From: a virus
Lineage: Duplodnaviria; Heunggongvirae; Uroviricota; Caudoviricetes
Reading direction: 5' to 3' (one strand)
DNA: 64,000 bases
IMG/VR virus record: IMGVR_UViG_3300035501_000580
Shown: positions 1 through 64,000 of the stretch, one piece after another
Position numbering within the stretch: the first letter of the stretch is position 1
How the letters are laid out: each line of letters starts with the position of its first letter
Position numbers and translations under genes: made by a program
The notes under the pieces: model-generated
The model's input: only the letters and a program-made list of their open reading frames with translations
What the model was told of the DNA's origin: nothing
Databases searched by the model: none

Positions 1-258
1 ATCTGGAATTACACCTCCATTACAAACAGCATCATATTTGAATATACTCTCTACGATGTCATTCTCATAAATCGGCTCACCATTGATGTCATTCAAACCA
101 GTCCATTGGTCAACTGTTTTCTCATCAACAAGGTGATTCTGGTTTCCTACAATAATCTGTGTCTTGTCTTGATACACATTTTTACTGGGATAACCATGAA
201 CCCACTGCTTGTCCATTGTCTTACCACGAAAACGTATATTTCTCATAACTTGTATTTT

Positions 259-909
259 TTATAATGTTCCTTCTATTAATTCACGTGGGATTGTTGCATA
301 GTCCCTGTCGGTTTTTATTCTCAGGATGTTGAATTTGTTGGCCAAGTGTTTCATCTTAGCATTCACACCCTCATCATGGAATTTCAACTTAGTCAAACCA
401 AATTGAACCTCTGTCAATAAATCCATCAATCGTGCGAAATTTATCACTGAACAACCAGATACTAATTCGGTTTCCTTGCCTTGATGCTTCTCGAGCAACT
501 CAGGTAACTCATCTTCAAAAGTTCGCCATTCCGACCTCAACGGATCATTCTCGCTCACTTCACCTCGGACACCATTTTCAGTAGAATGAAGTTCCATAAG
601 ATAACTAAATACTTCCACCGCCTTGGGTAAACCATTCTTGTGGGTAATGTCATCTATACTCAATGTCTCATCAAAACTGTCAATGAAATCAATCACAACC
701 ATTAAGTCATGTATCGGTCTCCGGAAGTCATATGTCAGACCATATTCTTCAAATGTCATGGTCTGTTCTTCATATTCCTTTTGTTTGATTGTGTTGGCGA
801 TAAAGCAAGCGATTCCCTCTTTGTCTACTCGATATAGATTAACCTGACTGCCAAAGAAAGAATTATTCAGTATCCTTATGGCCAACTTTTTCATTACTTG
901 ATTGCTCAT
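259..909 (-). CDS. hypothetical protein (216 aa)
   Basis: long ORF on the uniformly used minus strand; no recognisable motif. Confidence 0.5.
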   Translation of the reverse strand: MSNQVMKKLAIRILNNSFFGSQVNLYRVDKEGIACFIANTIKQKEYEEQTMTFEEYGLTYDFRRPIHDLMVVIDFIDSFDETLSIDDITHKNGLPKAVEVFSYLMELHSTENGVRGEVSENDPLRSEWRTFEDELPELLEKHQGKETELVSGCSVINFARLMDLLTEVQFGLTKLKFHDEGVNAKMKHLANKFNILRIKTDRDYATIPRELIEGTL

Positions 910-931
910 TTGATTGTTTATTTTAGTTGTG

Positions 932-1144
932 TCACTCAGCTTTCTTTATTTCTTCCAACAACTCAACCATTCTATTGTTGTCCTCCATCTCATTAAGGAA
1001 ATCGAGACAATTCCTACTGTGACTTTTCTCTTTGTCATAATGTCCCAGACGGTCAATAATGGATTTTGGGTTTTTTAGTTGCAGGAATTTAATTTTGATA
1101 CTGTCCATTGTCACATCACCAGACAATGTTTTATCATTTTTCAT
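932..1144 (-). CDS. hypothetical protein (70 aa)
   Basis: ORF in minus-strand gene train. Confidence 0.4.
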   Translation of the reverse strand: MKNDKTLSGDVTMDSIKIKFLQLKNPKSIIDRLGHYDKEKSHSRNCLDFLNEMEDNNRMVELLEEIKKAE

Positions 1145-1162
1145 AACAGAACTGACCTTTAA

Positions 1163-1687
1163 TTAGTTTGCACGAGCTCCTTCGACTTCCCAAAATCTTT
1201 TCTTCTCTTTAAAATTAGTAACCAGTTTGTTAGTCATCCATTTTTTAATGTTGGATGAACCACAAAACATTGGTTGGGTAATAGGATCTTCGGAAAGTAC
1301 ATCAATCAATGTAGCGATATTTTTCGTATCATCTAAACGTGTCTGGTAGGGGAATATGTCAAATGGAACAAAAAAGTTGTCATTTATGTATGTATATGTA
1401 AAATTATCATGCCACCAACATTTATGTGCCTTAATAAAATTTCCATATTCAGCAGACACAGCCTGAAACCTTTCAACCATCCATTTGTGTTTATTATTTT
1501 CGGTAAGTCTTTTGTCCTCATCCATATCAACACTCCAGAAATAGTCCAGAAGTTCACATAGTTTTAAGACCGCATTACTTCGACCATTTTTTTTGGATAA
1601 TGATTTGAATGATTCACCGGGGTATATGACCTTTTCATCAATCATACAACTTAATAATCCTTCGATTTGAGAATGTGAAAGTACCAT
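1163..1687 (-). CDS. hypothetical protein (174 aa)
   Basis: ORF preceded (minus sense) by conserved promoter unit at 1715-1815. Confidence 0.55.
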   Translation of the reverse strand: MVLSHSQIEGLLSCMIDEKVIYPGESFKSLSKKNGRSNAVLKLCELLDYFWSVDMDEDKRLTENNKHKWMVERFQAVSAEYGNFIKAHKCWWHDNFTYTYINDNFFVPFDIFPYQTRLDDTKNIATLIDVLSEDPITQPMFCGSSNIKKWMTNKLVTNFKEKKRFWEVEGARAN

Positions 1688-1714
1688 AATTTTTTTTTGT
1701 TTTATTGGGGTTTA

Positions 1715-1815
1715 ACTTTGTTTTTTATTTACACTACAAAGTTACTGGTTTTTTTCAACATATCCAAATAAACTGTGCTAAAAAAAATGTTAAAAATTTC
1801 ATTAGCACAGTCTAC
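1715..1815 (-). promoter_or_regulatory. conserved promoter unit (Bacteroidetes -33/-7 type)
   Basis: tacactacaaagttactgg ... shared with >=11 other copies. Confidence 0.6.
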
Positions 1816-1827
1816 GATTTATTTTCG

Positions 1828-2319
1828 TCATTCAAAGAACTGGATGTTTTTGTCGTTGGGGTTTTCTGATGACCTCGCTTTTTCAGTGGCCTCCTTTACA
1901 ACACCATCTACGGCCTTTCTAACCTGTCGTGAAAATTCCTGAGCCATCACTATCGGGAAAATTTGGTCAACATATCTCTTACATTCTTTCTTAATGACAG
2001 ACAGTAGATTGTTTTGCATCTGATATATCTCATTCCCAATCAAACGGTCAACCTCATCTTTTGTCTGTTGTCTAATCTTCTCGACCACTTCCTTTCCCAG
2101 ATGGTCTTTCACATATCCATTCCATCGTTTCTCATCATATACAGAACCTTCAATGATGTCTTTCACTTTATTGACAACTTCCTCATTTTCGATTTTCTTG
2201 ATGTAGGAGTTCGCCAATTTGTTGAGGACTGTTTCCTTTATCTGGACTTCCAATTCCCCATCACCTTCAATTAACTTTTCGAGGGCTTCCAAACTATTCA
2301 CTTGTAATTTCAAACTCAT
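1828..2319 (-). CDS. hypothetical acidic coiled-coil protein (163 aa)
   Basis: ORF; K/E-rich, no motif. Confidence 0.5.
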   Translation of the reverse strand: MSLKLQVNSLEALEKLIEGDGELEVQIKETVLNKLANSYIKKIENEEVVNKVKDIIEGSVYDEKRWNGYVKDHLGKEVVEKIRQQTKDEVDRLIGNEIYQMQNNLLSVIKKECKRYVDQIFPIVMAQEFSRQVRKAVDGVVKEATEKARSSENPNDKNIQFFE

Positions 2320-2326
2320 CGTACGA

Positions 2327-4471
2327 TTAATTTTCGTTGTTAAACATTCTATAAAATTTACTTGACTTGGCTTCCTCTTCGGTCTTGAAATAATTACCAG
2401 AGTTATATAGTCTTTCTACTCTTGGTTTGACATCATATTCCTCATCACCATAGTCTTGTTCACTTCTGACTATTCCATCAGCATCTACATAATAAAATTC
2501 TCCATCATAAGCTCGCCACTTTGGACAAACATATTTAGACCAATCTCGTTCTGTGTGACTTGGGAAAAGGATACACTCATTATCTTCATATCCTTGGAGT
2601 GTACCATCTTCATTTAACAACAATCTGGATGACAGTTCCATGTTCGGATTAGTGAAGATTGATATGGTTGTTTCATTAGTTACTTTTCTGATACTTCCAA
2701 ATCTTACATATCCAAAACAGGGCGAATATAACTTGGTTCCCTTGGGTGTTCCATTCAATATCTTGGCAATGTTGATGCCTGTTGTTTTCCAGAATAATGG
2801 ATTTTCATCATCTTCAAAGAACTCATCACACCACAAATAATCATTGGCTTCCTTTGTGAAATAATTACCTTGTTCTGTGACCGACGTAATTGTTAACTCT
2901 TGTCCACAATACTGAGTCATTTTTTTACAGAACCAAATATGTCCGGAGGGTTGATCGATGGCGATATCTCCTATTTCTGTCTTAGCGGATTTATCATACC
3001 ATTCCTTGGATTTTACTCGAACAACATCACCAATTTTATGTTTCGGTTTGACTTCTTCCTTGACCTCAAATTCCGGTTTATCTACGGCTGAGTTAGTATC
3101 ACAGTCAACTTCAATGTCATCAACATCATCAAATATTTCCTCATCCTCATCAACTAAGTCAAAGAACTCATCAGACCAAATGAAATACTGACTATCTTCC
3201 TCCATGAAATAATCACCATTACAGTCGATTGCTTTGATGGTCATTACTTGGTCACAATACTCCTTCATCTCTTGGGTAAAACAAGCATATCCAATTCTAG
3301 TAGGAACAACAACATCACCTAAACCTGACAATTTTCCCTTGGACATTTCATTGAACCATTCCTTGTCATGTATCTTTACCTTGTCACCGATTTTGAACTG
3401 AGGGTAAACGATAATGTCTTCAACACCCCCTTCAAAGAAATCAGGTGCCCAGTCATAATTAAGATCATCTTCCTTCAGTCGGTAGTTTCCATCAGTGTAG
3501 TATGTTTCTTCTTGGATGGTCATTTCCCTTCCACAATACTGAGCCATGTCCTTGGTGAAGTAAAATTTTAGTCCACCTCGTTCCTTGATAAATCCACCAC
3601 ACTCATCTTTCGTCTGTCGTGAAAACCAATCCCAATCTTTAATAGTTACTTTATCACCGGGTGAGTATTTCTTGGCTACCTTTACACACACTTTAATCTT
3701 ATCACCAACGGAATCAAAAAACTTGTCTGACCAAAGGTAATCCTCATCAACACCATCAAGAGTATAAACACCAGACTTAACTCCATTGATTTTCATTATT
3801 TGTCCACAGTAATCATACATCTTCTCCGGAAATTTATATTGAATTCCATCATCCTCGAACTCAACATCACCTTCATTATTGTGGGGCAACAAGTCAAACC
3901 ATTCCTCGGACTTTACCTTGACAACATCTCCTACTTTATATCTTTCGTAATTCGTGTCGTCAGCTAAGTCAAAGAAAGCGGGAGACCAAATGAAATCCAA
4001 CATATCCTCCTTAAGATAATAACCTCCATCTTCAGCTTCCTGTTGAATTGTCATTACTTGTCCACAATACACACTCATCTTCTTGGTGAAATAAACCTCA
4101 TGGTCATCTTCTTCACCAACATAAGCTACTACATCCCCATCAATATCCTTGGGTTGATTAGCGAACCATTCAATAGATTTGATTCGCACCTTTTGACCTT
4201 TTTTATATTCCATCTCTTTTACGTATTCATCAAAAAATCGGTCTATCCAACAAAAATATCCATTATCCTCAGCTAAGTGATATAGACCATTATTTAGCAC
4301 TTCACTGATTGTCATTTTCTTCCCACAATATTCACTCATGGGTCGAAGAAAATAAAGGTTGTTGTTTTGTGAATTAAACTTAAACGGTATGTCACCACTA
4401 TTATCTTTTTGTTGTTCATACCATTCCTTGGACTTAATTCTTACTACATCTCCTACTTTATACTCAGCCAT
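2327..4471 (-). CDS. tandem-repeat protein (714 aa) with six ~95-aa repeats (K.GD.V.IKS.EWF ... YCGQ.MTI ... W.D.FF) plus a distinct C-terminal domain
   Basis: repeats visible directly in the translation; C-terminal ~120 aa paralogous to C-terminus of ORF 4474..4986. Confidence 0.7.
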   Translation of the reverse strand: MAEYKVGDVVRIKSKEWYEQQKDNSGDIPFKFNSQNNNLYFLRPMSEYCGKKMTISEVLNNGLYHLAEDNGYFCWIDRFFDEYVKEMEYKKGQKVRIKSIEWFANQPKDIDGDVVAYVGEEDDHEVYFTKKMSVYCGQVMTIQQEAEDGGYYLKEDMLDFIWSPAFFDLADDTNYERYKVGDVVKVKSEEWFDLLPHNNEGDVEFEDDGIQYKFPEKMYDYCGQIMKINGVKSGVYTLDGVDEDYLWSDKFFDSVGDKIKVCVKVAKKYSPGDKVTIKDWDWFSRQTKDECGGFIKERGGLKFYFTKDMAQYCGREMTIQEETYYTDGNYRLKEDDLNYDWAPDFFEGGVEDIIVYPQFKIGDKVKIHDKEWFNEMSKGKLSGLGDVVVPTRIGYACFTQEMKEYCDQVMTIKAIDCNGDYFMEEDSQYFIWSDEFFDLVDEDEEIFDDVDDIEVDCDTNSAVDKPEFEVKEEVKPKHKIGDVVRVKSKEWYDKSAKTEIGDIAIDQPSGHIWFCKKMTQYCGQELTITSVTEQGNYFTKEANDYLWCDEFFEDDENPLFWKTTGINIAKILNGTPKGTKLYSPCFGYVRFGSIRKVTNETTISIFTNPNMELSSRLLLNEDGTLQGYEDNECILFPSHTERDWSKYVCPKWRAYDGEFYYVDADGIVRSEQDYGDEEYDVKPRVERLYNSGNYFKTEEEAKSSKFYRMFNNEN

Positions 4472-4473
4472 TT

Positions 4474-4986
4474 TTATTTTTGTTTAGGATGGTATGCAAA
4501 ATAAATGTTTGATTTCTCGGCTTCCCCTTCTGTCATAAAGTAATTTCCAAAAAGCCAACGACAGGAATCAGTGGGGGTGAGTTGTTCTTCTTCTTGACGG
4601 ACTAACCCACAATCATTAATATAGAAATACCTGTTTCCTTTCTTAGCTCGGTCTTGTGGTTTATATACTTCCGACCATGATAGTTTCTCTTTACTTGGAT
4701 AGAGGGACACATCTCCACACACATCTTCACTCAGTTCATAATTCTTGCCTCTTATCTCAACCATGGCAATTCCTCGATAATTGAACTTCACGATTCTGTC
4801 ATCATCGGTTTTACATTTTATAATTTTAACAGTTGTCCGGAGACTATCTTCACATTCGATACTATAAAATCTCAGGGCACCATACACATCACACCACAAA
4901 GGTATCATATGTCTAACACTAACGGGGAACTCATTAAGATAGTCAACCACGTATTTATCTCCAAAGTGATAATCATTTTCCATCAT
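4474..4986 (-). CDS. hypothetical protein (170 aa), C-terminal domain paralogous to that of the repeat protein
   Basis: shared YF.I.D.G.VR.EEE ... GNYF.TE.EAEK segment. Confidence 0.55.
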   Translation of the reverse strand: MMENDYHFGDKYVVDYLNEFPVSVRHMIPLWCDVYGALRFYSIECEDSLRTTVKIIKCKTDDDRIVKFNYRGIAMVEIRGKNYELSEDVCGDVSLYPSKEKLSWSEVYKPQDRAKKGNRYFYINDCGLVRQEEEQLTPTDSCRWLFGNYFMTEGEAEKSNIYFAYHPKQK

Positions 4987-5390
4987 CGTACGAAATTATA
5001 ATGAATAGCTAAGTAATGTAAACAATCTACCAAACCAGTTACCAGACCTTTTGTGCAATGAAATCTGATGAACTCTTTTCCGTTTAGGTAATAGATAACG
5101 ACATCTGGTACTCCTTTTCCGACCTCGACACTCATGTAAATGTCGGCACTGTCCTCATCATATTTGTCAGTGATTGTTTTAGGGTAGAGGTTCATCAAGG
5201 CACCAACTGACCAAGCAGGCTGATCTCCATCTTTCGACTCATCATAAATCGGCAAACCTTCCTCATCTGTTGTGAAAATATTACCGATGTTTAATACATT
5301 TCCATCATAGTAGAAGTCTGATGTTCGGGGATCAAAACCTAAGACCATCAACATCGAAGATTGGTCAGGCGTGGTTACTTGTATTTCCAT
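4983..5390 (-). CDS. hypothetical protein (135 aa)
   Basis: ORF, 4-bp start/stop overlap with neighbours. Confidence 0.5.
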   Translation of the reverse strand: MEIQVTTPDQSSMLMVLGFDPRTSDFYYDGNVLNIGNIFTTDEEGLPIYDESKDGDQPAWSVGALMNLYPKTITDKYDEDSADIYMSVEVGKGVPDVVIYYLNGKEFIRFHCTKGLVTGLVDCLHYLAIHYNFVR

Positions 5391-5892
5391 TTTTCAGAAA
5401 GTTATAAAATTCAACATTAAATCCTATCACTCTCGCATGTGCTAAGTCACGATAATAAGTGTAATTTTTAATAGCACTCACGAGGTTTTCATTCATCCCT
5501 TCAAAATCATGCTGGAGTCCAAGAACACGTAGAACTTCCAATGACTGATAAATTTCTTCAAACTCATCAAGAACCTCACAAACACATTCGAGGTTGAGGT
5601 CTTGATACATTCCTTCCTTAACAGAACCGAACACATCTTTATATACATTTTTATATGTAGTGTCTAACTCTGCTTTTCTTTTCATAAGGGTGGTGATAAT
5701 CTGTGTGAACCGGGTGACAAAATTACCCCATTCAAATGTCAACAACACACCACTGATGATTGACACATCCTGAGCTTGACGTTTCCTACCATATAAACAA
5801 CTATTAACACAGGTAGCGAATGTCATGTCAGTTTTAGAAGCCAACTCAAAGATAGAGTCAATTAATTTTTTATTTACAGTATTCATATCCAA
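5365..5892 (-). CDS. hypothetical protein (175 aa)
   Basis: ORF in overlapping operon. Confidence 0.5.
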   Translation of the reverse strand: MDMNTVNKKLIDSIFELASKTDMTFATCVNSCLYGRKRQAQDVSIISGVLLTFEWGNFVTRFTQIITTLMKRKAELDTTYKNVYKDVFGSVKEGMYQDLNLECVCEVLDEFEEIYQSLEVLRVLGLQHDFEGMNENLVSAIKNYTYYRDLAHARVIGFNVEFYNFLKNGNTSNHA

Positions 5893-6404
5893 AATCCTTT
5901 TAATACGTCGTTAACTAAATAATCTCGGTCATCTATTTTGTTGAGGTCACGTTTCATATCTTTAATAACCCATGACCAACTTTCCCTAAACGATACGAAA
6001 TTGTTCGCTGTCATTAGGTCAAGTAACTTAGCGATGTCCATTACATTCACATCTTTGAAGTTATAATCATTGTCCATTGGGATTAATTTACCAACTTCAT
6101 GTTCTACCAATGATGTGTAGGTTTTATCCTCATCACAACAGAGTTTATAGATTAACTTTTGTGTGATTAAGGAAGCCGCGATATGTTCAGAAAGAGTGAA
6201 ATAATCGGGGTCATACTCAAGGATATGTTGTTTCTCCTTGTGAGTATTGTAAATCATATCCAAAATCTGAGCTAAGTCTAAGATATGTTTTGGATAGAAT
6301 TCCTCCGTACATACTCTCGAAAAGGAATAACCCTGATAGACGACGAGTTTCTTAGTGATTAACTCATCCAAGGTGTTTGATATTTGTGACTTGTTCATTG
6401 TCAT
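5883..6404 (-). CDS. hypothetical protein (173 aa)
   Basis: ORF; conserved promoter unit at 6417-6470 just upstream in minus sense. Confidence 0.55.
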   Translation of the reverse strand: MTMNKSQISNTLDELITKKLVVYQGYSFSRVCTEEFYPKHILDLAQILDMIYNTHKEKQHILEYDPDYFTLSEHIAASLITQKLIYKLCCDEDKTYTSLVEHEVGKLIPMDNDYNFKDVNVMDIAKLLDLMTANNFVSFRESWSWVIKDMKRDLNKIDDRDYLVNDVLKGFWI

Positions 6405-6416
6405 TTGTTTTTTGAT

Positions 6417-6470
6417 TACACTACAAAGTTACAGGTTTTTCTCGACCTCTCCAAATAAAAACAGCTAATT
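6417..6470 (-). promoter_or_regulatory. conserved promoter unit
   Basis: gattacactacaaagttacaggttttt ... ctccaaataaa. Confidence 0.6.
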
Positions 6471-6474
6471 ATTG

Positions 6475-7023
6475 TTAACCTTCTCGATTTTTTATGATAC
6501 GATTTTTTTCGTCAGTCGTAATAGTAAAATGTCTTTGAAATTGTACAAGCCCATGTTCAATATATGTCATCCTCATCTGGTAACTGTCTAAAAGTCGAAG
6601 ATAAAATGGTGTTCTGTGCCAACTTCCCTTCAATATGTCAATCACTATATCATTTACCACATTAAGAAGTCTGACCAAATTCTCATAATAAAAGTTACGG
6701 TATATTGAGTTCGTGTACATCTGTGGTTCGATTGTTCTAAATGACAATTCCCTTTTGTCTGAATTGTTTATCATCAGATTATATATGTTGTCATTTAAGT
6801 CGGCTTCTACATCTGGATTAATAAAGACACGAATAAGTTCAATGACATAATTAACCATCCCTTTAAATTCTGCATCTCCAACCCCGACATATTTTTGTTT
6901 GAGTCTTTCTATAACCTTTTCTGTCAAACCCAGTACAGTTCCACTCGGTTGATAAAGACTGTCGATTTCATTTACCACATCTCGTATTTCAGTCTGTGTG
7001 ATATATCTTTTGTCTAATTCCAT
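6475..7023 (-). CDS. hypothetical protein (182 aa)
   Basis: ORF. Confidence 0.5.
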   Translation of the reverse strand: MELDKRYITQTEIRDVVNEIDSLYQPSGTVLGLTEKVIERLKQKYVGVGDAEFKGMVNYVIELIRVFINPDVEADLNDNIYNLMINNSDKRELSFRTIEPQMYTNSIYRNFYYENLVRLLNVVNDIVIDILKGSWHRTPFYLRLLDSYQMRMTYIEHGLVQFQRHFTITTDEKNRIIKNREG

Positions 7024-7029
7024 GACGAT

Positions 7030-7449
7030 TTATTTTCGTTTACTTAACCAACAATTAACCCATTTATCACACAATATCAATGAAAAGATAGAGGGACAAA
7101 AACCACCACCACTAATAAACTCATGGTATAGTTCAATCGTGTCCATCATATTAGCCACTACATATATTGGATTGTTAAATGACTTTCTGGATACATTTGA
7201 AGTGAATTTCTTTCCGGAAGGTGTCTCTTGAAGTAGTCGGTCAATATGTTTCTTTATCAACGGCACAGTATTAATCTCCAAAATAGTGTCCAATACATCA
7301 GCTGCGATTGTCCACTGTTGTCCTATTACTGAGGGATAAAGTGGATCATCATTCTTCTCCAACACAACACCTCGACAAGTATTATTATCATCTAAATTAT
7401 AAGTCACCAAGTCAATCACATACTTAGCGGAACATTCATCAAAAGTCAT
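7030..7449 (-). CDS. hypothetical protein (139 aa)
   Basis: ORF. Confidence 0.5.
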   Translation of the reverse strand: MTFDECSAKYVIDLVTYNLDDNNTCRGVVLEKNDDPLYPSVIGQQWTIAADVLDTILEINTVPLIKKHIDRLLQETPSGKKFTSNVSRKSFNNPIYVVANMMDTIELYHEFISGGGFCPSIFSLILCDKWVNCWLSKRK

Positions 7450-7874
7450 ATCACAATATTTTTTAACATCGTATAAAATTTACTGGTCAAAATAAACGGC
7501 ATGTCATTTCTATCTGTTTTCTCCCAGATTGTTTTGATTTCCCTAATGTCATCAATTACATTAGCTACCATTACTGAAACCATCTTATCTTTCTTGATTA
7601 TTTTTGAACTGTCTATAATTCTGTAATGGTTAACCGGACAATATTTAATTCTACAAAATCCAATACGTTCATCCTCATACTCATCAATGGTCTTTCTAAT
7701 TTCCTCATTATGTCCTTTACCAGTTAACTCATCAATAATGTCAGCTACCATAAAGATAGTTTGATTGTTCTCAGGTTCTAATGTGGAGTATTTCAAAAGG
7801 TCATCTCGGAGTGAACCTTTACATGAATATTTGTTATTGAGTAATTTGAAGATTGTATCGTTTCGTGAAGTCAT
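7446..7874 (-). CDS. hypothetical protein (142 aa)
   Basis: ORF, overlapping stop/start. Confidence 0.5.
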   Translation of the reverse strand: MTSRNDTIFKLLNNKYSCKGSLRDDLLKYSTLEPENNQTIFMVADIIDELTGKGHNEEIRKTIDEYEDERIGFCRIKYCPVNHYRIIDSSKIIKKDKMVSVMVANVIDDIREIKTIWEKTDRNDMPFILTSKFYTMLKNIVI

Positions 7875-8394
7875 TTTGTATTTCTTCTATTTGTTTTACT
7901 CTATGGTCATAATCTATAATCAAATATTTCTCCAATTTAGTGTGAGGTTTAGCCCACTTTATGTCGAGGTCATTAGCCTGTTCAAAACTTAACTTTCGTA
8001 TTTCGTCTAACACAACACTAAGTAACCAAAGATAATATTCATAAGCATTGGTCACATCAGGTATCCTTTCTCTGACGAACTCATATGTTTCACTGTCTCT
8101 GAATAATCTCTCTCGTATAAAATCATCAGCCCAGTCACTCATTGTATTTGGGTAAGTTGTCAAGAGTTGGTCAATTATCCATCCAGTGTTTATTCCTGTT
8201 CGACCATCTTCAACATTAGGTAAACCATAACTTTGCACCCAGAAGTAATATGTACAATTAGTGGGGAGTTCATATCTATCATCAGCGGACAAATTTACAC
8301 CTACGAGTTCATCAGGCATCCTATTAATTATATCCCTGACTTCTTTACTGAATTTATCGTACGACAGTTTCATATATTTCTCGATATTTGACAA
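7834..8394 (-). CDS. hypothetical protein (186 aa)
   Basis: ORF. Confidence 0.5.
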   Translation of the reverse strand: MSNIEKYMKLSYDKFSKEVRDIINRMPDELVGVNLSADDRYELPTNCTYYFWVQSYGLPNVEDGRTGINTGWIIDQLLTTYPNTMSDWADDFIRERLFRDSETYEFVRERIPDVTNAYEYYLWLLSVVLDEIRKLSFEQANDLDIKWAKPHTKLEKYLIIDYDHRVKQIEEIQNDFTKRYNLQITQ

Positions 8395-8851
8395 CTAATT
8401 CCACTCTAAATTTCTCCACCATTGTCTCCGGATGTTGGAAATTATATTCAAGTATGTCAAGTAAGGAAGCTATCTTTAAGTAGTTATCACCTCCATCAGT
8501 TTTGACAAGTGTAGAATCAACATAATCTACATCTGGGTGGAGTTTATGTTCATCAATTAGTTTCTGGATATAGTTCTTGTATTTTCTCACATAAGGTTTT
8601 TCCTCATCAAAATCAAGAACAGCATCACAAATGTCACACCATGTTTGGACTGAAGTGTCGGTTTTCTTGTAACAGTTGGTCTGAATTTTAATAGACACCC
8701 AACAATTCAGTATAGTATTTGAACATCTACCTATGTCGAAAAAACCTTGGTCATCATCTCTATCAATGTAGTAGATACTGAGCCAATCAATAAACTCATT
8801 AATATATTCCTTCATGTTCATTCCATTATTTCTCCACCACCAAATTTCCAA
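8354..8851 (-). CDS. hypothetical protein (165 aa)
   Basis: ORF. Confidence 0.5.
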   Translation of the reverse strand: MEIWWWRNNGMNMKEYINEFIDWLSIYYIDRDDDQGFFDIGRCSNTILNCWVSIKIQTNCYKKTDTSVQTWCDICDAVLDFDEEKPYVRKYKNYIQKLIDEHKLHPDVDYVDSTLVKTDGGDNYLKIASLLDILEYNFQHPETMVEKFRVELVVKYREIYETVVR

Positions 8852-9429
8852 ATACCTAAATCTTGTACCTTCACATTTTTACAATTTTTTACAGTCCAAG
8901 TTGAGGGGTTCATGAAAAAATTAATGATGTGTGTCTTGTTACATCTTTGACATTTATATATTAGACAACCATTGTACTCTTGTATTGGAGGATTAACCCA
9001 AATGTTAGCTGAGTATTTGTGAATATTTTCCCAGTTAATATCAACCAAGTCATACCGACGATTTTTTTCGTACCCACAATATTCACACACACATTTGATT
9101 TCTTTATTAGATATCCAAGATTTACCAATACAACATCTATATTCAACTAATGCATCCTTACTTGACACTGTGGGATAATAGTAATTTTCATTTTTACCAC
9201 CAATCCATTTAGAAACTTTGATAGTGATGTCTTGATCCCATAGTCGTTTCAGTTCAATCTTAGCGGTATATTCTTCACTACCATCTTTGAAATCCACACG
9301 TGTCTTTTCAAATGTGAGGTCATCATCATTTATATAGAATACGTATGGTTGGGGTTCACCTTTATATTTCCATTTCTCAGGATAACAGGTAACTTTGATT
9401 CGATAAGTATAAGTCTTTTTAGTTTTCAT
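8818..9429 (-). CDS. hypothetical Cys-rich protein (203 aa), possible zinc-binding (C.C..C ... C..C)
   Basis: paired cysteines CVCEYCG and CQRCNKTH in translation. Confidence 0.5.
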   Translation of the reverse strand: MKTKKTYTYRIKVTCYPEKWKYKGEPQPYVFYINDDDLTFEKTRVDFKDGSEEYTAKIELKRLWDQDITIKVSKWIGGKNENYYYPTVSSKDALVEYRCCIGKSWISNKEIKCVCEYCGYEKNRRYDLVDINWENIHKYSANIWVNPPIQEYNGCLIYKCQRCNKTHIINFFMNPSTWTVKNCKNVKVQDLGIWKFGGGEIME

Positions 9430-9676
9430 ATTCTTCTACATTAAAATTAACAGGTTCATCACAATCAATCTCCGGATATGACTCAACGAAATCAAATTCA
9501 TTAGTCCATTGGTGGAAGGTCAACTCAATATCTTTGTATGTAAAGTGAGCTGAGTATTGTCTATTCCATCCATATTGTGTTTCGTTACTATCCGTCACTT
9601 CCCAATTCAACTCATCATCAAGAATAGTGAGAGGTTCATTGGGATACTTTTCAAATGTCAATATATATTTTCTCAT
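9419..9676 (-). CDS. hypothetical protein (85 aa)
   Basis: ORF. Confidence 0.4.
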   Translation of the reverse strand: MRKYILTFEKYPNEPLTILDDELNWEVTDSNETQYGWNRQYSAHFTYKDIELTFHQWTNEFDFVESYPEIDCDEPVNFNVEEYEN

Positions 9677-10002
9677 TCCAATACTATTACATCTATTGAG
9701 TCGTTAACATAGAAATATTTGTATGTTCCATCTCGACGTTTCATACAATATAGTTTCTTGTTGTCATCGAATTGAAAATTTGTTCCTATTTCATATTCAC
9801 CCATCCTATCTCTAACCAATATAGTCTGGTTCTGGAAAAGGAAACGTTGGATATCACCATCAAAGTTAATATGTATCCAAGCTTTCGTTGGGTTGAATTT
9901 TTGGTCATAGTCCCACCACTCAGCTACTATAAGACAAATAAAATATAGTAGTAAGGGGGCTACAAACATACATAAGAACGGGAGCATATCATCGAGTGTC
10001 AT
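9673..10002 (-). CDS. hypothetical small membrane protein (109 aa)
   Basis: N-terminal hydrophobic helix. Confidence 0.45.
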   Translation of the reverse strand: MTLDDMLPFLCMFVAPLLLYFICLIVAEWWDYDQKFNPTKAWIHINFDGDIQRFLFQNQTILVRDRMGEYEIGTNFQFDDNKKLYCMKRRDGTYKYFYVNDSIDVIVLE

Positions 10003-10336
10003 AATTTATCAACGGTTTTAGGGATAATATTTTTTTCAATTAATCTGTCATATAGTTTATCAGCGAAATCTGTGTTAGCCAAGTTTTCAAGAGAATGAAT
10101 ACCCATCTCTTTCATTAGTTGGTCTATGATGTCGCTAATTTTTTCTTGAGTATTGTCCATGTGATGATGATTTTTAAGGAGTTTACTATAAACATAACAA
10201 AGATAATTTCGTATTACTGTTAAAAGATATTAAGGATGGTCGTAGGAGTTAATTAGAGGACTTCTGACGGACTTTGAGGTGTCAGGATAGAGAAGTTATC
10301 ATCTGTCACCTCAAAGTGTCTTAAATCGCAAATAAA

Positions 10337-11248
10337 TCAATATTTTTTTTCTTCATTCATAAAATAGTCGATACGGTTTTTGATAGCCGTTCTGAGTAGA
10401 GGTATCTTCTCCAATTTCTGATGTTTAACGATGTCGAGATAAAGTTTGAGAAGTTCGGGTTCATCACTAATTCTAACAGTGGCACCCATTACACCACCCT
10501 TCCAAGAATCCCGATTGACGCCAAGTTCAGTGTCAGATTGGAATTCGAGGTCAACATTTATTTTCTTACAATAATTACCAAGACCTATTTTATTGAGGAA
10601 GGGCACTGACCATTCCCATTGTTCAATCCACCAACGGATACGGGAAACATCTTGAACTGTGTCATTCTTCATACGGTAGGTGGTATTCAATCTAACATCA
10701 ACAAGAGGATAATCATTAATGTCATCTAATTGTCTTTTCTCAACTAACGTCTTATTATTAAAGTCGATTATCCAAGAGTTATCATAGTGGGTTGCTTTGA
10801 AAGGGTTAGAAAAAGTACGGTTACGCCATCTAAAATCAGTCCACCATTTTTCACCATTGATAGAATCCCAACCCCAAGAGTATGAAATAGAAGCATAGTC
10901 AAGACCTGTATTCTCATTGAAGTCATTACCCCATTGCCAACACAAGACACAACCACCAAAATAGATTAGAATTTTGTGAGCCCATTTACAGTCGGTATAA
11001 ACTCCATGATGTGTATAATAAATCATAAGACTGGGGTTGTTATAAAATCCAATATAACCTCGATAGTTTTTGAATTCCTTGACCAGTTCACGATCATTAT
11101 ATTTCTTTCTGTAATACTCTGATATTTCCAATCCCAAAAAATGAAGGATATAAGGAAGTATTAAAATTGCTAAGATAATTAAAACAAATGTTATCATAAT
11201 TAAACGTGTATTATTTCTATTTCCGGAGCGTCTTTGAAATGTTCCCAT
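10337..11248 (-). CDS. Trp-rich membrane-anchored protein (303 aa)
   Basis: N-terminal TM segment IMITFVLIILAILILPYILHFLG; many W residues. Confidence 0.5.
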   Translation of the reverse strand: MGTFQRRSGNRNNTRLIMITFVLIILAILILPYILHFLGLEISEYYRKKYNDRELVKEFKNYRGYIGFYNNPSLMIYYTHHGVYTDCKWAHKILIYFGGCVLCWQWGNDFNENTGLDYASISYSWGWDSINGEKWWTDFRWRNRTFSNPFKATHYDNSWIIDFNNKTLVEKRQLDDINDYPLVDVRLNTTYRMKNDTVQDVSRIRWWIEQWEWSVPFLNKIGLGNYCKKINVDLEFQSDTELGVNRDSWKGGVMGATVRISDEPELLKLYLDIVKHQKLEKIPLLRTAIKNRIDYFMNEEKKY

Positions 11249-11838
11249 CTAAGGTTCTGGACAAGTTGTTTTGTTTCAATGTCCTCCTTCAATAACTCAG
11301 CTCGTGTTTGGTCATAATGTTGAACTATTTTTCCTACCGAAGATGTGAAACCGATTTTATTATCTTGTGTCAGGTAGTAGTAATAATAGTCATCAAATGT
11401 ATAAGACAATCCCAACAACAATACTTTCTCATTTTTAACTTCAACCACTGAGCCAAGTATAGGTTTAATCATATCCACCATTACACTCAGTTTAGAGTCA
11501 GGATAAGTTAATTTTTGGAAAGACTCATGTCGTAAATCGTTTTGAAGTTCACGAATAAAAATCGTCGGGTCAGTTACCATATAAACATCTACGGCATCAG
11601 GCCACCAATAATAAGGCCATTTTGTTGTTGATTTCAGTTCATAATTCTTGAAATACGAAAAAAACATATTCCAAGATTTAGTATATTCATTCCACCAAAA
11701 ATAACTATATGTTGTTCCATCCACTTTAATTAGGAAACGAACATCATGGTTATCTTCAGCTTGTTCGATTATATTAAAAACGTCAGTCCAAGAAGATAAC
11801 TTTCCTGAAAAGACTAACTTAAAATTTATATCTTTCAT
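11200..11838 (-). CDS. hypothetical protein (212 aa)
   Basis: ORF. Confidence 0.5.
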   Translation of the reverse strand: MKDINFKLVFSGKLSSWTDVFNIIEQAEDNHDVRFLIKVDGTTYSYFWWNEYTKSWNMFFSYFKNYELKSTTKWPYYWWPDAVDVYMVTDPTIFIRELQNDLRHESFQKLTYPDSKLSVMVDMIKPILGSVVEVKNEKVLLLGLSYTFDDYYYYYLTQDNKIGFTSSVGKIVQHYDQTRAELLKEDIETKQLVQNLRWEHFKDAPEIEIIHV

Positions 11839-11922
11839 ACTCTAAAAATAACAAACTCTAACTTAGTAGGTGACTGAGCTAACTTGCCGAATCTGTTAAT
11901 GGGTTAGAGTTTGTGTAGTTCT

Positions 11923-12216
11923 TTAATATTCTGTCATTTCTTCAACTTCTTTCGGTTGATCTTTGTGACATGGACAATCTGGGTCATGTATCAGACCACC
12001 TCCTTTTTGATGGGCGAAGTATATATATGAATGACCTTTGTATTTGAATGAAGTGATTGATGAAACAAACCCATCAAAAGGGACATTATATATTTTGGTT
12101 CTATCTACAACTTCATAACCTACTTCTCGTTGATGTTCTACCACAGGTTTGTTAACATCCTTACACGAGGTTAGGGATATAAAAAGGATTGATATAATAA
12201 ATAAAATTTTTTTCAT
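11923..12216 (-). CDS. putative lipoprotein (97 aa)
   Basis: signal peptide with lipobox LTSC. Confidence 0.5.
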   Translation of the reverse strand: MKKILFIISILFISLTSCKDVNKPVVEHQREVGYEVVDRTKIYNVPFDGFVSSITSFKYKGHSYIYFAHQKGGGLIHDPDCPCHKDQPKEVEEMTEY

Positions 12217-12414
12217 GACGATAATATTTCGTAATTAAGGGGAGGCTCGTGCCATCTTCGTGGACTTGTTTGGGGGTTTGACAATACTCTAAATATAATC
12301 CTATCTCAATAAATTTTCTATAAACAGGGGGAGGTCTTGTCATAGTTGAAAATAAAGGACTTCAAAGAAATGCAAGAACTCAGTCCGGATTGTTCTTATA
12401 TAAAATATTAATAA

Positions 12415-12756
12415 TTAAAGGTCGATGATTTCATTACCATTAATGTAAGCATAGTCTGCGTTCTTCAAACGGTAGGCATACTTACCATGAACAACACGAC
12501 GTTCAAGATTGTGGTCAACACCTTTGTACTGGGTGTCATACATCATCATTGAGATGATTTTCCAGAGGGGGTGAGAAACTGCTTGACGGGGAGCATTCTT
12601 CTTCTCAACCAGTTTGTTGTCAGATGCCCATGCAATGATTTGATTGACGGTCATCCAGTTATTACCATTGTGACGGAGTGCTTCTACAACTGCGTCTGAG
12701 TAATCTGTTGTGGTCAAAGTACGACCATTTACTTTCACGTTTCCTTTGCGTGCCAT
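12415..12756 (-). CDS. hypothetical protein (113 aa), paralog of 13785..14117
   Basis: shared W(M/A)T.(N/D)(Q/E)...WAS......(K/R)KNA.R.A.SHPLWKIIS.MM segment; flanks tRNA cluster 1. Confidence 0.6.
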   Translation of the reverse strand: MARKGNVKVNGRTLTTTDYSDAVVEALRHNGNNWMTVNQIIAWASDNKLVEKKNAPRQAVSHPLWKIISMMMYDTQYKGVDHNLERRVVHGKYAYRLKNADYAYINGNEIIDL

Positions 12757-12786
12757 GATTTTAATGTTTTAGAAATTTTACAATAA

Positions 12787-12861
12787 ATTTAATTTGTGAC
12801 TTCGGTGGGGATCGAACCCACGACCTTCCAGTGTTTAACCAGACGCTCTACCAGCTGAGAC
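12787..12861 (-). tRNA. tRNA, atypical (75 nt; anticodon arm TCTGG/TTAAACA/CTGGA, nominal anticodon AAA; irregular D-arm)
   Basis: reverse complement folds with 7-bp acceptor and T-arm GTGGG-TTCGATC-CCCAC; anticodon arm identical to tRNA at 13197..13268. Confidence 0.55.
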
Positions 12862-12961
12862 GTACGAAGTCAATCAATGCTATCTCACGACATGATGATT
12901 ATTTGTGTGTAAAAATTTAAATTCTATAAGAATAATTTAAAAAAATTAGTAAAAAACTCTG

Positions 12962-13034
12962 TGACTCCGGTGGGGCTCGAACCCACGACCCACTGATTAA
13001 GAGTCAGTTGCTCTACCAACTGAGCTACGAAGCC
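12962..13034 (-). tRNA. tRNA-Lys(CTT)
   Basis: cloverleaf: D-arm GCTC-AGTTGGTA-GAGC, anticodon loop CTCTTAA, T-arm GTGGG-TTCGAGC-CCCAC. Confidence 0.85.
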
Positions 13035-13196
13035 TAATCAATCATGTCTCACGACATGATGATTTTCTCTCTCTCACTTAATAAATAATTTATTTATAAA
13101 TCAAAAACTTATATACAATGAAAAAAAAATAATGTACTAAAAAAAAACACTTACTATGGTTATGTCTCACGACATAAAAGCATCAAATGAAAAAGT

Positions 13197-13268
13197 AACT
13201 CCGATGGGACTCGAACCCACGACCTTCCAGTGTTTAACCAGACGCTCTACCAACTGAGCTACGGAGTT
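13197..13268 (-). tRNA. tRNA, canonical 72-nt cloverleaf but anticodon loop TTAAACA (nominal anticodon AAA, C at position 37)
   Basis: perfect D- and T-arms; anticodon stem needs two G.U pairs; isotype uncertain (Phe-like?). Confidence 0.65.
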
Positions 13269-13460
13269 TAATCAGTCTATCTCACGACATGATGATTATT
13301 TAATGTGTAAATTTTAAACAACTTTAAAAATATCAATTAAAACTCATTTGTTATGGTCATGTCTCACGACATGATAATTAAATCAAAAACTTATATAATA
13401 TTAAAAATATAGTAATATGAAAAAAATGTAATAAAAAAGCATTTCAACAAAATTCTTAGG

Positions 13461-13545
13461 AACTCAGGAGGGACTCGAACCCTCGTCGCATGGGTTTCAA
13501 TAAAGAAATTCAACATAGCTCGACCAACTGAGACTTACTGAGTTC
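13461..13545 (-). tRNA. tRNA-like gene (84-85 nt) with good acceptor and T-arm but no canonical anticodon stem
   Basis: AACTCAG/CTGAGTT acceptor, T-arm GAGGG-TTCGAGT-CCCTC; central region does not fold as standard anticodon/variable arm. Confidence 0.45.
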
Positions 13546-13700
13546 TCCATGAAGGGACTATTCGCGAAAAAGTCCCAGACCAAAGACGTCTCTTTGGGGT
13601 TCTTCAATCTTAGAGCTCGGTCAGATTGAAGGAATGTCTCTTCCAAAAGGTGATCTAATGTGTACCATAACCTTTTAATTTTTGTATTAACAAGAACCTA
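13546..13700. ncRNA. candidate structured RNA (three strong hairpins) adjoining the tRNA-like gene
   Basis: hairpins gggact-N11-agtccc, ccaaaga-cgtc-tctttgg, tcaatct-N12-agattga; no ORF. Confidence 0.3.
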
Positions 13701-13784
13701 AGATAATTACACTTCATTTATAAATTCTTGATATGAATTGCGGTGAGGTTCTTTACAATTTATATATAACAAATTCAAAAAACT

Positions 13785-14117
13785 CTATTTTTGACGACGT
13801 ACCCAACGACGACCATTTTTGTCAATATAGACATTGGATACTTTCAACTTGTAGATGAAAACATTGTTGATGTTTGACATTCGAGTGATGACCGGATTTT
13901 TTTCCTCCATCATGTTAGAGATGATTTTCCAGAGGGGGTGAGACATTGCCTTTCGATATGCGTTCTTACGTTCACATAAGTTGTGGTGAGATGCCCACTC
14001 GACCATTTCGTCACAAGTCATCCATTTGTTATTGTTTTCTTCGAGGGTAGTAATGACTGCTTGTTTATATTTTTCTTGTGTCATTACCTGACCATTTACG
14101 ATTACTGAACCTTTCAT
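13785..14117 (-). CDS. hypothetical protein (110 aa), paralog of 12415..12756
   Basis: shared motif; preceded by triplicated promoter unit. Confidence 0.6.
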   Translation of the reverse strand: MKGSVIVNGQVMTQEKYKQAVITTLEENNNKWMTCDEMVEWASHHNLCERKNAYRKAMSHPLWKIISNMMEEKNPVITRMSNINNVFIYKLKVSNVYIDKNGRRWVRRQK

Positions 14118-14134
14118 TGTTTCTTGTTTTAGAG

Positions 14135-14425
14135 AGTTAAACTTTGTTTTTGTTTTACATTACAAAGATACTTGATTTTTTCGACCTGACCAAATTTTAA
14201 GTGTTAAAAATTTGTTAAATCTTTTTTCAATCATCTTGTGTAATGTTGTTTTTAATTACACTACAAAGATACTTGATTTTTTTGACTTGACCAAATTTTA
14301 AGAGCTAAAAATTTGTTAAATCTTTTTTCAATCATCTTTTCAATGTTCTTTTTGTTTTACACTACAAAGTTACAGGTTTTTTATAACATCTCCAAATTTT
14401 AAGTGCTAAAACTTTGTTAAAAATC
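14135..14425 (-). promoter_or_regulatory. three tandem copies of the ~70-bp conserved promoter unit (Bacteroidetes-type -33 TTTG / -7 TAnnTTTG)
   Basis: minus-sense reading gives AAATTTGG-N19-TAACTTTG/TATCTTTG then TAGTGTAA; three near-identical copies in series. Confidence 0.7.
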
Positions 14426-15002
14426 AAATGAAGTCCAAAAGGGTTACATTTGAGGTGGGTTCAATAGTTTCGTTTTTTCGTTTCGCATAGAACCAAGGGA
14501 TAAGTTTCTCATACCATCGAGAATCTTTTTGGTCTGTTGCTGAGATAATAGACATATCAGTGAAATCAGGTGAACCAACATATACCTTCTCATTATCAAA
14601 CTTACGTCTACAACCAAGCAAGTGAACATTATTTCTAAAATATCTACTTGTGAATTCCTTACATAGTTTAATGAATTCCACTTCTTGTATTAATGACGCC
14701 TTTTTTGTATCGAGGGTGAGAATGATGTAATAATCGGTATCTTTATCACCAAAGTTGTCTATCTTATTAATAGTGTGTAGTGTGAATACTCTGGGATTAT
14801 AACTTTTGGTTTCATATATCCCATCACAGACAGATACATTACCATGATCATCAAATCGGACATTAATATCAAGAACTCTAATACCTTCTTTGAGTTGTTG
14901 TCCTAAGTCCTTACTTTGGTGTTTATACATTGGAGTAAGAAACCACATCCACCATTTCTTAGGTGTGATATAACTTAATGATTTATGACTTCCTAATATC
15001 AT
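14424..15002 (-). CDS. hypothetical protein (192 aa)
   Basis: ORF. Confidence 0.5.
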   Translation of the reverse strand: MILGSHKSLSYITPKKWWMWFLTPMYKHQSKDLGQQLKEGIRVLDINVRFDDHGNVSVCDGIYETKSYNPRVFTLHTINKIDNFGDKDTDYYIILTLDTKKASLIQEVEFIKLCKEFTSRYFRNNVHLLGCRRKFDNEKVYVGSPDFTDMSIISATDQKDSRWYEKLIPWFYAKRKNETIEPTSNVTLLDFI

Positions 15003-15157
15003 GTTGTTTCTAAATTAATTACATGATAAAGATAACAAAGTAAATAGTGATTCACCCTAATTTACTGTTAAAATATAAAAAAATTTGATCAACATCCGTA
15101 TTCATAGAGTATATATTATATGATATAACAAACGGTCTACTGGTGGTGAAATAAAAA

Positions 15158-15195
15158 AACCGAATAGATTTTACTTCTATTCGGTTGATTGATAA
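15158..15195 (-). terminator. rho-independent terminator (10-bp stem aaccgaatag/ctattcggtt + T-run in minus sense)
   Basis: hairpin followed by TTTTTTT immediately downstream of the SIR2 gene. Confidence 0.6.
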
Positions 15196-15216
15196 ATATT
15201 TAGATTTAGTTAATTA

Positions 15217-17127
15217 CTATATTTTCAAACCCATAAGATATACATCTAACACATGAGAAAGACCATTTGGTGCATATGTTTTAACTATTTCTGTTCTACT
15301 GGTCATCTTTAGTTTTTCTATCATTTCAGTATTTGGATTTGGGTCTATATATATGATAGGTGTAGTCGATGGAACATAAGTCATTAAATTGGCTGCGGGG
15401 AAAGTTTCTAATGAAGTTCCCACCATTACGAATATGTCACAAGACCTAACCAATTCGATAGCTTCTGTCATTCTATTTACGGTTTCGTGATATAGAGTAA
15501 TCCAAGGTCTCATCTTTGCATTACCATTTGATGTCTGTTTGACTTTTGGGAAATAAGTCCAAACCTTAGCATCTGTTGGTAATCCACAATCTTTATGACT
15601 TTCTGTTGTGTCTATTGTTACAACTCCGGATTGTACATACTTACCATTTACTTTTTTATATTTTGAAACTCCTGCCAATGTTGTTGTTGTTGTGTTATCA
15701 TCTTCGGAAACACTTTTTGTCCAATATGATAAGTCAGCATGGTAGTTTGTATTATCGACATCATCTTCATTGCACATAATCATTAAATTACCATGAAGAT
15801 GTATAAGGTGTTCATCTATGAATTCTTTCGCTGTCATAGATTTTCCAATATTGGTAAATTTCATATATTTATAAAAACCACTATCACTAATTCCATATAT
15901 CGGGGGTTCATATGACGTGTTATAATATCTAAAAAAATAGTCACATAATGCTTTGTCATGTAGGTCATCAATATTCTGAGTAATGATTTTCACATCAAAG
16001 GTATTATGTTTATTTGTTCCTTCACCAATAGTATCATTAATGAATTTATTTATAATTTGATAACCAAGATGCATGGTATTTTTATTAATGTAACTGGCTC
16101 TCAATTCATTAAAAAATCTATTCAAGAAAACAGGGTCAGAATTCCACCCGGATTTTGTCATTATCATATCAATAGGGTTCTCATACCACAAATTACCTTC
16201 TTCCTCACTCTTATATGTATAGATACCATTTTCCTCACTCATACCCGCACCTGTAAAGAAAACAATTCTAACAGGGACTTCACTTGTTTTAATAAGGTCA
16301 TCTTCAGGCCAACCATATTTCTCTAATACTTCCTCAGCTTTAAGAATTAGATAGTTAGCACTTGAATCTGTTCTTGACCATTGTTTATACATTTTCTTTT
16401 TTACTCTATCTCTATCGGTCAAATTTGTTTCATCCTCTGTATGTGTCCAAGTTCCACTATCCCAAGGTTGTTTATATATTCTGGGAAATGTGTGTGTGGT
16501 AAATCGTTTATATTCTTGAAGTGTTTTACCGATACAAGTGTTATAGAATATTCGTCTTTGTGACTTATTCATATTATTTTTCATCGCAACATAAGCCCAG
16601 TGAACATGGGGGTATCTGGCATCCATTACGGGATAATATGTGTATGATGTTCTAAAAGGCGTTAGAGCTTCGGAATCAATCAATGTGAATAATAATGATT
16701 GTATTTCGACAGATATAGATTTGAATTTCTCATTTAGCTCACCTGTTTTTAAATATTGTGGAACATTTTGTGTGGTACTATCATAACTAGCAAGAATAAT
16801 ATTATTATACAGATATAAATCTTCAATTTGTGATATTGTAAGATATGTATTTTGAGTTAAAGATATTGATTTAACACCATTTGGGTGAATTTTTACATCT
16901 TCATTACCATCATACCACCCATCAGTCTCAATTATTCTATTGTTATATACGGGTCTATATACTTGTCGAGTTGTACCATCATCTGAAGTGACAGTAACAA
17001 TTCTACTACCTTTTGGTACATAATAGTTGCCCATCTTATAACAAATTCTATATATTTGTTTATATAGTTTTTGTATTTGACAGGCGGTTTTATAATCTTC
17101 TATAAATTTGTTTTGAAGAAAAGCCAT
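15217..17127 (-). CDS. SIR2-family (sirtuin-like) protein, 636 aa, with ~280-aa unknown N-terminal domain; no zinc-ribbon cysteines
   Basis: motifs TGAGMS (Rossmann GAG.S), TQNIDDLH (QNID.LH), HLHGNL (catalytic HG), VMVGTSLETFPAANL (GTSL.V.P) in correct order. Confidence 0.75.
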   Translation of the reverse strand: MAFLQNKFIEDYKTACQIQKLYKQIYRICYKMGNYYVPKGSRIVTVTSDDGTTRQVYRPVYNNRIIETDGWYDGNEDVKIHPNGVKSISLTQNTYLTISQIEDLYLYNNIILASYDSTTQNVPQYLKTGELNEKFKSISVEIQSLLFTLIDSEALTPFRTSYTYYPVMDARYPHVHWAYVAMKNNMNKSQRRIFYNTCIGKTLQEYKRFTTHTFPRIYKQPWDSGTWTHTEDETNLTDRDRVKKKMYKQWSRTDSSANYLILKAEEVLEKYGWPEDDLIKTSEVPVRIVFFTGAGMSEENGIYTYKSEEEGNLWYENPIDMIMTKSGWNSDPVFLNRFFNELRASYINKNTMHLGYQIINKFINDTIGEGTNKHNTFDVKIITQNIDDLHDKALCDYFFRYYNTSYEPPIYGISDSGFYKYMKFTNIGKSMTAKEFIDEHLIHLHGNLMIMCNEDDVDNTNYHADLSYWTKSVSEDDNTTTTTLAGVSKYKKVNGKYVQSGVVTIDTTESHKDCGLPTDAKVWTYFPKVKQTSNGNAKMRPWITLYHETVNRMTEAIELVRSCDIFVMVGTSLETFPAANLMTYVPSTTPIIYIDPNPNTEMIEKLKMTSRTEIVKTYAPNGLSHVLDVYLMGLKI

Positions 17128-17142
17128 GATATTTTACAACGA

Positions 17143-17502
17143 TCAATTTACAGTATTTATGGTCGTTTTCCATATCTCTAAGTATTCTTCGGCTTTGTTT
17201 GTCCACTCATGGGGGATTAAGATTGCTCGTGCGAAAACTTTCTTTGTCCAACCTTGTATATGTCCATGATTATTTCCTATTTGAAGTCCTTTTTCTTTAT
17301 CAACAGCATATACCAAGTGAGTATAGTAGTTTCCATGAATTTTAATGTAAGCGATGTCACCTTTCTTAAATTGATTCCAGTCGGTTTCGGGAACTAATAT
17401 TACTGGTTCTCTGGATTTCAAAATTGGTGTCATCGAATTTCCCGGTTCTCTGGAGATTATAGTTTCACCTTTCTTCAACCTTTCTACTTTGTAATTTCTC
17501 AT
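17143..17502 (-). CDS. putative S24/S26-type serine peptidase (LexA/UmuD/signal-peptidase-like), 119 aa
   Basis: PGNSMTP (G.SM nucleophile motif) and downstream K; size typical of standalone S24 domain. Confidence 0.45.
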   Translation of the reverse strand: MRNYKVERLKKGETIISREPGNSMTPILKSREPVILVPETDWNQFKKGDIAYIKIHGNYYTHLVYAVDKEKGLQIGNNHGHIQGWTKKVFARAILIPHEWTNKAEEYLEIWKTTINTVN

Positions 17503-17647
17503 ATTTACTTATTTATTTTGATTTTAAGACACTTTAACAGTCCGGATGGTAACTTCTTCATCTCAGTCAGTAAAGTCCGTCAGAACTCGTTATTTTAAGC
17601 CGTACAGATATAACAAGAGCCAAGTAATAGAACTCGGCTCATTATAA

Positions 17648-17899
17648 TCACATTCGACGTGAAAGTCGTCTTTTCATTTTTCTTTTTTGTTGTCCACTCA
17701 TGAAACATCCATGCTTGAGGAAGTATTCATAGTCATATACATCAATCATCGCATCTAAATCAGAACGGTCGTCACCTTGTTCTTCTTGAGTATATGTACC
17801 GATATTTTTAGGTTGGGTGTCTTGTGTCATCATGTTGTCAAAAAATTCTTGATTTCTTTCGACAACATCTGCTAAATCTGTAAAATTTTCTTTTCTCAT
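17648..17899 (-). CDS. hypothetical protein (83 aa)
   Basis: ORF. Confidence 0.4.
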   Translation of the reverse strand: MRKENFTDLADVVERNQEFFDNMMTQDTQPKNIGTYTQEEQGDDRSDLDAMIDVYDYEYFLKHGCFMSGQQKRKMKRRLSRRM

Positions 17900-17903
17900 C
17901 TCT

Positions 17904-18197
17904 TTAATATAAATCTTCTGAAAATAGTAATCTTGTTTCTGATGGTTTCTCAGTCACCTGTCCTGCGTTGTAAGCAATAATGTACGCCTCTTTTCTTCCA
18001 ACAAATCTACCATGTGATGTGAAAAAACCTTGATCACTTGGTCTTTTAGAAACTTCACCGATATATCTTTGAAAAATATCATGGTGACGTAAGCCCAACT
18101 CGATGTCACAAATATCATTATTGTTGTGGTAGGGTTTACAATTTCTGGGTGACAGTCTTCGTATCGCAGAACAAACTATGTATTCTTCTTTTTTCAT
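17904..18197 (-). CDS. hypothetical protein (97 aa)
   Basis: ORF. Confidence 0.4.
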   Translation of the reverse strand: MKKEEYIVCSAIRRLSPRNCKPYHNNNDICDIELGLRHHDIFQRYIGEVSKRPSDQGFFTSHGRFVGRKEAYIIAYNAGQVTEKPSETRLLFSEDLY

Positions 18198-18218
18198 TTA
18201 CTATAAAGATAACAAAAA

Positions 18219-18677
18219 TTAAAGATTGGAATAATCAATAAAGATAGTTTCCATATCATCTTTGTAATCAGAGTTCACTTGTTCCACATTATCATATCCG
18301 GGATTCCACGAATTGTTTTCGTATAGATTTTTTAAGTCCTCTGATGTGATATTGGGGATTTCATAACTACCAACACCATAGTGACGATATGTATCAGTGA
18401 AGTCACCACCAATGATAAGTTTTCTGTTTTTATAGTCAACAGTGATACCAATATGTGCGATTAAATCTTTCTGGGCTAACTTAAACATATCTAAGTGACG
18501 GTATTTAGGTTGGACAAATAGAGTAACCGTATAAGGTACCTTCGCTCTTTCCAAAATAGAGGATAGTACATAAGCAACCCAAGCACAACCTCCATCAAAA
18601 ATTGTATATTCTTTGTCATATAGTTGGGTTGTGTCATCCAGTTCTTTTACAAATTTATCTTGAACATCTAATGTCAT
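18219..18677 (-). CDS. hypothetical protein (152 aa), paralog of 23111..23593
   Basis: shared segment F.GGC..A......E..G.PY. Confidence 0.5.
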   Translation of the reverse strand: MTLDVQDKFVKELDDTTQLYDKEYTIFDGGCAWVAYVLSSILERAKVPYTVTLFVQPKYRHLDMFKLAQKDLIAHIGITVDYKNRKLIIGGDFTDTYRHYGVGSYEIPNITSEDLKNLYENNSWNPGYDNVEQVNSDYKDDMETIFIDYSNL

Positions 18678-18717
18678 GATTGAATAGGTTTTATTTTATT
18701 TATGGTGGTATGAACAA

Positions 18718-18752
18718 AAAAAGAGATGTCAATTTTTGTTGACATCTCGTTC
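18718..18752 (-). terminator. rho-independent terminator (11-bp stem gagatgtcaac/gttgacatctc, T7 tail in minus sense)
   Basis: seen directly downstream of RlpA-like gene. Confidence 0.6.
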
Positions 18753-18772
18753 TATTATAAAAAATAGAAACT

Positions 18773-19153
18773 TCATCTTTTCTTATCACCAAGTGAAATA
18801 ACCTCGATGACTACATCAACTACACCAGCTTTTAACATATCAAGTTCGCGGGCGGCTGACCAAGACAAATCGACAATACGACCTTTTACAAATGGTCCCC
18901 TGTCATTTACTTTCACCACTACAGATTTTCCATTCTTCTTGTTGGTCACTTTAAGGAGTGTACCAAATGGAAACACCTTGTGAGCACAGGTTAGTTTCTC
19001 AGGGTGAAGTCTTTCTCCACTACTTGTAATATTCCTACAAGTTTGGGAATAGTAAGTTGCTTTTCCGTGTTCGACCTGAGTGGGTGTGGTCTCTGCCATT
19101 CCCGACATCAGGGTGCAAACCAACAACATACATATCATCATAAATTTCTTCAT
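18773..19153 (-). CDS. RlpA-like double-psi beta-barrel peptidoglycan lytic enzyme with signal peptide (126 aa)
   Basis: ATYYS ... GERL ... LTCAH ... PFGTLLKVTN.KNGKSVVVKVNDRGPF..GRIVDLS.AA motif order matches RlpA/3D domain. Confidence 0.7.
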   Translation of the reverse strand: MKKFMMICMLLVCTLMSGMAETTPTQVEHGKATYYSQTCRNITSSGERLHPEKLTCAHKVFPFGTLLKVTNKKNGKSVVVKVNDRGPFVKGRIVDLSWSAARELDMLKAGVVDVVIEVISLGDKKR

Positions 19154-19972
19154 AACAATAACGTTTATTTTGTATATGTAGTGTTGGGATTGTTTCTCCC
19201 AACGGCTTTTTCAAAAAAATTAATGGTTGTTTCACAACAACCATTAATAATCACCATCTATTTTCCCCTTTTGTTGTGAAGTGAAAACTTGTTTAGGATT
19301 TTCGGGACTTCACTTATTGAATTTCTACGTTCTCAAAAAAAAAATAAAAATTAACTATAATCTAATCAATCAATCAATATAAGTAAAAAGTCCTCACTTC
19401 AACAATTAAATTTGAAGTCCCAAAATTATAAATACATCCCCATTTCCCAACGATGATGTATTATGTCTCATCTTTTCCATTTGTGTCTTTCGTTGGATAC
19501 CCCTCCAACTTCCCACATCCTCAAAACCTCAGTTATCAATCACAGACTGCAATAAGATTTCTCCGCGAGCCAACTTGAGGTTAAGACACATTCCCCAAGT
19601 AAATAGTATGTTAAAAGAAAACAATTTAGGTGTTGTCTATTAACTTCCTGATTCATTCTACCTTGACTTTCGGTAGTCCACAGGCTTAAAATCGGCGGTA
19701 CTTCAACCTATCGTATACACTCTTAAAGTTCATTCACTTTAATTGGATACATATTAAATATAACAAAAATCTTTCAATATTGTTTTTGAGTTGTTGTTCT
19801 CTCAAAAACCTTACATATTAAATATAACAAAGAAGTTAGATTTTTGTCAAATTGAACTCAAATTTTTTCTATTTGTATCATCTTTGTGTAGATATTTATG
19901 AAAAAAAATTTCACAAATTTTGTCAAATTTTTTACAACAATTTTACAATTTTGTTACAACCATGTCAAAAGG

Positions 19973-20254
19973 TCAGTAAGCTAAGACAAAACCATGTGTT
20001 TCCGGAGACCAAAATCTATTTTCATGTTCAATACCTCGGATAGTTATAGTTCCCTTGTAATCATCTTGTGAGAGGTCAAAAGTAACCTTCATAACCTGTC
20101 CCATCTTTCCGAGGTCTTTATCTAATGTCTTATGAACATTATAGACAGGGATTGAATTCTCATTAAGAAAATTAAAAACTTGGTCGATACTTTTCATAGG
20201 TAGGTTGTTTAATCGACCAATAAGTGAATCATGGGTCATTTTAAGTGAAGTCAT
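19973..20254 (-). CDS. hypothetical protein (93 aa)
   Basis: ORF. Confidence 0.45.
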   Translation of the reverse strand: MTSLKMTHDSLIGRLNNLPMKSIDQVFNFLNENSIPVYNVHKTLDKDLGKMGQVMKVTFDLSQDDYKGTITIRGIEHENRFWSPETHGFVLAY

Positions 20255-21204
20255 TATATTTCGATATTACATCTTGTTAAATAGTCTTTTTCATCAGGTT
20301 CAGTAACGGAGGCCGCCTGATAGTTAATTAGTTTATTAGCGACCATCATCAAGTAATTTTTTTCTTCCTGTCCCATCTCATCACATACATTTACATCTTT
20401 AAGGAATGAACGTAAACGAATGGCGAAAGTTTTATCATTTACTATGCGGTTTCCAATAATAGGGTTCTCATCACAAGGAATAACTTTCTTCATTCTTGTT
20501 TTCCTTATACGTTTGAACTCTTCTTCATTGATACGTTGTTGTTCTTTTATCTCATCCATCTCATCAATATCTTTCATGATACCCGGAATGATTGATGGAA
20601 GTTTATTATATACCAAGTCGGGGAAGTAATCTTTATAGTAGTTTCCCAACAGGTCATATGGTTTATCAATATAATTTTCCCAGTTTGATTTCAAGATAGA
20701 AGGTACATCCATATGTTTACCATCTAATGTGTCCGGGTAGATATTGTAACCAACGACATCACATACATCCATCATACCAAACAAGTCCACGAGATAATCA
20801 ATAGTGAGAGCAACATACATCATATCTTGTTTTTCATCTTCACTTAATTTCTCATAATAATTTTTGGTAATGATTTCAAATGTGGTGGTTAATCCCCAAG
20901 CATCTTCAAGGATATAACGACATTTAATAAGGTTGAGGATAATTTTATTTACCTTTTCAACAGTTAGATTGATGAAATGGGTACATGGTTTTGGACCGAC
21001 ATTATCATAGACTATATCCAATACAATACCAATGATTTCATACTCTTTACGAAGTTGAAAGTTGTAATTCAAATTGTAAAGGTCTTGAAATCGAGTATCA
21101 GGATTTTGACCACGATCACTAATAAGGTCATTAATAAGAGCCTTTATCCATTCTTTTTTGGAGGCCATTCTGGTGAGGTTATCTAAATGTCTCATAATTA
21201 ACAA
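20254..21204 (-). CDS. hypothetical protein (316 aa)
   Basis: ORF. Confidence 0.55.
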   Translation of the reverse strand: MLIMRHLDNLTRMASKKEWIKALINDLISDRGQNPDTRFQDLYNLNYNFQLRKEYEIIGIVLDIVYDNVGPKPCTHFINLTVEKVNKIILNLIKCRYILEDAWGLTTTFEIITKNYYEKLSEDEKQDMMYVALTIDYLVDLFGMMDVCDVVGYNIYPDTLDGKHMDVPSILKSNWENYIDKPYDLLGNYYKDYFPDLVYNKLPSIIPGIMKDIDEMDEIKEQQRINEEEFKRIRKTRMKKVIPCDENPIIGNRIVNDKTFAIRLRSFLKDVNVCDEMGQEEKNYLMMVANKLINYQAASVTEPDEKDYLTRCNIEI

Positions 21205-21485
21205 AATGCGATGTCTTCTGGTTCAAGGATTTCAGTATCCATAATCCTTTCTTCAAAATGTTCGGTGAATTTTTTGTTTTCTTCGAGAGTTATATCATCA
21301 CCTTCACCACCATAGTTACAGTGAATACAGACATAACCTCTTGGATTGAACGCTCCACATTTGGGACATACATCAATACATGGAGCCCAGTTTCGACAGA
21401 AGTGGTAATATTTTTTCAGAAGTAAATAATCTTCGATAGATATTGTAACTTCCACATTATCTTCAGAAATTGAATGTTGAATCAT
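21198..21485 (-). CDS. hypothetical Cys-rich protein (95 aa), possible zinc ribbon (CPKCG ... CIHCN)
   Basis: two C..C pairs. Confidence 0.45.
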   Translation of the reverse strand: MIQHSISEDNVEVTISIEDYLLLKKYYHFCRNWAPCIDVCPKCGAFNPRGYVCIHCNYGGEGDDITLEENKKFTEHFEERIMDTEILEPEDIAFC

Positions 21486-21498
21486 CTTAACAATAAAA

Positions 21499-21819
21499 TT
21501 AAAAAATTAACAAAACCCACCCAATCCAGCATCCGATTTCATCAAATAACATATCTACTTGGTCAAAAACTCCATACGAAAAATAATCGTAGAGTTCCTT
21601 ACATAGACCGATGAACAATGTTATAAGACATGAAACGGATGCTTGGTTTATCTTCTCCATTGATTTGAAAAACTTACTGATTAATAAAACCAAGATAAGT
21701 GAAACCAAGAGGTGAAGATAAAATTCAGGTTGGATAGTGAACAGGTAATGATATAGGTCAGTCACCATTTGCCAAGAATTTTTGAATTGAGGGGATTGGT
21801 TCACCCTCATATCCAACAC
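21499..21819 (-). CDS. hypothetical membrane protein (106 aa)
   Basis: two hydrophobic segments. Confidence 0.4.
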   Translation of the reverse strand: MLDMRVNQSPQFKNSWQMVTDLYHYLFTIQPEFYLHLLVSLILVLLISKFFKSMEKINQASVSCLITLFIGLCKELYDYFSYGVFDQVDMLFDEIGCWIGWVLLIF

Positions 21820-21941
21820 GTCTTGCTTCTCTTAGAATATCACACATTAGGTTGATGTTGTGAGTATTCTGTTCAAACTCAGCAATAAGATAATCGAGAT
21901 AGTTGTCAGTGATGTCTTGTTCAAAAACTTCATCTGCGAGT

Positions 21942-22172
21942 TCAATTTCTTCTTTCGTCAACATAAGTAATACTATTTAACTGGTTTACAATTCTTTTAC
22001 ATTTACGTTCGCTAAAGTAACAAATACTTAGGAATTTATATCTATTTCTAATTGTTTCATAAATCGTGTGACCATGTAGGGCGACTAACATATCATAGAG
22101 GTCATAAGGACACATCTCATATTCGATGTGTTCGTCTGGGTAATGGTATCCACGAATTAACCATACTGTCAT
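21942..22172 (-). CDS. hypothetical protein (76 aa)
   Basis: ORF. Confidence 0.4.
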   Translation of the reverse strand: MTVWLIRGYHYPDEHIEYEMCPYDLYDMLVALHGHTIYETIRNRYKFLSICYFSERKCKRIVNQLNSITYVDERRN

Positions 22173-23104
22173 TTATTAAGTATCTTTGAATAAGTTTCGA
22201 TGAGTGACTTGAAGAACTCTCTGTCATCATTTTGACCAGCACTATCACGACGTAGATACATTTTAAGTTGATAAGTGGTCAGACCGAGATAAAACCTGAT
22301 TGTGTCGAGGTATTCATCTTTAAGTCTCTCATCAAAAATATAACAAAAATTAGATGGATAATGACGCAAAAAATCCATAAAATATTGGTGGCCTTTGACA
22401 TCATTATATAAACCAACATTGAGGTATTGTTGACGAACTGGGAAAATAGGATAACCTAAACTAAGGATTCTTATGATGTTAACTCTTTCGTCATTTTCGG
22501 CATCTGAGAAAAAGTCATCAAGACCATCCTCACGAAATATTTCAAGTTGTTCATCATACATTTCACTCCAAGATGTCGCTTTGGTTTTGTTTTTGATACC
22601 ATAATTCCAAGCGAAGTAATTGAAGTCCTGAGAGTCTATAATCTTTTTTACTACATCCTCATGTTCCAAGACAAGACAGAAGTGATTGTAAGGGTTGTTT
22701 AGATTTACTTTTTTGGGGATGTTGTAAAATCGTTTGTGACGGATTTCATCATTATCTCTAAGTTTCATCATCTTTTGTGTTTCCGGACTCGGTTCACTTT
22801 TCCATTCATCACCACCAAAATAAGTGAGATTGTTAAAGTAACATAGAACACCATCAATGTCTTCATCAAAAAACTGTTCTAATATTTTAACAGTTAGAAT
22901 ACCCTCATCAGGAGTGAGATAACCATAGTCATTATAAACACCATAGATAATTGGGCACATAGGTATTAGTGAGTAACAACCATTCCAGAGAATAGCGTCA
23001 CTAAAGTCAAGGTCAGATTGAATTTTACACAGGATACCAGCGACCCTTTGACCTTCTTGAATGGGGATTTGTGAGATACACCCAGATGAATTAAAACATC
23101 CCAT
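22169..23104 (-). CDS. hypothetical protein (311 aa)
   Basis: ORF. Confidence 0.55.
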   Translation of the reverse strand: MGCFNSSGCISQIPIQEGQRVAGILCKIQSDLDFSDAILWNGCYSLIPMCPIIYGVYNDYGYLTPDEGILTVKILEQFFDEDIDGVLCYFNNLTYFGGDEWKSEPSPETQKMMKLRDNDEIRHKRFYNIPKKVNLNNPYNHFCLVLEHEDVVKKIIDSQDFNYFAWNYGIKNKTKATSWSEMYDEQLEIFREDGLDDFFSDAENDERVNIIRILSLGYPIFPVRQQYLNVGLYNDVKGHQYFMDFLRHYPSNFCYIFDERLKDEYLDTIRFYLGLTTYQLKMYLRRDSAGQNDDREFFKSLIETYSKILNK

Positions 23105-23110
23105 AGTTAA

Positions 23111-23593
23111 TTAAATATTTGATTCAAAAATTTTATTCAAGTCTTTTTTGAACGTACGATTATATTTCGTGTTCCAACTTTGATTCCAGTCACCATCACG
23201 ATATACCTTTCGTAGTTCTTTGGCGGTGGATTGTCTTTTTATTCTGGCTAATCCTCGACCAAACATAACAGTGTATTTTATTTCACCACCAATGACGACA
23301 TTTTTATTACCAACACGAACAGAGATACCAACATGATAGCAAAGACCATCATAAACGATTTCACTAAGTGTTGAGGTTTTGATTGATTTCAAACGAGGTG
23401 CCCAGACAATAATGTTATATGGGATACCCAGTTCTTCGAGATGACGAGCGATTTCAGATGCGGCGAACATACAACCACCATGAAAGAGTTCGTGTTTATC
23501 TTTCCAATAGTTGACCAAATCATCAACTTCTTTGATTATGTCTTTTCTTGTTCTCATATATTGTTTGTTTTGAATTACACTACAAAGATACAA
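23111..23593 (-). CDS. hypothetical protein (160 aa), paralog of 18219..18677
   Basis: shared motif; promoter unit at 23572-23640 upstream. Confidence 0.5.
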   Translation of the reverse strand: MYLCSVIQNKQYMRTRKDIIKEVDDLVNYWKDKHELFHGGCMFAASEIARHLEELGIPYNIIVWAPRLKSIKTSTLSEIVYDGLCYHVGISVRVGNKNVVIGGEIKYTVMFGRGLARIKRQSTAKELRKVYRDGDWNQSWNTKYNRTFKKDLNKIFESNI

Positions 23594-23640
23594 GAAAAAA
23601 TTGAAACCACCAAATATTTTACTAAAAAAAATAACAAAAA
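23572..23640 (-). promoter_or_regulatory. conserved promoter unit (variant)
   Basis: attacactacaaagatacaag ... ccaccaaatatttt. Confidence 0.5.
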
Positions 23641-23668
23641 AAAATGGGGCAAAGTAAATTACTTTGTC
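23641..23668 (-). terminator. rho-independent terminator (stem ggggcaaagta/tactttgtccc, T8 tail in minus sense)
   Basis: hairpin + A8 on plus strand. Confidence 0.55.
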
Positions 23669-23711
23669 CCGACCGTTTAGTTCTGTTTACTAATTAACTG
23701 TATTGTAAGTT

Positions 23712-23888
23712 TTAGATACCAAGTGAATCAACGGCTACTGTGTCAACAGCAAGTGAATCTACACCAAGAGAGTCAACAACGACTTCGGTAGAGTCAGTAG
23801 AGGTTTCAGAACCAGCACCTGCACCATTTGTACAAGCAACACATGACATAGCAAACACTGCAACAATCGCGATAAGAATTTTCTTCAT
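23712..23888 (-). CDS. small secreted lipoprotein (58 aa) with VDSLG/VDSLA repeats; not in supplied ORF track
   Basis: translation MKKILIAIVAVFAMSCVACTNGAGAGSETSTDSTEVVVDSLGVDSLAVDTVAVDSLGI; lipobox MSC. Confidence 0.45.
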   Translation of the reverse strand: MKKILIAIVAVFAMSCVACTNGAGAGSETSTDSTEVVVDSLGVDSLAVDTVAVDSLGI

Positions 23889-23973
23889 GATTTTTTAGTT
23901 ATTATTGAATTTTTATTTTATTTATTGGTGGTGACTTTTACATCACCACCAAGGTTATTTATGTTTAATTAAT

Positions 23974-25092
23974 TTATTTACTTGTAACAGTTACCGTACG
24001 ATTACTTTCGTAGTCAGAACCAAATTGCTGAGTAGCACCACCAGCAACCACAGACAGACGAGTAGTAGGTACACCACGTTCTACAAGTGCATTACGAACA
24101 GCTTCTGCACGATGGAGTGAGAGTGTTGAGTTATAAGTTTCCTCACCTTCGATAGATGCCCAACCAGTGATTACATATTCTTTGTTGTCACTCTTAATTT
24201 GAGTTGCGAGAGTGTCAAGGACTTTATTTGAAGTGGGATCCAAAGTATATTCACCCTTTGTAAAGTAAGGAGATGATACTACATAACTTGTTACGGGTAC
24301 TTCACGAACAACTTCACGAACAACATCATTAGTAACTACAACAGTATCAGGAGTTACATTAGATAGACGTTCTACCATTTCATCATATTCACGAACTGTA
24401 TAAGCTTTTGTGAAGTTGTGAGTTGTTACACCCTTTGAATTTTTATGTCCAAACTTATATGTGAAACCAACTTCAAGACCAACACGTGCTTTGTTTACAT
24501 TGTAGTAAGGTTCACCAGTGTAATTAGAACCTGAAAGGGCATACATTACAGTGGGTCGAACATCAATTACCCAAGCTTTTGTTTCACCAAGATTGAAGGC
24601 CAAGTCAATACCCATTTTAGTGGCGAAGGCATTACGACCAACTGCTTGAACGGTAGGAACATTACCTTTATCTTCTACTGTACCATTACCATAAGCATGA
24701 AGCCAACCAACACCAACGAAGGGGATTACTTCTACTCGGTCACTTTCACCACGATATTTGTGAAAGATATTGTTGAGATTTAGACGGGCGTTCAGTCCAA
24801 CATAACTTGCGTCTACGAATTTGTTTCGTGTAGAGAAACCATCATGGAATACTGCTTCACCATTAAGTTCCATACCAAAGATAGGAGTGAACCATTTACC
24901 AAGATAGAGATTAGCATCAGGAGCTACTGTCCAATTTGAATGACCAATAATATCATTCATACCAACTTGTCCACCAACAGAAACACCAACATAAGTGTTA
25001 TCGAAGAATTTAGAACCCTCAACTGTGGTTTGTTGGGCAAACATTGAAAGTGAGGCAAATACCATCACCAACATCATAATAATTTTTTTCAT
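23974..25092 (-). CDS. OmpA-family outer-membrane protein (signal peptide, beta-rich N-domain, C-terminal OmpA peptidoglycan-binding domain), 372 aa
   Basis: C-terminal GWASIEGEETYNSTLSLHRAEAVRNALVERGVPTTRLSVVAGG matches OmpA_C consensus; N-terminal MKKIIMMLVMVFASLSMFAQQ signal. Confidence 0.75.
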   Translation of the reverse strand: MKKIIMMLVMVFASLSMFAQQTTVEGSKFFDNTYVGVSVGGQVGMNDIIGHSNWTVAPDANLYLGKWFTPIFGMELNGEAVFHDGFSTRNKFVDASYVGLNARLNLNNIFHKYRGESDRVEVIPFVGVGWLHAYGNGTVEDKGNVPTVQAVGRNAFATKMGIDLAFNLGETKAWVIDVRPTVMYALSGSNYTGEPYYNVNKARVGLEVGFTYKFGHKNSKGVTTHNFTKAYTVREYDEMVERLSNVTPDTVVVTNDVVREVVREVPVTSYVVSSPYFTKGEYTLDPTSNKVLDTLATQIKSDNKEYVITGWASIEGEETYNSTLSLHRAEAVRNALVERGVPTTRLSVVAGGATQQFGSDYESNRTVTVTSK

Positions 25093-25175
25093 AAAATCTT
25101 TTTTCCTTTTATTAAATTTTGTTTTAATAAGAACTAACGGTTAAAAAACTTACATATTAAATATAACAAACAAAT

Positions 25176-25685
25176 TTATGTTCGTACGACTTTTCGCCGT
25201 AATTTTTCATATTTTTTTATATCCTCATAAGCATTCATTACCCTTTTCCGATACCAATAAGATTTACCATTGTGTAGTTGGATGGCTGTTTTCATTGAAT
25301 AATCCGGGTTGTGGGCTTTCTGCATAAGGTCAAATATTTCATAGGCTGAGTCAAAACTGAGGACATCGTTCATACTGTAATTTGTATTGTGAACTCGATT
25401 TACCTCATTAACATAGACTGGAGTGATTTGAAAATAACCTTTTGCACCTTTTGAGGATACCTGTGTTGAGTCATATTCACTTTCAACCTTCATCAGAGCC
25501 ATAGTGAACATATTCCAATCAGACATTTGGTCATCAGATTCCTTTATATTATTTTCTTGACCTAAAGAAACCGTTTCCACTGTGTTTTCTTGGTTAGTTG
25601 GTCTAAGGAGAAAATAGAGAGTGAAAACGGTATTAAAAAATAGGGAAATAATAAATAGAAATCTTTGCAATCGCAGAAGATTCAT
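25176..25685 (-). CDS. lytic transglycosylase (SLT domain), N-terminal membrane anchor, 169 aa
   Basis: VESEYDSTQVSSKGAKGYFQI matches ES-N8-S.AGA.G.MQ SLT catalytic motif. Confidence 0.7.
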   Translation of the reverse strand: MNLLRLQRFLFIISLFFNTVFTLYFLLRPTNQENTVETVSLGQENNIKESDDQMSDWNMFTMALMKVESEYDSTQVSSKGAKGYFQITPVYVNEVNRVHNTNYSMNDVLSFDSAYEIFDLMQKAHNPDYSMKTAIQLHNGKSYWYRKRVMNAYEDIKKYEKLRRKVVRT

Positions 25686-25746
25686 ATTAAATATAACAAA
25701 TTTTTTTTGGTTTTCATCCTAACCAATTATCAGTCAGGATTCTCAC

Positions 25747-26115
25747 TTAGAGTTTATAAAATCGAGCTCCAGATTCATTGATAAGGGCATGTGTGAACTT
25801 ATCAGCTCTCTCATATGTTTTGAAATGTCGAGTTATCACATCATCATTGGAGAGGTGGATTTCAACACTGGGGTACTCCATGACATACTTAGTGTCAGGG
25901 TGGATATACAAGTCTTCATCAATATAATCTTTTATTTCAGATTCCGGTATGTTTTGTGAAGTTAAAACATCATGGTAGTATCCACCAATGACTGGAAGAA
26001 AAGAGATACCAAAGAGATGATGTTTTGTGTGGTAACAAATAGGAGAATATTCCTTTGAACCAAATAACCTGATTTCTACGATTTGAACTGAGTTGATAAA
26101 TTGATAAGTTCGCAT
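25747..26115 (-). CDS. hypothetical protein (122 aa)
   Basis: ORF. Confidence 0.45.
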   Translation of the reverse strand: MRTYQFINSVQIVEIRLFGSKEYSPICYHTKHHLFGISFLPVIGGYYHDVLTSQNIPESEIKDYIDEDLYIHPDTKYVMEYPSVEIHLSNDDVITRHFKTYERADKFTHALINESGARFYKL

Positions 26116-26270
26116 AATGACAGATTTTTAGACGTAAGATACTACAATTTTCTTTCCTTTAACCTTGATAGAACGTATTTTGTCACCAATAACACATTCA
26201 CCAAAGATGACATCATAATCTTCACATTCATCAGGAAGACTATTTAGAATTTCTTTTAACTTAGATACCT

Positions 26271-26795
26271 TCATGATTCGGAATTTTTAATGTTTGGGAG
26301 ATGTTTAATATAATACTCAGCTTCTGATTTTGTGTCAAAGTAGTTACCACATTGTTTACGGAACTCATCTACAGATTCACGTATTCCAATGATAGCTGAG
26401 CGGATTTGACCTGTCGAACTGATGTACCAATATTTGTAGTCAGATACAGGTTTTTCGATGTCCTCCAATTTGACATGGACTATATTGTCATAACTACCAT
26501 CTATTTTGATATAAGTGTCAAAAGGAGTGATGGGGTTTTGAATAACTCCGGTTTGGTTGTGCCCTCGGTAGGTGAACATAACGTGTGAACCAGATTCAAA
26601 AGGATAAGTTCGTTCGGTTTCGGTAAAGTTGGTTTTGTCATTTATATTTACAAAACTTGGGAGAACTTTACCATCTCGTGTACGATAACTTTTCGTATTG
26701 TCATCCCAAAAGAATGTGTCACCTTTTCGGGGTTTGTCTTCACCAAAGATGGGTAATGTTTTCTTGACTGTATATTGGGTAAAAGTTGTAGACAT
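26271..26795 (-). CDS. hypothetical protein (174 aa)
   Basis: ORF. Confidence 0.5.
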   Translation of the reverse strand: MSTTFTQYTVKKTLPIFGEDKPRKGDTFFWDDNTKSYRTRDGKVLPSFVNINDKTNFTETERTYPFESGSHVMFTYRGHNQTGVIQNPITPFDTYIKIDGSYDNIVHVKLEDIEKPVSDYKYWYISSTGQIRSAIIGIRESVDEFRKQCGNYFDTKSEAEYYIKHLPNIKNSES

Positions 26796-26901
26796 GATTT
26801 ATTGTTTAGATAGTTAGTGATTTTGTTTGAAAAAATTCCCACAGGTCTTTTACCGATCAGGACTATTACACCTGTGGGAATGAACGATATGACTAAAATG
26901 T

Positions 26902-27177
26902 TTAAACTTCTGCTTCTTCTTCAAGTGGTTGAATAGATTTGATTTCCACCACTGAACTTGGGTGGTAGCATCGCCAGTCACAACGGTCGATGTCCCAGTA
27001 AGAGTTGAAACCATATTCACCCGGACCATAACCACCTTGTGGGCGGTAGTTTTGTTCGGAGATGTATTCAGGGTCTGTGGTACCCTTAGCTTCTCGGAGT
27101 TCACCATTCTTTTTGACGTAGGTGAAAGTAACGATTGACGTTTGGAGAGCTTTACGGAGTTGTTGAAGGGTTGTCAT
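26902..27177 (-). CDS. hypothetical protein (91 aa)
   Basis: ORF directly downstream (minus sense) of promoter unit 27195-27290. Confidence 0.5.
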   Translation of the reverse strand: MTTLQQLRKALQTSIVTFTYVKKNGELREAKGTTDPEYISEQNYRPQGGYGPGEYGFNSYWDIDRCDWRCYHPSSVVEIKSIQPLEEEAEV

Positions 27178-27194
27178 GATTTCTTTATTTAGAG

Positions 27195-27290
27195 AGTTAA
27201 ACTTTTGTTTTCTTTTTACACTACAAAGATACTTGATTTTTTTGACCTGACCAAATTTTAAGTGCTAAAAATTTGTTAAATCTTTTATCT
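27195..27290 (-). promoter_or_regulatory. conserved promoter unit
   Basis: tacactacaaagatacttgatttttttgacctgaccaaattttaagtgctaaaaatttgttaaatc. Confidence 0.65.
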
Positions 27291-27302
27291 TATGTAATCC
27301 TA

Positions 27303-27569
27303 TTAAAAAAGGATTCTTTCAAGAAGTGGTCGTTGGGGTGGATATTTAACCAATATATCATCTTCCAATAGATTGAGTAGTTTCTCAGCATGTTCTCTAA
27401 TTGGATGATTCCCATCTCTGGTAGTTAAATCTACTTCACCATCAACCCAACTGAATGGAGGATAAGTCTTGATAGTTTGCCATCCCCACCATCTACGTTT
27501 TTGGATTTTAATGATTTCATAGTCATAATTTCCAGTTGTGTATAAACGATATTTAGTTTTCGTTGCCAT
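27303..27569 (-). CDS. hypothetical protein (88 aa)
   Basis: ORF downstream of duplicated promoter units 27590-27775. Confidence 0.5.
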   Translation of the reverse strand: MATKTKYRLYTTGNYDYEIIKIQKRRWWGWQTIKTYPPFSWVDGEVDLTTRDGNHPIREHAEKLLNLLEDDILVKYPPQRPLLERILF

Positions 27570-27589
27570 AATTTTTTGTTTAGAGAGTT

Positions 27590-27775
27590 AAACTTTTGTT
27601 TTCTTTTTACACTACAAAGATAATTGATTTTTTTGACCTGACCAAATTTTAAGTGCTAAAAATTTGTTAAATCTTTTATCTTTCATCTTGTGTAATGTTG
27701 TTTTTTAATTACAATACAAAGTTACAGGATTCATCTGGTTTCTCCAAATGAATCCTGTTAAAATATTAAAAACAT
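27590..27775 (-). promoter_or_regulatory. two tandem promoter units
   Basis: tacactacaaagataattga ... and ttacaatacaaagttacagg ... ctccaaatg. Confidence 0.6.
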
Positions 27776-27776
27776 T

Positions 27777-28280
27777 CTATTTAGTTTTGTTGTCGTGATT
27801 TGATAGAACTTTATAAACATTACTTTGAATACTTACCATCTCATCAAACAACTCAACCACACTATTATATTGTGTTTCTGTGATTTCTGTACATTTTACA
27901 TTAGGGTGAGGGTTAAAATTCTCACTATAAGGATTGTCGATATACTGTTCAGATACAAAACTTTCGGTTTGAATTGACATGAATATTCCATTCTCCATAT
28001 AAATGTCATCAGAAATTTCGTAGAATCGTTTCGTCCAAAAACCACCAACAGGTTCGTCATAATCTGTTATTTGAAAAACCGATTTGACTTTTTTGTTAAG
28101 GTCTTCCAATACGAAATAACGACCAACTAAGTTATTGTAGAATTGTAAACATTGTTTCTCTTTATCACTGAGATTAAATTGTTTCTCTTTACTGTGATGA
28201 TATACTAAATAATCTCGAAGAGTTGCGTCAGGGTGGTCTACTAAATAATCCGCCGCATCATTTAATTCTTGTGAACTCAT
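27777..28280 (-). CDS. member 1 of five-gene paralog family (167 aa)
   Basis: shared N-terminal ..DATL..Y.. and ..LVGRYFV.. and C-terminal ..QYN.V...F..(M/L)V motifs. Confidence 0.6.
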   Translation of the reverse strand: MSSQELNDAADYLVDHPDATLRDYLVYHHSKEKQFNLSDKEKQCLQFYNNLVGRYFVLEDLNKKVKSVFQITDYDEPVGGFWTKRFYEISDDIYMENGIFMSIQTESFVSEQYIDNPYSENFNPHPNVKCTEITETQYNSVVELFDEMVSIQSNVYKVLSNHDNKTK

Positions 28281-28298
28281 TGTTTATAATTTTAGTTG

Positions 28299-28877
28299 TC
28301 AAAAAGTATAGACAAGTTGGTTGAATGCATTAATCACCTCATTATATTGTTCTTTGGTGATTTCAATAACTTCCAAACCTTCATAATCTTCTTCTTTAAT
28401 TCTTGATTCTTTATGGAAGATTTGATAACGTAGTTTACCATAAGGACTATACTTGAATACATTTTCATTAACATAGTGGATATAGACATTTTCAATCTTA
28501 TAACTCTGGGTTTGGATTTCAGGAACATAGAAAACCATAGTCGTATTACTCTTGTGATCAATAAGTTTGTAATACTTATCTATGTATTCATCATCCTCTC
28601 TAATCCAAGGTCGTAGTTTATGTAACTTCTCGGTATCCTGTTCCAACATATATGAATCCGACCACTCAAGGAAACCGGAGTAATTACCTTCGGGATGTTC
28701 TTTTAGATAGAGTTCCATTAGTTCATTTTCACGAATTACCTCTGGAACATCATCATCATCATTTAATTCATCTCGATAAGGATTTGTGTAGTTTTCATAA
28801 TTTGGTTCTTCTGGTTCTCGTTTTTTTAGAGACTCATAGGCCAATTCTTCCATTGTAATATTCTCATTCATTTTCAA
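28299..28877 (-). CDS. member 2 of paralog family (192 aa)
   Basis: C-terminal ITKEQYNEVINAFNQLV matches family. Confidence 0.55.
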   Translation of the reverse strand: MKMNENITMEELAYESLKKREPEEPNYENYTNPYRDELNDDDDVPEVIRENELMELYLKEHPEGNYSGFLEWSDSYMLEQDTEKLHKLRPWIREDDEYIDKYYKLIDHKSNTTMVFYVPEIQTQSYKIENVYIHYVNENVFKYSPYGKLRYQIFHKESRIKEEDYEGLEVIEITKEQYNEVINAFNQLVYTF

Positions 28878-29364
28878 TATGTTTAGTTTCTATATGTTCA
28901 ATTTGATTGAATACATCCAAAAGACCATTGACTTCTTCTCTCATATGTGAATACTCAAATTCACTTATTTCAAAGACTTCAATTTTATTAACATCATAAT
29001 CTAAATCGACAGTTGAATATGGATTGTCAAAGATATATAGAGGGATTTCTTTGTCCCATTCAAACTTTAATGACTGTTGATAATCCCCATCAAGGTTTGT
29101 GTGATTGATGAATTTAAATATTGTGTGAGTTTTGGCGGTGTCATTTGAAACATGGTCAACCTTAAAGTAAAGAATTTCAGCGTCTCCATTAATCTTAATC
29201 ACAAAATATTTTCCTACCAATGTCTTAAACCACTGGGCATACTCACTATTGTTATCCAGTTCTTCAAAAAATTTAGTTTTAACATAGTATTGTTTAAATT
29301 CTTCAAGAGTTGCGTCTGGATGAATAAAAAGATATTGTTTTAGTTCCTTAAAATATTTTTCCAT
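28864..29364 (-). CDS. member 3 of paralog family (166 aa)
   Basis: HPDATLEEF ... LVGKYFVI ... EFEYSHMREEVNGLLDVFNQI. Confidence 0.6.
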   Translation of the reverse strand: MEKYFKELKQYLFIHPDATLEEFKQYYVKTKFFEELDNNSEYAQWFKTLVGKYFVIKINGDAEILYFKVDHVSNDTAKTHTIFKFINHTNLDGDYQQSLKFEWDKEIPLYIFDNPYSTVDLDYDVNKIEVFEISEFEYSHMREEVNGLLDVFNQIEHIETKHIENE

Positions 29365-29366
29365 AG

Positions 29367-29837
29367 TTATAACAGTGAAAGTTTATCAGATGATGCTTGT
29401 ATTTTTTGTATTTCATTCATAGCTTTTATATACTCATCAGATGAAATTTCTACATATCGGTGTGGATTAAGAGACATTTCTTCAATAAGGGCATATGGAT
29501 TATCAAACTTATCGAATGGAACGTTGTGATTATCCAGTCTTGTAACGGTCACACTTTGTTGTTCATCATAGTTGTCAAAATGAACTTCATACAATTTTTT
29601 AGTCAATCCTCGTTTTGTGTCAAGGTCAACTGCAGACAACAAGAAATAACACAAATACTTATTAGGGATAGTAAGTTTGAAACATTTACCTACTTGTTCC
29701 TCAAACCAAGCATTGTATTTTATTTTTCTCATGTTACGTTCCTTCTTTTCTTCCTGAAGGTAATCATAATATTCTTGTAGAGATGCCTTGGGATTATCTT
29801 GTAGGAAATCTCTAAGTTTTTGTAATCCAGAACCCAT
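29367..29837 (-). CDS. member 4 of paralog family (156 aa)
   Basis: NPKASLQEYYDYL ... QVGKCF ... SDEYIKAMNEIQKI. Confidence 0.55.
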   Translation of the reverse strand: MGSGLQKLRDFLQDNPKASLQEYYDYLQEEKKERNMRKIKYNAWFEEQVGKCFKLTIPNKYLCYFLLSAVDLDTKRGLTKKLYEVHFDNYDEQQSVTVTRLDNHNVPFDKFDNPYALIEEMSLNPHRYVEISSDEYIKAMNEIQKIQASSDKLSLL

Positions 29838-29839
29838 TG

Positions 29840-30202
29840 TTATAATTGTTTTACTAAAGTTATTGTATCATCACTATTTTCCATCAGAGGTTTATACCCA
29901 TTACGAATATACCATTCAAGTATGTCATTGGGGACAACCTTATTATAATCAAGATATACTTCTGTCATACCTGCTTCCTTAGCCAACTGTTCAGCCTTTT
30001 GTAGAAGTCTTGTAGCAATACCTTGTTTACGTTTATCTTCGTCTACATACAAACAATAGATATAAGACTTAACCGGATATATCAAAGAAATTGGTTCATC
30101 ATATATATCCAAGTGAACCGTACCACCTTCTTCAAAAATCAAATCTGTGGTTCGGTCTTTCCAAATTTGATGTTGTACTTTAATCATGTTGTTGTTCATC
30201 AA
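29840..30202 (-). CDS. GNAT-family N-acetyltransferase (120 aa)
   Basis: motif A RKQGIATRLLQKAEQLAKEAG (Q/R..G.A), size and position of acetyl-CoA binding segment. Confidence 0.65.
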   Translation of the reverse strand: MMNNNMIKVQHQIWKDRTTDLIFEEGGTVHLDIYDEPISLIYPVKSYIYCLYVDEDKRKQGIATRLLQKAEQLAKEAGMTEVYLDYNKVVPNDILEWYIRNGYKPLMENSDDTITLVKQL

Positions 30203-30716
30203 TTACGTCAATATCTTCATTTAAGAACTCCATTGTGTTTAGTTGAGAGGGTTGAAAATACTTCTTGACCAAACGAATATAATCATCTTTTGAGATTTCA
30301 TATATCACAGAGTCAGGGTCATTTTTTCTCTCGATATTACCCAACCAAGGATTATCAAACATCTCCAACCATTCCTCACAGTCATATTGGATATTTGTTT
30401 GTACTTCAGTGGGGTGTCCATACTTGTCATAGATAGCACAAGCTTGGTAACATTCTTGAGCGTAGGCTTCTTGTTTTTCCAAGTCAACATGGTCAACTTT
30501 GAATATTTCTCGATACAGGAAAGTAGGAGTTTTCATATCTTCCTTAACAAAATATCGACCTACCAAATTACCATACCAACAATTAGCATATGAAGTTTTA
30601 ATGTCTTGATCTTTTTCGATACGTTTGAGGTGTTTTAGATATTCTTCAAGGGTGGCTTCAGAATTAAACTCCATATATTTTTCTACATTAAATATTTCTT
30701 CACTTAATTTTGCCAT
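30180..30716 (-). CDS. member 5 of paralog family (178 aa)
   Basis: SEATLEEYLKHL ... LVGRYFVKED ... DDYIRLVKKYFQ. Confidence 0.6.
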   Translation of the reverse strand: MAKLSEEIFNVEKYMEFNSEATLEEYLKHLKRIEKDQDIKTSYANCWYGNLVGRYFVKEDMKTPTFLYREIFKVDHVDLEKQEAYAQECYQACAIYDKYGHPTEVQTNIQYDCEEWLEMFDNPWLGNIERKNDPDSVIYEISKDDYIRLVKKYFQPSQLNTMEFLNEDIDVIDEQQHD

Positions 30717-30718
30717 GA

Positions 30719-31003
30719 TTACAACTCATTAATTTCGTTACTTTTATATTTTTGATATGTAATTTTTTGATTTTCAGGATAGACTATATAATTAAAGTCT
30801 GCATCACTAAAACCAGGGTCATATTCTGGTTCAAAACCTGATGACAACAACTCCCAAAGATAATCTCTACCGGATTTTGGTTTGTCAAGAAGGAGTTTCA
30901 ATTTCTGTCCAATATAGTGGGGATAACCATCTTGTGATACATATAACTCAACAGGTTTCTCACTTCTTGAATCTATAATCTTTATTTTACAACTTGTGCT
31001 CAT
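30719..31003 (-). CDS. hypothetical protein (94 aa)
   Basis: ORF. Confidence 0.4.
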   Translation of the reverse strand: MSTSCKIKIIDSRSEKPVELYVSQDGYPHYIGQKLKLLLDKPKSGRDYLWELLSSGFEPEYDPGFSDADFNYIVYPENQKITYQKYKSNEINEL

Positions 31004-31016
31004 AGTTAATCTATTA

Positions 31017-31334
31017 TTAAATTATATCACTATCATAACTAATCTCAACATTTCCAAAATAAAGACCTACATGGGCATATCCATCTTCATTTTGATATGA
31101 AATCTGAAGGTTTTCCTCGATAAAGTCTGTAATGAATCTACTAAGGAACTTACCATTTTTCTCCACCCATTGATAATATTCCTCATTCTCTCGGTCTCTT
31201 TGTAACTGAGAATAGTTTTCATTAATTTGGTCAATAGTTTTTTGATGTTCGATACGTTCTTGTTCCAGTTGTTTGTTTACTTCCAGAAGGTGACGTTCAA
31301 GTTCATCACGAGTTAATTTGTTTGCCATATCCAT
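31017..31334 (-). CDS. hypothetical coiled-coil protein (105 aa)
   Basis: ORF. Confidence 0.4.
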   Translation of the reverse strand: MDMANKLTRDELERHLLEVNKQLEQERIEHQKTIDQINENYSQLQRDRENEEYYQWVEKNGKFLSRFITDFIEENLQISYQNEDGYAHVGLYFGNVEISYDSDII

Positions 31335-31586
31335 TTAATTTCTATTGAGTTTAAGAATTGACCTCTAATCATTTTTTTATTTTTGAGAGGGTATTGAAAG
31401 AGCTCATAATTTTTCCAACCCTTTACAATAAGGTAGTTAAATCTCTTGAAACGAAATCCATATTTTTTGATAGGTCGGCCATAAAGGTCAATCTTATCTT
31501 CACAGGTACCAAAGTTTATAATCATCTTGTTGTTTGATTTAAGATTAATTGGGTTGGGGAGATTGTTTCACTCCCCTTCCCAGATT

Positions 31587-32408
31587 TTATTTATCACCTC
31601 GACGGATATTCCACATTGAGTTTGTTCCACCACCCAAAACAATATCAACATTGGGATTGGCTTTATCTACAATCTTCAACATGATAAACTGTTCAGGGGA
31701 TAGGTTCATCTCTTTCATATACGCCTTGTCGGCCTCAGCACGAGCGATCTCAGCTTTCTTACGGGCTTCCTCTTTTTCAGCCAGTCGTTGTTGAGTTTGA
31801 CGAGCTTGAATTGCGGCGGCGGTGTTATTCATCTCAGCCAGTTGTTTGTCATTAGGTTTAGCTCGACCTGTGATGACTTCTCGAACTTCAACAGGAAATT
31901 CTTTCTTCTTTGACAGATTTTGAATATGTGTCACCAGTTTATTCTTTACTGCGGTATCAATCTGTGTACAAACTTCTCGGTTAGACATTAGGTCAAAAGG
32001 ACTATACTTTGAAATCTCCTCACGAACGAAATTACGATATACTACTTCAATGTTATTCTTGAACCAATCAACACCATAGTTCTTCATTAGAATAGGAGAT
32101 TTACCCGGTGTGATTTGGAGGGTGATATATGTCGCATAGTCCAGAGGGGTGTTATCATTAGACATAATATCATCAAAATCAACATCATATCGTTGGGGTG
32201 TGATTTTGAATGTTTCTGAACTTGTAGATGCACAACACCAAGTCAGACCAGTTTGAACAGGGGTATCATCAACACCACCATGACCAAAAAACCAAGGCTT
32301 GTAAATAAGAACCGCTTCCTCATCAGCATCAGGAGTAACCATATGACAAGAGGACATAGACATCATGGTAACAATGGCCATGACAAAAAATAGAAACTTC
32401 TTAAACAT
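31587..32408 (-). CDS. SPFH/band-7 (stomatin/prohibitin-like) domain lipoprotein, 273 aa
   Basis: lipoprotein signal MSMSSC; central SPFH-like segment and C-terminal A/E/K-rich coiled coil (AAIQARQTQQRLAEKEEARKKAEIARAEADKA). Confidence 0.55.
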   Translation of the reverse strand: MFKKFLFFVMAIVTMMSMSSCHMVTPDADEEAVLIYKPWFFGHGGVDDTPVQTGLTWCCASTSSETFKITPQRYDVDFDDIMSNDNTPLDYATYITLQITPGKSPILMKNYGVDWFKNNIEVVYRNFVREEISKYSPFDLMSNREVCTQIDTAVKNKLVTHIQNLSKKKEFPVEVREVITGRAKPNDKQLAEMNNTAAAIQARQTQQRLAEKEEARKKAEIARAEADKAYMKEMNLSPEQFIMLKIVDKANPNVDIVLGGGTNSMWNIRRGDK

Positions 32409-32437
32409 AATTTATTTGAGATTTAATTAACTTTTGT

Positions 32438-32854
32438 TTACTTTTTTACATGAACATCTGTAATGTAACTGGGTTTCTCCATTGATGTATAAGACATATC
32501 ATCTATCTTTATGACACGATATTGACTGTCAAAACTTACAAACATCGGACCAGAAACTTTGACACTTCCTTTATAAAACCAGACAAATTTGGGTTTTATT
32601 TGATAACTTACCTTAGCATCTGTTTCTTCTATTATTTCAATACAATCAGGTCTTCCATATGCTTCCAAGATTTGTATTGATGATAGAGGGTGTGTCTCAG
32701 GTTCTTGTTCCCATTTTTCGATATATCCTTTGGGATTGAGTGCCCCAAATAACATAGACTTACGAAATCTTTTCGTCTTGTAGTTAGAATACATCTCCGA
32801 TAGTAATAGAAATATAACAAAAACAAGACCTGTTATAATAAAAATAGTTGTCAT
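32438..32854 (-). CDS. membrane-anchored hypothetical protein (138 aa)
   Basis: N-terminal TM helix. Confidence 0.45.
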   Translation of the reverse strand: MTTIFIITGLVFVIFLLLSEMYSNYKTKRFRKSMLFGALNPKGYIEKWEQEPETHPLSSIQILEAYGRPDCIEIIEETDAKVSYQIKPKFVWFYKGSVKVSGPMFVSFDSQYRVIKIDDMSYTSMEKPSYITDVHVKK

Positions 32855-33369
32855 TTTTCTTCAAACATATTATGGAGTTTATAAAATTCTCTTTTCAACA
32901 TAGTCAACACCCTGATGTTAGGTGTTTTGGGAGGGTTACTGGATAGACATGATTCTTTTTCAGTGTATCCATATTCTTCACCATACATATCAAGTATGAA
33001 ACGACAGATGGCTTGTGATCTTGATTTACCAGCTCGACAGTGAATATAGAAATTACGACCTTTATTTCGTTCAATAAATTCTACACATTTCTTAGCTTGG
33101 TCTTCACTGATACCTAAGAACGTTGTCCCTTTGTATAGGAATTGGTCATCATTCACATCATCAAATTCCATATTCAACACATTATCTGTATCTTTTTGGA
33201 ACCAGTGATATGTTTCTTCATGGAGATAGTTGTTAAGACAATCCGGTGTTCCAATGATAGAGATGAACGCCTTGTCTGTTTCTCTCTCCACATTTTCATC
33301 GCTGATATTCATTCGCCACATCTTAATGTCGAAGTCAGCTTGTGAAAAAACACTTATTCGATTTACCAT
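32851..33369 (-). CDS. dual-specificity/tyrosine protein phosphatase (CX5R), 172 aa
   Basis: HCRAGKSRS signature (HC.5R(S/T)) in translation. Confidence 0.7.
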   Translation of the reverse strand: MVNRISVFSQADFDIKMWRMNISDENVERETDKAFISIIGTPDCLNNYLHEETYHWFQKDTDNVLNMEFDDVNDDQFLYKGTTFLGISEDQAKKCVEFIERNKGRNFYIHCRAGKSRSQAICRFILDMYGEEYGYTEKESCLSSNPPKTPNIRVLTMLKREFYKLHNMFEEK

Positions 33370-33626
33370 GACAGTTCACCATTTACTTCCTTAACATCAT
33401 TCCATTTGAGACGGTCATAGCTTGGGAAAATGATACACTCACCTTTTGAGAACAACTTTCCATACATATCAGTTGCATCACAAAAGACCTCATCATCATT
33501 AATATCGCACGAAAACATAATGGTCTCAAATTCAGAAACACCATTAAATGTTACTTCACCATAGACTGTAGTGTAGAGTGTGATACCTTTTTTACAATGT
33601 CTTAGTATATCAGCGAGATTTATCAT
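33363..33626 (-). CDS. hypothetical protein (87 aa)
   Basis: ORF overlapping neighbours by 4-7 bp. Confidence 0.4.
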   Translation of the reverse strand: MINLADILRHCKKGITLYTTVYGEVTFNGVSEFETIMFSCDINDDEVFCDATDMYGKLFSKGECIIFPSYDRLKWNDVKEVNGELSW

Positions 33627-34102
33627 AATATTTTTTTTACGATTGATTGAATATCCTTAATGTCTTTTGTTCGATTGTATTCTTTCTTTTTGTTGATACA
33701 GTCGATAGGTCGTTCAACCCAGAAACCAGTCACAACAGGATCCTTTGATTGGAATTGAATATCTGTTCCAAAGTCGGTAGTTTCTTTGTCCACCAACCAT
33801 ATATCAATGTGTTTATCACCTTTCATATATAGTGACATGGGTTTTCCGGGTGATGTTTCTTGTCCCATTACACGTTCTTGGATATTGTTTACCCAGAGAA
33901 TAAGTCGACGATAAGCTTCTATTTCATCATGTTTTACTCGGATAACAATGTCTATGTCAGTGGCGGCGTCTCTATTTTCAGGGAACAAACCACAAATATC
34001 AAGAGCGATACTTCCACACACCATCATGTCATAGTGAGGAACACCAAGAATTTCAAGGATGGTGATAGCTTGTTCGAGAGTTTTATAATTTTCAGCAATC
34101 AT
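33623..34102 (-). CDS. minimal nucleotidyltransferase (pol-beta superfamily), 159 aa
   Basis: CGSIALDICGL-N7-ATDIDIVI = GS-N(9-13)-D.D.hh NTase signature. Confidence 0.65.
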   Translation of the reverse strand: MIAENYKTLEQAITILEILGVPHYDMMVCGSIALDICGLFPENRDAATDIDIVIRVKHDEIEAYRRLILWVNNIQERVMGQETSPGKPMSLYMKGDKHIDIWLVDKETTDFGTDIQFQSKDPVVTGFWVERPIDCINKKKEYNRTKDIKDIQSIVKKIL

Positions 34103-34308
34103 AATTAATAGATGTTATAAATTTCTTCTTCAAGTTTATAGAGTTCATTAGAGAGGCGGATGTAAATTCTATCTCGAATCTCACCTGTTTCTTCATCACA
34201 TTCACTATACATGAGGTCACGAAGTTTTGCATCTATTGTTTCATGTAGGTGAACCAATTTTTCTTTGAGGTCGTATTTGTCCATTTTATTTGAAATTAGA
34301 GGTTAGAC

Positions 34309-34929
34309 TTATTTGAGGTGATTTGACAACACCTTATAAAGAGCATTTGATTTTTTCTCAAATTCTTCAATATCAATCATCTCTGGTTCTTCATTCATCC
34401 ATTCTTCTTTGGTTTTCTTTTGGATATTAATGAATTTGTCAGCGATTGTGAGTTGATTAATCAGAGTTTTTGAGTGAGAAATGATAAGAACACCTTTGTA
34501 TTTGTCCTTATTTTCAGTCAAGTAGTCATTGATATATTTACCCCATGACATTTGCATAGAAGCACTCATACCAATTTCAGGTTCATCAAGTACGATATAA
34601 CGGTCATCTGAACAACTAAACAAACCTTTGATTCCATTCATTGTGTTACTTGATGTTGCTACCCAAGATGTGTCACGAAGGAAAACACCACCACCACCCA
34701 TTTCACTATGAAGTCCGGTTCGTTTATCCATAGAAGAATCCGCAACAATCACCTTCTCACCATTGTTCTTTCTTTTGAGGTCAGAAGCAAGGACTTTTCT
34801 AATAAGTGACTTACCTGAACCATTGTCACCTGTAAGGATTGTTACCTTTCCAAGTTCAATCTGTTCAAGAGCATCAACTATATTGTCGAAGGCTTGTTCA
34901 GCATATTCTATGTAATCTTGTTCTGTCAT
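34309..34929 (-). CDS. small ABC/SMC-like P-loop ATPase (206 aa)
   Basis: Walker A GDNGSGKS, Walker B VLDEPEIGMS, H-loop-like ISHS; promoter unit 34940-35010 upstream. Confidence 0.65.
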   Translation of the reverse strand: MTEQDYIEYAEQAFDNIVDALEQIELGKVTILTGDNGSGKSLIRKVLASDLKRKNNGEKVIVADSSMDKRTGLHSEMGGGGVFLRDTSWVATSSNTMNGIKGLFSCSDDRYIVLDEPEIGMSASMQMSWGKYINDYLTENKDKYKGVLIISHSKTLINQLTIADKFINIQKKTKEEWMNEEPEMIDIEEFEKKSNALYKVLSNHLK

Positions 34930-34939
34930 TATATCTTGT

Positions 34940-35010
34940 TTTTTAATTACACTACAAAGTTACAGGTTTTTTCTAACATCTCCAAATTTTAAGTGCTAAA
35001 AATTTGTTAA
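34940..35010 (-). promoter_or_regulatory. conserved promoter unit
   Basis: -7 box TAACTTTG (rc of 34956-34963), -33 TTTG (rc of 34983-34986), 19-nt spacer. Confidence 0.7.
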
Positions 35011-35013
35011 AAG

Positions 35014-35322
35014 TTATTTCCCCATCCCCATTATTATCAAACTATCAAAAATGTCATCAAGAATATTATCCATCACATTTCCATATATACCATCAACAAA
35101 ATCTTCATCAAAATCCGACTGGTCAAAATACTCAAATACAAATTTCTTTATTCCACCATTGTCAATTTTTTCAGAAACAACCTCCCAAGAAGATTCACAA
35201 CTGATAAACTCATCAACAACTAACTGAGCTACTTCGGCGATTACTTCATCCCATATCTCTCCACAATCCTCACGTGCTGATGATAGTTCGGACTCACTAT
35301 ATCTATTATCATACTTTTTCAT
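35014..35322 (-). CDS. hypothetical acidic protein (102 aa)
   Basis: ORF. Confidence 0.4.
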   Translation of the reverse strand: MKKYDNRYSESELSSAREDCGEIWDEVIAEVAQLVVDEFISCESSWEVVSEKIDNGGIKKFVFEYFDQSDFDEDFVDGIYGNVMDNILDDIFDSLIIMGMGK

Positions 35323-35626
35323 TTACTAATTCAACTATTGTATTAATTAATTCTTTATGTTCATTAAAAAAATGTGCAGTTTCAGTTGTCACTCCCCCCC
35401 AATGTACTCGACCTACTCTCCAAAGAAAATAATTCTGAAACTTTTGACAGAGATATAAATCATCATCATTATTGACTGCATAAGACAAGGCATCTAAAAA
35501 GTCATGTCTTATCCACTCTCTTAATTCTTTAATTGTAAAATCTTCTTTCTTTTCAATCATAATATTCATCTTTTTTATAAGAGAAAAATTCGTCATTGTC
35601 ATATCCATAAACTCTATAATTATCAC
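35309..35626 (-). CDS. hypothetical protein (105 aa)
   Basis: ORF. Confidence 0.4.
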   Translation of the reverse strand: MIIIEFMDMTMTNFSLIKKMNIMIEKKEDFTIKELREWIRHDFLDALSYAVNNDDDLYLCQKFQNYFLWRVGRVHWGGVTTETAHFFNEHKELINTIVELVNEKV

Positions 35627-35954
35627 GAATCATATCCATAGCATCATCATAGATGTGACAAATCCATTTATATTCTATTGCGAAATCTTCAAAGTATTCT
35701 TCAACTTCCTTAAATCTTCCTTCACCATTGAAATCTACATCAATCATTTCAACTTCATGTCCTTCTAAATAAACATTAACAAAAGTTGAAGATTTTAGGA
35801 TGATTTGGTACACTTTATTAACTATTTCCTCATAATATTTGGGATTATTCAATAGTTCTTTCGCAGTAATTTGAGGTTTCATTGTTTTAACCAGTTTTTT
35901 GATAGGTAGGGTAATTCTTGAAATTTGGCTTGGACTGTATATCCGGTTAACCAT
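35553..35954 (-). CDS. hypothetical protein (133 aa)
   Basis: ORF. Confidence 0.4.
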   Translation of the reverse strand: MVNRIYSPSQISRITLPIKKLVKTMKPQITAKELLNNPKYYEEIVNKVYQIILKSSTFVNVYLEGHEVEMIDVDFNGEGRFKEVEEYFEDFAIEYKWICHIYDDAMDMIRDNYRVYGYDNDEFFSYKKDEYYD

Positions 35955-36970
35955 TTTATCGCACGAACATCTGTCGTCGTAATCTCATCATCTATTTTAA
36001 TCACAGTTCCGGATATATTCAAACAATCATTAGATGGAAATTTACATAGACCTGCTTTCAATAGACCACATTGGTATTTTACATCATGGATTAACTCATA
36101 ATTAAAGGGGATTTCAATATCAAGTTTAGTTTTTGTTTCATGGGATTTCTTATAACTCATACATTTATCCCTCATAGGACAATCCCAACAACCAACCTCA
36201 TTTGGTCTATAATAATGTGCATTTGGATCCCTTTCCAGATTATGTGTATGGGCAATTAAACATGAAGTCTTTCTAAAAATAGGGACATCATAAGACTTAG
36301 CAATTTCTCTCAGTCTATTATCTCTCTCATCAGATATAAATTTCTTCAACCCAAACTCATGTCCATCATACGGTTTGAAATGAATATCTTGACTTTCTAA
36401 ATATTGTTTTAGTGAGGGGTTGACCTGTAATCCTGAATACCCAATAGATGTTTTATATTCAGAAGCAGTTCGACATACAAAGTCAAAGACATCATCAGAG
36501 TCATTTACATCACGAATGATAGGTCTGAACTCAATGTTATACTTGTAATTACTTTGAGAAATGACATCGAGATTGTGAATAAACCGTTTTAATGTATTAC
36601 CATCATAAGGAGAATCATAACCAAAAGTAGATAAACCAAAATGAAGGTTCAAGTCAAAAGTTTCCAAAATAGGAAACTTTGATATATCTCCTTTGGTGAT
36701 TATGATAACTGGGCCTGTATGACCAACACTTTCCAATCTCCTAAGTTTCTTTACAGTATCATCAACTTGTAGAAGGGGATCTCCATACATCAAATTAATC
36801 GCAACCGGAAAACTTTTGAAGATGGGATTGATTTCTTCTGGTAAAATGTCATAGTTTAATTTGTCAGTTTCAATCGCTCGACAATACTTACAACCAAAAC
36901 ATTTATTTAGACCATGTGAATAACTGACGAAACTTTTCGTAAAGTATAGGTCTTTAATTAAATCATTCAT
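35879..36970 (-). CDS. hypothetical Cys-cluster protein (363 aa); possible Fe-S enzyme, not a canonical radical-SAM motif
   Basis: N-terminal CFGCKYC (C.2C.2C) and later C..CPMRDKC cluster. Confidence 0.45.
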   Translation of the reverse strand: MNDLIKDLYFTKSFVSYSHGLNKCFGCKYCRAIETDKLNYDILPEEINPIFKSFPVAINLMYGDPLLQVDDTVKKLRRLESVGHTGPVIIITKGDISKFPILETFDLNLHFGLSTFGYDSPYDGNTLKRFIHNLDVISQSNYKYNIEFRPIIRDVNDSDDVFDFVCRTASEYKTSIGYSGLQVNPSLKQYLESQDIHFKPYDGHEFGLKKFISDERDNRLREIAKSYDVPIFRKTSCLIAHTHNLERDPNAHYYRPNEVGCWDCPMRDKCMSYKKSHETKTKLDIEIPFNYELIHDVKYQCGLLKAGLCKFPSNDCLNISGTVIKIDDEITTTDVRAIKWLTGYTVQAKFQELPYLSKNWLKQ

Positions 36971-37047
36971 CCCACAATTTTATAAAAACATATATTAAAA
37001 GACAGATAGTCACGACAGCTAATGCCATGGCTATCACTAATAGAATA

Positions 37048-37419
37048 TCATTGACCGACATAATCTTTAGAATGTAATTTCAGTGAATAGACTTCATCAA
37101 GCATTGTGACAACTTCTTTTAGTTTATCACATATCTTGTCATACTTATCAATAATCACATTTACATTTTGGGGAAGTGATGTATAACCACTATATCCATA
37201 ATGTCGTTGGAGTTCTTGATAGAATGAATTTTTATCAGTCTTATCTGAGAAGTATTTTATAAAATCAGTAATGTCATCTTTCATTGGTTGGTCACATTCT
37301 TTCTGAGCATCCAACCAACCATTTATATAACTATCAACATTTTTCTTAGAGAGATTGTTGTCATTATATAAAATGTTCAGAGCTTTCTGTTTGACTTCTT
37401 CTGTCTTAAACTTTTTCAT
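37048..37419 (-). CDS. hypothetical protein (123 aa)
   Basis: ORF. Confidence 0.45.
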   Translation of the reverse strand: MKKFKTEEVKQKALNILYNDNNLSKKNVDSYINGWLDAQKECDQPMKDDITDFIKYFSDKTDKNSFYQELQRHYGYSGYTSLPQNVNVIIDKYDKICDKLKEVVTMLDEVYSLKLHSKDYVGQ

Positions 37420-37718
37420 TTTTCTTTGTTTAATTTTTTGTTTATTTTTTTAATATCCCTAATGTTCTCACAAATATCAAAGTAAACATTAATGATCAAC
37501 CAACAAAACAGAGAGGCAACCACAACCACAAAGAAACATAATATACAAAATGTTAGTGTCGCCATTTTTCTAATTGTTTTTCTTTTCTATCGAGAATACT
37601 GTAGGTTATAACGTAGATAATGATTTCGAGTCCAAAGATAATGGCTCCAATACCTGCACAGTAACACATAATCATCAAAACGATAGCATGAATTCCTGTA
37701 AACATACCTTACTTATTA

Positions 37719-37952
37719 TTAATCTTCATCTCCTGCATAGTAACAAACAGAACTGAACAACAGAGCCATGACACCGATCCAAGATGAAATTGACAGGATA
37801 AGGTCAATCAATCTGTCTTTTCTGAGGGTTTCTTTTGAGGGGACAGGTCGAGTTTTATAATAGTTCTTTGTGATTTTTCCAGTCAACCAGAAGTTAACTA
37901 TACAACCAAGAACATAGATGATAAAAATAATTAACCAAGTGCTCATAATCAA
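37719..37952 (-). CDS. small 2-TM membrane protein (77 aa)
   Basis: two hydrophobic helices. Confidence 0.45.
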   Translation of the reverse strand: MIMSTWLIIFIIYVLGCIVNFWLTGKITKNYYKTRPVPSKETLRKDRLIDLILSISSWIGVMALLFSSVCYYAGDED

Positions 37953-38158
37953 TTTTTATAAATGTGAAGTTGAATTATTAAGATGATATAAACTACAACG
38001 GATCCCCAAGAAAAGAGTGACATTATAAAGTGAAATATCAAATCACGTTGTATGTTTTTGAACCTAAGAGATGATTTTTTGTAATCACTCAATATGATAT
38101 GGATAGTATAAAGTCCAAGACAATATGCTACTAAAATACCTAAAATATATCCTATCAT
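37949..38158 (-). CDS. small 2-TM membrane protein (69 aa)
   Basis: two hydrophobic helices; translationally coupled to upstream NTase (ATGA overlap). Confidence 0.45.
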   Translation of the reverse strand: MIGYILGILVAYCLGLYTIHIILSDYKKSSLRFKNIQRDLIFHFIMSLFSWGSVVVYIILIIQLHIYKN

Positions 38159-39429
38159 TTCTGGTTGAATTTATTTCGTGCATATAACAGGAGGTCATTT
38201 ACCATATCAACAGAAATCTCATCAGGAATAACAGATTTAGATATTTCTTCATCCATTTGAGATTTAAGTTCTGTTAGTTTAGACATCAACTCATCATAAG
38301 TATATTTTCTATTTCTAACATCAAGGAGAAAATCAGCATCAATTCCTCTACGGTCAAGTTTAAGTCCTTCACCCTTAGCTACTTCAATCGCCATAGAAAT
38401 CAGACGGAAACAGTGACACATATTCTTAGCATCATAGAACTTCGCTGAGTTTTCTTTTTCGAGTCCTTCAAGGTTGTTTTCATACCGAGCTTTGTTACGG
38501 TTTTTCTTCCAATCCTCATACTCACGATATTTCTTACAATGTTGTCTATAACCATTTTCATTGTAAGACATATAACAAATAGGTGTAGAACCTTTTAATG
38601 TTTCTGAAAAACGGATTTCATTACTTGAACCCACATTAGAAATGATACCGCAGTGTTTACCAAAAGGAGTTTTAATTTTTTCATAAAGATTTTTCATTAC
38701 CCAAGACCATTTCATTTCGGTCTGGTCAAATTTAGATGTTAAAGTTGTATATACATAGTTCAAGAATTTGTCATTACGATTTTTTTCGTCGGTGAAAAAT
38801 TCTTTTGTGATACCATTTAGTTCAATGTGTTGACCAAAGTCATAGAACACATCAAACATATTAGGCATATTGGGCACATTTACCAATCCACAGTTACTTT
38901 GGTCAAGACCTCGTTCACTGAGCCAAGTTTGAATGTTTTGACTACCCTGTCCCTTAAAAGTATAACAAAAATCGAGGGGAGTCTTTCTAACCATCTTCTC
39001 AATGTCCCAGTGAATTTTCTTATCTTGTCCCTGAGCCTTTTTAATCTGAGACACAGCATAACCACCAAAAGGCATGAAACATTGTTTGGTGATGAATTGG
39101 TCACGATACTTTTTGATATTCGTAATGATGGGGTGTTCATACAAGACCTTATCATCAGGAACGAACAGGGCTTCCAATACAGTGGGGTTAGATGATAGGA
39201 GTAGTCTCATGAACTTACCTATCTCCCACCAACAGGTATCATGTTTCTCATCACAGATTTCATTCTGGTAATCAAAACCAAGGTCAAGAAGTTGATTTGA
39301 GGGAGCGATATAGATACCACCTTCATCAACGTCACTTGTTTCGACATTGGTACCATAGACCTGTGAACCCCTTATGTAACGATATAAGAGAAGTCCTTTA
39401 TCTTCTATGTCTTTGAATGTTAGTTTCAT
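38155..39429 (-). CDS. pol-beta-superfamily nucleotidyltransferase, 424 aa (OAS/cGAS/DncV-like arrangement GS.VYGT-N5-SDVDEG)
   Basis: N-terminal RGSQVYGTNVETSDVDEGGIYI signature. Confidence 0.55.
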   Translation of the reverse strand: MKLTFKDIEDKGLLLYRYIRGSQVYGTNVETSDVDEGGIYIAPSNQLLDLGFDYQNEICDEKHDTCWWEIGKFMRLLLSSNPTVLEALFVPDDKVLYEHPIITNIKKYRDQFITKQCFMPFGGYAVSQIKKAQGQDKKIHWDIEKMVRKTPLDFCYTFKGQGSQNIQTWLSERGLDQSNCGLVNVPNMPNMFDVFYDFGQHIELNGITKEFFTDEKNRNDKFLNYVYTTLTSKFDQTEMKWSWVMKNLYEKIKTPFGKHCGIISNVGSSNEIRFSETLKGSTPICYMSYNENGYRQHCKKYREYEDWKKNRNKARYENNLEGLEKENSAKFYDAKNMCHCFRLISMAIEVAKGEGLKLDRRGIDADFLLDVRNRKYTYDELMSKLTELKSQMDEEISKSVIPDEISVDMVNDLLLYARNKFNQK

Positions 39430-39587
39430 TTTATTTCATCATTTTACGATTACCATTTTGGTCAACCTCATAGAGATTATACCATTCAATGTCCGGTTCA
39501 TTCAAACCCCAAAACTTAACGAGGTCATCCTTTGTCATTTTTTTACCTGAGTAAGAGGGTTTGAGAAGGGTGTCATTAAAGACTTCT

Positions 39588-40202
39588 TTAACTTCGGCTT
39601 GATACATGATAGTTGTTGTTATAAAGTTTAGGGAATTTGTTTTCTAACTCGGTTTCGATTTGATTAATGTTCATCTGTGTTTCAACTTGTTTAATCATCC
39701 AAGGAACATAGTTTTCATCATAATCCTCTCTGTCTTTGAACTCTTTGAGAACCTTATCTGTTTTGAAATCTCTAATCGCCCAGTCTGATGTGATACCTGA
39801 ACGACCAGTTGAGAAGATTTCAAGATAACGAAGGTAACTATCTACCAACCAATCCCAACCAAGGACATTATATAGATACATAACCATCGGCCAGTTAAGT
39901 AAAACCAAGTCTTCTTTCTCAATGATTTCTTCACTGACAAGATTTCCATATTGGTAACAACAATGTACATCAAGGAGATATACCATGCCTTTTACTTTAT
40001 CACCAAAATCTTCAGTGATTTTTACCAAACCCCAATCATATTCTTCACCCAAGTATTCTGAGGTGAGTCCTATGAAATCACCTTCCTCATTATTGTGGAC
40101 AGTGAATAGGGGTGAACGGAGGGACTTTCTTGCATATTTACTAAGACACTTGGCCTTAACTATATACAATTTACCTAAGTAGTTGTGGTCGTAACTAAAC
40201 AT
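39588..40202 (-). CDS. hypothetical protein (204 aa)
   Basis: ORF. Confidence 0.5.
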   Translation of the reverse strand: MFSYDHNYLGKLYIVKAKCLSKYARKSLRSPLFTVHNNEEGDFIGLTSEYLGEEYDWGLVKITEDFGDKVKGMVYLLDVHCCYQYGNLVSEEIIEKEDLVLLNWPMVMYLYNVLGWDWLVDSYLRYLEIFSTGRSGITSDWAIRDFKTDKVLKEFKDREDYDENYVPWMIKQVETQMNINQIETELENKFPKLYNNNYHVSSRS

Positions 40203-40214
40203 ATTCTTTAAGTT

Positions 40215-40517
40215 TTAGAAATAACTGGGATAATTGTCTGTTGAAATGATTTTTACATCATCTATTGAAATGTTAACATTAGATAATTGTGATTCTTGAC
40301 CATAATCACCAGTATATGACATTTCAATAGATAGATTATTTTTTAGATAATCTTTGATGTATCTATCCAAGAACTGACCGTTTAATGTTTTCCAGTTTTC
40401 ATATGCTGTGTCAAACTGGTCAAGTTTTTGGATGAGTTTAATATTTTCAGTTTTCAAATCAGTCATCTCATTGTTTAGACGTCTGATTTCATCTCGAAGT
40501 TCCTGTTTAGTTTCCAT
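40215..40517 (-). CDS. hypothetical coiled-coil protein (100 aa)
   Basis: ORF downstream of promoter unit 40535-40610. Confidence 0.45.
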   Translation of the reverse strand: METKQELRDEIRRLNNEMTDLKTENIKLIQKLDQFDTAYENWKTLNGQFLDRYIKDYLKNNLSIEMSYTGDYGQESQLSNVNISIDDVKIISTDNYPSYF

Positions 40518-40534
40518 TTTTAGTGGTGTTTATT

Positions 40535-40610
40535 AATTACACTACAAAGATACAGGTTTTTTTTCAGTCCTCCAAATTTTAAGTGCTAAAAATTTGTTAA
40601 AGTTTTTGGT
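40535..40610 (-). promoter_or_regulatory. conserved promoter unit
   Basis: attacactacaaagatacaggtttttttt ... ctccaaattttaagtgctaaaaatttgttaaag. Confidence 0.65.
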
Positions 40611-40959
40611 TGTTTAGACTAATGTAAGGAAACTTTACTTCCATCACATTCGCAATAATCTCATTTACTTTGTCCTCCGGAAGTTTATCATCAACATATT
40701 TCTTCACTCCCTCTGAAATTTTAGTTGAGATTAAACTGTAAGCCTGTTCTTGAATTAATTGATTAATCATGTCATTCAAATGTTTATCCAGACTTGAAAC
40801 AATTTCTTCGTTCAATCCTGTTTCAATCCAACGATCAAGTTCCTGAGAAATCATCTGGTTCAACTCATCATTGAATTGATTTAGATGTTGTATCGTAAAC
40901 TGATGAAGATTTTGAACTTCCATTCTTAGTAGTGAATGGTTAGGTAACTCTTTTTCCAT
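40597..40959 (-). CDS. hypothetical protein (120 aa)
   Basis: ORF. Confidence 0.45.
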   Translation of the reverse strand: MEKELPNHSLLRMEVQNLHQFTIQHLNQFNDELNQMISQELDRWIETGLNEEIVSSLDKHLNDMINQLIQEQAYSLISTKISEGVKKYVDDKLPEDKVNEIIANVMEVKFPYISLNNQKL

Positions 40960-40974
40960 ATCTATGTTATTTTA

Positions 40975-42420
40975 TTAATTTATATGATTCGTCAAAATTG
41001 CCACGAAATCTTTCGCTCGTGTTAGACCTACATATCTTAGTTGTCTTTGTATTTTTTCATCACCACACTTATTTGAAATGTCGATATCATTCAATAGTAC
41101 ATTTCCAAAAGTACAACCTTGTGATTTGTGGATAGTGTGAACATAACCAAAATCAACTACCTTAGCTTGTAATAGGTTTCCATATTGGTCATATATATTA
41201 TCATTTACAAACAATAACTCATCCAGTGCTTTGATACGTTTCAACACCATTCCTTTTTGGATAGGTGTTTCACAATCTTTATATCTTCGCCACTGTTCAA
41301 CTTTCTCATAACATACAATTTTACAAGCCTCATAATTGACAGGATTATTTCTCACATCTATATAAGGTATTTCCAAAGGTGTTCCTATCGCATCTGAAAT
41401 ATACATATCTGTTATTGTAAGTTCCAAGTCACCACAATATGAATGAATTAAATCCTTTACTCTTTCTTTACGTTCTGATATTATTTCATCAACAGTATAA
41501 CTTTCAGAGTTAAGGAAACGATAAGTTCCATTGTGATAACCCCAATTACTATAAGACATTAATGGTTCACCCGGTTCAGGAATTAGACCATATCCAAGTT
41601 TTTTTCTAATCACTGAGTTTAGTTTTTCAACATTATTATTTGTGTATGTCAAAATTCTAAAATAATTAGGGTCTGTTTTTAGTCCATCAATATACTTATC
41701 AATAATTTCTATTAGTTCATTTCCTGTGGTTATATATCTGACACCTTTATCTCCCTCATACTTAGATGAATATGATAGTTCTCCTTCTATTCTCACTTTG
41801 GTTGCTTCTTCCAAAATAGGGACATCATCAGTTCTCTCTACTTTTGTGAGTTCGATGTTTTTATTCTTATCTCTAAATACAATAGAAATATCACCTTCAT
41901 TCACAGGAGCTAACTGGGCAGGATCACCAATGAAAATAATCTTACAACCATGTGCTTCACTTTTTTCAATGACATCTTTATAATTATCTTCAGACAACAT
42001 AGACGCCTCATCAATAATTATAATACTATGGTCTCGGATTTCATCTTTGTCAGCATATGTTCTTTTCTTTTTGGAAGCGTCAAACTCATTACCATCAAGG
42101 TCATATTCAATCATAATACCAAATAGAGAGTTGACTGTATATACTTTCTTACCCACTTTTGATTTTAAGACCGCCGCCGCCTTGTGTGTAGTCGCCGCGA
42201 ATAGGATAGGTCGATATGTCCAGTAACGAGCATAGACAATTTCCATCATAGTCGTTTTACCTGTTCCAGCCCATCCCATTATTGTGAGCACTCGATTATC
42301 AGGATTGTTGTCTTTTATGAATTTGTCAACCTCATCGAGTGCATCTAATTGTTGGTCATTTAATTTGAAAGGTAACTTAATGGAAAAATCTCCTATTGTG
42401 TTCAGATATGTTTTGTTCAT
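40975..42420 (-). CDS. SF1 DNA helicase, Dda/RecD-like (481 aa)
   Basis: Walker A GWAGTGKTT, motif II IIIIDEASML, C-terminal VHTIHKSQGCTF (helicase motif V/VI region). Confidence 0.8.
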   Translation of the reverse strand: MNKTYLNTIGDFSIKLPFKLNDQQLDALDEVDKFIKDNNPDNRVLTIMGWAGTGKTTMMEIVYARYWTYRPILFAATTHKAAAVLKSKVGKKVYTVNSLFGIMIEYDLDGNEFDASKKKRTYADKDEIRDHSIIIIDEASMLSEDNYKDVIEKSEAHGCKIIFIGDPAQLAPVNEGDISIVFRDKNKNIELTKVERTDDVPILEEATKVRIEGELSYSSKYEGDKGVRYITTGNELIEIIDKYIDGLKTDPNYFRILTYTNNNVEKLNSVIRKKLGYGLIPEPGEPLMSYSNWGYHNGTYRFLNSESYTVDEIISERKERVKDLIHSYCGDLELTITDMYISDAIGTPLEIPYIDVRNNPVNYEACKIVCYEKVEQWRRYKDCETPIQKGMVLKRIKALDELLFVNDNIYDQYGNLLQAKVVDFGYVHTIHKSQGCTFGNVLLNDIDISNKCGDEKIQRQLRYVGLTRAKDFVAILTNHIN

Positions 42421-42776
42421 TGTTTCTCAAAATAAAATAAACCATCCCACTCCAACTCTGTTACCATGTTGTATTTCTCAGCAAGACGGTAAATAAATGG
42501 TTGTTTAACTCTTGACATCAGGGTTTTCAATTTGTTCCTAAACCCTTCTATTGTCAGTACATCTTTATAATAGTTACATTGACGACAAGAAGGCATCAGG
42601 TTGTCTATATCATTCAAATCTATATCTTCTTTTTTCCAATATGAACGATATACTGAAACAACATGGTCAACTTGCATATCTTTCATCTCCAACTCACATC
42701 CACAATATGCACAGTGACCGTTGTATTTTTTATAAACTTCCTCCCTGAGTTTTTTACTTATCGGTTTTCTTTTCAT
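42417..42776 (-). CDS. HNH endonuclease (119 aa)
   Basis: CAYCGC ... DHVVSV ... N ... CRQCNYYK. Confidence 0.7.
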   Translation of the reverse strand: MKRKPISKKLREEVYKKYNGHCAYCGCELEMKDMQVDHVVSVYRSYWKKEDIDLNDIDNLMPSCRQCNYYKDVLTIEGFRNKLKTLMSRVKQPFIYRLAEKYNMVTELEWDGLFYFEKQ

Positions 42777-42829
42777 AACTTCTTAAAAATTAGAAAGTTG
42801 AATCATTTTCAGTTCAACTTTCTATTGTA

Positions 42830-43300
42830 TTATCGTCGGCCTCTACCACCGTTATTATGTTGTTGTGTATTCGGTTTCCCCTGTGGTCGGTTGTTAGATT
42901 TATTTTGTCTAACTTGTGGTCGGTTGTTGTGTCGAGGTTGTGTTCTATATTTAGGTTGGTATCCACGAGGCCTATCATAATAATGGTGTCGTGAATGATT
43001 GTAGAAAATCCATCTCTTTACTGGGACAAAATTCCTAATAAAAATACCACTTTGATTATATAGACCTACCTCAATACCACAAGGTAGAAGTTCCCAATAC
43101 ACATTACTTGGAATAGTTCCCACAATGTGATATGAATAAAACCCATCATTCACAAAGGCCGGGTCATTGATAAGTCCGGTGATGACATAATCATAATAAA
43201 CTGGTCGATAATCACTGTCAACACTCTGAGCCACCACACATGATGTCAGTCCAATAAAAGACATCAATAGACAAACTATGAATTTTCGCATTGTCTTCAT
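42830..43300 (-). CDS. secreted/lipoprotein-like protein with Arg/Gln/Asn-rich C-terminus (156 aa)
   Basis: signal peptide, LTSC. Confidence 0.45.
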   Translation of the reverse strand: MKTMRKFIVCLLMSFIGLTSCVVAQSVDSDYRPVYYDYVITGLINDPAFVNDGFYSYHIVGTIPSNVYWELLPCGIEVGLYNQSGIFIRNFVPVKRWIFYNHSRHHYYDRPRGYQPKYRTQPRHNNRPQVRQNKSNNRPQGKPNTQQHNNGGRGRR

Positions 43301-44070
43301 TTATTTAACCATTTATTTTTTAAGTCTTCTCTGTTTTCTTTGTTAGCAATCTCATAAGAAACAATATCCCATACACTTCTGGTATATTCCTGTCCTTCTG
43401 GGTTTACTTTAACTACTTGTGATTTGTAGATGAAACGACCAAACTTTTTATCATCAGAAACCAAATTCCAATCATTTCCAGTCTGTTCCAAACACAACTT
43501 AACTTGTTCATCTGAATTGTGTCCTCTCAGGGTGTTGTGTGAGAGATATGTCTGACAAAACTGATTCTTTGAGTTCTTAATACAATCTATCTGACGGTAT
43601 AAGAACCAAGCTAACATATCATTCTCATTAGGAACAACCCATACCTTACAGTCGAACACATAATCTTTCATTTCAAAGATGTGGTCAAATCTGGGGACAA
43701 GTTTCAACTCATATTCAATCATCAACTTTGTGAAGTATGATGTTGCAATAGAGGGAATGATGGACAAAAGTTTACACATTCTACCATCAAAGGGTACACA
43801 GGTTTCATTAGTGTCTCGAATGACAAGACTAATTTCATCTGATTGAACAAAAGCACCTACACAATTTTGGATATTCTTACATAGATACTTCGCAGTTTTA
43901 TTCATCATCTCAATAAACTGCTCATCAAATGGTTTCTCAAATTTGTTTTTGATTAATGTGGAAAAATTCTTACCATCAATCATAACCATAATGTAACCAT
44001 TTGGAAGAAGTCGATAATCAGTCAGACTTCTGTAATACTCACATTTTTCTTTTAGGGTTCGGAAAATCAT
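43297..44070 (-). CDS. Thg1-like protein (tRNA-His guanylyltransferase family / 3'-5' polymerase), 257 aa
   Basis: RLLPNGYIMVMIDGKNFS ... KPFDEQFIEMMNKTA ... AFVQSDEISLV aligns with Thg1 conserved blocks (RLLPN.WIVVRIDGR.F ... KPND ... GQSDE.S). Confidence 0.7.
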   Translation of the reverse strand: MIFRTLKEKCEYYRSLTDYRLLPNGYIMVMIDGKNFSTLIKNKFEKPFDEQFIEMMNKTAKYLCKNIQNCVGAFVQSDEISLVIRDTNETCVPFDGRMCKLLSIIPSIATSYFTKLMIEYELKLVPRFDHIFEMKDYVFDCKVWVVPNENDMLAWFLYRQIDCIKNSKNQFCQTYLSHNTLRGHNSDEQVKLCLEQTGNDWNLVSDDKKFGRFIYKSQVVKVNPEGQEYTRSVWDIVSYEIANKENREDLKNKWLNK

Positions 44071-44150
44071 AACAATTAATTTTGAATTTCACTATAAAAA
44101 TAACAAACTCAGCCAAGTTTAAGTTAACATTGACTGAGTTTTTACAATTT

Positions 44151-45284
44151 TTAGTAATTCATTATCATTATGTGTGTGACGTTCGTGTCATTTCTACCCA
44201 TAAAATTGACTTGGTATTTCTTGTCAAACGTCACAATCCTGATTCCGGGTTTGTTATACAGGTCATAAATGAAATCTGTATATTTAATATCTACCATCCA
44301 CTTAGCTTTACATTCATTGATAAGATAGTTCGCTAATCTAATTTGGTCATCCTTTGTAAATTCATTCTGGGCATAAGTGGAGAAGGTACTGTCATAAGGA
44401 GGATCCAAGAATATAAAATCATTCTCGGTTGGATTACATTTCTTCAAAAATTCCTCAAAGTCAAGATTGAATATAGAGGTCTTATTGAAATGTTCCATCA
44501 CCTCATCTGACTTGTAATAATTAGTTTTACTTGATAATGATTTTTTATTATATCCCATTCCTCCATAGGGTACATTAAATTCACCATTGTCATTATACCT
44601 AAACATCCCTGAGTAAGCATAGTTCCTAATAAAAAAATACAAGGCACAGTGGAGAGTTCTATCTTGTTTAGTTAGTTTCTCATCATTATACAAAGTTCGA
44701 TAAGTCATATACAGAGCAGAGTGAATGGCGGTTTGTATATTATCATCAGCCATCATTAGGTCAAGTTCAGTATTATTCTCATCCAACTTTTTCATTCGTT
44801 TCATCTTGCGAAATAAATTCGTTTTGAGTTCTTGAATAAAAGTCCAATTAGTTTTCTTAAATGAATCAGGACAGATACAATCAATATTATCTTTATAGTC
44901 TTCACAATAAGCATCAATCATATCTTTTACTCTACTCTCACGAATGACATCTTTCCAGAATATTGAGTATATACCATCAACTAAGTATTTTTTGGATGTG
45001 AGAAATAAATGTTTTACTAACCCCCAAGACTTAATAATATCTCCAACATACTCAAAGAATTGATTATCAGAGGTTTTAATACATTTATATAGGTCTGTCA
45101 ATTCCCACGAAAAGTCATTGATATAGTATTCATTGGCTTCTACACCCATGAATACAGAACCTCCACCCACAAATGGTTCAAAGTATCTATCAAATTCAGG
45201 GAGGTTGGGAATGATATATGGTAATTCTTTTTCTTTACCACCAGTATATTTAATTATAGGTGATAGTCCGGTACTTCTTTCCAT
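44151..45284 (-). CDS. DNA adenine N6-methyltransferase, Dam family (377 aa)
   Basis: motif I FEPFVGGGSVF and motif IV FLDPPY. Confidence 0.75.
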   Translation of the reverse strand: MERSTGLSPIIKYTGGKEKELPYIIPNLPEFDRYFEPFVGGGSVFMGVEANEYYINDFSWELTDLYKCIKTSDNQFFEYVGDIIKSWGLVKHLFLTSKKYLVDGIYSIFWKDVIRESRVKDMIDAYCEDYKDNIDCICPDSFKKTNWTFIQELKTNLFRKMKRMKKLDENNTELDLMMADDNIQTAIHSALYMTYRTLYNDEKLTKQDRTLHCALYFFIRNYAYSGMFRYNDNGEFNVPYGGMGYNKKSLSSKTNYYKSDEVMEHFNKTSIFNLDFEEFLKKCNPTENDFIFLDPPYDSTFSTYAQNEFTKDDQIRLANYLINECKAKWMVDIKYTDFIYDLYNKPGIRIVTFDKKYQVNFMGRNDTNVTHIMIMNY

Positions 45285-45285
45285 A

Positions 45286-45885
45286 TTACAAATGATGCCA
45301 GTGTTTTCTACAAACTGATTTATATGTTACATTACCTTGTTCGATTTCTACACTCGGACCTCCATATTCGATTTCACCATTGACAAATCTAATATGACAA
45401 ATAGCTTTTCCATCACATCTATCAATCTCACAAGGGGTATCAATCTCAATAAATTCATCAGCAAGTGCCAATAAATGTTTACTCCCTTCAAATAACTCAC
45501 CATTAATGTCAGTTTTTAGACCATAACAAAAGACATCAATACCTCTAATGTCGGCAATATCACATAGAGTTAACACATCTTCTCTTGTCAAAAACTGAGC
45601 TTCATCAACAAAAAGAACCCCAAAATCAAGTAATGATAAGGATTCTCTAAGGTCTTCAAAATAATATGTGGGTTCTTCATTTTTCGTAATTCGTGATTTC
45701 GTTACACCCCAACCAATGAATTTAGTGTCATTCCCAGTTGTTTCTCTGGTGTCAACACATGGTTTTACAATAATTGGATTTTTTCTTCGTCGTTTGTATG
45801 AATCAAATTGGGTTAACATTTTAGATGTCTTACCTGAACCCATACAACCATAATTAAATACTATCTTACCCATTCGTTTCTTCAA
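45286..45885 (-). CDS. tdk: thymidine kinase (199 aa)
   Basis: P-loop GCMGSGKTS, KPCVDTR, VDEAQFL, C-terminal zinc cysteines. Confidence 0.8.
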   Translation of the reverse strand: MKKRMGKIVFNYGCMGSGKTSKMLTQFDSYKRRRKNPIIVKPCVDTRETTGNDTKFIGWGVTKSRITKNEEPTYYFEDLRESLSLLDFGVLFVDEAQFLTREDVLTLCDIADIRGIDVFCYGLKTDINGELFEGSKHLLALADEFIEIDTPCEIDRCDGKAICHIRFVNGEIEYGGPSVEIEQGNVTYKSVCRKHWHHL

Positions 45886-46199
45886 TTTCTTTTTTAATGT
45901 AATATGTCAATCCCCATACATTGTCATAGGTCACTCCACACAGTTCCCACCCCTGTCTACCAAGTGTGTTCAACTGGGCTTCTGAAACCTCCTTGTTGGT
46001 TCTAACTATTTTGTACTTATATCTTTTCATAACCTAAACATAACAAAAAAGAGAGAGGTCATGCGACCCCTCTCATGTTAAATTTTCTCAACCATCCAGT
46101 CAATCCAATCATCAAGTGAAAACAGGTAGTTCTCCGCTGACTCTAAATCATAAAACTTCCCAAAACTACCTAAACCATAAACATTTACTAAGGTATACA

Positions 46200-46421
46200 T
46201 CACCAACAACTAACATCAGTAATGTCCTTTTCAACATTACAGTAAACACATCCGATTAAGACTGATGAACCAAGACCTCCGGGAATGAACTTATAATAGT
46301 AATGTTCACCTGTTGCGGGGAGGTTTCCATTAGCGAAGGAATGAGGACACACTTTCTTATGTTCCTCCATAAAGGCCAACGCTTCCTTTTCTTCTTCGTC
46401 GTTTAATTCAAAAGTCATCAT
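46200..46421 (-). CDS. hypothetical Cys-containing small protein (73 aa)
   Basis: ORF. Confidence 0.4.
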   Translation of the reverse strand: MMTFELNDEEEKEALAFMEEHKKVCPHSFANGNLPATGEHYYYKFIPGGLGSSVLIGCVYCNVEKDITDVSCW

Positions 46422-46423
46422 AA

Positions 46424-47566
46424 TTAATATCCTATTGTTGAACCTTCATATGTACGGTTCAACTGATTATTCACTTTATAGAACACACAACACTTAGGTA
46501 TATCTTTAAGTTTTGTTGCTCCTATATATGTCATTGTACTTCTCAATCCACCAAGAAATTCCTCATTTACATCATCAACTGAACCTACATATGGTACCAA
46601 ACTAACACGGCCTTCACTGGCTCGATACTTACGTTTTCCATCACCAAATTTTTCCTGAGCCAGTGATGAACTCATACCATAGAACAACTTGAACTTTTTG
46701 GTTTCATATACTTTTTCATGATTAACTACACCCATGACATAATTAACCACCTCTGTTGTTCGTTCATTTGTGAGGTATGTCTTTTCAACTATTTCTCCAT
46801 CAGCTTCCGTTGTTCCAGCATACAAACTACCAATCATGATAAAATCCGCACCTGCTCCAAAAGCCTTACCAATATCACCCGGACAAGTAATTCCACCATC
46901 AGAACAACACATACCCCCCACTTGGTGAGCCGCATCCGCACATTCTATGATAGTTGATAATTGAGGGCGACCTACACCAGTTTGTTTTCTCGTGATACAT
47001 TGTCCACCACCACCAATTCCAGCTTTGATTATGTCAGCTCCCGAAAGGATAAGGTCTTCAACAATATCACCAGTAACAACATTACCAACCATCAAAAGAC
47101 AATTAGGATATACCTTACGAATATCAATGACCAGTTGTTTTACCTGTGGAATATAACCATTAGGGACATCAATACAAATGGACATACTATAGTCTTTACC
47201 ACTGAAAACTTCTTCATTCAGTTGTTTCAGTTTATCAACACCATTGTCTTTTAGTCCAATAGAAATAAATGTTCGTTTTCGTTCATCGTCAGACAAACTC
47301 TTGAAGAAGTCAATAAGGTCATTAACTTCATGGTGTTTATGCAGACAGGCAAACAAACCAACTTTTAACATCTTCCTCGTCACATCAAAGTTACCGATTG
47401 TACCCATATTAGCCTGCATTATACCAGTTCCTTTAATCGTATAAGGACACCATTTGAATTTATACTCTCGTGTTATATCTGCATCTTTACGACTGGCGAT
47501 AGTGGAACGACGAGGCTTAATCAAAACATCTGAAAAGTCTAACTCTGTTTTTTCTAATATCTGCAT
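46424..47566 (-). CDS. guaC: GMP reductase (IMPDH/GMPR family TIM barrel), 380 aa
   Basis: VLIKPRRSTI, IGGGGQCITR.QTGVGRPQLS, CSDGGI, LFYGMSS ... YRA.EG ... GGLRS blocks align with GuaC. Confidence 0.75.
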   Translation of the reverse strand: MQILEKTELDFSDVLIKPRRSTIASRKDADITREYKFKWCPYTIKGTGIMQANMGTIGNFDVTRKMLKVGLFACLHKHHEVNDLIDFFKSLSDDERKRTFISIGLKDNGVDKLKQLNEEVFSGKDYSMSICIDVPNGYIPQVKQLVIDIRKVYPNCLLMVGNVVTGDIVEDLILSGADIIKAGIGGGGQCITRKQTGVGRPQLSTIIECADAAHQVGGMCCSDGGITCPGDIGKAFGAGADFIMIGSLYAGTTEADGEIVEKTYLTNERTTEVVNYVMGVVNHEKVYETKKFKLFYGMSSSLAQEKFGDGKRKYRASEGRVSLVPYVGSVDDVNEEFLGGLRSTMTYIGATKLKDIPKCCVFYKVNNQLNRTYEGSTIGY

Positions 47567-47585
47567 TTTTATTTTATTTTAGGAT

Positions 47586-48125
47586 TTACTTTTTACCACC
47601 AGAATAACCATGATCGATTACATCTTCAATGGCTTCTGTTTCTTCAATCTCAAACTGACCAAGACGATATGATGAAAAGTAGAATAGGTCACTTACTTCA
47701 TCAAAAATTCCACTAATTTCTCTAAGACAATTAGTCGCCTTGATATATGCCTTACGTTTAGCTCGACTCATTGCGATACGATAACCTGTGACATCATTGT
47801 TCTCATCATCAGGAGAAAGAGTTGCCACACCTGTTGACTTAGCTTTCCAAATATTCTTCTTGAAATCTCTCTTATACCCATACTTAGTCAGGATTGTTGC
47901 AATGGGTTCAGGAAGTGTTTTCAAACCAAGATTTTCCAACTCAGCTTCCAGTTTTGTGAATTTGAAACCAGACCATACCGATACAATAGTCCGATTTTCT
48001 ACAGTCTTTTTGGAAATACTCGTGTCATCAAAAGTGAGCTTTATAAATTTATTATCCATATCTTTATAAGTATTAATTATTAAATTACATATTAAACATA
48101 ACAAAAAAAGGATGAAAATGGACAT
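47586..48125 (-). CDS. secreted hypothetical protein (179 aa)
   Basis: signal peptide. Confidence 0.45.
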   Translation of the reverse strand: MSIFILFLLCLICNLIINTYKDMDNKFIKLTFDDTSISKKTVENRTIVSVWSGFKFTKLEAELENLGLKTLPEPIATILTKYGYKRDFKKNIWKAKSTGVATLSPDDENNDVTGYRIAMSRAKRKAYIKATNCLREISGIFDEVSDLFYFSSYRLGQFEIEETEAIEDVIDHGYSGGKK

Positions 48126-48139
48126 TACGAAATAAAATC

Positions 48140-48636
48140 GTCAAAAAAAAGACCGGATAATTAAATCCAGTCTTTATGGGAGATAACCTGCCCGGTTGAT
48201 AGAAACGTTCTCGAACACGCTAGAGAGGCTCAGCGGGACAAAACACACAGACCTGAGAACCTTGTGATACACAGTCACCCATGCACCCAACCCCAATGGA
48301 TTTTCTATACCTTTGACACCTTAGTCCTATCATGGGGTACTGCCATGTAATAGTAACCCAAGATGTGATAGGTGTTCAAATATCTTGATATGAGACCACA
48401 TACCTTCAACTATAAGACACCCCTTATTCGGTATAGACCATTTGAGGCCGACCTATTGTTACCAATAGGTGAACCAAGGTCTGAACCTTATTTCTCCGGT
48501 GGTCATTCCACCCTCACCCCACTCCCGTAGGAGTCAAAGGTTCGCCCCCTTCTTTTCCATTCATTTTGTGAACTAAATTATGGCTGACACCAACGTACTC
48601 CTATAGTTTTGTTCATCTCATAAAAACTCAAATTCC
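48140..48636. ncRNA. candidate large structured ncRNA (GC-elevated ~500-nt ORF-free region)
   Basis: no ORF on the coding strand, GC content clearly above surroundings, many short complementary segments. Confidence 0.3.
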
Positions 48637-48753
48637 TTGTTTACCATCGTGGGTTGCCAGAAGATGATTTTTTACAGACTTTGTTCACCAAGAGTCCGAA
48701 TAGAACACACATCCATTGCCTTTCAGATAGCCTCGGTTATCGGCGGAGAGGGA

Positions 48754-48838
48754 GGGATTCGAACCCCCGGACCAATAATGGCCAACGGTTTTCAAGACCG
48801 CCGCAATCGACCACTCTGCCACCTCTCCAAAATTTGTT
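48754..48838 (-). tRNA. tRNA-Ser(TGA), class II
   Basis: anticodon loop CTTGAAA, long variable arm, T-arm GGGGG-TTCGAAT-CCCTC. Confidence 0.85.
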
Positions 48839-49398
48839 TAACCAAATTTTTTAATTGTATCTTGAACTCGATTTAACCAACCTGTCAAGAATTGTTTTTG
48901 TGAAGGATTTTTAGCAACATTATCCTTATATCTTTGGATTCTTTGATTACCTAATTCCTTCGCAATTTCATCTTTATGAACTCCATTAGCATATGAAATT
49001 GTTGTTTGTCCAATCTTACCATCTACAACAATATTCACCTTACATACTTTATTTATGGCTTGTTGTAATAATTTAACTGAACCTACACAACCACTATTTA
49101 CTGCATGATCATATAAATGAGCTGAGATTAATAAAGAATCAAAACTATCAATCTTCATAGTGTTATAAAAATTAGTGAGATAAAATTCCTCTACTAATGT
49201 TTGTAATTGTAGATTGTTTATTTTTTGATTCCATTTTAGAGGTTTATTCTTATCTACAATACTCCATCCAGACCACTTAGGCCAATTCTTTCTGGAAATA
49301 CCACAGTAAGTTTCTCCACCTCTATCTCCTTTTACATTTGCATATCCACCTTCAATAGTTAAAGTTGCGTCAATAATTTGTTTCGCTTTGGTTGTCAT
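48838..49398 (-). CDS. endolysin-type lysozyme, glycoside hydrolase family 108 with C-terminal PG-binding-like domain (186 aa)
   Basis: N-terminal EGGYANVKGDRGGETYCGIS = GH108 hallmark EGG(Y/F).N...D.GG.T..GI. Confidence 0.75.
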   Translation of the reverse strand: MTTKAKQIIDATLTIEGGYANVKGDRGGETYCGISRKNWPKWSGWSIVDKNKPLKWNQKINNLQLQTLVEEFYLTNFYNTMKIDSFDSLLISAHLYDHAVNSGCVGSVKLLQQAINKVCKVNIVVDGKIGQTTISYANGVHKDEIAKELGNQRIQRYKDNVAKNPSQKQFLTGWLNRVQDTIKKFG

Positions 49399-49780
49399 TT
49401 GTTTGTTTTACATATTGTGTATGGTCAGAATAACCAAGGATGTAAATTATTAAAATCTCTTTCTTCACTTACATTTGGTTCATTTAACATCTGACGAATT
49501 TGGTAGTCAGTAAAGTTTCTCAACTGTTTTTCAAAAGTAACATCTTCAAATCGCATAGGTAGAAAATTTTAAGGTTAGTATTAATGCGGAGAGCAGTGGA
49601 CACGAACCACATACGATTACTCGTACAATCGGTTTAGCAGACCGTCCTTTTACCTCAAAAGTTTACTCTCCATAATCAACAAGATTCAAAATCAAAACCA
49701 CCTATATAAATTTATGTACTAAAAAGTTGCGGTATGAATCTTTACTTCATCTAATATATTTATGTAATTGTGAGCCCGGT

Positions 49781-49853
49781 GGGACTCGAACCCACGACCC
49801 CCACATTAAAAGTGTGGTGCTCTACCATCTGAGCTACGGACCCCAACCTAATG
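49781..49853 (-). tRNA. tRNA-Lys(TTT)
   Basis: anticodon loop CTTTTAA; canonical D and T arms. Confidence 0.85.
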
Positions 49854-50441
49854 TTTGTCTTTTATTGTCCATGTGATATTTCTACCAAAACCTCTATTCG
49901 CTCCTTTATATGTAGAAGTGAGTGAGTGACAATTTGGACAAACCAATCTTAAATTATTCTCAGAGTTATTTTCTGAGTTTCCATCTATGTGATCGATTTC
50001 TAAAGGAATAGTGTTTGTATATGGGTTTACTTTTGACCAACCACATTCACAACATTTATAATCAAACTTTTCAAATATATAACGTCGTAATTGCTTAGGT
50101 AATTGTCCCCATTTTGTTGACTTAGCGATTGAGTTATCTAATTTGTAATGTTCCACCCACTGTTTATATTCAAAGTCCTGTTGACATTTATTTGAACAAT
50201 ATTTACATCCGGACTTTATTTCTTTTCCACAATATTTACAGTAGGTTTTCTTACCTTGACCTTTATTGACAGGTTGTTTTCCTGAGTTTTTAGACCGAAC
50301 AGGTAACTCAAAACCTCTATTCCTCATTACTTTCTTGATATTGTTACCAGAACATCCAAATAGACGACCAATTTCCTCATAAGAAAGTTTATCTACAAAT
50401 ATATATCTCTTTAATATGTCAATGTTCTCAGTCCAATCCAT
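49848..50441 (-). CDS. HNH homing endonuclease (197 aa)
   Basis: C..C zinc pairs and PLEIDHIDGNSENNSENNLRLVCPNCHSL. Confidence 0.75.
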   Translation of the reverse strand: MDWTENIDILKRYIFVDKLSYEEIGRLFGCSGNNIKKVMRNRGFELPVRSKNSGKQPVNKGQGKKTYCKYCGKEIKSGCKYCSNKCQQDFEYKQWVEHYKLDNSIAKSTKWGQLPKQLRRYIFEKFDYKCCECGWSKVNPYTNTIPLEIDHIDGNSENNSENNLRLVCPNCHSLTSTYKGANRGFGRNITWTIKDKH

Positions 50442-50443
50442 AG

Positions 50444-50516
50444 AGTTGACGAGCGGAGTCGAACCGCTGAATAATGGTTTTGCAGACCAGTCCCTTAACC
50501 ACTTGGGTACGTCAAC
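50444..50516 (-). tRNA. tRNA-Cys(GCA)
   Basis: anticodon loop CTGCAAA, T-arm AGCGG-TTCGACT-CCGCT. Confidence 0.8.
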
Positions 50517-50526
50517 ATTGTTTAGG

Positions 50527-50608
50527 TGCTCATGAAGGGACTCGAACCCATACGTCTTTTGACAACAGATCCTAAGTCTGTCGCGTCTACCAATTCCGCC
50601 ACATGAGC
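50527..50608 (-). tRNA. tRNA-Leu(TAG), class II
   Basis: anticodon arm ACAGA-CTTAGGA-TCTGT, long variable arm. Confidence 0.8.
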
Positions 50609-50614
50609 AGTCTA

Positions 50615-51313
50615 TTAAGTTCTTTCTTGTTTAGATGATTGAGATGTTTTCAAGATAGAAGCGTCATACATTTCAGGAGAAGTAATAATATCTCTACCTC
50701 TACTTGGTGCATTATTCTTCATATTATCTAACATTGATTGAAATTGTGATTTTCTATCATCACTTGTTTTCAATACATCATCTCTTTCACCACTGGAAGC
50801 CAACTGATAAACTGTATTAGGAGCACCTGATTGAACAGTTCTTGAAGATGCACTATTATATACATTAGAACTTCCAGATAAATAATCAGTTGTTGTAGTA
50901 GGTATGGTAATGTTAGTATTTATTACGCCATTATATCTAAAAAAGTGTATAGTTGTCGTACCTAAACTCGCATATACCATTACACTATTTTGTTTGAAAT
51001 CTGATATCCATTGACTACCAGAATACATACAAATATGACCGGGAGCACTTTGGTTGTAAGTAGGTTTCATATATACTGCAATATCACCGGGTTGAGGTGT
51101 ATATGTACTGGCATTACTACTACTCATCTGGGCAACTTCATTAAAACCTATTGAGGGTAAATAATTAATATATTTCCAAGCCCAGTCAGGTCTTCCTGAT
51201 GTGGATAACCCTCCAGATTCAATGGCCATTCTGACATACTTCGCACACTTACCTTGTGATTTAACAGAGGCTCTACTTGCTAATGAATTTACACATTTTT
51301 GTAAATCAAACAT
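50615..51313 (-). CDS. CHAP-domain peptidoglycan hydrolase with S/T-rich C-terminal region (232 aa)
   Basis: Cys block GKCAKYVRMAI and His block GDIAVY ... GHICMY. Confidence 0.65.
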   Translation of the reverse strand: MFDLQKCVNSLASRASVKSQGKCAKYVRMAIESGGLSTSGRPDWAWKYINYLPSIGFNEVAQMSSSNASTYTPQPGDIAVYMKPTYNQSAPGHICMYSGSQWISDFKQNSVMVYASLGTTTIHFFRYNGVINTNITIPTTTTDYLSGSSNVYNSASSRTVQSGAPNTVYQLASSGERDDVLKTSDDRKSQFQSMLDNMKNNAPSRGRDIITSPEMYDASILKTSQSSKQERT

Positions 51314-51337
51314 AATTCACCTATTCCAATATATCGG

Positions 51338-51408
51338 TTGGAATATCAAGGCTCGAACTTGAAACGACAGAACCAAAATCTGTAGTGTTACCATTACACC
51401 ATATTCCA
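51338..51408 (-). tRNA. tRNA-Gln(TTG)
   Basis: anticodon arm ACAGA-TTTTGGT-TCTGT. Confidence 0.8.
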
Positions 51409-51416
51409 ATGTTTAG

Positions 51417-51490
51417 CGGTGTATATGGGACTCGAACCCATGACCCCCTGCGTGACAGGCAGGTATTCTAACCATCTGAACTAATACACC
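51417..51490 (-). tRNA. tRNA-Asp(GTC)
   Basis: anticodon arm CCTGC-CTGTCAC-GCAGG. Confidence 0.85.
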
Positions 51491-51497
51491 TCACTAT

Positions 51498-51968
51498 TTA
51501 ATAATTATCATCTTTATCTACGGCGACACCTTCCCAAATACCTAAAAGGTTTTCGTCAGTTTCAGGGTTTTCGATAAAGTATTCTTCAACTTTTTCTTTA
51601 GTTTTATTATTAAATTTATAGACAGTTATTGATTTTACGGTAGGACATCTATCTTCTTCTTCTAACTCAGCAATGTCCCATACAACATCAACAATTCTAT
51701 AAAAATCCCAAAAGAACACACCTTCACCAAACCATTGTTTACCTACATAAAAGGGAGTATACATCTCAAGATGTCTTAACACATCTTCTTTATATCTGGT
51801 TTTTATTTCTTCAATTTCTTGTTCTCTTCTAGAACGATACGAACCAGTGTCTTTTATGTGATTTAATTGGTCTATATACATTGTTCTTATATATGAACAA
51901 ATTCTTTCATAATGTTCATGGAAATAATTGATATTTCTACGAGCTTCTTTAATGTGACTTTTTATCAT
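51498..51968 (-). CDS. hypothetical protein (156 aa)
   Basis: ORF. Confidence 0.5.
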   Translation of the reverse strand: MIKSHIKEARRNINYFHEHYERICSYIRTMYIDQLNHIKDTGSYRSRREQEIEEIKTRYKEDVLRHLEMYTPFYVGKQWFGEGVFFWDFYRIVDVVWDIAELEEEDRCPTVKSITVYKFNNKTKEKVEEYFIENPETDENLLGIWEGVAVDKDDNY

Positions 51969-51995
51969 GATTGATTAAAGGTTAAAATATATGTG

Positions 51996-52070
51996 GGGGT
52001 TAGAATGAGGATCGAACTCATACCACAAGTGCCACAAACTCGGATGCTAACCGTTAACACCATCTAACCC
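51996..52070 (-). tRNA. tRNA-His(GTG) with encoded G-1
   Basis: anticodon loop TTGTGGC; extra 5' G pairing with discriminator C (8-bp acceptor). Confidence 0.8.
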
Positions 52071-52226
52071 ATGTCAAAAAATCTCGACTAACAGCTCATC
52101 TTCTTGTATCCATACTTTCCAGATGATTTTGAGCTTCATAGTGTTATCGGGTATGAACTCTCATGGTTACTGACTTCGAGATTTCAAATGTGAACACTAC
52201 TACTAACCATTTTTCATGTTCTTTGG

Positions 52227-52298
52227 TAGCGGGGGTAGGGATCGAACCTACGACCTTAAGCTTATGAGGCTTACGAGCTACCTCTGCTCTACCCCGCA
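52227..52298 (-). tRNA. tRNA-Met(CAT) (elongator or Ile2-type); CCA encoded downstream at 52224-52226
   Basis: anticodon arm TAAGC-CTCATAA-GCTTA. Confidence 0.8.
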
Positions 52299-52303
52299 AT
52301 ATA

Positions 52304-52771
52304 TCATAATTTCAATAGACCATTATCAAATTCCCAATGATGATTAGGACACAAACCAATTAGATTGTCCGGGTTATTTATTTCTGATATTGGAGTGTCA
52401 TCACTAAACTCTGAAACTGGTTTAATGTGAGCTACCTCAACATGATTTGTATAACCACATATTTCACATCTATAAGGTTTATTTGATTTCATGAATGATT
52501 TTCTGGCAAGTCTTGTGATAGAACTTCGAGCGGATTGCCAATTTTTTCTATTTTTGAATAAATCACCTTTTGTTTGGATAGATATTGGAGTTTTAGTTTG
52601 ACTTTGTGGTTCAGGTATCATCAGGTCTTTACATCTTTTTTTGATGGATGTTTTGACATTTGATGACATCGGATATACATAACCAAATCTATAACTTAAA
52701 TCTTTCCATGTAGATGATGTCAAAATAATTTCAGAAAACTGTTCATCATCAAATGAATCTAAATTAGTCAT
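52304..52771 (-). CDS. HNH homing endonuclease (155 aa)
   Basis: CEICGY ... AHIKP ... NLIGLCPNHH. Confidence 0.7.
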   Translation of the reverse strand: MTNLDSFDDEQFSEIILTSSTWKDLSYRFGYVYPMSSNVKTSIKKRCKDLMIPEPQSQTKTPISIQTKGDLFKNRKNWQSARSSITRLARKSFMKSNKPYRCEICGYTNHVEVAHIKPVSEFSDDTPISEINNPDNLIGLCPNHHWEFDNGLLKL

Positions 52772-52786
52772 ATCTTATTATTTTAG

Positions 52787-52859
52787 AGCCGAATAAGGGA
52801 CTCGAACCCATGACCCCGAGATTACAAATCACGTGCTCTACCAACTGAGCTAATTCGGC
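52787..52859 (-). tRNA. tRNA-Thr(TGT)
   Basis: anticodon loop TTTGTAA; one mismatch in anticodon stem. Confidence 0.75.
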
Positions 52860-53100
52860 ATGATTAAAATTTGGTTTTATTTACTACATCAGAAGAAAAG
52901 GTAAAAAGGTGGTTGGAATGATAATGAATTATTTTTGATTTTCTCGCAAATAATTCATAGGTATCATTCCGGAAGGACAAAAGTAGTAAGTAGAAGATGC
53001 TTCAAGATACCACTTAAAGGCCTTTTTAAATGATTTACAAATTTTCTTCATAACTGTAAACTTATTATATATATTAAAATTTCAATGTTCTCTTAATTTG

Positions 53101-53173
53101 TGGAGTCACTCGGGATCGAACCGAGAACCATAGAATGCAAATCTATAATTTTAGCCAGTTAAACTATGACCCC
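53101..53173 (-). tRNA. tRNA-Ala(TGC)
   Basis: anticodon arm ATAGA-TTTGCAT-TCTAT. Confidence 0.8.
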
Positions 53174-53255
53174 CGACTGAGGCGGGAAGGATTTGAACCA
53201 ACAACCAGGATCCCATGCACTACTCCGTTGCCCACTGAGGGGTAAATCCCTCTTC
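53174..53255 (-). other. tRNA-like element (T-loop GGTTCAAATCC) without foldable cloverleaf; flanked by direct repeat ACTGAGG
   Basis: T-arm-like segment only; acceptor complement absent. Confidence 0.25.
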
Positions 53256-53269
53256 CCTTAGTTATCGCT

Positions 53270-53560
53270 TTACGTTTCTGTTCCTCGTGTCACTTGTGTC
53301 CGTATTCCCTTTGTGTCAGTCCGTATTCCATTTTGTGTCACCGAGTTCGTATTCCATTTTGTGTCATCCAGTTTTCCCATTGTGTCATCCCGTTTCCATC
53401 CGGTTCCTGTTTCTGTATCAAGAGTTTCCATCTGTTTCTGTATCCACTTGTGTCCGTATTCCCCAGTGTCCGTTTCCATGTTTTTGTGTCACCTGTAATC
53501 TGTTGTGTCACCCGTAGTCCTATTGCGTTTCCGTAGTTGTGTCGTAGTAGGAAATTACCT
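53270..53560. repeat. degenerate tandem repeat array (TTGTGTCA / GTATTCC / GTTTCC units, ~20-24 bp period), strongly pyrimidine-skewed on plus strand
   Basis: read directly: cttgtgtccgtattcc, ctttgtgtcagtccgtattcc, attttgtgtcaccgagttcgtattcc ... Confidence 0.7.
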
Positions 53561-53590
53561 ACTCTATCCAAATTGAGCTACCGCCCATGG
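53551..53590 (-). pseudogene. tRNA 5'-half fragment (acceptor + D-arm GCTC-AATTTGGATA-GAGT) lacking T-arm
   Basis: reverse complement GGGCGGTAGCTCAATTTGGATAGAGTAGGTAATTTC; no downstream T-arm. Confidence 0.35.
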
Positions 53591-53663
53591 CATCGGGTAC
53601 GGGATTTGAACCCGTGTTCCTACCGTGAAAGGGTAATGTCCTAGACCCCTAGACGAACCCGAC
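53591..53663 (-). tRNA. tRNA-Glu(TTC)
   Basis: anticodon loop CTTTCAC, T-arm ACGGG-TTCAAAT-CCCGT. Confidence 0.8.
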
Positions 53664-53753
53664 AAACTTAAATTGTAATTCTACTTCAAAGAACTGTATA
53701 TTAAATATAACAAATAATCTTGATTTCTCTCAGATTTATTGTTTTTTTTTCTG

Positions 53754-53826
53754 TGGAGAAGGATGGAATCGAACCATCATAAGAGGATTTTCAGTCCACC
53801 GCATTGACCAACTTTGCTACCTCTCC
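53754..53826 (-). tRNA. tRNA-Phe(GAA)
   Basis: anticodon loop CTGAAAA, T-arm GATGG-TTCGATT-CCATC. Confidence 0.8.
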
Positions 53827-53832
53827 ATTTTG

Positions 53833-53916
53833 TGGGAGTGGAGGGAATCGAACCCCCTCAGACGATAGTCAGCAGATTTACAGTCTGCCGCGACTCTCCA
53901 ACTTCGCCGCACTCCC
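53833..53916 (-). tRNA. tRNA-Tyr(GTA), class II
   Basis: anticodon arm GCAGA-CTGTAAA-TCTGC, long variable arm. Confidence 0.85.
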
Positions 53917-53925
53917 AATTTGTTG

Positions 53926-54007
53926 TACCTTCTCTGGGACTCGAACCCAGACACTGTTAAGTATTTGATTTTGAATCAAACGTGTCTACCAATTCCACCA
54001 AGAAGGC
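53926..54007 (-). tRNA. tRNA-Leu(CAA), class II
   Basis: anticodon arm TTTGA-TTCAAAA-TCAAA, long variable arm. Confidence 0.8.
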
Positions 54008-54009
54008 AA

Positions 54010-54052
54010 AAAAGAAACTCACATCTTCTGGTTAATTAGAATATGTGAGTTT
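54010..54052. terminator. bidirectional terminator-like hairpin (10-bp stem aaactcacat/atgtgagttt flanked by A4 and T4)
   Basis: seen in sequence immediately downstream (minus sense) of tRNA block. Confidence 0.5.
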
Positions 54053-54292
54053 TATATCATTTTAATTATTACACATTAACACACATATCCGGTATCCCCC
54101 AAATCTTCATCAGATGTGGTTGATGATTGGTAACAACTATATGTAAACTGTTTATGTGACATAATTATCATATTCTAATAAAATAGACAAGATTCAACTT
54201 TGACCTGAAAAAAATATAATGAACATAAGTTTGCGGTATGAATCTTTACTACCAATTTAATTTATTTATGTAAATTTATTTTTAAAATTTTG

Positions 54293-54365
54293 AGCGAGAT
54301 ATGGGACTCGAACCCACGACTTTCAGATTGGAAATCTGACGCTCTACCAACTGAGTTAATCTCGC
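54293..54365 (-). tRNA. tRNA-Gly(TCC)
   Basis: anticodon arm TCAGA-TTTCCAA-TCTGA. Confidence 0.8.
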
Positions 54366-54640
54366 AAGTAAACAGGCGACGTAGAACTGGGGTTATGTTC
54401 ACCCCAATAAACACACACTCGAAATCTGGTAGCTTTCTACCCCCACTTAGACGTCCCCTTTCGTGTCCTCTGTATCAGGGTTCTCAGTACAGCAATCTTT
54501 CAGGTATCAACACCTCCCCATTCTATGTCTTTGGCTTGGATACACTAACTTCAACCATCAGACCAGTTCTCTCAACATTAGACTCCTATGGATGTGATTA
54601 TCCAAATCGGGATAATCAATACTTCACTCTACTTGATTAG
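54366..54640. ncRNA. candidate structured RNA / non-coding spacer (GC-elevated, no minus-strand ORF)
   Basis: composition shift and absence of coding capacity on the used strand. Confidence 0.2.
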
Positions 54641-54900
54641 AGCAAATGTCTCACATAGTGTCTGTGTCCATTGTATCCAAGTTTCGATTTCCATTGTATC
54701 CAAGTTTCGATTTCCATTGCAACCCCTTCGTTTCCATCTGTTTCCATATTATATAGGTGTCATCACTCTGTATTCCTATTTTTATTGTTTCCCTTTGTAT
54801 CCGTTCGTGACTCAAGTTTTGTATCCACCCTTCGATGTCCATTGTATCCACCCTTCGATGTCCATTGTATCAATCTGTAATCTACATGAATGAGAAATAT
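54640..54900. repeat. second degenerate tandem repeat array (TTGTATCC-containing units incl. two perfect 23-bp tandem copies ccattgtatccaagtttcgattt and ttgtatccacccttcgatgtcca x2)
   Basis: read directly; same TGT(A/G)TCC core as array at 53270-53560. Confidence 0.7.
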
Positions 54901-55016
54901 TGCCCTTATCCCTTTTCAACCACACCATCAACAGGTCGTTTTTACATACGAACTAAACCTTCGACGTGTATAATTGTATTCTACACACCTGTTAAATTTT
55001 CAATGTTCTCTTTTCG

Positions 55017-55090
55017 CGGCTCAGGTAGGACTCGAACCTACGACACCCTGATTAACAGTCAGGTGCTCTAACCTACTGAGCTACTGAGCC
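55017..55090 (-). tRNA. tRNA-Asn(GTT)
   Basis: anticodon arm CCTGA-CTGTTAA-TCAGG. Confidence 0.85.
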
Positions 55091-55098
55091 AACTCATC

Positions 55099-55524
55099 TT
55101 AAATATTTATGATTTTCTCAAACGAAAAATCTTCGTAATTCAAAGGTTCATATTGGTTATGTGTTTCCTTAAATGGTACATTAACCTTTATGGCATTTCT
55201 ATTTTGAAGTTTCTCGATAGGTATTAACATCAATATTTTAGATTCTACATTATAGATTGAAAAATAATCAATGTCATTACAATCATATTTTTTAAAGTAG
55301 TTGTGACCATTCCTAATAGTTCCACTTCTTAAATCTACGGTAAAACCATCTTTCTTCATTTTATATGAAGTTTTAACCTGTATTTTATTAAGTTTACCAT
55401 TAAATTCGGCTATCAAATCAGCACTTTCATTGTCACCAAATGGGATATAAACAGGAACTCCTAACTCCACGAATTTGGTTAATGTAATTGCTTCTCCAAT
55501 ATTTCCAACTCTTTTACTCTGCAT
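55099..55524 (-). CDS. putative PD-(D/E)XK-type nuclease (possible homing endonuclease), ~141 aa from Met at 55524
   Basis: GEAITLTKFVELG ... PFGDNESADLIAE ... KIQVKT resembles D..E.K restriction-fold core; start trimmed to avoid tRNA-Pro overlap. Confidence 0.4.
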   Translation of the reverse strand: MQSKRVGNIGEAITLTKFVELGVPVYIPFGDNESADLIAEFNGKLNKIQVKTSYKMKKDGFTVDLRSGTIRNGHNYFKKYDCNDIDYFSIYNVESKILMLIPIEKLQNRNAIKVNVPFKETHNQYEPLNYEDFSFEKIINI

Positions 55525-55526
55525 AG

Positions 55527-55599
55527 TCGGGATGACACGACTCGAACGTGCGACCTCACCACCCCAAATGGCAAATTCTACCAACTGAAATACATCCCG
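55527..55599 (-). tRNA. tRNA-Pro(TGG)
   Basis: anticodon loop TTTGGGG, T-arm GCACG-TTCGAGT-CGTGT. Confidence 0.7.
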
Positions 55600-55610
55600 A
55601 AAAATTTTAA

Positions 55611-55688
55611 TGGTCAGGTGGGAAGGACTCGAACCTCCAACAGTACGACCTACTTCGGCCGCCCTCTAACCAATTGATCTACCACCTG
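55611..55688 (-). tRNA. tRNA-like gene with genomically encoded CCA; good acceptor/T-arm, irregular D- and anticodon arms; 5' part overlaps the last 8 codons of HNH gene
   Basis: acceptor CAGGTGG/CCACCTG, T-arm GGAGG-TTCGAGT-CCTTC, ACCA tail; anticodon stem closes a 6-nt loop. Confidence 0.4.
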
Positions 55689-56253
55689 TTTTTCTAATAC
55701 CTTGTATGATTTTTCTTGTCAATCCAAAAAACTCAGCCACTTTTTCCCAAGAATTAAGTTCCAGATATTTTTGATTTACTTCATCACAAGAAGGATACCT
55801 TTTATCTTTCAATCTACATTCAGGAGAACAATAGATTTTACCTTTCATTCTGGTGAACAACTTACCACAACATTTACATTTAGTATAAGCTGTTTTCTTA
55901 GGTGTGATAAAAGATGATTTATTGGAATCTTCTATGACTTCATTAATCTCATCCATGTTAAGTCCGGGGTTGTGAATTTCCCTATGACAATTAGCACACA
56001 ATAATTGACATTTATCCAACTCTTTGTTAAGTATGTCAATTCTGGTATTTGCGAAGTGATGGATATCTAATTGAAATAACTTAGTAGAAGGGTTGATGTG
56101 GTGAAAATCGAGAGCTGATATATTATGATTATATCCACAGATTTCACATTTACCACCCTTAAAGATGATAGCCTCATATTTTCTTTTGAGACCTCTTATC
56201 TTCTGGTTAGTATATTTATTAGGGTTGTCCATAACTTCAAAATTTGTGTCCAT
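55666..56253 (-). CDS. HNH homing endonuclease (195 aa)
   Basis: KCEICGY ... DFHHINP ... LLCANCHREIH; second zinc module CKCCG ... CSPEC. Confidence 0.7.
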   Translation of the reverse strand: MDTNFEVMDNPNKYTNQKIRGLKRKYEAIIFKGGKCEICGYNHNISALDFHHINPSTKLFQLDIHHFANTRIDILNKELDKCQLLCANCHREIHNPGLNMDEINEVIEDSNKSSFITPKKTAYTKCKCCGKLFTRMKGKIYCSPECRLKDKRYPSCDEVNQKYLELNSWEKVAEFFGLTRKIIQGIRKTGGRSIG

Positions 56254-56524
56254 CCAAGGAATTGAACCTTTGTGGTTGAAAAATGTCTAACCACCTACGA
56301 CCTCCGGAGAGTCATCCCTATTACCAAACAGGGCAAGAACAGACAAGTGACCATTGTTTTGGTACAATGGAGAAAACCCGTACAAGGCTACCAATTAGGC
56401 GGCGGCGTACATGACCTTTTCGGGTCGTGAAAAATTGTTGCCAGTTAAATAGGCCATAGACTTCTCCTTCATTCCTACTCATATGTCATCAATACCAGTC
56501 ATCCCCTTATATTTATTTTACTTT

Positions 56525-56560
56525 GTGGAGATGGTGGGGATCGAACCCACGTCTAACATA
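56525..56560 (-). pseudogene. tRNA 3'-half fragment (variable loop + T-arm GTGGG-TTCGATC-CCCAC + acceptor CATCTCC-A)
   Basis: no matching 5' half (GGAGATG) nearby. Confidence 0.4.
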
Positions 56561-56589
56561 CTTTCTTAATATTATCAACAAAATCTATA

Positions 56590-56663
56590 GTGGTCCGGAT
56601 AGGGCTTGAACCTATGACCTTCTGATTATGAGTCAGCTGCTCTAACCAACTGAGCTACGGGAC
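56590..56663 (-). tRNA. tRNA-Met(CAT), second copy (distinct sequence; elongator/initiator/Ile2 not resolvable)
   Basis: anticodon loop CTCATAA, T-arm ATAGG-TTCAAGC-CCTAT. Confidence 0.8.
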
Positions 56664-56858
56664 CGAAATACAAAGTTCAATAAATGGATATGAGTTATAA
56701 TGAGTTGCAATAAATTGCGGTATGAACTTTTATGTATTTTAATGAAAATTAATAGACGAATTTATCAAGATACTATCACTCTATGGCAGAGGATTATTGC
56801 GGTCTGTATCTTTATTTAAGTTTCAACAAATTAAATATAACAAAATGATTTCAATTTT

Positions 56859-57317
56859 CTACTTTTTTGTCAATTTTTCTTTGACTATTTGAGAAGCCAT
56901 TGCACCATCAACTTGACCTGTATAAGTTTTGTTGATGTATCCCATGACTTTTCCCATACCTGACATATCCGTTACTGAAAAATCTGAAATAACTTGGTCA
57001 ACGATTTTTTCAACTTCATCTACTGTCAACATTTTAGGGAGATATTCACTAAGGACACGATATTCTCTGATTTCCTTATCCGCTAATTCAGGTCTATGAT
57101 TAACTCGATAAATTTCACAAGTTTCCAGACGGGACTTAGCTAACTTTTGAATAATCTTAATAATGTCTTTATCATCAGGATTTTTATTTCCATTCTTAGC
57201 TGTTTTCAATTCCATGATAGATGTTTTGATATTACGAATTGTATCTGCTCGTAATTCATCTCTGGATTTGATAGCTTCCATTAAATCCTTTTGAAGTTTT
57301 TCTTCAAGAGTGTTCAT
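56859..57317 (-). CDS. YqeY/GatB-C-terminal-domain-like protein (152 aa)
   Basis: LEEKLQKDLMEAIKSRDELRADTIRNIKTSI ... LSEYLPKMLTVDEVEKIVDQVISD ... MGKVMGYINK ... GQVDGAMASQIVKEKL aligns along whole length with YqeY family. Confidence 0.65.
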   Translation of the reverse strand: MNTLEEKLQKDLMEAIKSRDELRADTIRNIKTSIMELKTAKNGNKNPDDKDIIKIIQKLAKSRLETCEIYRVNHRPELADKEIREYRVLSEYLPKMLTVDEVEKIVDQVISDFSVTDMSGMGKVMGYINKTYTGQVDGAMASQIVKEKLTKK

Positions 57318-57337
57318 CTGTAAAAATTTTTAGTTAG

Positions 57338-57411
57338 TTGGACTGATGGGATTTGAACCCATGACCCCTACATTATCAGTGTAGTGCTCTAACCAACTGA
57401 GCTACAGTCCA
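57338..57411 (-). tRNA. tRNA-Ile(GAT)
   Basis: anticodon arm CTACA-CTGATAA-TGTAG. Confidence 0.85.
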
Positions 57412-57589
57412 AGAATAAACAAGATGTGGGTGTTCTTCCTATTTTTATTCAGTGGTGGAAATCCAAGCAACCCACTTTTCTCATATACCGAAGTGATATG
57501 AGCATTGTATAATTAATGATTGTCGAGAAGTTATTGCAGTTACCACATCTTTATGTAAAACAAAACAATAAACAAAAAACAATATGTTG

Positions 57590-57624
57590 TGATCCGGATG
57601 AGATTCGAACTCATGACCCACAGT
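57590..57624 (-). tRNA. 3' exon of split tRNA (anticodon 3' stem ACTGT, variable GGGTC, T-arm ATGAG-TTCGAAT-CTCAT, acceptor CCGGATC-A)
   Basis: pairs perfectly with 5' exon at 58245..58283 across a 620-bp interruption. Confidence 0.6.
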
Positions 57625-58244
57625 TTAGCATACTACTCTATATTTCTATAGCCAATATTATTAATATTGTTGTAGTCTGGACTTTGTCTTCACCATTTCA
57701 GGTAGGAGTGCGTAAAGTCTCTACGGAGTCTCTTATAAGTAAGTTCCCTCGGCGTTTTCTTCATCATTATATTGTGTATAACATGCTAAGACGTTCACCG
57801 ATATAGCACTCTCCAGTTTATGTGTTAATCCATGATGTTGTATTTCAACAGATAATTTACCTCTACACTTACGTGAACAACAAGTACAATTTAGTTTACT
57901 TGGTTTTTGTAAGTGTGTTTGTCGTTTTTCTCTGATAAATATTTCACCACACCACGGACATTGTAATTTTACCATTTGTTTACCTTTTAATAAACCATGT
58001 AATTTACAATGTTCTTTATTCACCATAACTTCAAGATTTTCTATACGATTATCTTTCTTATTATGATTTTTGTGATGAACAACTTCATTACTATTCAAAA
58101 CTCGACCAAGATAATTTTCCATAATTACTCTATGTTCTAAAACATATCCAGCATCTGATGCGTTTGGATGTTCAGGACATAATACATAATTGTAATCACC
58201 TTTACTTATAACTTTTTGAATATTCCACATAAACGCTCCTATTA
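57625..58244 (-). mobile_element. ~620-bp intervening element inside tRNA anticodon loop carrying HNH endonuclease ORF (candidate group I intron or HEG insertion)
   Basis: exon halves on both sides; SD AGGAG + ATG begin 3 nt and 17 nt (respectively) after the anticodon loop. Confidence 0.5.
57733..58230 (-). CDS. HNH homing endonuclease (165 aa) encoded within the tRNA-interrupting element
   Basis: SNEVVHHKNHNKKDNRIENLEVMVNKEHCKLHG (HNH) and C-terminal CPWCG ... CTCCSRKC zinc module. Confidence 0.7.
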   Translation of the reverse strand: MWNIQKVISKGDYNYVLCPEHPNASDAGYVLEHRVIMENYLGRVLNSNEVVHHKNHNKKDNRIENLEVMVNKEHCKLHGLLKGKQMVKLQCPWCGEIFIREKRQTHLQKPSKLNCTCCSRKCRGKLSVEIQHHGLTHKLESAISVNVLACYTQYNDEENAEGTYL

Positions 58245-58283
58245 TTCAAAGACTGTTGCTCTATCCAACTGAGCTACCGGACC
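58245..58283 (-). tRNA. 5' exon of split tRNA (acceptor GGTCCGG, D-arm GCTC-AGTTGGATA-GAGC, anticodon stem ACAGT + loop CTTTGAA; nominal anticodon TTG)
   Basis: reverse complement of 58245-58283. Confidence 0.6.
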
Positions 58284-58376
58284 AATATTTACAAGGTTCA
58301 TTTTCTGATCAAAATTCATAAAAGTAAATCTTGCGGTGAGAACCTTTAAATTAAACTTACATATTAAATATAACAA

Positions 58377-58901
58377 CTATTCTTCATTTTTACCTCTTTT
58401 TCCTAAATTTATTTCGTAATATTTTATCTGATTTGCGAGTTCAGGGCCAAATACAACTTCTTTTGTTGAGGTATGTTCAGCCCAATCTTCGGGATGGTCT
58501 TCTCCGCCAAAAATGAAATACTTCTCACTTATTACAGAGAGTGCATCTTCGAGGATTTCAGATATAAGTTGTCTTGATAAATCTGTTCCATTAAAGAAAG
58601 CTATGACTTCTTTAAGGATACCTTTTTCTCTCAGATTAACATCAACATACGACGCACCCCGATAGACCTTAAATAATTTTTCACCCGTTTCAGGATTGTA
58701 TTTATGTAGGTCTCTAACTGCGATATATGGTTTGTTGTACTTATAGTTATCCAGAATAAACTGAATTACATCATTGACAGCTAACCAATATAAATCAGCG
58801 TCATTTCTTATTTCGGCTTGGTAATATTTCATTTTATATATTTCATTACTCCCCAGACAAAAATAAGGATACCTGCAAGAACCGGAAGTCCACCAAGACA
58901 T
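58377..58901 (-). CDS. hypothetical protein (174 aa)
   Basis: ORF downstream of promoter unit 58995-59065. Confidence 0.5.
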   Translation of the reverse strand: MSWWTSGSCRYPYFCLGSNEIYKMKYYQAEIRNDADLYWLAVNDVIQFILDNYKYNKPYIAVRDLHKYNPETGEKLFKVYRGASYVDVNLREKGILKEVIAFFNGTDLSRQLISEILEDALSVISEKYFIFGGEDHPEDWAEHTSTKEVVFGPELANQIKYYEINLGKRGKNEE

Positions 58902-58994
58902 TCGGGTGTGTAACCATTAAATGAGGCGAGGATAAGGATGATACCGAGAATTATTCTTTTCATAACTTTGTTTTTTAATTTGTTTGACTTGTTT

Positions 58995-59065
58995 TTTAAT
59001 TACACTACAAAGTTACAGGTTTTTCTCGACATAACCAAATTTTAAATGTTAATTATTTGTTAATT
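58995..59065 (-). promoter_or_regulatory. conserved promoter unit
   Basis: attacactacaaagttacaggtttttctcgacataaccaaattttaaatg. Confidence 0.65.
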
Positions 59066-59896
59066 TTTTGATGATGATAGTATTTGTTTCTCTATCAGTT
59101 TATATGACCTAAAAAACATATATGGGAGGATATTCAAATCAGAAAAACCATATGTTCCGCACGAAAAAAAATCGTGAACTTCAATAGGAACAGTGGATTC
59201 GTCTTTCAATACCGCAACATCCAAAGTATATTCTCTGAGATAGGGGATATAGGCTGACAATACATCTATCATTTCTTTGATTATATTGACATCAGGGAAT
59301 ACAGTAAAATCACCTGAGTAGTTTTGAAGTCCACTTAGTTTTTGATTATGGATAAAACAACGATACTCAGATACTATTTCTTTATCACCTATCAGTAACT
59401 CGCTAATTTGGACAGTATATTTATTATCGAAGTAATCTCTAATCTCATAGTCATAGTTTTTACCATTTGATTCGTCTTTAATGAAATGGTTAGACTTCGC
59501 GAATAGAGGTTTTTTATTATATACTGAACTGGGATAGACATTTTTAACCACTCTCTTAGCATAGTTAAACAAACATTCTGGGAGGTTTCTTGGTTGAATA
59601 TTTACATCTACATCGAGTTTAACATATTCAGACATATATTTTTTAAGGAATAATGTGACAAACTCGACGGAACCAATAGGGATAACTCGTTCGATATCAC
59701 ATTTACAAGTTAGTATATCCAATTCATTCAGTTCATCAAATGTACAGAAAGTTGTTCCCATTGAATCTGGAACACACCAATTTTGATATTTCACAGCATT
59801 GACAAGTTCCAGTTCAAAGTCATATATCACCTGATTAGTTTCCGGAGATACTTGACATAAAAACAATATAAAATCACTCTTTTTCTCCATGATCAA
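59060..59896 (-). CDS. hypothetical protein (278 aa), possibly ATP-grasp-like
   Basis: weak; segment ISELLIGDKEIVSEYRCFIH reminiscent of ATP-grasp central strand. Confidence 0.35.
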   Translation of the reverse strand: MIMEKKSDFILFLCQVSPETNQVIYDFELELVNAVKYQNWCVPDSMGTTFCTFDELNELDILTCKCDIERVIPIGSVEFVTLFLKKYMSEYVKLDVDVNIQPRNLPECLFNYAKRVVKNVYPSSVYNKKPLFAKSNHFIKDESNGKNYDYEIRDYFDNKYTVQISELLIGDKEIVSEYRCFIHNQKLSGLQNYSGDFTVFPDVNIIKEMIDVLSAYIPYLREYTLDVAVLKDESTVPIEVHDFFSCGTYGFSDLNILPYMFFRSYKLIEKQILSSSKN

Positions 59897-60434
59897 GTTT
59901 CTGCATGAATTTAATTAGTTTTTCTTTGGCTACTTTACAATGGTCATAGTCATAAAACATATTTCCCATAAATTCCCTGACTGCATCTTTCTTTACATCT
60001 CTACCAAATTTTTCCATATGAATTCCACCATCAGATGAAATAAAGTAGTAGTATGATATGGGAATGATTTCATACTTTTTATATTCTCGTTTATTTAGTT
60101 TATTGATGGTAAAAGATTCATTAGGTTCTCTTTGGTTTTTCCACCTTACAATGAGTTTATTTGGTTCATCAGACACGATAACACCATCATTTAGAATATC
60201 TTTACCATTATATCTAACAGTAATAAATTGTCCCTCTTTGTATTCAGGTATCCAAGGTGAGACTAACTTAAAATAGTCCTTATTACTAAAATCCAGACAA
60301 GGGGGAAGTTCAATACCACCATTTGTAGTATTAACTATTCCATCATTTGAGAACACTATTTTATCACCTGTTTTTATTTTTAGAGAAGGGATAGGTGCAA
60401 TCGCTTCATATGTCTTGTATTCTATATCTTCCAT
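59874..60434 (-). CDS. hypothetical protein (186 aa)
   Basis: ORF. Confidence 0.5.
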   Translation of the reverse strand: MEDIEYKTYEAIAPIPSLKIKTGDKIVFSNDGIVNTTNGGIELPPCLDFSNKDYFKLVSPWIPEYKEGQFITVRYNGKDILNDGVIVSDEPNKLIVRWKNQREPNESFTINKLNKREYKKYEIIPISYYYFISSDGGIHMEKFGRDVKKDAVREFMGNMFYDYDHCKVAKEKLIKFMQKLDHGEKE

Positions 60435-62326
60435 TAATCTTCGTATAATTTAATTTCAACATTATTTTTCTTAGCTTTCGTCATTTTACTTGATGAACCT
60501 TCCAAGTCATTAGTGAACAAAATCTTAACCTCTTTCCATGATGTTGTTTCTACATATTGAGGATGAGCCTGCAACCACAATTTCTTGGTCTTATATGATG
60601 TATTACTGGGTTCACCTGTCATGATAATAGGAATTTTATTTTCCTTTGTTTCAGTCAAATATGGGACATTAAATCGTTTCATATATACCTTAACATCATC
60701 CAATCTCACGTCGTATAGAATAATATCAACAATAGAATTTGGAATACCATCATAAGATACATCAATTCCTGACAATTTCTTAGCTAACCAAAGTGAGTTC
60801 TTCGGACCACAGTTATCAAAACCAAGTGATTCAATTATCTCATTCATAGTTAATTTTGTTCGACGTTCTTTCAGTCCATTGATTATATTGGAGGTGGATT
60901 TACTTTGACCTAATTCCTGTTCAATAAGATTAAGTGATTCATCATCCATTAATTGAATAATGTTATCAGTGTTCTTAATCTCAAACAATTTAGAAGCTAC
61001 CTTTTCACCAATACCATCAATTTTCAAGACCTTTACTGAATTGATAAACTTAATATATAGTTCATCTTGGTCTGTCATTTCTTTCATTAGATGTTCACAA
61101 CCGGACTTTTCATCAGTTTTAATCCATGTACCACTTTTAGGTAGGTCATATTCATCAGAGTGTGTCAATATCTCATAACAGAAGGGAATAATATCACCAG
61201 CTAATGAAATACGGATAGATGAACCAATACCAACATGATTACTTTTTAGATAGTCAAGATTATGAAGGGATACTCGATTTACTTTTTTACCACCAAGTAT
61301 AACATCTTCACAAATACCAACAGGATAATACTCACCAGTTTTACCTACATTCCATTCAATAGATTTAACTTTAGTTTCAACAATTTCCGGTTTGAATTTG
61401 ATAGCAACACAATCTTCTTGACGGGCACGAGTATAATCACCTAAACGATTTTGACAGTTAGGTTTAATGACAAATCCATCAAGAGGCCACTGAGTCCTTT
61501 CTCTGAAATCATCATAATAATCATATATCTCATCAAAGTCATTTAAGTCATCATAACCAAAATTCATCGGACTTACTTGTTCACCCGGTGTAAATTGAGT
61601 TTGATAAGGTACTTCCATGATAAGACCATCAGAATATACTTCACGAAAATCATAACATACCCAAGATAAGTCATTCCTCATCTCTATCTGTTCAGGAGTT
61701 CCTTCCCAATCCTGTCCAAGTAAACCAGCGACAAAACTACGGGGCATGGTGAACTTGTCTGAATATTTTTCCTCAAACAAGCTTTTCATGATTAAACATT
61801 CTCCACGAACAACGAAATATTCTGGAAGTAGATTATACTCATCATCATTAACACAAGTATCAATCCACTCATATACACCATCAATAAAGTTTCGTTTCCA
61901 TTCCTGTTCAAACCACACTTTAATGTCTTTACCATATTCACCATCACCACGAGTAGAAACAGACACCAGTTTACCTTTATTATCTATGACTACCTCAAAT
62001 GAACATCCATCAAGTTTAGGTGTTGTTTGAAATCCCCAAGAAGATGACTTGACATTTTTAGATTTGTCCAGATACTTCTTCACTTCATCAGCATACTTCT
62101 TAAAGTCCACCTTTCCATTTTCATCTTCTTTAATCTGAATTTTGGAAAGTGAACCCATGATGAAAGGATGTTTTACTGTGTATGACTTTTGGTGATGTGT
62201 ACCAATATAACCTTTGTTTTCCAAGTTGAGTTGAGACTCTAACCTGTCAAACTCCAAGTCAGTCATAATGGGTTCTCCATTATAGTAGGCTTCCTTCGCC
62301 TCATCATATAATTCTTTATCTGTCAT
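60434..62326 (-). CDS. ligA: NAD-dependent DNA ligase (LigA family), 630 aa
   Basis: N-terminal YYNGEPIMTDLEFDRL (Ia domain), adenylation lysine motif KLDGCS, C-terminal HhH IDGIGEKVASKL. Confidence 0.7.
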   Translation of the reverse strand: MTDKELYDEAKEAYYNGEPIMTDLEFDRLESQLNLENKGYIGTHHQKSYTVKHPFIMGSLSKIQIKEDENGKVDFKKYADEVKKYLDKSKNVKSSSWGFQTTPKLDGCSFEVVIDNKGKLVSVSTRGDGEYGKDIKVWFEQEWKRNFIDGVYEWIDTCVNDDEYNLLPEYFVVRGECLIMKSLFEEKYSDKFTMPRSFVAGLLGQDWEGTPEQIEMRNDLSWVCYDFREVYSDGLIMEVPYQTQFTPGEQVSPMNFGYDDLNDFDEIYDYYDDFRERTQWPLDGFVIKPNCQNRLGDYTRARQEDCVAIKFKPEIVETKVKSIEWNVGKTGEYYPVGICEDVILGGKKVNRVSLHNLDYLKSNHVGIGSSIRISLAGDIIPFCYEILTHSDEYDLPKSGTWIKTDEKSGCEHLMKEMTDQDELYIKFINSVKVLKIDGIGEKVASKLFEIKNTDNIIQLMDDESLNLIEQELGQSKSTSNIINGLKERRTKLTMNEIIESLGFDNCGPKNSLWLAKKLSGIDVSYDGIPNSIVDIILYDVRLDDVKVYMKRFNVPYLTETKENKIPIIMTGEPSNTSYKTKKLWLQAHPQYVETTSWKEVKILFTNDLEGSSSKMTKAKKNNVEIKLYED

Positions 62327-62391
62327 AATATAATTTGATTAAAAAAGTAAAAGGAGATACCTTATAAAAGATACCTCCTATATTAATTTAG

Positions 62392-62474
62392 TACCAGCAC
62401 TGGGACTCGAACCCAGACAGCACAATTGCCAAGGGATTTTAAGTCCCTCGTGTCTACCATTCCACCATGCTGGC
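62392..62474 (-). tRNA. tRNA-Leu(TAA), class II
   Basis: anticodon arm AGGGA-CTTAAAA-TCCCT, long variable arm. Confidence 0.85.
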
Positions 62475-62496
62475 ATCCTTATATTTATGTAGAAGG

Positions 62497-62967
62497 TTAA
62501 TTTACCTTTTTGTTTTTACCTCTATAATTATCTGTAAGAGCATGACAATTTGGACATAATACTTGTAAATTATCTAATCTATTGTCACTTCGATTACCAT
62601 TTATGTGGTGTAGTTCTAATGGGATTGTTTCATTTTCCCATGTTGTCCTACCACACCTCTCACATTTACAATTTTTTAAACCTTCTCGTATAAGTCTATT
62701 TTTTAGTTTATATGAATTGTAATAACATCCATCAACTAATATTTCAGATAGAGGTTTGGTTTCTATTGGCTTGAATTTTAGTCCAACATTCCAACCTTGT
62801 CCTGTAAAATGTGAAATGTCTAAATTTAACTCTTTTATCTTTTTAGTCACAGTTTCATAATTACCACCAGCAGGAATTAAACCCAATGTTTTGATAACAC
62901 CTGCAATAGAATTATTTTCAGTGACTGCTTTGACAAATTGTTCATCAGTCCATTTCTTTTTAGACAT
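62497..62967 (-). CDS. HNH homing endonuclease (156 aa)
   Basis: CKCERCG ... [29 protein letters not shown]. Confidence 0.75.
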
Positions 62968-63010
62968 ATCTGAATTAAACTACATATTAAATATAACAAA
63001 AATACTTAGA

Positions 63011-63997
63011 TTATTTGGATTTCTTCATCTTTTTTTCATTTTTTACTTGTTTCAAAAGACTGGGAAGTTGTCTATAACATTCAGTTTCTGTTATCGTCGG
63101 TCGTGCGAAAGCTTGTTTTAATAGTTTATCCTTAATCTCCTGAACTTCTTTACATGGTTCTAACTCCAAACTATACATGATATCATCTCCACTAATAGGT
63201 AATTTATATCCAAACATAGGATTATTAATATGTTTCATGAAGTAATCGAATTGACCTGTTACATTGTGTTCAGGAGCATGGGACATATTATCACATTCGA
63301 TAAGTTTACACAGTCTGATATACATTTCGGTCGTACCACATTCATAAACTAACTTATTAAATGACTTTTCTTTCATCTTACAACAGTCATTTCCAAAGTT
63401 CTTAGTTCTCATGTGATTTCTTACCAACCAAGATACTTTTTTGACAGTTTTATTATCAAATTTGAGGTTGTATAACATTTTCTGGGCATACTTTACGGAA
63501 TAAACCTCATGTTCATAAAAATGTACTTTATTATCTTTACGAATTTGGGTTTCAATTTTTCCATAATCATGACAAATACAAGCCAACGCATTGATTAGGT
63601 CAGGTTCATAATGGTTCTGGTAGTATTCAAGAACGGCCATTGTGTGTTCATAAACGTCACCAAAATGATATTCGTTTTGTTCCATACCCATCATGTGTCT
63701 AAATGTGTTATCGACGAAATCCATTACTTTGGTTTCACATAAAGTTCTAACACCATAGACAGGATTTTTTGACACGAGGATTTTAGAGAACTCATCACGT
63801 ATTCTCTCTCTTGAAATGATATTAAGACCATATCTATTTTCGATTAGACCTTCATATGTTTTCTTATCAATATCAAAACCAAGGACAGTGGCCATACGAA
63901 TACATCTCATAATACGAAGTGGATCATCATTGAAAGTAGTGTTTACATCTTCCAAAGGACATCTAATGATTTTGTTCTTAATGTCATCCAATCCCAT
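63011..63997 (-). CDS. tRNA nucleotidyltransferase (CCA-adding enzyme) C-terminal body incl. HD-like region; N-terminal catalytic head lies beyond the window edge
   Basis: FNDDPLRIMRCIRMATVLGFDID = hallmark ED.LR.LRA.RFAA.LGF of class-II CCA enzymes/poly(A) polymerases; CHDYGK HD-like motif; ORF open at window boundary. Confidence 0.6.
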   Translation of the reverse strand: MGLDDIKNKIIRCPLEDVNTTFNDDPLRIMRCIRMATVLGFDIDKKTYEGLIENRYGLNIISRERIRDEFSKILVSKNPVYGVRTLCETKVMDFVDNTFRHMMGMEQNEYHFGDVYEHTMAVLEYYQNHYEPDLINALACICHDYGKIETQIRKDNKVHFYEHEVYSVKYAQKMLYNLKFDNKTVKKVSWLVRNHMRTKNFGNDCCKMKEKSFNKLVYECGTTEMYIRLCKLIECDNMSHAPEHNVTGQFDYFMKHINNPMFGYKLPISGDDIMYSLELEPCKEVQEIKDKLLKQAFARPTITETECYRQLPSLLKQVKNEKKMKKSK

Positions 63998-64000
63998 CTT

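Follow-up and report, generated by a model that had tools for sequence, protein, structure and literature searches.

A probable mobile group I intron with an HNH endonuclease gene in the anticodon loop of a phage tRNA-Arg(UCU) gene

A 620-nt element, very probably a mobile intron of the group I IC3 lineage, interrupts the tRNA-Arg(UCU) gene of a phage between nucleotides 34 and 35. The gene lies on the minus strand of a 64,000-nt stretch of DNA from a virus of the Caudoviricetes (IMG/VR record IMGVR_UViG_3300035501_000580), referred to here as the window. The intron has, as judged from its sequence, a complete group I core, and it carries an open reading frame (ORF) for an HNH_3 endonuclease. 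We infer from sequence comparisons that it splices and homes. An earlier note on this DNA had left two readings side by side: a group I intron in the anticodon loop carrying a homing-endonuclease gene, and a tRNA gene inactivated when a free-standing endonuclease gene inserted into it. The former is borne out by a U.G splice site, a terminal G, P1 and P10 pairings, covarying helices P2-P9, homology to IC3 introns and an uninterrupted allele of the same phage (contig L171). The latter does not fit an ORF that lies inside a conserved ribozyme, which ORF-less relatives keep.

Results

The split tRNA gene and its splice junction

Both halves of the tRNA gene are present exactly as the earlier note had described. 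The 5' half reads GGTCCGG-TA-GCTC-AGTTGGATA-GAGC-A-ACAGT, followed by CTTTGAA, and the 3' half reads ACTGT-GGGTC-ATGAG-TTCGAAT-CTCAT-CCGGATC-A. The five anticodon-stem and seven acceptor pairs that had been counted across the gap all form, one acceptor pair (G2.U71) being a wobble. The gene is divided as follows.

58249 to 58283, minus strand: 5' exon of tRNA-Arg(UCU) (sequence; ARAGORN on the joined exons; identical in L171)
57629 to 58248, minus strand: group I intron, 620 nt, starting UGAAU and ending GUAUG (stretch absent in L171; core covariation; HMM match to IC3 Arg(TCT) introns)
57590 to 57628, minus strand: 3' exon of tRNA-Arg(UCU) (sequence; ARAGORN; L171)

The 5' exon comprises nucleotides 1-34 in standard tRNA numbering (35 nt, since the D loop has one additional base). 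It contains the acceptor 5' strand, the D arm, the anticodon-stem 5' strand ACAGU and the loop nucleotides C32 U33 U34. The 3' exon continues with C35 U36 A37 A38, the stem 3' strand ACUGU, the variable loop, the T arm, the acceptor 3' strand and the discriminator A; CCA is not encoded. With slashes marking the splice sites, CTT/TGAAT...GTATG/CTAA is the sole junction that places a U at the end of the 5' exon and a G at the end of the intron. The resulting loop, CUUCUAA, makes the product a tRNA-Arg(UCU). When the exons are joined at 58249 and 57628, ARAGORN calls a 74-nt tRNA-Arg(tct), and the predicted ligated junction is ...GUCUU-CUAAACUG. A20 and C35, which we take to be Arg identity elements, are both readable in the sequence. 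The final G of the intron (omega G, position 57629) is G in all 22 aligned introns.

The tRNA loop had previously been read as CTTTGAA, which is incorrect. This loop would give tRNA-Gln(UUG) and an intron that neither follows a U.G pair nor ends in G. It is further disfavoured by the presence of a tRNA-Gln(UUG) and the lack of an Arg tRNA elsewhere in the window, and by L171, which fixes the CTT/CTAA junction. The reported length of the intervening element, 620 nt, stands, but its position moves by 4 nt, from 57625-58244 to 57629-58248. It is this shift that makes the tRNA Arg(UCU) and not Gln.

An uninterrupted allele in the same phage

L171, a contig that represents the same phage in a different metagenomic sample, sets the intron boundaries unambiguously. 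It matches the window minus 57629-58248 with 99.5% identity over 581 nt and zero internal gaps, and contains the predicted 74-nt tRNA exactly; ARAGORN calls tRNA-Arg(tct) at its positions 736-810. Comparison with relatives had been suggested in the earlier note, and the uninterrupted allele is indeed present. The contig was reached by exact-sequence lookup of the 174-aa protein encoded by the upstream neighbour, while a related-locus search of IMG/VR with the same protein returned zero relatives.

The phage thus exists both with the intron (the window and contigs L168-L170) and without it (L171). The exons in the window are identical to the uninterrupted allele and free of decay. The uninterrupted junction GAGCAACAGTCTTCTAAACTGTGGGTC is found on 13 IMG/VR contigs. 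The polymorphism could also mean precise loss of the intron, not gain.

The group I ribozyme

The following parts of the ribozyme were assigned.

58236 to 58241, minus strand: internal guide sequence UAGGAG (sequence; covarying exons in L010, L001 and L025)
58226 to 58234, minus strand: P2 5' strand GUUUAUGUG, pairing with 57816-57824 across about 400 nt
57816 to 57824, minus strand: P2 3' strand CACAUAAAC, within the ORF, where it codes for part of a conserved ...GLTHK... segment
57725 to 57811, minus strand: P3 5' strand and P4-P6 domain (helix coordinates; per-helix covariation; L025 against RF00028)
57680 to 57724, minus strand: catalytic centre (near-invariant columns; compensated P7 pair; R/S elements of L025 against RF00028)
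57632 to 57676, minus strand: P9 three-way junction (compensatory changes; minimum-free-energy fold)

One guide sequence, which begins 8 nt into the intron, serves both P1 and P10. Its GAG (58238-58236) is complementary to CUU at the end of the 5' exon (58251-58249), giving a P1 that places U34.G at the splice site, and its UAG (58241-58239) is able to pair with CUA of the 3' exon (57628-57626) to form P10. The guide covaries with the exons: exon CCU is accompanied by guide GGG in L010, and 3' exon AUA by guide UAU in the Ile-type introns L001 and L025. In the MAFFT alignment, the columns of P1 are 86% paired. P1 comprises only three pairs with the exon, and many relatives have a weak P10, so that the sequence evidence at the splice sites is small; a short P1 and a weak P10 are usual in tRNA introns. 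Two copies of GAGACU, located about 500 nt downstream and perfectly complementary to AGUCUU, were considered as the guide and rejected, as they belong to P6a/P6 and J6/7-P7.

The P3 5' strand (GAGUGC, 57811-57806) is followed by J3/4 (UAUAU) and P4, in which CGGUG pairs with CGCCG (57800-57796 with 57754-57750). The P5/P5a/P5b hairpin occupies 57791-57758, and P6 together with P6a 57748-57725. The catalytic centre consists of J6/7 (GUAGA), P7 (GACUUU, 57719-57714, with AAAGUC, 57685-57680), the P3 3' strand (GCACUC, 57711-57706), P8 (UACC-UGAAAU-GGUG, 57704-57691) and J8/7 (AAGAC). P3 crosses P7, resulting in a pseudoknot. A U-A pair in P7 of the window copy substitutes the usual A-U and is compensated. 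Across 22 sequences, the columns CCGUAGAGACU and CCUG..AUGGUGAAGA.A.AGUCCAG vary little or not at all, and the same holds for the R/S elements GUAGAGACU...ACGC and GAAGA.A.AGUCC across the alignment. The R/S elements of L025 align to GUUCAaAGACUAAAcG and AAGAUAUAGUC of the Rfam group I model RF00028. The P9 junction is formed by P9 (ACUAC/GUAGU), P9a (CAAUAUU-AAU-AAUAUUG) and P9b (CUAUA-GAAA-UAUAG), the last of which is capped by a GNRA tetraloop. The P1 with a U.G pair, the P7 and the terminal G that the earlier note had proposed looking for are all found in the intron. The non-coding 3' tail, estimated there at about 108 nt, is 104 nt long, and the core is not restricted to it: the last 93 nt (31 codons) of the ORF overlap P2'-P6.

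The helices are supported by covariation in an alignment built from constructs with the L2 interior removed. Over 71 core pairs in 22 sequences, 91.0% of cells are paired, as compared to 35-45% in slid-partner controls, and compensatory changes on both sides occur in 41 of the pairs. The covariation score is 0.376 versus at most 0.107 for the slid versions, and none of 500 shuffles scored as high. All nine pairs of P2, the helix that spans the ORF, have compensatory changes, with 92.4% of cells paired across the 22 sequences. Such changes are also present in P9 (4 of 5 pairs), P9a (5 of 7) and P9b (5 of 5). In the window copy, every helix pairs without a mismatch. When the whole 694-nt precursor is folded by minimum free energy, P2, P3, P4, P5, P6a, P8, P9, P9a and P9b are recovered unaided (z=-4.8). 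Since the core is partly coding, the protein could account for some of the conservation.

The search with a group I covariance model, another check suggested earlier, yields no match for the window: RF00028 (Intron_gpI) gives zero matches, even when the limit is relaxed from the gathering score to E<=10. It also gives none for L026, a close relative with the ORF deleted. The ORF-less relatives L025 and L001 reach 29.1 bits (E=2.5e-4) and 23.3 bits (E=0.03), respectively, for a gathering score of 50. Both alignments are full-length; in L025 the P3, P4 and P6 segments align, and its helix assignments agree with ours. The miss in the window is probably explained by the insert of about 400 nt in L2 and the low G+C content.

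Relation to bacterial IC3 introns

Introns of subgroup IC3 at position 34/35 of tRNA-Arg(UCU) occur in Bacillota and Bacteroidota, where a 2026 mSystems survey labels them 'Arg (TCT) 34/35' (PMC13011429, supplementary table). Judging from sequence similarity, these published introns are the closest relatives of the phage element, and the IC3 label is taken from them. An HMM of the core built from the phage copies (nhmmer) matches those of GCF_000246855.1 (E=7.1e-33) and GCA_001586195.1 (E=4.6e-26) over the whole core. Matches to IC3 introns of other tRNAs are weaker, with E=1e-13 for one published Leu(TAA) intron; in an IA1 intron, no more than a 22-position fragment is matched. The core motif is present in more than 120 bacterial genomes. 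Ten of 12 genomes sampled align through the core and keep the ...G/CUAAG 3' junction of tRNA-Arg(UCU); the other two comprise a Thr-like copy identical to the viral L010 and one poor match.

The phage and bacterial introns share the tRNA, the insertion point (CUU/CUAA), the guide uAGGAGc, the P2-P9 layout, the P9 three-way junction and the GAAA loops. The bacterial introns are chromosomal and either lack an ORF or contain a PD-(D/E)XK gene (PF11645) in P6. The phage copy is located in a tRNA island and has an HNH_3 gene in the P2 loop, which runs from the guide and P2 into the core. The window copy is also very A+T-rich and invisible to Rfam.

The HNH_3 endonuclease ORF

57733 to 58230, minus strand: HNH_3 homing-endonuclease ORF, 165 aa (ORF list; PF13392; invariant residues)

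The AGGAG motif and the ATG that open a 165-aa HNH ORF, both reported in the earlier note, are confirmed in the sequence, and Pfam assigns the product to HNH_3 (PF13392, residues 33-74; 45.1 bits, cut-off 24.8; E=7.5e-12). Fourteen PHROG families match the product, 13 of which are annotated as HNH endonuclease. The Shine-Dalgarno AGGAG (58240-58236) overlaps the guide sequence and the start AUG (58230-58228) lies within the P2 5' strand. The ORF fills the P2 loop and continues through P2', P3, J3/4, P4, P5 and P6 to a UAA stop in the P6a loop. The overlap of guide with Shine-Dalgarno and of P2 with AUG is conserved across the phage tRNA-Arg intron family, a description of which was not found in the searchable literature. 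Because of this overlap, an initiating ribosome and the folded ribozyme should exclude each other. We tentatively suggest that the guide and P2 have been taken over as translation signals, making ribosome loading and ribozyme folding mutually exclusive, so that a given precursor may yield either tRNA or endonuclease, the latter before or after excision.

Homologous ORFs occupy the same P2 loop on at least 10 other viral contigs. Related introns vary in what they carry: the same gene, a deleted remnant, no ORF, or a PD-(D/E)XK gene in P6.

Proposed splicing and homing

Transcription of the tRNA island from the minus strand would produce a precursor in which the anticodon stem brings both splice sites together. 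UAGGAG would pair with the exon end CUU, forming P1 with U34.G at the splice site, and a free guanosine bound by P7 would attack after U34. The terminal G (57629) would then take the place of the guanosine, with P10 (UAG/CUA) aligning the 3' exon, and the exons would be joined. The 74-nt product would gain CCA post-transcriptionally and read AGA. Either the precursor or the excised intron could serve as the message for the 165-aa HNH enzyme. This enzyme is expected to cut or nick intron-less tRNA-Arg(UCU) alleles of co-infecting relatives near CUU/CUA, and repair off the intron-bearing genome would copy the intron into the cut allele.

We consider it unlikely that the intron splices while the HNH protein does not home. 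The protein would then be inactive or serve another role, such as aiding RNA folding or cutting tRNA-Arg genes of competitors or the host, and the polymorphism would stem from precise loss or ordinary recombination. Several observations point in this direction. The endonuclease gene is decaying in some relatives: it is reduced to an 18-codon remnant in L026 and L017, whose ribozyme is near-identical, and truncated to 134 aa in L007. Sequence and profile searches of solved structures with the HNH protein gave just weak zinc-finger-like noise and no relative. The presumed target, AGAGCAAC.G.CUUCUAA.C.GUGGGUC, is common to bacterial tRNA-Arg(UCU) genes. However, the ORF in the window is full length, and H52, H53, N61, N65, H74 and H78, together with a Cys-rich module, are invariant in six intron-encoded homologues of 54-62% identity. 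The identical 165-aa protein is encoded on nine contigs from several samples. In addition, many unrelated viral contigs carry this ORF at an identical place in the intron, the same loop, as would be expected if the unit were actively mobile.

The tRNA island and the detection of the gene

The interrupted gene is not called in the window by ARAGORN, with or without intron mode, or by the Rfam tRNA model, and ARAGORN calls no second Arg tRNA in the window. AGA is the commonest Arg codon in the genome (42.5% of Arg codons). The island also carries several free-standing nuclease ORFs between tRNA genes, including HNH_2 and PDDEXK_5.

A dead tRNA pseudogene, produced by insertion of a free-standing HNH gene and unable to splice, would account for the failure of ARAGORN and Rfam to recognise either a tRNA or a group I intron, and the neighbouring free-standing nucleases show that such genes are found in the island. 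We regard this explanation as very improbable. The insert is not only an ORF but a full ribozyme with covarying helices, and it ends exactly at the U.G site and the terminal G. Both the ribozyme and intact exons persist in relatives from which the ORF has disappeared, and the exons in the window are undecayed relative to the uninterrupted allele. The gene would furthermore be the sole Arg tRNA of the window, reading the top Arg codon. It is barely credible that the insert is a group II intron or a tRNA intron spliced by proteins (bulge-helix-bulge), although the 'enigmatic' tRNA introns of Lak megaphages were predicted by eukaryote-type tRNA rules (10.1101/356790). The insertion lies away from the canonical 37/38 site, there is no reverse-transcriptase ORF and no group II match in Rfam, and the R/S elements, the P3/P7 pseudoknot, the U.G site and the terminal G are all group I features.

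The group I intron core is present in at least 33 IMG/VR contigs. Megablast of the region against GenBank phages gave zero matches, and blastn gave only HNH-domain matches and LR745208. A search of GenBank phages with a 62-nt consensus core detected two uncultured huge phages only (LR745208 and LR756508).

Discussion

Several known systems resemble parts of this element. The cyanobacterial and plastid tRNA-Leu(UAA) introns and the Azoarcus tRNA-Ile intron are likewise located in the anticodon loop. The stretches GUAGAGACU and GGUGAAG..A.AGUCCAGAC are shared with the classic IC3 tRNA introns, a likeness that we presume to include the Azoarcus sequence. The Leu and Ile introns interrupt different tRNAs, lack an ORF and have a small P2 with a tetraloop, whereas here about 400 nt of coding DNA lie in L2. 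The tRNA-Leu(UAA) intron is also inserted at 34/35 (PMC13011429), and a short P1 that relies on the anticodon stem is attributed to classic tRNA introns by Zaug et al. 1993, as cited in PMC3984707.

Group I introns that combine an anticodon-loop location with a homing-endonuclease gene targeting the tRNA anticodon region are known from bacteria. The Synechocystis tRNA-fMet intron encodes the PD-(D/E)XK enzyme I-Ssp6803I, according to an entry in the reference list of PMC3984707, and introns encoding HNH proteins occur in tRNA-Asn of Patescibacteria and tRNA-Leu of Bacteroidota (PMC13011429). Endonuclease genes were present in just 12 of the 333 bacterial tRNA introns surveyed (PMC13011429). 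These introns differ from the one described here in site or tRNA; the tRNA-Asn ribozyme belongs to subgroup IA, and all are bacterial, not phage.

Phage group I introns with endonuclease genes include those of T4 td, nrdB and sunY, those of SPO1 and Twort encoding HNH enzymes such as I-HmuI and I-TwoI, and that of I-PfoP3I (PMC3428280). Phage HNH intron enzymes typically nick their targets. Like these, the present intron is phage-borne, has its endonuclease gene in a peripheral loop and would spread between co-infecting phages. Sequence similarity of the HNH protein to the solved HNH enzymes is undetectable. All of these phage introns interrupt protein-coding genes, while here a tRNA gene is interrupted. 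All phage introns known to a 2014 review were in protein genes, despite the many tRNA genes of phages (PMC3984707). Our literature search likewise returned almost no reports of such introns in phage tRNA genes.

Two further phage systems are related by context. Devoto et al. (10.1101/356790) described 'enigmatic' tRNA introns, which were not assigned to an intron class, in Lak megaphages and in further huge phages; they too are conserved inserts in phage tRNA genes that are missed by bacterial tRNA finders. Their ends were predicted by eukaryotic tRNA rules, whereas the present intron has been placed in a class, and both its ends and its empty site have been pinned down. The same intron core is carried by LR745208 and LR756508, records of uncultured phages of about 485 kb, and is read in LR745208 in a tRNA with a UAU anticodon. 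Ordinary group I introns are probably among the 'enigmatic' inserts in huge-phage tRNA genes. T4 segB, a free-standing homing endonuclease gene in the T4 tRNA gene cluster (PMC2330249), also places such an enzyme in a phage tRNA island, and drives preferential inheritance of the region. It is of the GIY-YIG type and lies between genes, unlike the present ORF, which is within an intron within a tRNA gene.

An intron with a homing endonuclease is a well-known kind of selfish element, and the general understanding of group I intron and homing mechanisms is unchanged by this case. It indicates that the bacterial IC3 tRNA-Arg(UCU) intron lineage circulates in phages. It also reveals that a single ribozyme scaffold hosts two endonuclease genes that are unrelated to each other and occupy different loops, P2 for HNH_3 and P6 for PD-(D/E)XK. 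An Arg tRNA that is invisible to ARAGORN and Rfam, and a core that recurs in IMG/VR contigs and huge-phage records, imply that phage tRNA repertoires are under-counted. If the proposed exclusion between translation and folding holds, the intron would possess a built-in switch between serving the phage and spreading. Matched alleles occur naturally, namely the intron with gene, the intron with remnant and, in the same phage, the empty site. They open splicing, homing and a putative competition between translation and folding to direct tests.

A tRNA-Arg(UCU) gene interrupted in its anticodon loop

The split tRNA gene comprises two minus-strand halves separated by 620 nt. Seven acceptor pairs, including one G.U, and five anticodon-stem pairs join them across this distance, in agreement with the earlier note:

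58283-58249, minus: tRNA 5' half, GGTCCGG-TA-GCTC-AGTTGGATA-GAGC-A-ACAGT-CTT
57628-57590, minus: tRNA 3' half, CTAA-ACTGT-GGGTC-ATGAG-TTCGAAT-CTCAT-CCGGATC-A
57733-58230, minus: HNH_3 ORF, 165 aa, within the P2 loop of the intron

ARAGORN predicts 22 tRNAs and one tmRNA in the window; it calls no tRNA-Arg anywhere and nothing at the split locus, where its intron mode and Rfam are likewise blank. We ligated the halves in silico at each plausible position pair. Several joins produce a 74-nt tRNA, but only CTT/TGAAT...GTATG/CTAA (slashes mark the boundaries) places U at the end of the 5' exon and G at the end of the intron. The resulting loop, CUUCUAA, specifies tRNA-Arg(UCU). The split of the anticodon loop was read correctly before; the join proposed then (loop CTTTGAA, Gln-UUG) is displaced by 4 nt and gives the wrong tRNA.

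An exact-sequence match to the 174-aa protein encoded upstream revealed an uninterrupted allele on a 1.8-kb metagenomic contig (L171, run SRR11794476). On that contig, the distance between the 174-aa gene and the YqeY gene downstream is 620 nt shorter than in the window. With 57629-58248 removed, the window aligns to this contig over 581 nt with no internal gaps and three mismatches (99.5% identity). The contig contains the predicted 74-nt tRNA, letter-perfect, and ARAGORN calls it tRNA-Arg(tct). Because the bases flanking the two sides of the insert differ, its boundary cannot be slid; one phage therefore occurs both with and without the insert, the ends of which are exactly the group I 5' site and the terminal G. 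The uninterrupted junction GAGCAACAGTCTTCTAAACTGTGGGTC is present in 13 further IMG/VR contigs, in unrelated contexts.

An insertion could also have inactivated the gene. This is unlikely, since AGA accounts for 42.5% of Arg codons in the 54 long ORFs of the window, no second Arg tRNA is called there, and the exons are identical to those of the uninterrupted allele.

The insert folds as a group I ribozyme

In a blastn search, the 3' non-coding tail of the intron matches an uncultured 485-kb phage, where a different tRNA carries an ORF-less insert of ~215 nt at the same point of its loop. A pattern from the stretch common to both inserts, CCGTAGAGACT-N(8-22)-TGGTGAAGA, identified 33 IMG/VR loci. 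The host gene at nearly all of them is tRNA-Arg(UCU), split CTT/...G/CTAA. Fifteen carry the same HNH ORF (10 read full length), 10 are ORF-less, two retain an ORF remnant only (L017, L026), two have a different ORF in P6 (L015, L019) and four are truncated by the contig end. The fold derived from the loci has no mismatched pairs in the window copy.

Helices of the derived fold
P1: CUU/GAG
P10: UAG/CUA
P2: GUUUAUGUG/CACAUAAAC, spans the ORF
P3: GAGUGC/GCACUC
P4: CGGUG/CGCCG
P5: hairpin in three parts
P6/P6a: present
P7: GACUUU/AAAGUC, crosses P3
P8: UACC/GGUG
P9: three-way junction, GAAA caps one arm

Covariation was assessed in an alignment of 22 sequences, with the interior of the P2 loop taken out of ORF-bearing copies. 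Paired cells amount to 91.0%, compared to 35-45% with partners slid by 1-3 columns, and in 41 of 71 pairs both partners change. The covariation score reaches 0.376 (at most 0.107 for slid versions), and none of 500 shuffles equals the observed value on any measure. All nine P2 pairs covary, with strands ~400 nt apart in ORF-bearing copies.

The 694-nt precursor alone, folded with ViennaRNA (z=-4.8), recovers the acceptor stem, P2, P3, P4, P5, P6a, P8, P9, P9a and P9b. The Rfam group I model has no match on the window; it aligns end-to-end to the ORF-less locus L025 at 29.1 bits (E=2.5e-4; gathering score 50), placing P3, P4, P6, the R element, P8 and the S element as in the derived fold. Both results agree with that fold. 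The insert is a ribozyme, more than an ORF, and the group I intron interpretation holds once boundaries and tRNA identity are corrected.

An intron family shared with bacteria

The intron motif is present in more than 120 bacterial genomes. In a sample of 12, 10 align through the core and retain the ...G/CUAAG 3' junction of tRNA-Arg(UCU); these come from Bacillaceae, Exiguobacterium, Saprospiraceae, Chitinophagales, Gammaproteobacteria and Acidobacteriota, several with an ORF in P6. The other two are a poor match (L084) and a locus identical to viral L010, with a Thr-like junction (L089). Introns of bacterial tRNA genes were surveyed in 2026 (PMC13011429); the entries include, with sequences, 'Arg (TCT) 34/35' introns of Bacillota and Bacteroidota that are assigned to IC3. 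Because an HMM of the phage core matches two of these over the full core (E=7e-33 and 5e-26), the window ribozyme can be assigned to the published tRNA-Arg(UCU) 34/35 lineage, from which we take over the IC3 label. With the same HMM, IC3 introns from three other tRNAs (Asn, Leu and Lys) give E-values between 1e-16 and 1e-9; an IA1 intron is matched as a fragment only. Among GenBank phage records, this core occurs in two uncultured huge phages only.

Related introns also reside in other tRNAs. Two members at the same loop position (L001 1392-1678, LR745208.1; L025 ~1460-1750) would give the ligated loop CUUAUAA (anticodon UAU, Ile-type), and the P10 part of their guide is UAU instead of UAG, matching the 3' exon AUA. 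A third host tRNA is found in L010 (545-815 and 2334-2589, IMGVR_UViG_3300025867_000006), the first stretch of which recurs in a Bacteroidales MAG as L089. Its exon end CCU pairs with guide GGG and its 3' exon is GUAA; the ligated loop, CCUGUAA, is odd, being Thr-like with C at position 33. This contig holds a second, unrelated group I intron (72 bits, above the Rfam gathering score). Adjoining the intron-bearing tRNA of L025 lies a borderline Rfam tRNA (1772-1860, 29.0 bits) whose anticodon arm holds a 26-nt insertion and which may likewise be interrupted.

The embedded endonuclease gene

The 165-aa HNH ORF is as described earlier and has an HNH_3 match (E=7.5e-12). Its AGGAG (58240-58236) shares bases with the guide GAG; its AUG (58230-58228) falls within the P2 5' strand. 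The ORF then spans P2', P3, P4 and P5, enters P6 and terminates in the P6a loop; its last 31 codons therefore double as ribozyme core. Identity to six intron-encoded homologues is 54-62%, with invariant HNH residues and Cys-rich module; other HNH_3 genes of phages are less closely related. No related solved structure was detectable by sequence search.

In L026 and L017, the exons and ribozyme are almost unchanged, and the ORF is reduced to an 18-codon remnant. The ORF of L007 is truncated (134 aa), and in L015 a PDDEXK_5 gene is found instead, located in P6 like that of the published bacterial Arg(UCU) introns. This range of intact, truncated, remnant and replaced ORFs matches the usual life cycle of homing-endonuclease genes.

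L026 and L017 share the tRNA-Arg exons of the window (one D-loop difference). Since their introns are near-identical to that of the window and their flanking genes differ, the comparison suggests that tRNA and intron moved as a unit between phage backbones. Between L017 and the window, three P3 pairs have changed, each with compensation (GGACGC/GCGUCC vs GAGUGC/GCACUC).

The surrounding tRNA island

Three further small nuclease ORFs between island tRNA genes look like free-standing homing-endonuclease genes:

49848-50441, minus: weak HNH/HNH_3 match, 197 aa, E~1e-4, under Pfam cut-offs
52304-52771, minus: HNH_2, 155 aa, E=4.6e-13
55099-55524, minus: PDDEXK_5, E=1.6e-23, a few nucleotides from tRNA-Pro and tRNA-Asn on either side

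PDDEXK_5 is also the family found within P6 of related tRNA-Arg introns; the island copy is 20% identical to that of L015. Other features of the window are:

56304-56664, minus: permuted tmRNA region (Rfam 56395-56585, RF04321, 60.7 bits; ARAGORN 56304-56615, tag GNNFSRPEKVMYAAA, overlapping a tRNA-Met call at 56590-56664)
48838-49398 and 50615-51313, minus: cell-wall hydrolase genes within the island, one GH108 + PG_binding_3, the other a weak Amidase_5/CHAP match
12797-13268, minus: second small tRNA cluster, distant from the main island, with tRNA-Lys(CUU), a tRNA called Phe whose anticodon, AAA, is unusual, and one more tRNA (12797-12871, Rfam only, 39.8 bits)
38155-39429, 56859-57317 and 59060-59896, minus: genes around the island, which include a nucleotidyltransferase (phrog_388), a YqeY/GatB-like protein and an R2K-clade ATP-grasp protein

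The nucleotidyltransferase may be a CCA-adding enzyme, which is of relevance because the tRNA-Arg gene has no encoded CCA.

Previously described phage introns

As of 2014, a review of group I introns in bacteria placed all known phage introns in protein genes, though phage tRNA genes are many (PMC3984707). The Lak megaphage paper describes unclassified tRNA introns, reported as a first for phage (10.1101/356790). We found no published description of a phage tRNA gene with a group I intron; our literature coverage is incomplete, and one may exist. We infer that the tRNA-Arg intron would splice and that the HNH_3 protein would act as an endonuclease; translation and ribozyme folding may interact. 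The mechanism is ordinary and the setting under-reported: a member of the IC3 tRNA-Arg(UCU) intron lineage that resides in a phage and whose P2 harbours an HNH_3 gene.
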